In this document: positions 1 to 20,000 of the stretch, in pieces
Position numbering within the stretch: the first letter of the stretch is position 1
Layout of the letters: each line of letters begins with the position of its first letter
Source: an uncultured virus (IMG/VR IMGVR_UViG_3300042402_005558)
Lineage: Duplodnaviria > Heunggongvirae > Uroviricota > Caudoviricetes
Reading direction: 5' to 3' (one strand)
DNA length: 20,000 bases
Virus record (IMG/VR): IMGVR_UViG_3300042402_005558
Program-made: the position numbers and the translations under genes
The notes under the pieces: model-generated
Told to the model about the DNA's origin: nothing
Seen by the model: only the letters and a program-made list of their open reading frames with translations
Database searches by the model: none

Positions 1-1636
1 CCCTAGATCTACGCATTCCTAATCTAGCACCATCAGTAACCGAACTGGTATTATTTTGAAGATACAATGGTAATGAGTTCGCAGTTGCCGAAGCTACGAT
101 CAATTGTCCATTGATTAATGTAGAAACAGCGCCTATCGACATTTTTTCTATCAAGGTACCGACACTATTCGCAACATAAAAATCAAGTCTTCCCGGCACT
201 CTGCCAGTAGTTACCGTAGATCCGGTTTCTACAACTGATCTTATTTGAGCAGAATTTGAATAGTCAGCACCGTCGTAACCTGCAAAATTAAATTTAGCAA
301 GCACGTCGTCGGGTTGAACAGCGATTGGTAATCCTCCAGATTCCCTAGCCTTGGTTAATCTAAAATCTCTGCTTTCCTGGTTGTTATGAATTTGCACCAA
401 TCTATAAGCAGGAGCTGTAGAGAAGTCATCGATATTTTGAAATAATTGCCCATCATTTCTTATTCTTAATCGCGGTCCGAACGTGTTTGTGGTAGATGAT
501 CTAGTCCAGAATTCAAAACCAGCTGGCGCTATAGATGATGTTGGTGTTCCTTGAATTTTTGTAAAAATACCAGCAACTGTGTCATATCCGTCAGTAACCT
601 TGGCACTAGATATAACTGCACCTATTGTGTCACCATCTAACACGTTTAATGGGGATAAATCATTTCCTCGAGCTCTTCTTAGATTAAGAAAAGAAGCCGA
701 TACAGAGTCATCATGGAATTGATCTAATGCTATAGTCCGAAGATTTGTTTCATTGGTTATGAAGGTACCTTCACTGTAAAAATTCGAATCACCCTCAACA
801 GTTACCGCAGTCTGAAAATTAACGGGGGTATCTACAACAATGGTAGTAGATGTTGCAGAAGAAATTAAGTTAGTCTCAATGTTACCACTGACATTACCTG
901 TTAGATCTCCAAAGAATCGTCCGCCGGTTGCATCTACCAACATAGTTGAATCATCTGCAAATACAGAACCTTTAACGTCACCTGTATGATATCCGACAGT
1001 ATTACCGGATAAAGTGCCCGAAAAAATGCCGGCAGTTAATGTATCAGTGCTTGGGTTATATGTTAGGGCGGTATCTGTTCTTAAGGTTTCATTGCCAGTA
1101 GCGGTATCAACGAATGTGATAAAGTGTCCAGTTGCGGTAAAATTAGTAGCAGTAAGTGCTACTGTGGTGGCTGTGGTAGCTGTTGTAGCAGTGTCTGCAT
1201 TACCTGTGACATTGCCTGTGACATTGCCTGTGACATTGCCTGTGACATTGCCTGTGACATTAGAAAATACAGGTCCAACAATTCTGCCCAAAGTAGCATC
1301 TATGAGTAGAGTAGAATCTTCTGCTACTACGTCGCCTTTAAATACTCCGCCTATTGTACCTGTGTTGGTAGTTAGATCTAATTCGGCAGATATACTAGCG
1401 CCTGCGTCATTATATGCGAAAGTTATACCACTGTGTGTGCCGTTGGCAAACAATCCTGCAGCAGCATCCTGTGCATTTTCATCAGTATAACCGGTAATTT
1501 GTATGCCACCTAGTGTGCTGCCATTACCAACATATAATTTTTGTTCATCAGTAACATACAACAGTTCGCCCTGAGCTAGGGCCTGTGTCATGGCTTGTCT
1601 TTGTGCGTTTGTGCCTCTGCGAATCTGTAAGGGCAT
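1..1636 (-). CDS. Tail fibre / receptor-binding-like virion protein (partial, runs off the left edge)
   Basis: ATG at 1636 preceded by AGGAG. Reads MPLQIRRGTNAQRQAMTQALAQGELLYVTDEQKLYVGNG, resembling the Mtd-type N-terminal motif of phage fibres. Followed by (VTGN)5, two KG[DS]VxA[ED]DSTxLxDA repeats and RARG...P..V...D repeats. Open to the window edge by hand translation. Confidence 0.85.
   Translation of the reverse strand, partial: MPLQIRRGTNAQRQAMTQALAQGELLYVTDEQKLYVGNGSTLGGIQITGYTDENAQDAAAGLFANGTHSGITFAYNDAGASISAELDLTTNTGTIGGVFKGDVVAEDSTLLIDATLGRIVGPVFSNVTGNVTGNVTGNVTGNVTGNADTATTATTATTVALTATNFTATGHFITFVDTATGNETLRTDTALTYNPSTDTLTAGIFSGTLSGNTVGYHTGDVKGSVFADDSTMLVDATGGRFFGDLTGNVSGNIETNLISSATSTTIVVDTPVNFQTAVTVEGDSNFYSEGTFITNETNLRTIALDQFHDDSVSASFLNLRRARGNDLSPLNVLDGDTIGAVISSAKVTDGYDTVAGIFTKIQGTPTSSIAPAGFEFWTRSSTTNTFGPRLRIRNDGQLFQNIDDFSTAPAYRLVQIHNNQESRDFRLTKARESGGLPIAVQPDDVLAKFNFAGYDGADYSNSAQIRSVVETGSTVTTGRVPGRLDFYVANSVGTLIEKMSIGAVSTLINGQLIVASATANSLPLYLQNNTSSVTDGARLGMRRSR
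1198..1261 (-). repeat. 12-bp tandem repeat x5 encoding (VTGN)n
   Basis: CATTRCCTGTGA occurs five times on the + strand, in frame within the fibre gene. Confidence 0.95.
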
Positions 1637-1666
1637 GTTTAAACTCCTGGATTATTCCTACTCATA

Positions 1667-1673
1667 TATTTAT
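1667..1673 (-). promoter_or_regulatory. Putative T4-like late promoter element (ATAAATA)
   Basis: ATAAATA about 30 nt upstream of the fibre ATG and just after a terminator, with no sigma70 -35 box. Confidence 0.55.
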
Positions 1674-1698
1674 GTCGCAGAGTCCAGAACATATAGCC

Positions 1699-1727
1699 AA
1701 AAAAATAGCACCCGAAGGTGCTATTTT
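1699..1727 (-). terminator. Rho-independent terminator
   Basis: AAAATAGCACC-TTCG-GGTGCTATTTTTTT: a cUUCGg tetraloop hairpin with a U tract. Confidence 0.9.
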
Positions 1728-1775
1728 GCCCTTTTGTATAGCGCCTAGGGGCTGACGCTCAAATAGAACTATGTT

Positions 1776-2381
1776 CTAATCCACTGTAGGTCCGTTGCCA
1801 TTGCGGAAACCTACTTCGCCGCCTTCTGCTTGTATACGTGCTATGACATCTTCGAACAATATAGGGGCAAAATCCGGTGTCTGTTCCACACATACACAGT
1901 GATAACGAACATCTATTTCATCACCGTACAACACAGCACCTGTTCTAGCATCAACCCCGCGAGCTTTACGCACACGATTTGAGTGCAGGTGTCCGTGTAT
2001 GTTAACACCAAATCGACCCAAACTGGCTTCGTGTACAGGGATATGACTTAAGATCATACCGTTCATCACATGATAGGCACGTAATTCGCGGAAGTGTTGG
2101 ATATAATCCGTGTCTTTGAAAATATCGTGGTTACCACGGATCAACACCTTGTCGCCATTTAAACGATGCAAAATACTCAACGCTTTGCGGTTGATGACAA
2201 CATCGCCCAAATGGTAGACCTTGTCAGTGGGTTTTACACGTTCATTCCATGCCTTGACCATGGCTTCGTCCATTTCTTCAGCAGAGTCCCAAGGGCGCAA
2301 TTTAGTGCCATCATCACGGGTGAAGCGGCAAACACCTGTGTGTCCAAAGTGCGTGTCTGATACTAAAAATACACTAGGCAT
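1776..2381 (-). CDS. Calcineurin-like metallophosphoesterase
   Basis: Motifs SDTHFGH, HLGD, GNHD, SHIP and HGHLH. RBS AAGGAG. Confidence 0.9.
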   Translation of the reverse strand: MPSVFLVSDTHFGHTGVCRFTRDDGTKLRPWDSAEEMDEAMVKAWNERVKPTDKVYHLGDVVINRKALSILHRLNGDKVLIRGNHDIFKDTDYIQHFRELRAYHVMNGMILSHIPVHEASLGRFGVNIHGHLHSNRVRKARGVDARTGAVLYGDEIDVRYHCVCVEQTPDFAPILFEDVIARIQAEGGEVGFRNGNGPTVD

Positions 2382-2398
2382 CTTGCCCTCCTTTCATT

Positions 2399-2599
2399 TT
2401 AGATTCTACGTTTTTTCCAGGTGTAATCTACACCATCTGGGCACTTGCCGTTGACAACGCTGTCTGCGCCAAACCGCCCTACTATTTCCATTCCGTTAAC
2501 TGTGATGACAACAAACTCATTCACAGTCTTAGCCCACGTCATTGCTAGGGCTAATGTTTCAAATTCTTGTGTTTTTGTTTTGCTTTTTACTTCTATCAT
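2399..2599 (-). CDS. Hypothetical phage protein, probably leaderless
   Basis: 66-aa ORF whose ATG lies 6 nt after a TATAAT box. Confidence 0.75.
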   Translation of the reverse strand: MIEVKSKTKTQEFETLALAMTWAKTVNEFVVITVNGMEIVGRFGADSVVNGKCPDGVDYTWKKRRI

Positions 2600-2605
2600 T
2601 GTTCT

Positions 2606-2634
2606 ATTATAGCACCAAAAAGAAACCCTGTCAA
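2606..2634 (-). promoter_or_regulatory. sigma70-type promoter
   Basis: TTGACA-17nt-TATAAT with extended TGn. The inverted repeat ACCCTGT...ACAGGGT (2625-2650) overlaps the -35 box. Confidence 0.85.
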
Positions 2635-2675
2635 TCGAAATTAACAGGGTCTAGATGTTGTATTTTTACAACAGT

Positions 2676-2870
2676 TTAACATTCTAGATCAATGTTTCTA
2701 CCTTTGTCTAGATCTAACCGTAGATTTCTTGCCACCCGTTCTGCAACAATCTGCTCAAAGTTTTTTCGTTCTACTAACTTACGATAATCTTCTTCTCGCT
2801 TTTCTTGCAGATTTCTTTGTTCCAGATTGTACTGTTGTATTTGATATCGTTGGATACTTGATATATTCAT
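2676..2870 (-). CDS. Hypothetical protein
   Basis: 64-aa charged helical ORF with an ATGA overlap to the upstream gene. Confidence 0.7.
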   Translation of the reverse strand: MNISSIQRYQIQQYNLEQRNLQEKREEDYRKLVERKNFEQIVAERVARNLRLDLDKGRNIDLEC

Positions 2871-3406
2871 ATGTCACCTTCTCTTTCTCTTCGAGCTCTG
2901 CGTTCAGCGGCTAGCATAAAGACTTTCTCGTTGTCGTTGGTCCAATCTTCTGGAACCGGTACTCCATTGATCGAGTGAGGTTCCTGTTCATCGTAGAGCC
3001 AACCCAATGCTCGCATCATGCGATGCTTGACAAGTAGGTTCGGTGAACGAAACGCTTCAGTGTCGCGGAAGCCTAGCATAACACCGATTTCGCAAACCGC
3101 CCCGCTGCGGCAAACGCCGGCGTGACAGTGAACAACTACATTCATACGATTCTCTAGTGCGTGTTGCAGTAATCGAACCAGCTCATCAGCCTGTGATTGA
3201 CTGCAACGCATGACTTCTTCCAATGCAAAGTCTTTTTCTTCGATGTCCAAGAATTGGAACTGATGGACTTCTTTGAACTGATGTTTAGGAGTAGGAAAAT
3301 CTCCGGGCGGATCGCAGATCTGGATCAGCATAGAGTTTATGCCTGCGTCGATGTGATGTCCTTTACGGATATCGCTGAGTGCTACGTTTTGTATCCATGG
3401 ATTCAT
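2867..3406 (-). CDS. Cys-based protein tyrosine / dual-specificity phosphatase-like protein
   Basis: Active-site motif VHCHAGVCRS (HCx5R). Confidence 0.85.
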   Translation of the reverse strand: MNPWIQNVALSDIRKGHHIDAGINSMLIQICDPPGDFPTPKHQFKEVHQFQFLDIEEKDFALEEVMRCSQSQADELVRLLQHALENRMNVVVHCHAGVCRSGAVCEIGVMLGFRDTEAFRSPNLLVKHRMMRALGWLYDEQEPHSINGVPVPEDWTNDNEKVFMLAAERRARREREGDI

Positions 3407-3407
3407 G

Positions 3408-3830
3408 TCATGCTCCTGTTATCGCAAAAATTTTATTGGCTAGCACACGTTCTTTGGTATAGGCTTCGATTTCCCAAGGTTGATCGTAATAGCTTTTACG
3501 TATGTGCCGGCCCATCCAATAGTGTGTTTTGCAACTGCGGCTGGATTTGATCTGACCGCGAGCATATTGTTTGACATGTATCATTTCGTGTGCCAGGGTG
3601 ATTATCAGTCTTTCAAACTCTAGCCCAGAGTCTATGATCATGGTAAGAAATTTTGGACCTACTTTATGCACCGCACCTCGCATGCCTTCTTTACGGGCCA
3701 TTCCTCGTTCAGTCATGATCAACAGAGTGAACCGGCTACGGCTCAATCCCAGTTCTTTGGCAAAGAAATTCGCGGAGGTTTCTATGATTGATTTGGTAGG
3801 ACTAGCCCTACCTTCCATGATGATCTGCAT
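3408..3830 (-). CDS. HExxH zinc metallopeptidase-like protein
   Basis: TLAHEMIHVKQ plus PWEIEA motifs. Start moved to ATG 3830 because the longer ORF begins inside the promoter. Confidence 0.8.
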   Translation of the reverse strand: MQIIMEGRASPTKSIIETSANFFAKELGLSRSRFTLLIMTERGMARKEGMRGAVHKVGPKFLTMIIDSGLEFERLIITLAHEMIHVKQYARGQIKSSRSCKTHYWMGRHIRKSYYDQPWEIEAYTKERVLANKIFAITGA

Positions 3831-3858
3831 ATATGCCTTTGATAATTTGTATACTAGT

Positions 3859-3887
3859 ATTATACTACATTTATCAATTTTTGTCAA
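3859..3887 (-). promoter_or_regulatory. sigma70-type promoter
   Basis: TTGACA-17nt-TATAAT. Confidence 0.85.
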
Positions 3888-3888
3888 G

Positions 3889-3962
3889 TGGTGCTCTCAG
3901 GTGGTAATGCTCCACCGTTTCTACATTACCAATGTAGTGTAATGCTTTTATACTATGAGAGC
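3889..3962 (-). tRNA. tRNA-Thr(GGT) with atypical D and T loops
   Basis: Acceptor GCTCTCA/TGAGAGC+ACCA. Anticodon arm CTACA-TTGGTAA-TGTAG. T arm GGTGG-AGCATTA-CCACC. Confidence 0.8.
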
Positions 3963-3966
3963 GGCG

Positions 3967-4041
3967 TGGTCCGGCCAGCAGGAATCGAACCCACATTCGC
4001 GAGGTAGAAGCTCGCTGTATTATCCATTATACTATGGCCAG
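3967..4041 (-). tRNA. tRNA-Arg(TCT)
   Basis: Anticodon arm GCGAG-CTTCTAC-CTCGC, TTCGATT T loop, CCA end. Confidence 0.9.
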
Positions 4042-4042
4042 T

Positions 4043-4618
4043 TTAGTCTATTTGAATGTCTGCGGCTAAGACAAATCTGTATTGATCGCTCTGTACGATT
4101 CCGGGGCGATGCCACATGTTGCCGGGATAGATCAACCAATTACCATCTGCGGGACGCACAAAATATCTGTCATCAGATTGAGGACCCCCCGGTGCCATCT
4201 CTGTACCGCAATAGTCTCGATCTTTAACATCCTCGGGTATGTGTAGATACCAAATACCACTGAGTATTTGTGCGGTGGGGGTAGTAGGATGCCAATGATG
4301 ATGCCAGAGATTATCACGGTTTTCGGCACCCTCGAGATTGGTCATAAAACTCCAGGCCATCATGTTAGATATTTTGGCTTCACGGCCTAGATACATGAAC
4401 GCACTCATCATGAAACTCACACGGTATTTTAACCATACAGCTTCTGATCTAGCAAAGATGTTTTCTTTGGTTTGATACTTAGGCGAATTAGTAAAATAGT
4501 TACCGTCAGCTATGATCGTCTTGATAATTTCACAGGCTTCGAGATCATCTTGCTTGGTGATCAACGATGAGAAATCAAATTTTTGAAAAATTTCATTTTT
4601 GTCTATCGTTTTGTACAT
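4043..4618 (-). CDS. 2OG-Fe(II) oxygenase / cupin-like protein
   Basis: WHHHWH...LSGIWYL...IYPGNMWHRP...RFVLA pattern of a double-stranded beta-helix enzyme. Confidence 0.65.
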   Translation of the reverse strand: MYKTIDKNEIFQKFDFSSLITKQDDLEACEIIKTIIADGNYFTNSPKYQTKENIFARSEAVWLKYRVSFMMSAFMYLGREAKISNMMAWSFMTNLEGAENRDNLWHHHWHPTTPTAQILSGIWYLHIPEDVKDRDYCGTEMAPGGPQSDDRYFVRPADGNWLIYPGNMWHRPGIVQSDQYRFVLAADIQID

Positions 4619-4648
4619 TATGTGTCTTCTGAGAATTTAATAATTTTT

Positions 4649-5185
4649 TCAGCCTTTAAAGCCTATATCTAGTATCTTAAAAATATCTTTGTTTTTCAAA
4701 ATAAAATCTAATACCACAATTACGTCTTGGACATTCATTTTTTTACCCTGTTCATTGCGTGTTCTGTCTGTATCAATAAGGCCGGGTCTAAGATTTATTA
4801 GATAAGGATATTTTAATACGTGTTGATTTTTTGTACAAAAAAGATCCAACTCTTTCTTAACTCGAAAAGACTCTGAAAATTCAAAATTGCCATCTACAAA
4901 AGTGGATCTAAAACTACTTACATTAATTATAATTTTATTTTGATGTTTCCAAAGTTCGTGCATATCTTTAAGTAAATGCAGTTGTGCAGAATCTCCATTA
5001 ACATGTGCGTTATTCACAAAAATATCTGCATCTTCAGATGCATTTACTATTTCTGTTCTACAATCAGGGTCAGTGATATCAAACCCATTACTTTTTGAAA
5101 ATCCAACAACTTCATTGTCTTTAGAAAAATAATCATAAATGCCTTTTCCTAGACCTCTCGTATGTCCGGTAACGATTATTTTCAT
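4649..5185 (-). CDS. Short SDR family oxidoreductase
   Basis: TGHTRGLG Rossmann motif, FVNNA, IINVSS, PGLIDT. Confidence 0.85.
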   Translation of the reverse strand: MKIIVTGHTRGLGKGIYDYFSKDNEVVGFSKSNGFDITDPDCRTEIVNASEDADIFVNNAHVNGDSAQLHLLKDMHELWKHQNKIIINVSSFRSTFVDGNFEFSESFRVKKELDLFCTKNQHVLKYPYLINLRPGLIDTDRTRNEQGKKMNVQDVIVVLDFILKNKDIFKILDIGFKG

Positions 5186-5199
5186 CTTGTTATTTTATT

Positions 5200-5273
5200 T
5201 GGAGCGGGGTAAGAGAATCGAACTCTCCGCATGAGCTTGGAAGGCTCAGGTATTACCACTATACGAACCCCGC
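5200..5273 (-). tRNA. tRNA-Gly(TCC)
   Basis: Anticodon arm TGAGC-CTTCCAA-GCTCA, U73 discriminator, CCA. Confidence 0.95.
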
Positions 5274-5302
5274 ATAGATTTATTTAATCTATAATCTTAA
5301 GA

Positions 5303-5530
5303 CTAGACTTTTTTCAGGTATTCTCGACCCACCGCACCTGACTGCACATCTAACAGTGCTGCCACAGGTGCGTTCATCTGCGTCTGTAGTTCAGCTGCCT
5401 TGTGTCTGCGACTGAGCTCTCTGGCACGAGCTGATGCAATCAGCACCAAGTCAAATCTATTACCGCCTATATTTTCCACACATTTTTCTGTGTCAATTTC
5501 GGGACCACGACTCAGTGATTTATTTTTCAT
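5303..5530 (-). CDS. rpoZ: RNA polymerase omega subunit homologue
   Basis: NRFDLVLIASARAREL...PVAALLDV matches the RpoZ consensus. Confidence 0.85.
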   Translation of the reverse strand: MKNKSLSRGPEIDTEKCVENIGGNRFDLVLIASARARELSRRHKAAELQTQMNAPVAALLDVQSGAVGREYLKKV

Positions 5531-5544
5531 ACGTACCTTATGGT

Positions 5545-5618
5545 TGGTTGCGGGACCCGGAATCGAACCAGGATCTCGAGCTTATGAGACTCGTGAGTTA
5601 CCGTTTCTCTATCCCGCG
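5545..5618 (-). tRNA. tRNA-fMet-like (CAT)
   Basis: Starts CGCGGGA with a C1:A72 mismatch. A11:U24 pair, loop CTCATAA, CCA. Confidence 0.85.
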
Positions 5619-5624
5619 ATAGTT

Positions 5625-6200
5625 TTAAATTAATGCTTCGGCCTGCAATACAGCAACTACATCTTCTGAAAGAGGAATCTCTGTCTTGATGTTGAGTTCT
5701 AACACTTCGTCGTTGATCTTCTGTTTCTGCTTTTTAAGACTCAACACTTCTGCTTTGGCCTGTGCGATCTGTTCTAGTCCTAGCACACCTGTGGTAACTG
5801 TGTCGCTGTAGCCGTAGATGCGACTGCGAGTAGATTCGCTCTTGTCGTTGCGGATTTTGTCCAGCTTGCCTTTGATTACATCTAGAGCAGTGATTTCTGT
5901 GGCCTTGGCCAATTCCTCTAGCTGACCAATACGCTTGTCGATAAAGGCTGCTTTGGCCAATGCAGTGTCGATACCACTGGCGGTATTGGCTGTGCCTACT
6001 AGAGCACGGATATTGTACAGAGCCATGGTCAGCTTCTGACGGCGGCCGTCATTTTCTACCAAGGTGGAGTTAGCTTTAGTGATAACGTCCTCGACTGTTT
6101 GGAACTCATTGATCTCTACAGTGAGATCAATTTTGATGTTCTTGATTGCTTCTGTGATGCTGTGTTGTACAGCATTGGCCTTGCGCAGTGTGATGTTCAT
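5625..6200 (-). CDS. Long helical coiled-coil protein, DIP1984-family-like architecture by eye
   Basis: 191 aa, helical. YNIRALVGTAN..IDTALAK and KKQKQKINDEVLELNIKTEI resemble the DIP1984/DUF6847 pattern. Not verified by search. Confidence 0.6.
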   Translation of the reverse strand: MNITLRKANAVQHSITEAIKNIKIDLTVEINEFQTVEDVITKANSTLVENDGRRQKLTMALYNIRALVGTANTASGIDTALAKAAFIDKRIGQLEELAKATEITALDVIKGKLDKIRNDKSESTRSRIYGYSDTVTTGVLGLEQIAQAKAEVLSLKKQKQKINDEVLELNIKTEIPLSEDVVAVLQAEALI

Positions 6201-6217
6201 TGATTTTCTCTCTTTTT

Positions 6218-6486
6218 AAAAATATAACGGTTTGACGAAAGGTCAAGTAAAAGACCGGACAAAGGACAACGGAAGGTTTGTAATCTTCCTTTGACAATGT
6301 GCAATTAACAATACACAGAGGTCCATATATTTCCGATTAACAAATGACATTCTATTAGGGATCGGATCACACAAACACGTTCCAATGTTCAGTTGGATTG
6401 TAAGTTCGGAGTAAGCATGAAGCTCACGCCTTGTGTCTTTTCTCATCTACCCTTCATCTCGCCGGTCACGTTATTTCTAACGCAAC
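6218..6486 (-). ncRNA. Structured leader / ncRNA with 7-nt periodic motifs
   Basis: Long-range pairings ATAACG/CGTTAT, GATGAAGGGT/ACCTTTCGTC, AAAAGAC/GTCTTTT and TCCGAT/ATCGGA enclose runs of NNNNTGN heptamers. Confidence 0.7.
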
Positions 6487-6492
6487 AAAACA

Positions 6493-6521
6493 AGTATAAC
6501 ATTCTTTACTGTGTTTGTCAA
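6493..6521 (-). promoter_or_regulatory. sigma70-type promoter
   Basis: TTGACA-17nt-TATACT with extended TGn. Confidence 0.85.
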
Positions 6522-6537
6522 TACTTTTTGGTAAAAT

Positions 6538-6611
6538 TGGTGCCCCTTGACAGAATCGAACTGCCGTAACCTGATTACAAAACAGGTGTAATACCATTAT
6601 ACTAAAAGGGC
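6538..6611 (-). tRNA. tRNA-Thr(TGT)
   Basis: Anticodon arm CCTGT-TTTGTAA-TCAGG, T loop, ACCA. Confidence 0.92.
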
Positions 6612-6628
6612 CTAATACTATATATCTC

Positions 6629-6702
6629 TGGTGGAGGATGAGAGAATCGAACTCTCAATCTCGGCTTGCAAAGCCGATGTTATCCCATTTAACTAATCCC
6701 CC
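6629..6702 (-). tRNA. tRNA-Ala(TGC)
   Basis: G3:U70 pair, loop TTTGCAA, ACCA. Confidence 0.95.
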
Positions 6703-6708
6703 AGAATT

Positions 6709-6888
6709 TTATTGCTTGACTGCGTCGGGCTTGCGACCTTTTTCACGTTTAGGTTGGATGGCCGCACATAGTTCAGCGTCAATCATAGCACGTTTCCACT
6801 GCCCCTTTTGATGTGGATCTTGGAATGTTGACAGTGCAAGGCTGGCCTTGAGTGGCTTTGACATCTTGTAGTTCTTAGTAGGTTTCAT
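6709..6888 (-). CDS. Small basic hypothetical protein (59 aa)
   Basis: AAGGA RBS before ATG 6888 (MKPTKNYK...). The longer ORF-track start lies inside tRNA-Ser. Confidence 0.7.
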   Translation of the reverse strand: MKPTKNYKMSKPLKASLALSTFQDPHQKGQWKRAMIDAELCAAIQPKREKGRKPDAVKQ

Positions 6889-6907
6889 ATATTTCCTTTT
6901 TAAAATT

Positions 6908-6993
6908 TGGCGGAAGACCGGGGACTCGAACCCCGAAACCGTTGCCGATCGACGGCTTAGCAAGCCGCTCCAATACCATTATGGGAGTCTTCC
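6908..6993 (-). tRNA. tRNA-Ser(GCT)
   Basis: Loop TTGCTAA, long variable arm, G73, CCA. Confidence 0.93.
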
Positions 6994-7000
6994 GTATTAC

Positions 7001-7074
7001 TGGTACCTCGTGACAGAATCGAACTGCCGTATCCCACTTGTAAGGAGGGCATTCTACCATTAAATTAACGAGGC
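7001..7074 (-). tRNA. tRNA-Val(TAC)
   Basis: Loop CTTACAA with one U:U mismatch in the anticodon stem, ACCA. Confidence 0.9.
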
Positions 7075-7081
7075 ATAACCA

Positions 7082-7242
7082 TTAAAAAATAACATTACAC
7101 CCTATGGGATGAGACGGATTTCTGAGTGGAGTTCGATTCTCCTCATCAGCCATTGTCCACGGTTATTTCAGAAGAGTAAGATGGCCCTATTCTTCATAAG
7201 TCTATGCGTCCATAGACGATACCCGCTAATGCTATTTCTTAA
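7082..7242 (-). ncRNA. Unidentified multi-hairpin RNA between tRNAs
   Basis: 16-bp closing helix TTAAGAAATAGCATTA/TAATGTTATTTTTTAA whose G:U pairs form only on the minus strand. Inner hairpins include GTCTATG-GACG-CATAGAC and GAAGA...TCTTC. Confidence 0.7.
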
Positions 7243-7326
7243 TGGTGCCCCAGGAGAGACTCGAACTCTCACGCCTTGCGACATCGGCTTCTAAGACCGA
7301 CGTGTCTACCATTCCACCACCGGGGC
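7243..7326 (-). tRNA. tRNA-Leu(TAG)
   Basis: Loop CTTAGAA, long variable arm, ACCA. Confidence 0.95.
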
Positions 7327-7340
7327 TAACTACAACAACT

Positions 7341-7369
7341 ATTATACGACAATTTTAGTCTCTTGTCAA
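7341..7369 (-). promoter_or_regulatory. sigma70-type promoter internal to the tRNA array
   Basis: TTGACA-17nt-TATAAT, 14 nt before tRNA-Leu(TAG). Confidence 0.85.
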
Positions 7370-7391
7370 GAGTTTTAGAAATAAATATCAG

Positions 7392-8027
7392 ATGCAGTGT
7401 TTTAAACAACTATCTATTTCATTCAATCCATTAATGGAAAATGTTCTCGACGAGCTCATTCAATCTAAATCTAACAAACATCCAAACTCAAGACAATATT
7501 TGTATACATCTTTAAAAACAGGATATTTTCTGTCAAACGAAGCGAAACATTTTTTTAGATCAAAAAACGTATTTCCTAATGTTATGATAATTTTTGGACA
7601 CGTAGGTGATCCAAGCAAACACAAAGAAGATCCTCATATACATACTGATGTTTTTTTAGAAAATAATAAATGGATAAAAACTCCGTTTGCAATTAATTTT
7701 GAATTAACAGATTCAGAATCTGCATTCAAGTGGTGGACGTTCAAAAAAAATTGTGAAGTCTTTCCGATTTTACAACCGAATCCATATAAATCTTCAATGT
7801 TCGATTACTTGTATGGTAGTGGTATTACATATAAAAACTACTGCACCGAAGATGTAATCTGTATTGATCAATGTGAACTAACTGCTACACACCCTTTATT
7901 GGTTCGGACAGACATTCCTCACAATGTGTATTATAATCGAGGATATTATTCGAGATTAAGCCTTAGTCTAAGATTTCCAATAAATCAAATTAGTAGCTTT
8001 GAAGAAGCTGCTAGAATTTTTGATTAA
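7392..8027 (+). CDS. Cupin / 2OG-Fe(II) oxygenase-like protein, inverted within the tRNA array
   Basis: HIHTD...AINF...PLLVRTDIPHNV...RLSLSLRF. Preceded by ATAAATA at 7381-7387. Confidence 0.7.
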   Translation: MQCFKQLSISFNPLMENVLDELIQSKSNKHPNSRQYLYTSLKTGYFLSNEAKHFFRSKNVFPNVMIIFGHVGDPSKHKEDPHIHTDVFLENNKWIKTPFAINFELTDSESAFKWWTFKKNCEVFPILQPNPYKSSMFDYLYGSGITYKNYCTEDVICIDQCELTATHPLLVRTDIPHNVYYNRGYYSRLSLSLRFPINQISSFEEAARIFD

Positions 8028-8052
8028 TATTAACACAGCAATGCTAAATTTC

Positions 8053-8136
8053 TGGTGCGAGTGGAGGGACTCGAACCCTCATGCCCTAAGACGGGAGATT
8101 TTAAGTCTCCTGAGTATACCATTTCTCCACACTCGC
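8053..8136 (-). tRNA. tRNA-Leu(TAA)
   Basis: Anticodon arm GGAGA-CTTAAAA-TCTCC, variable arm, ACCA. Confidence 0.95.
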
Positions 8137-8140
8137 ATAT

Positions 8141-8224
8141 ATAAAAACACACTAGCCACCGCAATCCGCAATGCCGCAGGCTAGGCCCTAAGAGCTACGC
8201 TCGTTCTTTCACTAGAGTGTTATA
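8141..8224 (-). ncRNA. Small structured spacer RNA
   Basis: Closing helix AACACTCTAG/CTAGTGTGTT. Inner GAGC-GTA-GCTC hairpin and ATTGCGG repeats. Confidence 0.45.
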
Positions 8225-8300
8225 TGGTGCTGCCTCCAGGAATCGAACCTGGTTCAACGGTTCTTCAGACCGCCGCTATGACCACATCAGCTAAAGCAGC
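8225..8300 (-). tRNA. tRNA-Phe(GAA)
   Basis: Anticodon arm GCGGT-CTGAAGA-ACCGT, ACCA. Confidence 0.93.
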
Positions 8301-8305
8301 ATTTT

Positions 8306-8380
8306 TGGGGAGAATGATGGGAATCGAACCCACGCGACGAGAATCACAATCTCGGATGCTACCATTACATCACAGACTCC
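8306..8380 (-). tRNA. tRNA-His(GTG)
   Basis: Encoded G-1:C73, loop TTGTGAT. Two mismatches in the acceptor stem. Confidence 0.9.
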
Positions 8381-8386
8381 ATTGTT

Positions 8387-8461
8387 TGGTACCACTGCCA
8401 CGAGTCGAACGTGAACTTAAACTTTCGCAAAGTTTCGTGATATCCCTTTCACTACAGTGGT
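8387..8461 (-). tRNA. tRNA-Arg(GCG)
   Basis: Perfect acceptor ACCACTG/CAGTGGT, anticodon arm AAACT-TTGCGAA-AGTTT, T loop TTCGACT, ACCA. Confidence 0.85.
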
Positions 8462-8623
8462 ATCTTTTTCCAAAGCATCTTTTCGCATCTTAAAAACACG
8501 ATGTTCATTGGGTCGATGAACTATGAGATATTCTTCTCCGTCTATAACTTCCACAGCACGGACGTCATCACAGACAAAACGTTCATTATTCATACGATTT
8601 TTAAAAGTCATAGGTTTCATCAT
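8417..8623 (-). CDS. Small hypothetical protein overlapping tRNA-Arg(GCG)
   Basis: AAGGAG RBS, 68 aa. The last 45 nt lie inside the tRNA. Confidence 0.7.
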   Translation of the reverse strand: MMKPMTFKNRMNNERFVCDDVRAVEVIDGEEYLIVHRPNEHRVFKMRKDALEKDTTVVKGISRNFAKV

Positions 8624-8636
8624 AATCTCCTTGTAA

Positions 8637-8711
8637 TGGCCGGTCCGGAGAGATTCGAACTCCCGACAGCTGGTTTCGAAGACCAGAACTCTTCCACTGA
8701 GCTACGGACCG
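8637..8711 (-). tRNA. tRNA-Arg(TCG)
   Basis: Anticodon arm CTGGT-CTTCGAA-ACCAG, GCCA. Confidence 0.93.
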
Positions 8712-8713
8712 AT

Positions 8714-8798
8714 GTTCCCGAGATGCCGCTTACCCGCGACGGCACGATCATCGATGACCTTATAGGCGGCCGGCTACACTTACCGCGATGATCGGAAC
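8714..8798 (-). ncRNA. Small GC-rich structured RNA
   Basis: Closing GTTCC/GGAAC, stems GATCATCG/CGATGATC and TGCCG/CGGCA. Motif CGCG(G)GTAAG occurs twice. Confidence 0.55.
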
Positions 8799-8802
8799 TC
8801 TG

Positions 8803-8876
8803 TGGCAGAGGGTACTGGGATCGAACCAGTGATGACAGAGTCAAAGTCTGTAGTGTTACCGCTACACTAACCCCCA
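8803..8876 (-). tRNA. tRNA-Gln(TTG)
   Basis: Anticodon arm ACAGA-CTTTGAC-TCTGT, U1:U72 mismatch, GCCA. Confidence 0.92.
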
Positions 8877-8886
8877 ACAGATTGAA

Positions 8887-9099
8887 TTTGTAAGTAGTGC
8901 TACCACGTTATCAGCACCATTCACCCGATTATACAAGTCCGGACGGGAGTCGGTACGTCACTTGGGATTCATCCAGCGTGGATTCCATCTATCGCCTATC
9001 CATTACAGATAGGCCAGGCATCGAACCCGCTTGCCTTCTACTGCACAGTACCTTCGAAGAATACTGAACAGCGTGACTTCACTTGCTGACACTTACAAA
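8887..9099 (-). ncRNA. Unidentified ~210-nt multibranch RNA
   Basis: Nested helices TTTGTAAGT/ACTTACAAA, TGTCAGCA/TGCTGATA and GTCAC/GTGAC. Hairpins CAGTATT/GGTACTG and GCCTATC/GATAGGC. T-loop-like GGGTTCGATGCC. Confidence 0.7.
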
Positions 9100-9102
9100 A
9101 CT

Positions 9103-9178
9103 TGGTCTCCCTACTAGGATTCGAACCTAGACCACACGGCCCCAAACCGCGGATGCAACCAGATAACACTTTAGAGAG
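9103..9178 (-). tRNA. tRNA-Pro(TGG)
   Basis: Anticodon arm CGCGG-TTTGGGG-CCGTG, C1:G72, ACCA. Confidence 0.92.
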
Positions 9179-9183
9179 ATAAT

Positions 9184-9258
9184 TGGTGGTAATGGAAAGA
9201 GTCGAACTTTCACTGTACACCGTATGAAGGTGCTGCACTACCATTATGCTACATTACC
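9184..9258 (-). tRNA. tRNA-Met(CAT), elongator type (Ile2 not excluded)
   Basis: Anticodon arm GCACC-TTCATAC-GGTGT, G1:C72, ACCA. Confidence 0.85.
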
Positions 9259-9325
9259 ATATAGAAACACACTAATCTTACTCTGCACGGCAACTGACTG
9301 GCGTTCAGAAAAATGTGTTTTTATA
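9259..9325 (-). ncRNA. Small structured spacer RNA
   Basis: Closing helix TATAAAAACACA/TGTGTTTCTATA, the same flank design as 8141-8224. Confidence 0.4.
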
Positions 9326-9400
9326 TGGTAGGGGCACAGAGAATCGAACTCTGATTAATAGGTTAAAAGCCTACTACTTTAGCCGTTAAGTTATACCCCC
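9326..9400 (-). tRNA. tRNA-Lys(TTT)
   Basis: Anticodon arm GTAGG-CTTTTAA-CCTAT, ACCA. Confidence 0.93.
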
Positions 9401-9429
9401 GACATCTTATCACTCTTGTCACTTGTCAT
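9391..9429 (-). CDS. 12-aa mini-ORF MTSDKSDKMSGV
   Basis: AAAGGAG RBS 7 nt before the ATG. The stop codon lies inside the 5' end of tRNA-Lys. Confidence 0.5.
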   Translation of the reverse strand: MTSDKSDKMSGV

Positions 9430-9451
9430 GACAGATCTCCTTTTTAAAAAT

Positions 9452-9525
9452 TGGTTCCCAGAACAAGAATCGAACTTGTAATGGCCGGTTATCAGCCGAC
9501 TGTTATACCATTTAACTATCCGGGA
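9452..9525 (-). tRNA. tRNA-Ile(GAT)
   Basis: Anticodon arm GTCGG-CTGATAA-CCGGC, ACCA. Confidence 0.93.
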
Positions 9526-9531
9526 ATACAT

Positions 9532-9621
9532 TGGCGGAAGTGGTAGGATTCGAACCCACGGCCCCTTGCGGAACTTCAGTTTTCAAGACTGCTGCCTTAA
9601 GCCAGACTCAGCCACACTTCC
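9532..9621 (-). tRNA. tRNA-Ser(TGA)
   Basis: Loop CTTGAAA, long variable arm, GCCA. Confidence 0.95.
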
Positions 9622-9627
9622 ATAACT

Positions 9628-9719
9628 TGATGGATGCTGTTGGAATCGAACCAACCTTCATGCTCGAAACATGTCATGGGCAAGCAATTTATGCCCACTC
9701 GTACCAACTATTACATCCA
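9628..9719 (-). ncRNA. tRNA-like RNA without a canonical anticodon loop or D stem
   Basis: Acceptor GGATGT/GCATCC, T arm GTTGG-TTCGATT-CCAAC, stem TGGGCA-9nt-TGCCCA, stem CATG/CATG. Ends ATCA. Confidence 0.65.
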
Positions 9720-9723
9720 AACT

Positions 9724-9801
9724 TGGTACTCCTCCCCGGACTCGAACCGGGACGATTTTCCTTTTGAGAGAAACGCCTCATACCAATTGGGCTAGAGGGG
9801 C
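9724..9801 (-). tRNA. tRNA-Leu(CAA) with short variable loop
   Basis: Anticodon arm TTTCT-CTCAAAA-GGAAA, 5-nt variable loop, ACCA. Confidence 0.85.
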
Positions 9802-9808
9802 ATAAATT

Positions 9809-10402
9809 TTATTTTTGTTGTAAAATAATCAAAGATTCTTCTTGTGAGATTATCTCAAAATTACTAGATAATCTTTGAACGATATCAATTACGTCTTCAA
9901 ATCTACTAGGATGATCTGTTTCAAGAAACGGTCGATGATCATGAAATATCACGTAACCATTTTTTGATAAGAATTTTGTCCAGTAATTTACATTATTTTC
10001 TAACGTAGGATTTCTATGAAGACCATCTTCGAAATAGACATCAATCGGTGTTCCCCAATTTTTAAAATTATCAGGGCTTTTACCTTTATGGAAAAATATA
10101 TTTTTGTAATCTTTTAATAACAATTCTACATTTTCTTTAGTTCTAGGGTTCTCACCTAGAGACTCTAGCAACATAAGACTTACTGATTGCTTATGCCTGT
10201 CGTGTCTGTCATTATAATCATCTATAGTATGAACGATTACTTGTGGATTAGAAGATGCCATTATAGCAGCACTTCCACCGAGAAAAGTTCCTACTTCTAA
10301 AATTATTGAATTTGATTTTAATCCAGATACGAAATTGAATAAAAATAATTTTTCATTATTAGACAATAACGCATATTTTTCATAAACAGGTAGCATAGAC
10401 AT
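9809..10402 (-). CDS. Class I SAM-dependent methyltransferase (Methyltransf_24-like)
   Basis: ILEVGTFLGGS, DVYFEDGLH, GYVIFHD. Start moved to ATG 10402 because the longer ORF begins inside tRNA-Cys. Confidence 0.88.
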   Translation of the reverse strand: MSMLPVYEKYALLSNNEKLFLFNFVSGLKSNSIILEVGTFLGGSAAIMASSNPQVIVHTIDDYNDRHDRHKQSVSLMLLESLGENPRTKENVELLLKDYKNIFFHKGKSPDNFKNWGTPIDVYFEDGLHRNPTLENNVNYWTKFLSKNGYVIFHDHRPFLETDHPSRFEDVIDIVQRLSSNFEIISQEESLIILQQK

Positions 10403-10413
10403 ATTTACTCTAC

Positions 10414-10491
10414 TGGAGTGTCGGGTCAGATTTGAACTGACGGTTTTACGGATTTGCAATCCGTTGCAATGGGCCTCTCTGCCACCGACAC
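10414..10491 (-). tRNA. tRNA-Cys(GCA) copy 1
   Basis: Anticodon arm ACGGA-TTGCAAA-TCCGT, U73, CCA. Confidence 0.92.
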
Positions 10492-10495
10492 ATAA

Positions 10496-10587
10496 TGGTA
10501 CCAGCGGAGGGAATCGAACCCTCTCAAGAACGCTAATCTGGCGCTAAAAGGTTTATAAAACCTCTCTGACTACCAAGTCTCGCTGGC
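10496..10587 (-). tRNA. Atypical tRNA with TAT anticodon (Ile-like)
   Basis: Acceptor GCCAGCG/CGCTGGT, D arm GACT-TGGT-AGTC, anticodon arm AGAGGT-TTTATAA-ACCTTT, long variable arm, ACCA. Confidence 0.75.
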
Positions 10588-10592
10588 ATTGT

Positions 10593-10670
10593 TGGAAGTG
10601 CGGGTGGGATTTGAACCCACGGCTTTAGAGTTTTGCAGACTCTTGCATTGGGCCTCTCTGCCACCGCACT
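10593..10670 (-). tRNA. tRNA-Cys(GCA) copy 2
   Basis: Anticodon arm AGAGT-CTGCAAA-ACTCT, U73, CCA. Confidence 0.92.
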
Positions 10671-10671
10671 A

Positions 10672-11256
10672 TTAATTGAAATTGAAATTAATTAACATTC
10701 TGTTATTGTATTTTGGCACAGATCCTGTATGATAACGGTGCCCGTCAAACAAAACAGCTCTACCTTTTCTAGGTTCAACTCTACGTTCCACAGTCTTTTT
10801 ACTGTAACTAATATCATTTACATATTTCTCTTTGAAGATAACAGTGTCTCCATCGCTGTCGTTGACATAGTAAATTAATGTCATATGCCTGTTCATATCG
10901 TCAACATGAGGAACATTATAAAATTCTCCAAACACTGAATTTTTATAAATCATTACGGCTCTTGCTCTGATGATATAATTAACCTTTACTTTAAATTTGT
11001 CTTCTACAAAATACATTATAGGCCTAACTAGATCGCCATACCCACTTACCTTTGCATTTTCTATGATCAATCTATGTACGAAGCCGTCGGTTTCTTTTAT
11101 ATTGCTATCGTTAGCAATAAATTTAGCGTTCTCTTCTTGTGAATAAGAAACACCCGGATTATAATACCAGGGAAACTCCAATGAAGAAAAATGTTTTTCA
11201 ATTTCATCTTCATATGACTTAGGTAAGAAATTGTCTAGTATAATGATGTCGTTCAT
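10672..11256 (-). CDS. 2OG-Fe(II) oxygenase family protein
   Basis: PHVD...IYYVNDSDGDT...PRKGRAVLFDG..YH...RMLINFN (HxD...H...R). AGGA RBS. Confidence 0.85.
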   Translation of the reverse strand: MNDIIILDNFLPKSYEDEIEKHFSSLEFPWYYNPGVSYSQEENAKFIANDSNIKETDGFVHRLIIENAKVSGYGDLVRPIMYFVEDKFKVKVNYIIRARAVMIYKNSVFGEFYNVPHVDDMNRHMTLIYYVNDSDGDTVIFKEKYVNDISYSKKTVERRVEPRKGRAVLFDGHRYHTGSVPKYNNRMLINFNFN

Positions 11257-11332
11257 GCAATATCCTCTAAATTATTGCTCGATAGCATAATATAGCAATT
11301 ACCGGGCCGAGCATATTACTTATAATACTAAT

Positions 11333-11407
11333 TGGCATACCCTGAGGGATTCGAACCCCCACTAGCGGTTTTGGAGACCGTTGTGCTGCCGTTAACACTA
11401 AGGGCAT
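11333..11407 (-). tRNA. tRNA-Trp(CCA)
   Basis: Loop CTCCAAA, G73, CCA. Confidence 0.93.
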
Positions 11408-11413
11408 ATAACT

Positions 11414-11487
11414 TGGAGCGGGATAGGAGAATCGAACTCCTGACTAAACCTTGGCAAGGTTTCGTTTGACCATTAAACTAATCCCGC
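11414..11487 (-). tRNA. tRNA-Gly(GCC)
   Basis: Anticodon arm AAACC-TTGCCAA-GGTTT, U73, CCA. Confidence 0.95.
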
Positions 11488-11493
11488 ATTATA

Positions 11494-11568
11494 TGGAAGA
11501 CCGTAGGGGAGTCGAACCCCTCTTACCAGGATGAAAACCTAGTGTCCTAACCGATAGACGAACGGTCC
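11494..11568 (-). tRNA. tRNA-Glu(TTC)
   Basis: Anticodon arm CTAGG-TTTTCAT-CCTGG, CCA. Confidence 0.92.
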
Positions 11569-11576
11569 ATAAAACT

Positions 11577-11652
11577 TGGCTCCCCAGCGTGGGATCGAAC
11601 CACGGACACCTTGATTAACAGTCAAGTGCAACTACCGCTGTGCTACTGGGGA
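11577..11652 (-). tRNA. tRNA-Asn(GTT)
   Basis: Anticodon arm CTTGA-CTGTTAA-TCAAG, U1:A72, GCCA. Confidence 0.95.
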
Positions 11653-11658
11653 ATAAAC

Positions 11659-11734
11659 TGGCGCCTCGTAGGGGAGTCGAACCCCTGTATTCCGCTAGAC
11701 AGGCGGATATAATAGACCGTTATATGAACGAGGC
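11659..11734 (-). tRNA. tRNA-Asp(GTC)
   Basis: Anticodon arm TCCGC-CTGTCTA-GCGGA, GCCA. Confidence 0.93.
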
Positions 11735-11740
11735 AAAACT

Positions 11741-11829
11741 TGGTGGAGCCTGAAGGAATCGAACCTAACTGCCAGCCACCCTACATATTAAGGCAACGGA
11801 TTTACAGTCCGCCGTAGGGATCAAGCTCC
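11741..11829 (-). tRNA. Non-canonical tRNA-Tyr(GTA)-like RNA (no D arm, 9/3 fold)
   Basis: 9-bp acceptor GGAGCTTGA/TCAGGCTCC, anticodon arm GCGGA-CTGTAAA-TCCGT, T arm AGG-TTCGATT-CCT, ACCA. Confidence 0.75.
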
Positions 11830-11838
11830 AAATTTGTA

Positions 11839-11954
11839 ACACTCTCCATCGACTATGTCAATCTGTCCTCCTTGTAAAGTGGAGTAGGAGAGTGTGTATT
11901 AAAGAACACAGTCTGCGACATCTCAGTCCAGGTCAGGTCTATGCTCTTTAATAC
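11839..11954 (-). ncRNA. Two adjacent long-stem RNA elements
   Basis: GTATTAAAGAGCATAG/CTGTGTTCTTTAATAC (11896-11954) and ACACTCTCC/GGAGAGTGT (11839-11895). Confidence 0.5.
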
Positions 11955-11955
11955 G

Positions 11956-12050
11956 CTGTAATTTTTCGCTCTAGAAGAAGAGTTTCATCCTACAGGCCGC
12001 CCGTTCGCTCCGTGTTTATAGTGCGGAGCCAGGACCTCGTTTCCTGATAT
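11956..12050 (-). ncRNA. Three-hairpin structured RNA at the start of the tRNA array
   Basis: CAGGA-AACGAGG-TCCTG, GCTCCG-11nt-CGGAGC, and CTGTAG...TTACAG enclosing CTCT/AGAG. Confidence 0.55.
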
Positions 12051-12065
12051 TCACACTTTGTGCTA

Positions 12066-12245
12066 TTAGTTTACATTAAACGTCGACAATTTTGCCAACG
12101 ATTCGTGATATGTTCTAGCACGTTCAAACTTATCTTGAATAAGTTTTTGAAGTTGTTCTTTCGAAAGTTCATTTCGATTAAAAGCAGCTTCATAAGCCTG
12201 TTCAACGACTCGTTCATTTAATTTTTTGTAATCTATCTGTTCCAT
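12066..12245 (-). CDS. 59-aa helical hypothetical protein, first gene after the attenuator
   Basis: AAGGA RBS. Reads MEQIDYKKLNERVVEQAYEAAF...STFNVN. Below the ORF-track size cutoff. Confidence 0.7.
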   Translation of the reverse strand: MEQIDYKKLNERVVEQAYEAAFNRNELSKEQLQKLIQDKFERARTYHESLAKLSTFNVN

Positions 12246-12257
12246 TTTTTCCTTTAT

Positions 12258-12292
12258 AAAAACAAAAACCCCAGGGTGTTTATTCCTGGGGT
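12258..12292 (-). terminator. Attenuator terminator hairpin
   Basis: ACCCCAGG-AATAAACAC-CCTGGGGT followed by TTTTGTTTTT. Confidence 0.9.
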
Positions 12293-12319
12293 CCTTTGAA
12301 GTAGCTGTGTATTTTATGT

Positions 12320-12475
12320 TTACACTAACATCTCCACGGACCCCGGTAATAGCTCTGGTGTACGATCATTAGATATACTATCAATCGCGAGCCAATATGA
12401 GGGCATAAAGCCTCCCACCTGGGCTACGGATTTACAAGATATATGTAATGATACGTGTTTCATTGTCTTCTTCAT
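12320..12475 (-). CDS. Putative attenuator leader peptide (51 aa, all 20 amino acids)
   Basis: MKKTMKHVSLHISCKSVAQVGGFMPSYWLAIDSISNDRTPELLPGSVEMLV. AAGGA upstream, alternative start at Met5 (12463). Codons 44-46 carry GGGGTCC, complementary to the terminator 5' arm. Confidence 0.7.
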   Translation of the reverse strand: MKKTMKHVSLHISCKSVAQVGGFMPSYWLAIDSISNDRTPELLPGSVEMLV

Positions 12476-12514
12476 TTCCTTGAAAGTCACACACTATTTT
12501 TAGTGCATGTGTTA

Positions 12515-12543
12515 ATTATACATTTATTTAGTCTCTGTGTCAA
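12515..12543 (-). promoter_or_regulatory. sigma70-type promoter P2 of the tRNA operon
   Basis: TTGACA-17nt-TATAAT with TAAATA inside the spacer. Confidence 0.88.
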
Positions 12544-12598
12544 CCTCTATTTGCACTTCTGGCAAAAAAGTTTTGACTCTTTGCTAAACACAACTGCT

Positions 12599-12627
12599 AG
12601 TATACGGTCTTTTTATTTATGTGTCAA
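12599..12627 (-). promoter_or_regulatory. sigma70-type promoter P1 of the tRNA operon
   Basis: TTGACA-17nt-TATACT with ATAAATA inside the spacer. Confidence 0.85.
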
Positions 12628-12656
12628 CCTAGATCATTGCAGTTTATGTGGCTTTT

Positions 12657-12905
12657 TTACAACACATCATTGGTCTGTGAGATCAGCAGATGCTTGCCAA
12701 TTTCAAACAGTCCGACACTGCCTGGTAGATCCAAGGCACTGACATGTATCTGTGCCTCGCCATCCTTGTCTAAACTGCAGGCCACTAGTTCTCGAATCTC
12801 GCCTCGCTCTATCTGATCTCGCACAGCATCTATGACTTCTAAAAGTGATTGCTTGCGCTCTTCATCTTCCTTGGCCTTGGGATCAAAGGTATAGACATTG
12901 TTCAT
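12657..12905 (-). CDS. Hypothetical protein
   Basis: 82-aa ORF starting 3 nt after the clpP stop. Confidence 0.75.
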   Translation of the reverse strand: MNNVYTFDPKAKEDEERKQSLLEVIDAVRDQIERGEIRELVACSLDKDGEAQIHVSALDLPGSVGLFEIGKHLLISQTNDVL

Positions 12906-12908
12906 TGA

Positions 12909-13484
12909 TTATCCCAGTAGATGATCTGCTACGCCAATTTCCACAGTTTCTTCTGCGGTTAGATAAACGTCTGATGCTGGCAGCAGGCGTTTCTTGATCA
13001 CCGAGGGTGCCAATCCAGTGGCTGCTTTCAAAACTGAGACCATACGTTCATTACAGCTGTCATTTTCTCGCATAGTGGCTTTGAGATCGTGATATTTATT
13101 GTCCATACTTTCGGAAAATTGGTGGCACATGAAACTGGTGTTTTTGGCAGCGTATCGTTCACCGTGTGTGCCTGAAGCAAAGATCAAGAATGCCGCACTC
13201 ATCACTGCACCGATGCCTACACATCGTACTTTATGAGGACTGGCCTGCATGACATCTATGAGTGCAAATGCCTGATAAAGATCACCGCCTGTGGAATTAA
13301 TATAAAGTGTCAGTGTTTTTTCCTTGGCTACATCAAGATTCTCATAGAGAAACCACCGCACACATTCTCCTACAGATTCTTCGTTGATTTCACCGTTAAG
13401 GAAAAATGTGCTAGATTCTAGCAGTTTGAGATCAATCTGATCCTCAGCATTGAAATATTCCGATTTTTTCACTTTTTGCTCCAT
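12909..13484 (-). CDS. clpP: ClpP-like protease subunit
   Basis: LYINSTGG, GAVMSAA (catalytic Ser), FMCHQ (His), DVYLTAEE..GVAD (Asp). Confidence 0.92.
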   Translation of the reverse strand: MEQKVKKSEYFNAEDQIDLKLLESSTFFLNGEINEESVGECVRWFLYENLDVAKEKTLTLYINSTGGDLYQAFALIDVMQASPHKVRCVGIGAVMSAAFLIFASGTHGERYAAKNTSFMCHQFSESMDNKYHDLKATMRENDSCNERMVSVLKAATGLAPSVIKKRLLPASDVYLTAEETVEIGVADHLLG

Positions 13485-13540
13485 GCGTATACTTTACTTA
13501 TCCTAGTTGTATTATAACATAATTAAGTGCGTATATTATC

Positions 13541-13810
13541 TCAAGTTTGCCATCTGCGGGTTTCAGGGTTCCAATGTCTTATATCATAGACCTGGAATTC
13601 TAGATTATATCCCACCATTCCAATACCCATATGTAGACCAGCGTGACTTTGATTGTGGGTTATTCTCACAAACAGATCTACGATATCAGCGGATTGATAG
13701 ATCTGCAGTTCCCAAAATTTGTGCTTGAATGGCGTAGATCCATGCCAACATTTGATATTGTTGAACCTGTTTGATCCGGGTACTCGAATATTAAAACTAA
13801 AACTAATCAT
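13541..13810 (-). CDS. Hypothetical protein
   Basis: 89-aa ORF with an ATGA overlap. Confidence 0.7.
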   Translation of the reverse strand: MISFSFNIRVPGSNRFNNIKCWHGSTPFKHKFWELQIYQSADIVDLFVRITHNQSHAGLHMGIGMVGYNLEFQVYDIRHWNPETRRWQT

Positions 13811-13992
13811 TCTGGCAGTGACCTGAATCGTTGTAAGAAGCTTTCTATGTAACAGCTATATTCACGATTAGAATCTTCGGGTGCATTTTCTTTGATATAA
13901 TGAACCCATGTATGCCCGTCGATTTCAATTACATGTAGTACATGAAATTTTTGTCCTTCGTTACCTTCCCATCTTGATCCCTCTTTGACCAT
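13807..13992 (-). CDS. Hypothetical protein, small SH3-like beta fold possible
   Basis: 61 aa, GGAG RBS, GSRW...F.V......WVHY....E.F..RF pattern. Confidence 0.75.
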   Translation of the reverse strand: MVKEGSRWEGNEGQKFHVLHVIEIDGHTWVHYIKENAPEDSNREYSCYIESFLQRFRSLPE

Positions 13993-14000
13993 GGCATCTC

Positions 14001-14405
14001 CTATTGTTTAAAAATCTCTACTGCTTCATTATCAACGTTCTCAGTTATATGTAGCATAAATCTGTAATGATCCCAGGCTGTTTTGACCGAAGGATTTTTA
14101 CTGCATTCTGTGGGAAACATATCTACCCAAACTGAATTTTCTGGCTGTGCATGTCTGTGCATGCCCTGTGCTCTTGGTTGCAACACTCTATTAGAATTCC
14201 AAAGCAGATGTGCGACTTCTTTGCAACTGTGGTGATCTAGTCCTAGAAGATATCCGGGCTCTCCCATATACACATCTATCACATGGTCTAAGTGACTGAC
14301 ATCTTTAATGTTGGTGGCAGTGATTAAAAATGCCACATCATCGATGCCGACTTCACCGTTAACAATATCACGAATACATCGACCAAAACTAAATCCTATT
14401 TTCAT
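14001..14405 (-). CDS. Hypothetical phage protein
   Basis: 134 aa with an ATGA overlap and GGAG RBS. Confidence 0.8.
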   Translation of the reverse strand: MKIGFSFGRCIRDIVNGEVGIDDVAFLITATNIKDVSHLDHVIDVYMGEPGYLLGLDHHSCKEVAHLLWNSNRVLQPRAQGMHRHAQPENSVWVDMFPTECSKNPSVKTAWDHYRFMLHITENVDNEAVEIFKQ

Positions 14406-14644
14406 TCTTTAACTCCGAAATGTTCTTTAATCTCGTCCCTAATCTCTTTCAACGCGGCATAGGTCCATTCGCAAGCCATCTCACCTGCGGCACTATTACT
14501 AACAGGAATACGATGTGTTTCAATCTTGTCAATACATTCCCGAACAATCAACTCGGCAAACTTTTCGCTAAACTCTTTGCTTGAACTACCGGTCATTTGA
14601 CGTTGTGCTTCTGCAAATAAATTACCAATTAATTGTTCGTTCAT
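14402..14644 (-). CDS. Hypothetical phage protein
   Basis: 80 aa with the motif EKFAELIVREC...IKEHFGV, downstream of its own promoter. Confidence 0.8.
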   Translation of the reverse strand: MNEQLIGNLFAEAQRQMTGSSSKEFSEKFAELIVRECIDKIETHRIPVSNSAAGEMACEWTYAALKEIRDEIKEHFGVKE

Positions 14645-14668
14645 ATAATACTTTCTAAATGATATAAT

Positions 14669-14697
14669 ATTATAACATCGTCTAGGTCAAATGTCAA
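14669..14697 (-). promoter_or_regulatory. sigma70-type promoter
   Basis: TTGACA-17nt-TATAAT with extended TGn. Confidence 0.85.
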
Positions 14698-14703
14698 GTA
14701 TTA

Positions 14704-14961
14704 TCACGACCACCTCATCGCAAACAGCATGGCATCTTGTTCATTTTGGAAATACCAAGCACGGCCATTTGGATCACTGAGGTCACGAAACTTGCTTTGA
14801 CAGTTTTCCAAACACCATGTGAGTTTTTCTGAAAAGTCATCATCTTTGAGCACAATGGCGTGATACGTATCTAATAACTGCATCAATCTTTCATCAACCT
14901 TGAGATGCTCTTCTGCTTTCTGAGCCCGCAAAATTGTCACTGTGGGATTCGGATCTATCAT
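14704..14961 (-). CDS. Tandem paralogue family member
   Basis: C-terminus WYFQNEQDAMLFAMRWS. Confidence 0.8.
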   Translation of the reverse strand: MIDPNPTVTILRAQKAEEHLKVDERLMQLLDTYHAIVLKDDDFSEKLTWCLENCQSKFRDLSDPNGRAWYFQNEQDAMLFAMRWS

Positions 14962-15314
14962 TTTCCGTGCCTTAACAGATATTCTGTGAGTCTAGCACCT
15001 GACAGTTTAGCTCGAATCTCGTACCGATATCCGTATTGCAGTTGATCTGGGATTCTATTCCAGCTAGGAGTTTCCACTGCGTGAGACATGACCCACGCAC
15101 CTTCTTCACTTTGTTGCCATTTCCAAAGTGGTTCTGCAGCATACAGGTCTGGATCTTCTACGTCGCCCATTGTAAACGAATGGACAACGACTTCTCGTAT
15201 TTCCTCTACTCGATCGTTGACTATCATATACCTATATGTATCTCCTTCGGGTGCAGGCCCTAGGTAACCCTGAGCAGGGTCAAACTGGTATCCTTTGAAT
15301 TTATGTATCGCCAT
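14958..15314 (-). CDS. Tandem paralogue family member (divergent)
   Basis: GDVEDPDLYAAEP motif, C-terminus LTEYLLRHGK. Confidence 0.8.
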   Translation of the reverse strand: MAIHKFKGYQFDPAQGYLGPAPEGDTYRYMIVNDRVEEIREVVVHSFTMGDVEDPDLYAAEPLWKWQQSEEGAWVMSHAVETPSWNRIPDQLQYGYRYEIRAKLSGARLTEYLLRHGK

Positions 15315-15516
15315 ATTTTAAACTAAACCAAACCGCCCATTTATCTTGATGGAAAATAAATTTTGTATATTTGGGTATTTCTCCAACCATTGAATCCCAA
15401 CGAGTTTGATAAAATGCAAAATCAAAATCTTTCCCCTGCACTAAGCCCTGTTCTCGAACGTCTCTAACAATATCTATAGCATCATTAGGGGACAGATTTT
15501 TAATTATCACTTCCAT
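15301..15516 (-). CDS. Tandem paralogue family member
   Basis: C-terminus FIFHQDKWAVWFSLKYG. Confidence 0.78.
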   Translation of the reverse strand: MEVIIKNLSPNDAIDIVRDVREQGLVQGKDFDFAFYQTRWDSMVGEIPKYTKFIFHQDKWAVWFSLKYGDT

Positions 15517-15770
15517 CTTAGTGTAAAATTCACAGCATCTACTGTAGATTCAAAGATAAAATCTGCACCGCTGCGTTCAAAGGGATTTTTACAATTTGAT
15601 TCTAACCAATGTGTAATATCCACAGCATGGTTGTTGTCTGTAAATCTATCCAACATGACTCTGCGCCAACCTATATCCTTGAGCATGCCCCAAAGCACCT
15701 CGCGGTCAATTTCGCGAGCCATTTCTATACCTGCCTTATTCAGCATTTCTTCTTCTAGAGTCATCGCCAC
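15507..15770 (-). CDS. Tandem paralogue family member
   Basis: C-terminus FIFESTVDAVNFTLRWK. The start may be ATG 15764. Confidence 0.8.
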   Translation of the reverse strand: MAMTLEEEMLNKAGIEMAREIDREVLWGMLKDIGWRRVMLDRFTDNNHAVDITHWLESNCKNPFERSGADFIFESTVDAVNFTLRWK

Positions 15771-16156
15771 CTCATCACAAACATCAAACGATCTGCATCA
15801 TCGCGGAACCAAAACTTGCGATTGTTCATATACCAACGCTGTGCAGGTGCGAGCGTAGGATTTTCTCCCCAGATAGATCCCTGTGTGGAATCAAAAGTTT
15901 TTATGCACCACGCTTCCATTTCATGCCAAACTCCGCCCACTGGTTCTACACAGTAGTATTGGCAGCCGTAGACTGTGCCCTCTGTGAGTTTGAGATCTTC
16001 TACTGGACGAGCATGCAAGTCATCCCAAAGTCTCTGAAATGCTTGGCTATTCATCACGCTCTTGCCAGTCCCTCGGCCTGCCATGGTCAATATCAGCTGA
16101 CTGGGTTTGATGCCTTGAAGTTTATTCAGCACATTTGTTTGCCAATCTGGTATCAT
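15761..16156 (-). CDS. Tandem paralogue family member with an N-terminal P-loop-like segment
   Basis: AGRGTGKS near the N-terminus, C-terminus FWFRDDADRLMFVMRWR. Confidence 0.8.
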   Translation of the reverse strand: MIPDWQTNVLNKLQGIKPSQLILTMAGRGTGKSVMNSQAFQRLWDDLHARPVEDLKLTEGTVYGCQYYCVEPVGGVWHEMEAWCIKTFDSTQGSIWGENPTLAPAQRWYMNNRKFWFRDDADRLMFVMRWR

Positions 16157-16404
16157 ACGTTACCCCTTCCGCCAAACTTTAACATAAACATCATGGCATC
16201 GTGATCGTCTGTGAATTGAAAATATAGTGCATGAACATGTTCTTCACGCCAGAGTTCTTTGCAGTTGTTAATACACCAAGAGGACATTTCTTCAATTTGA
16301 TTACGTGTGATATTATTAAAGTTTACACGATACGGGTAAACTGTTCTAACACGGGTGGCTAGTATCTCATTAAGCGAACTAATTTTAAGTTTGTCCGTTA
16401 CCAT
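16153..16404 (-). CDS. Tandem paralogue family member
   Basis: C-terminus FQFTDDHDAMMFMLKFG. Confidence 0.8.
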   Translation of the reverse strand: MVTDKLKISSLNEILATRVRTVYPYRVNFNNITRNQIEEMSSWCINNCKELWREEHVHALYFQFTDDHDAMMFMLKFGGRGNV

Positions 16405-16702
16405 ATTTTAATAGAAACATTGTGCGTTTTTGATCATCGTAGAAATCCAATCGAACGGTATGTACATTCTTTTTGCCTTCATACCAACCAAGTTCCAGAT
16501 CGTGCCATTCACCTGTTGATGGTAATTTTACATAATCTGGGTCTTTGACATACTCTCTGTGATCACGTACAGTGAAGCCCAGGACTTCTTTCATCTTTGT
16601 TCGTGAAAGATAAACGCTGGGCTTTTCTCGTTGCTTGATACGATCGAGTACCGCATTCCACTGGTCAGAACTCATAACTACAGGTTTGCTCATTATAACC
16701 AC
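16385..16702 (-). CDS. Tandem paralogue family member
   Basis: C-terminus LDFYDDQKRTMFLLKYG. The start may be ATG 16693. Confidence 0.8.
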   Translation of the reverse strand: MVIMSKPVVMSSDQWNAVLDRIKQREKPSVYLSRTKMKEVLGFTVRDHREYVKDPDYVKLPSTGEWHDLELGWYEGKKNVHTVRLDFYDDQKRTMFLLKYGNGQT

Positions 16703-16998
16703 TTTAATTGAAATAATGTTGCTTCAGTATCGTCGCTGATGTAGACAGTCCACATAGGATCACCACTGTTAAACCGATGCGTGATATCTGTTGTAGGGCA
16801 CATTTTACTCATCCACTCTTGAAATTCTTGATGGTCGCTAGGATATACCCAACAGTACCAACCGCGAGGGGGCGGATCCATTTTCCACTGACTATCAGGA
16901 TTAGGACAGGTCTTGCCATCTTCAAACCGCCAATGGTGCACTGATGTTTTGCGCATTTTTACCCATCCACCGTTTACTGCTACTAATGTCATTTCCAA
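16693..16998 (-). CDS. Tandem paralogue family member
   Basis: C-terminus VYISDDTEATLFQLKWL. The start may be ATG 16992. Confidence 0.8.
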   Translation of the reverse strand: MEMTLVAVNGGWVKMRKTSVHHWRFEDGKTCPNPDSQWKMDPPPRGWYCWVYPSDHQEFQEWMSKMCPTTDITHRFNSGDPMWTVYISDDTEATLFQLKWL

Positions 16999-17315
16999 GT
17001 ACGATGATCTTCAGCCACCCATTCTACACCGTCGTACTCACCAATGTGCCACGACACATCGCCGGGTATTTCTACTATCTTGAGTTTGGCATGGCCGCCG
17101 CTGGCAGCAGAGCCTAGTTCCTTGACTACCTTGACCAGATAGGGATCATCACGAGCAACATCTCGATCATACCATCCAGAATCTGTGATGCCTGCAAGTT
17201 TTTTATATTCTTCACGAGCACGATCACTGAGACCAAACCCGCCATAGCAGTCATTGATCACTATATGTCTGATACCAGTTTTTAGATCTTCTAAAAACTT
17301 TTGAGTTTCGCCCAT
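16989..17315 (-). CDS. Hypothetical phage protein
   Basis: IVINDCYGGFGLS...RDDPYLV...EYDGVEWVAE. Confidence 0.82.
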   Translation of the reverse strand: MGETQKFLEDLKTGIRHIVINDCYGGFGLSDRAREEYKKLAGITDSGWYDRDVARDDPYLVKVVKELGSAASGGHAKLKIVEIPGDVSWHIGEYDGVEWVAEDHRTWK

Positions 17316-17875
17316 TACCGGCCTTTCTTTTTCTTTTTCTTCTTTACAGAAAAATCAATATCATTTAACATGCGATGTTGGTCGATGGCTTCTTGTAGAG
17401 CGATCTCAACCAATTCGTTAAAAGTGATGTCACGATCGTGTGCGATCTTCATATACTCTAACAGTTCTGCATCGTCGAAATCTACCTGAATCTGTACACG
17501 AGTATCGTAGTCTTCACCTTCACGAATAGCCAGAGCTTTTTGGAAGAAATCGTCATCTACATCTAGATCGATGTAATTAACATCATCCCAGGCATTATTG
17601 ACACTGATGCCACGCTCTTCACTTTCATCGGAATGGTTACTTTGGAAGTCAGGATTGATAAGTCGATAGGCACGATTATGCACATAGTCGTGAGCCTGAA
17701 CTTCATAGACTACCTGTGTTTTATTATCAAAAATGATACAAAAACTATATCCATTTTGATCACCATTCCAACTATCTAGAGAGTAAGCATCGGGACCATA
17801 GCACTGCCAACAGTATTCACTGCCCTCGGTGATACGATAGTCTACCAATTCCATCCATTCTTTAAGAGTAATCAC
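17315..17875 (-). CDS. Hypothetical acidic phage protein with a poly-Lys tail
   Basis: GTG start with AAGGA RBS, 186 aa. Confidence 0.82.
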   Translation of the reverse strand: MITLKEWMELVDYRITEGSEYCWQCYGPDAYSLDSWNGDQNGYSFCIIFDNKTQVVYEVQAHDYVHNRAYRLINPDFQSNHSDESEERGISVNNAWDDVNYIDLDVDDDFFQKALAIREGEDYDTRVQIQVDFDDAELLEYMKIAHDRDITFNELVEIALQEAIDQHRMLNDIDFSVKKKKKKKGR

Positions 17876-17902
17876 GGTTAAATCCTTTCATTAAGATACT
17901 AT

Positions 17903-17931
17903 AGTATAGCATATTTCTGTTTAATTGTCAA
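17903..17931 (-). promoter_or_regulatory. sigma70-type promoter
   Basis: TTGACA-17nt-TATACT with extended TGn. The -35 box lies in the 3' end of the upstream gene. Confidence 0.83.
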
Positions 17932-18391
17932 TGCGAGGTTGATTGTCTTTGGTTAATTTGCACATCAATTGGAAATGATCATAGGCCTTACGTACACCTT
18001 CGTGTTGCAGAAGCTTGTCTGCCTCCACTTGCATGGCCTTGACCCCAGCTTCTGCGATATCGTGTATGCTGGCACCGTGGAGAGTACACAATTCATCACC
18101 AAACTCTTTGGCCAACTTTTTCCATGCTCGTTGCTGTCCTGGGGTGATTGGGGTCTTCGCAGGCCGCATTTCGCTGGCTCGATTCAGCGCCTTGCACATA
18201 GCATCTTCAGCATACCGGCCAGCAGCGATCATAGGAGCCAGCGCAGGATCGATGTTGTACCTACGGCTGGTTCCTCCCGGATAGCTCATCACGAGATGAT
18301 TGCCTTTGGTAAAGCTGTCCAGAAAGTCGTTGTCATACTCACTCACAGGCACATACCTACGCCCAACTTTTTCGTAATAGATTTTTTTCAT
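17921..18391 (-). CDS. Hypothetical phage protein
   Basis: 156 aa with an ATGA overlap to the upstream gene. Confidence 0.8.
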   Translation of the reverse strand: MKKIYYEKVGRRYVPVSEYDNDFLDSFTKGNHLVMSYPGGTSRRYNIDPALAPMIAAGRYAEDAMCKALNRASEMRPAKTPITPGQQRAWKKLAKEFGDELCTLHGASIHDIAEAGVKAMQVEADKLLQHEGVRKAYDHFQLMCKLTKDNQPRIDN

Positions 18392-19191
18392 ACTTCAACT
18401 ACTTTCTCTGGATCCCATCCAGTATCTTCACTCCATCCACTGGCTTGATGGTAACCACGTGGATTACACACCACTCGAGTCTCACCTATGACATAATCAA
18501 AACAATGATGTGTATGACCATGTGTCCACAGTTTGATCTGCGGATGATCCAACATAATCTCTGAAAGGTCACTGTGATACGCACCGTTCATGATATAGTC
18601 TGATTTGTACATCTCGTGACAGCTCTGAAAACTAGGAGTGTGATGCCCCACTACCACTACCCGCTTGTCTGCGTGTTCTTTGACAATTAACTCGATATAC
18701 TGTCGAGTCTGTCTATGACGTTCTGCAGTGGTAGCAGGCTTGAGTTTGATATAGCCCAAGGTGTCATCAGTGATAGATCTGAAATCATTCATCATGTCAC
18801 GAACACCGTGCAGAGTCAATGGATCATGTCTATTCATATCTGTCCAAAGTGTGCCACCTACAAACACCACATCATCGATGATTTTAGTATCACGCTCAAG
18901 GAAGTAGATGTTATCGTGAACACCACAAGCCATGCGCAGTTGTTCTAGACTTTTAGACCAATAGCCGCCATAGAACTCATGATTGCCAGCGATATAGATC
19001 ACATGCGGAAATTGAAAACTGCAACGTTTCAAGAAATCTCTGAAACGGACACCCAATTCACTTTCAGGCTTGAGAACTTTCTCAGCGATCATAATGTCAC
19101 CACCGAGAATCAATACATCGGCGTTATTGGTGTTTTTGATCAGTATGTCCGAGAACTCTAGATGTAGATCGGATACGATTTGGATTTTCAT
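18388..19191 (-). CDS. Calcineurin-like metallophosphoesterase
   Basis: SDLHLEF, LGGDI, AGNHEFY, HHTP, HGHTH, NPRGY. Confidence 0.92.
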   Translation of the reverse strand: MKIQIVSDLHLEFSDILIKNTNNADVLILGGDIMIAEKVLKPESELGVRFRDFLKRCSFQFPHVIYIAGNHEFYGGYWSKSLEQLRMACGVHDNIYFLERDTKIIDDVVFVGGTLWTDMNRHDPLTLHGVRDMMNDFRSITDDTLGYIKLKPATTAERHRQTRQYIELIVKEHADKRVVVVGHHTPSFQSCHEMYKSDYIMNGAYHSDLSEIMLDHPQIKLWTHGHTHHCFDYVIGETRVVCNPRGYHQASGWSEDTGWDPEKVVEV

Positions 19192-19220
19192 GGCAGGTTA
19201 TACTCACTTTCTATGTGTAT

Positions 19221-19249
19221 ATTATAGCATCAGTTAACGATGTTGTCAA
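19221..19249 (-). promoter_or_regulatory. sigma70-type promoter
   Basis: TTGACA-17nt-TATAAT with extended TGn. A divergent TAAATA lies at 19255-19260 on the + strand. Confidence 0.85.
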
Positions 19250-19284
19250 TCAGTTAAATACTAGTATAACCCGGGAGCGAATCG

Positions 19285-19566
19285 ATGGGCGAATTTTTCA
19301 AACTAGTAGCGGAACTAGGATTTCCAATTGCTGCGGCGCTGGCAGGTGGATACTTTGTATTTCTAACTCTCAAATTGGTGTTGGGCTCTGTTATGAGTTC
19401 AGTAAAAGGTCTGAGCGGCATAATCACAGCCTTAGACAACCGTGTAAAAACCATGAATCACGATGTCATACGCATAGATGCAGTGGTGTCTAATGCTTTG
19501 GGTCTTCGTCCAGATGTAGAGCGCATAGCTCGTGCAGATGGCAAGAACGATGCAAGGAGAGATTGA
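19285..19566 (+). CDS. Small membrane protein (TM helix plus coiled coil, possibly holin-like)
   Basis: GGAG RBS. Hydrophobic LGFPIAAALAGGYFVFLTL followed by a heptad region. Confidence 0.75.
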   Translation: MGEFFKLVAELGFPIAAALAGGYFVFLTLKLVLGSVMSSVKGLSGIITALDNRVKTMNHDVIRIDAVVSNALGLRPDVERIARADGKNDARRD

Positions 19567-19763
19567 TGTTACATTTTGACTATTCGTGGGATTTAAGTCC
19601 AAATGGGATAATCTTGGATGAAGAACTTAACGTAGATAAACTAGGATGGAAAGGCGGCGATTACTTCCAATTGGTAAATGTTAACGGTCGCTGCTATCTC
19701 AAAAAAGTAGATCCTTTAGTAAAATTTATCAAAGACGGAGAGCGCAATGAGCAACTGGTATAA
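19563..19763 (+). CDS. Hypothetical protein
   Basis: AAGGAG RBS, probable ATG at 19565. DKLGWKGGD...L.KV is reminiscent of an AbrB-like fold. Confidence 0.7.
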   Translation: MMLHFDYSWDLSPNGIILDEELNVDKLGWKGGDYFQLVNVNGRCYLKKVDPLVKFIKDGERNEQLV

Positions 19764-19938
19764 TAATCTTCCTGAACATACCAAGACCTACCTCGAGTCA
19801 CAGCCTATATACCATGGAAGAGATTTATTTAAATCATCGCTTTGGGGTGCTGTAATCGGGTTCATCGTTGGGATATTGGTCGGCTTTGAATGGGCCTATC
19901 AACCTGTAATTACTGTGTTTAGGCCGTTGGTGGGATGA
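19747..19938 (+). CDS. Small membrane protein
   Basis: GGAG RBS, TM segment LWGAVIGFIVGILVGF. Confidence 0.72.
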   Translation: MSNWYNNLPEHTKTYLESQPIYHGRDLFKSSLWGAVIGFIVGILVGFEWAYQPVITVFRPLVG

Positions 19939-20000
19939 TGTTTGAAGCATTTATGGTATTCTATTTGTTAGAATGCCTAGTATTAATCTCTGTGGCAGTT

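Follow-up and report, generated by a model that had tools for sequence, protein, structure and literature searches.

The enterobacterial leader-peptide attenuators comprise the trp, his, leu, thr, pheA and ilv leaders, in which a promoter-proximal short open reading frame (ORF) and an intrinsic terminator precede the regulated genes, an antiterminator overlaps the 5' arm of the terminator, and the stop codon is placed such that a finishing ribosome removes the 5' strand of the antiterminator, whereas a stall further upstream leaves that strand free. T-box riboswitches bind one uncharged tRNA directly, without an ORF, and control aminoacyl-tRNA synthetase genes and amino-acid genes. The erm-type leaders are ribosome-stalling attenuators of antibiotic-resistance genes, and arrest peptides such as TnaC and SecM typically have conserved Trp, Asp and Pro residues. 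The mef/mel(msr) leader, according to the accessible part of its description, is a ribosome-stalling attenuator upstream of antibiotic-resistance genes (PMC4335068), and the available part of another report describes a ribosome that, by stopping a few bases before a Rho-independent terminator, represses this terminator (PMC4824070). Our survey of the literature returned no published case of an all-amino-acid leader attenuator gating phage tRNAs.

We consider it likely that the window (the whole stretch of DNA analysed, 20,000 nucleotides from an uncultured virus of the class Caudoviricetes) carries a ribosome-mediated leader-peptide transcription attenuator before a phage tRNA array, sensing overall decoding speed or tRNA supply. 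The element has the same promoter-proximal ORF, terminator, overlapping antiterminator and stop-codon placement as the enterobacterial attenuators, but its leader is longer (47 codons) and, rather than favouring one or a few amino acids, comprises all 20, the rare ones mostly once; the genes regulated would be those for phage tRNAs, not biosynthetic enzymes. It also differs in that no clear 1:2 'protector' pairing was seen, and untranslated RNA should therefore read through by default. A run or enrichment of codons for a sensed amino acid, by which attenuators are recognized, was not found in the phage leader, and we class the element as a variant attenuator because the all-20 set takes the place of codon enrichment. 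T-box riboswitches resemble it in that a choice between terminator and antiterminator reports tRNA status, but the phage element would read the supply via the ribosome and for all amino acids at once. Judged by the accessible part of the mef/mel(msr) description, that leader and the erm-type leaders are similar in that a stalled ribosome switches the RNA structure and induces the downstream genes, reporting translation trouble and not one metabolite; there, however, the stalling is drug-specific and depends on the nascent peptide, whereas here amino-acid coverage is complete and the output is tRNA. The terminator-repressing ribosome, as far as the available part of that report describes it, is comparable in that a ribosome close behind the polymerase alters terminator efficiency, but the phage leader has its stop codon 28 nt before the terminator stem, and here we propose that the ribosome promotes termination because it takes away the helix that competes with the terminator. 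The parts of the leader region are the following.

12627-12599, minus strand: promoter P1 (TTGACA-17-TATACT, 11/12), which aligns with promoters in relatives
12543-12515, minus strand: promoter P2 (TTGACA-17-TATAAT, 12/12), from the promoter scan and alignment with relatives
12488-12508, minus strand: 5' stem-loop obtained by folding, at the likely start of the P2 transcript
12320-12475, minus strand: leader ORF of 51 codons from the first ATG (12475) or 47 codons from the conserved ATG (12463), ending with TAA at 12322-12320
12353-12463, minus strand: proposed sensor part, in which 37 codons cover all 20 amino acids, 5' of the antiterminator 5' arm
12353-12369, minus strand: motif ATGATCGTACACCAGAG, the codons Asp-Arg-Thr-Pro-Glu, with nearly invariant nucleotides, synonymous sites included
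12288-12344, minus strand: antiterminator, a three-tier hairpin of helix P1 (GGGGTCC/GGACCCC), helix P2 (TGGAG/CTTCA) and an apical helix P3 (GTGTA/TACAC) with the stop codon
12258-12292, minus strand: intrinsic terminator, in which ACCCCAGG (12292-12285) pairs with CCTGGGGT (12275-12268) around a 9-nt loop, followed by TTTTTGTTTTT to 12258 (-14.3 kcal/mol)

Both consensus sigma70 promoters that the initial annotation had placed ahead of the ORF were found at these positions on the minus strand, and, among the matches listed, 67 of 74 relatives have at least one promoter scoring at least 11/12 ahead of the leader. The arms of the 5' stem-loop differ in relatives yet are complementary (alignment inspected by eye, uncounted). 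The relatives are viral metagenome contigs with at least 109 unique leaders; sequence sets 1 and 2, on which the counts below are based, were both found by patterns, overlap and have related members, and their counts are not independent events.

The 51-codon frame originally proposed at 12475-12320 is present, but relatives keep the second ATG as the start, which leaves 47 codons. Our count of the longer frame agrees with the 34 distinct codons given for it, and all 20 amino acids do occur within its first 41 residues, the set being completed at residue 41 (Glu, GAG at 12355-12353); counted from the conserved ATG, it is complete within the first 37 codons. The proposal hinged on the leader ORF being conserved, and indeed the frame is open over 34-50 codons, with its stop 21-31 nt 5' of GGACCC, in 109 of the 114 unique pattern matches among those listed, the remaining five being three chance matches and two cut by a contig end. 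The ribosome-binding site of the leader is weak: a Shine-Dalgarno-like core with a 3-13 nt spacer, mostly 11-13 nt, occurs in 28 of 108 leaders (among the matches listed), a rate similar to that in the long ORFs of the phage (61/231). Leader codon usage is unlike that of phage genes (CAI-like index 0.62 versus 0.74, s.d. 0.05), and in relatives codon identity is kept wherever the residue is kept; within the motif, among the matches listed, the codons ACA, CCA and GAT are constant in 85/85, 85/89 and 101/101 cases, respectively. On folding, the N-terminal codons of the leader can pair with the ATGATCGT motif, a candidate for the upstream 1:2 pause or protector hairpin of attenuators (mean z -2.2, with 57% of the leaders listed below -2); RNAalifold run on the codon-based alignment of the ORF gave no consensus.

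The worry raised at the outset, that 20 different residues in about 41 codons may arise by chance, is dispelled by the relatives, in which the property is kept regardless of position. Among the matches listed, all 20 amino acids occur in 97 of 109 unique leaders of set 1 (19 in eight further leaders and 18 in four) and in 78 of 81 leaders of set 2, which was found via the coding motif. The corresponding control values are 2.3% of 12,568 windows of 47 residues taken from long ORFs of the same loci, 13 of 589 other small ORFs and approximately 3% of composition-matched random peptides. The 107 distinct peptides among the matches listed fall into 38 clusters at 70% identity, and every member has all 20 amino acids in 28 of these; when the alignment columns are shuffled, 16% of the peptides are complete (maximum 27%) versus 89% observed, a value reached in none of 500 shuffles. 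Cys, His and Tyr are mostly present in single copy, at positions that shift between leaders. Cys, for example, occurs exactly once in 95 of the 107 listed peptides, distributed over at least 17 columns, and is absent in three versus 35 expected, and Tyr stands in the listed peptides either at column 31 (42 peptides) or at column 44 (46 peptides), never at both, 18 of the 19 peptides with Tyr at neither column carrying it elsewhere. The leader is thus under selection for a complete amino-acid set.

The ORF could alternatively be an ordinary small-protein gene with its own promoter and terminator, the hairpin only stabilizing the 3' end and the tRNAs being reached by leak-through or from other promoters, but we regard this as unlikely. 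Small phage proteins are common, and the leader peptide is kept residue by residue both at Trp, found at one alignment column in 105 of the 107 peptides among the matches listed, and in the Asp-Arg-Thr-Pro-Glu block; a pure codon sampler does not need such position-by-position conservation. Against this, conservation is as strong at synonymous sites as at the residues, unlike in the neighbouring proteins (41-84% identical), a folded protein does not explain all 20 residues in 34-50 codons or single Cys, His and Tyr residues that relocate yet persist, and the leader ORF matches no Pfam or PHROG family. The same conserved residues bring to mind TnaC and SecM with their conserved Trp, Asp and Pro positions, and hence a nascent-peptide arrest sensor in which Trp and the block stall the ribosome on a small molecule or factor and not on general tRNA supply. 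We hold this to be quite improbable, as the Trp-to-Pro spacing varies between 12 and 14 residues, the Pro codon stands at variable distances from the 5' arm (both judged by eye), the conservation of the block is one of nucleotides, third positions included, and the all-20 property with its moving single residues would be left unexplained. A TnaC-like fixed spacing was dropped from consideration owing to the varying Trp-to-Pro distance, and the phage leader further differs from these systems in showing no evident Rho-dependent design.

For the attenuator reading, it matters where the amino-acid set is completed. All 20 amino acids are encoded upstream of the 5' arm in 85 of 108 relatives, by codons at least 9 nt upstream of it in 71 and by codons at least 12 nt upstream in 23 of the 108 leaders, all among the matches listed. 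In 52 of the 96 listed leaders with all 20, Glu is the residue that makes the set complete; the completing residue lies 9-11 nt ahead of the 5' arm, and a ribosome stalled at its codon may by then extend over the start of the arm. Of the 28 distinct phage anticodons in the window, 23 find a matching codon among the 37 of the sensor part. In seven loci, whose arrays are only partly covered, nine residues are missing from the leader; the matching tRNA is absent for six of them (about three expected) and present for three.

The antiterminator (12344-12288) folds as a single long hairpin of -24.6 kcal/mol (z -5.3), a stability equalled in none of 200 shuffles, with GGGGTCC (12344-12338) pairing with GGACCCC (12294-12288) as had been proposed. 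The strong terminator said to overlap it was likewise found, the stretch CCCC (12291-12288) being common to the terminator 5' arm and the antiterminator 3' arm; a simple terminator scan missed it because of the 9-nt loop. The pairing is retained in relatives with compensatory changes, as can be seen from alignment A2, the rows of which were chosen by the coding motif and not by structure. Among the matches listed, 98.2% of the cells of helix P1 in A2 are paired and four of its seven pairs are changed on both sides, the corresponding values for the terminator being 99.1% and five of seven, and none of 500 shuffles matches either. A single common nucleotide covaries with both partners: A2 column 104 forms with column 33 the pairs GC (38), AU (36) and GU (3), and with column 121 the pairs CG (40), UG (28) and UA (12), again among the matches listed. 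The two structures are accordingly mutually exclusive, as the initial annotation had it, and the covariation it had called for is seen in both stems; at the level of sequence, these pair counts demonstrate selection on both exclusive helices. In the variant L247, all four strands are changed together. The overlap of the hairpin 3' foot with the terminator, and its covariation with either partner, are also at odds with a small-protein gene whose hairpin merely protects the transcript end.

Since the inner hairpin is too variable for alignment by sequence, we relied on counts of the named structures, per-sequence folding, a swap test and a covariance model; RNAalifold run on MAFFT alignments returned terminator pairs only and not the antiterminator. 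Among the matches listed, the fold is closed by helix P1 in 99 of 102 unique sequences, the mean energies are -23.8 kcal/mol for the antiterminator and -12.3 kcal/mol for the terminator, the inner part of the antiterminator has a mean z-score of -2.9, and native antiterminator halves outdo chimeras in 112 of 123 cases. In the covariance-model alignment A4 (86 rows, 73 of them distinct, after dropping 23 reverse-strand matches), 92.1% of the cells pair and 16 of 20 pairs are changed on both sides versus a shuffle maximum of 12, among the matches listed; the model missed the L247 variant and matched none of 13 unrelated loci.

The least probable of the alternatives considered here is that termination is partial and fixed, doing no more than apportioning transcripts between leader and tRNAs, and that the alternative pairing serves no regulation. 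One contig (X4 record 32, 12202-12337) does bridge the terminator, though it comes from a run whose RNA nature is only guessed, but a common nucleotide covarying with both partners means selection on both exclusive helices, and the antiterminator exceeds the terminator in stability by about 11 kcal/mol. The terminator could therefore rarely form unless something, most simply a ribosome, removes the 5' arm. The stop codon is well placed for this: in all 108 leaders among the matches listed it follows the first base of the 5' arm by 11-28 nt and precedes GGACCC by 21-31 nt, a placement that, by its geometry and with usual ribosome footprint sizes, fits a terminating ribosome masking the antiterminator 5' strand and not the terminator. 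Of the 108 listed leaders, 53 have the first base of the 5' arm in codon phase 0, 52 in phase 2 and three in phase 1. The C-terminus is read in two main frames, which again does not suit a small-protein gene, and the last leader codons over the kept motif evidently act as RNA, not as peptide.

The whole leader transcript is highly structured (-79.8 kcal/mol, z -5.0), flanked by two consensus promoters and a strong terminator, and conserved at the nucleotide level throughout. It is conceivable, although very improbable, that the terminated RNA of about 250 nt is what the locus is there to make, as a small RNA acting in trans or with a dual function, the terminator being constitutive; such a role would be compatible with attenuation and has a precedent in the trans roles reported, in the available part of the source, for the attenuator RNA of the Sinorhizobium trp leader. 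Such a product leaves unexplained the kept open frame with all 20 amino acids and the fixed stop position in the hairpin, and an Rfam search returned only tRNAs at the gathering threshold and nothing, T-box included, in 11650-12700 up to E = 5.

Beyond the terminator, the window contains the following features.

12066-12245, minus strand: 59-codon ORF, starting 13 nt after the T-run, conserved in relatives and the first gene that readthrough would reach
11861-11833, minus strand: degenerate promoter-like site (TTGACA-17-TACAAA, 10/12) just before the first tRNA
11830-11744, minus strand: tRNA-Tyr-like gene, the first tRNA of the array
8053-11830, minus strand: proximal tRNA block (Tyr-like, Asp, Asn, Glu, Gly, Trp, Cys, Ile, Cys, Leu, Ser, Ile, Lys, Met, Pro, Gln, Arg, Arg, His, Phe, Leu)
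3892-7369, minus strand: distal tRNAs with their own consensus promoters at 7369-7341, 6521-6493 and 3887-3859

The position of the leader before a tRNA array, from which its gating role had been proposed, is shared by the relatives: among the matches listed, a same-strand tRNA array follows within 3 kb downstream in all 70 family loci with at least 1200 nt of downstream DNA, and the linkage persists where the upstream genes differ. The 59-codon ORF belongs to no Pfam or PHROG family, had no match in a protein search of GenBank phages, and is lacking in loci whose first tRNA comes within about 170-250 nt. The 'several ncRNAs' initially annotated after it were not confirmed; the 235-nt stretch there holds the degenerate promoter and the tRNA-Tyr-like gene. 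Among the matches listed, 17 of 74 relatives have a site scoring at least 11/12 in the interval from terminator to first tRNA, and a strong promoter at this place would suit the small-protein reading, in which the tRNAs are served separately. The proximal block in the window (8053-11830) has no internal promoter scoring at least 11/12. The distal tRNAs, in contrast, are probably not gated by the leader: the caution that the promoter at 7341-7369 could drive them was justified, given the consensus promoters beginning at 7369, 6521 and 3887, and the leader gate is not the sole route to the tRNAs. No similar terminator switch was seen in the ORFs read after the promoters at 6521 and 3887.

Taken as an attenuator of the trp/his/pheST geometry, an interpretation supported by the conserved ORF, the covarying helices and the array linkage, the element allows us to infer an order of events, a direction of regulation and a physiological trigger. 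The two strong promoters would launch a transcript with the 47-codon ORF, the last eight or so codons and the stop of which sit in the antiterminator 5' half, with the 3' foot GGACCCC having four C in common with the terminator 5' arm. An undelayed ribosome would occupy or melt the antiterminator 5' half while the polymerase makes the terminator, which would then form and release a short leader RNA. Were the ribosome delayed in the first 37 or so codons, or not loaded at all, the far more stable antiterminator would form first and the polymerase would continue past the terminator to transcribe the 59-codon ORF and the tRNA genes of the proximal block. As every amino acid is represented in the sensor part, the rare ones mostly by a single codon, too little of any charged tRNA, or generally slow decoding, would lead to greater synthesis of phage tRNAs; slow reading of any codon probably increases tRNA output. 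A more far-reaching version, tenable but somewhat doubtful, is a universal tRNA-supply sensor working as a kinetic race, in which a pause hairpin inside the ORF would synchronize the start and about 37 fixed, rather rare codons would sample every amino acid before the polymerase completes the terminator. Any hungry codon, whether from starvation, host codon mismatch or host tRNA-cutting defences, would then call up the complete phage tRNA set in an autoregulated, self-limiting circuit that would be widespread among uncultured large phages. A connection with nucleases of the PrrC or PARIS type is speculative.

How and why phages carry and control tRNA genes is an open question, to which the proposed mechanism, if true, would bring a testable feedback rule: slow decoding leads to the making of tRNA. 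It would also extend leader-peptide attenuation, so far concerned with one or a few amino acids and biosynthetic operons, to an all-amino-acid sensor of RNA genes. A short ORF with all 20 residues and mobile single rare residues may serve as a search key for similar sensors, and the switch, being small (approximately 250 nt), could be used as a general translation-stress reporter.

DNA searches of GenBank phages, among which records close to the window may be missing, with the 901-nt region and with its 117-nt conserved core gave no match and identified no cultured carrier, and the record nearest to the window (G001, 5.4 kb) gave no match either. No public RNA run contained half of the sampled words. 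In public RNA libraries the region is present in contigs only, the ends and uncovered parts of which carry no weight; contig X2 record 16 spans 12036-12263, and contig X3 record 22, from a relative approximately 95% identical, spans 12253-12554.

In the window, the leader region and its neighbours all lie on the minus strand and follow one another in this order:

13484-12909, minus strand: ClpP-like protease gene, first in gene order, upstream of the leader region
12905-12657, minus strand: 82-codon ORF between the ClpP-like gene and the leader region
12627-12599, minus strand: consensus promoter (score 11/12), upstream of the leader ORF
12543-12515, minus strand: consensus promoter (score 12/12), upstream of the leader ORF
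12475 (ATG) to 12322-12320 (TAA), minus strand: leader ORF of 51 codons, 34 of them distinct, with all 20 amino acids by residue 41
12344-12288, minus strand: putative antiterminator, a single long hairpin (-24.6 kcal/mol, z-score -5.3)
12245-12066, minus strand: 59-codon ORF, starting 13 nt past the T-run of the terminator

The two consensus promoters of the initial annotation, and its coordinates and codon counts for the leader ORF, proved correct when recomputed. Its proposal that a GGGGTCC/GGACCCC pairing overlaps the 5' arm of the terminator is likewise borne out by folding of 12344-12288, which gives a hairpin with this base helix, a middle helix TGGAG/CTTCA and an apical helix GTGTA/TACAC in which the stop codon lies; where the hairpin ends, its final four bases double as the first four paired C in the stem of the terminator. 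That terminator (12292-12258) consists of ACCCCAGG, a 9-nt loop and CCTGGGGT, followed by TTTTTGTTTTT (-14.3 kcal/mol). The downstream order had been given as a 59-codon ORF, several ncRNAs and the tRNA array; the ORF and the array are there, and the ncRNAs were not confirmed. A 235-nt stretch leads from the ORF to a tRNA-Tyr-like gene (11830-11744), after which the array follows.

No DNA match to the window region was found in GenBank phages. When the neighbouring ClpP-like protein was used as query against IMG/VR viral contigs, 71 loci were obtained, about 25 of which have, by tblastn, the small leader ORF just downstream of the ClpP-like gene. The leader frame is open in all 16 distinct homologues examined, and the alignment of homologues extends over the two promoters, the ORF, the arms of the hairpin and the terminator. 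Two sequence sets were assembled. Set 1 pools the window and the loci already obtained with the matches listed by a terminator-pattern scan (148 instances, 114 unique); set 2 comprises 100 unique stretches among the matches listed by a search for ATGATCGYACACCAGA, a coding motif that is independent of RNA structure. The sets overlap (the set-1 pattern is present in 63 of the 100 set-2 stretches), their members are phylogenetically related, and the counts apply to the matches listed. The leader ORF, whose conservation the initial annotation had named as a check, is kept in 109 of the 114 unique set-1 instances among the matches listed, the others being three chance matches without the ORF (L080, L112 and L142) and two cut by a contig end. 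In set 2, a loose terminator rule assigns 84 stretches to the family and two more (L219 and L295) were recognized by eye; 13 stretches are unrelated and one (L307) is truncated.

Comparison of these sequences argues that the leader ORF is under selection to hold every amino acid. Among the matches listed, all 20 amino acids occur in 97 of the 109 unique set-1 leaders of 34-50 codons (eight have 19 and four have 18) and in 78 of the 81 complete ORFs of set 2, counts that are not independent trials because the members are related; clustering at 70% identity leaves 38 clusters, in 28 of which all members are complete. Against the earlier worry that a full set could arise by chance, controls reach about 2-3%. 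When long ORFs of these loci are cut into 12,568 windows of 47 residues, 2.3% are complete; so are 13 of the 589 other ORFs with 42-50 codons, 3.1% of random peptides at the family's pooled composition and 3.0% at proteome composition. Nor is the complete set mere inheritance of conserved positions, because shuffling residues within columns of the leader alignment leaves 16% of rows complete (maximum 27% in 500 shuffles) versus 89% observed, and Cys, His and Tyr are kept at shifting columns. Of 107 leader peptides, 95 have a single Cys, spread over at least 17 columns, and three have none versus 35 expected under column independence; His and Tyr follow the same pattern, with Tyr at one main column in 42 leaders, at another in 46, never at both, and elsewhere in 18 of the remaining 19. 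Highly diverged leaders are still complete, including the 34-35-codon versions L010 and L019. Selection on amino-acid or codon content requires translation, so the ORF is presumably translated. The two short variants also have a longer base helix (GGGGTTCCG/CGGGACCCC in L010, at about 4900-5060), and the end of their -10 box lies only 7 nt upstream of the ATG, a distance that suggests a leaderless mRNA.

Judged by its sequence, the leader ORF seems unlike an ordinary protein gene. Its conserved residues keep their codons (ACA 85/85, CCA 85/89, GAT 101/101, GCG 49/50, ATA 44/46), and the neighbouring proteins share just 41-84% identity among relatives. Codon usage differs from that of phage genes (CAI-like index 0.62 versus 0.74, s.d. 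0.05; GAG for Glu 88% versus 20%), with NNT codons avoided in four-codon boxes (GCT 3%, ACT 6%, CCT 4%) and two-codon boxes nearly always T-ending (GAT 99%, TAT 95%, CAT 89%); wobble-decoding sensitivity or RNA structure could be the cause of this skew. Past an Asp-Arg-Thr-Pro-Glu block the peptide is not conserved. The codon phase at which the RNA motif RGGGTCC starts differs among 108 leaders (phase 0, 53; phase 2, 52; phase 1, three), and the stop codon (TAA in 100, TAG in eight) always falls 11-28 nt past the first base of RGGGTCC and 21-31 nt upstream of GGACCC. The ribosome-binding site is weak, yet no weaker than in phage genes at large. The ORF has no match in Pfam, PHROG or Rfam families. 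A T-box riboswitch was considered and rejected, there being no Rfam match in the leader region.

The alignments further indicate two mutually exclusive RNA structures, both under selection. Because the set-1 search pattern already dictates the terminator and the 3' arm of the antiterminator, that set is informative only for the 5' arm, which 108 of 109 leaders have (outermost pair GC 55, AU 42, GU 4, other 2). Covariation of both stems, another check named at the outset, is found in an alignment of 86 rows (80 distinct) picked by the coding motif among the matches listed: the antiterminator base helix has 98.2% of cells paired and both sides changed in four of seven pairs, the terminator 99.1% and five of seven. 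For each helix none of 500 shuffles matched the observed values, and slid controls were at most 64-72% paired. Column 104, common to both helices, pairs with column 33 as GC 38, AU 36 and GU 3, and with column 121 as CG 40, UG 28 and UA 12. Many variants of the antiterminator arms remain complementary; all partners have changed together in L247 (GGAGTCT/AGACTCC/CTCCAGG/CCTGGAG), and L304 and L310 share a joint change (GGGTTC/GAACCC). When sequences are folded one by one, the base helix closes the structure in 99 of 102 unique ones. The variable inner segment averages a z-score of -2.9 (negative in all 123), and native 5' and 3' halves beat chimeras in stability for 112 of the 123. A covariance model trained on nine sequences matched the element in 86 of 87 family sources searched, missing L247, and in none of 13 unrelated loci; its alignment (23 reverse-strand rows dropped), which leans towards the structure because it is fitted to it, has 92.1% of cells paired versus at most 84.3% in shuffles and both sides changed in 16 of 20 pairs versus at most 12. 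RNAalifold on plain MAFFT alignments recovered the terminator only and not the antiterminator. Mean energies are -23.8 kcal/mol for the antiterminator versus -12.3 for the terminator.

A same-strand tRNA array follows in all 70 family loci that have 1200 nt or more of DNA downstream, starting 167-1003 nt (median 430) past the terminator, and none follows the chance matches L080, L112 and L142. What lies upstream varies, and in some large contigs the ClpP-like gene is tens of kilobases away from the element; the array, being constant, is therefore the stable partner of the element. The window has 30 tRNA genes, 28 called by ARAGORN and two found otherwise, and with these two the array covers all 20 amino acids. 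The features of the array bearing on its content and expression are:

11861-11833, minus strand: degenerate promoter, TACAAA (without the final T), upstream of the first tRNA
11744-11830, minus strand: long-arm tRNA with a GTA (Tyr) anticodon loop, 28.6 bits on the Rfam tRNA-Sec model, missed by default ARAGORN
10496-10587, minus strand: 92-nt 'tRNA-Ile (tat)' called by ARAGORN between two tRNA-Cys genes
7341-7369, minus strand: consensus promoter inside the array, directly upstream of tRNA-Leu (7326)
6493-6521, minus strand: consensus promoter, followed by a leader-like 5' hairpin and a 67-codon ORF (6446-6243)
3892-3962, minus strand: tRNA-Thr(GGT), missed by ARAGORN at default settings
3859-3887, minus strand: consensus promoter inside the array

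The 'tRNA-Ile (tat)' is of unusual length and absent from the Rfam tRNA model matches at the gathering threshold. Protein genes at 9809-10459, 10672-11256 and 4043-4618 (minus strand) interrupt the array, encoding one methyltransferase-domain and two 2OG-Fe(II) oxygenase-like proteins (the second of the latter scoring under the Pfam cut-off), which may be nucleic-acid modification enzymes.

The comparative evidence from relatives supports the interpretation put forward in the initial annotation, that the leader acts as a ribosome-mediated attenuator gating the phage tRNA array. Because the antiterminator would be made first and is predicted to be far more stable than the terminator, naked RNA should read through, and termination would require removal of the antiterminator 5' strand. 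A translating ribosome would be the obvious agent, since the last codons and the stop keep a conserved place inside that strand; at the stop, it should not hinder the terminator, because the stop lies 28 nt upstream of the terminator stem (for comparison with a ribosome stopping near a terminator, see PMC4824070). A delay at any point of the sensor part (37 codons, 12463-12353, from the conserved second ATG) would let the antiterminator form. Given that all 20 amino acids are sampled, the switch would sense either a shortage of any one tRNA or slow decoding, and would respond with additional phage tRNA. Of the 28 distinct phage anticodons in the window, 23 have a codon in the sensor part. Public RNA-library contigs show the presence of the region only.

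Several observations count against this attenuator reading or limit it. Pure codon sampling does not account for the fixed Trp or the Asp-Arg-Thr-Pro-Glu block, and the Glu codon with which the set usually becomes complete is 9-11 nt upstream of the 5' arm. The caveat that the promoter at 7341-7369 could drive distal tRNAs independently is upheld and reaches further, as the distal tRNAs of the window are served by promoters at 7369, 6521 and 3887; on reading the region, no obvious terminator switch was seen at the 67-codon ORF behind the second of these. A strong promoter stands immediately upstream of the first tRNA in 17 of 74 relatives, which together with the distal promoters speaks against gating by the leader or restricts it. 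The promoter about 35 nt upstream of the first tRNA is a consensus one in several relatives such as L015, L019, L135 and L146 and degenerate in the window, so lineages seem to differ in having an extra leader-independent array promoter.

The element would work like the leader-peptide attenuators of amino-acid operons, with which it shares a short open leader frame, an intrinsic terminator, a putative antiterminator exclusive with that terminator and the placement of the stop codon. Instead of the codon enrichment that defines those attenuators it has complete amino-acid coverage, and the genes it would control are tRNA genes; in both respects it would extend known leader-peptide attenuation. 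Within the text reached by a full-text literature search, no paper was found on a leader-peptide attenuator of phage tRNA genes or on an all-amino-acid leader. The nearly invariant ATGATCGT motif (12353-12369, minus strand) is able to pair with the first leader codons (12440-12460, minus strand), with partners that differ between clades, a mean duplex z-score of -2.2 and no consensus fold; this weakly supports a candidate pause or timing hairpin, which may synchronize ribosome and polymerase. At the far end of the window, an ORF of 545 residues (2-1636, minus strand) that runs off the edge carries at its N terminus a major tropism determinant domain (Mtd_N, 43 bits), a type of domain that occurs in targets of diversity-generating retroelements.
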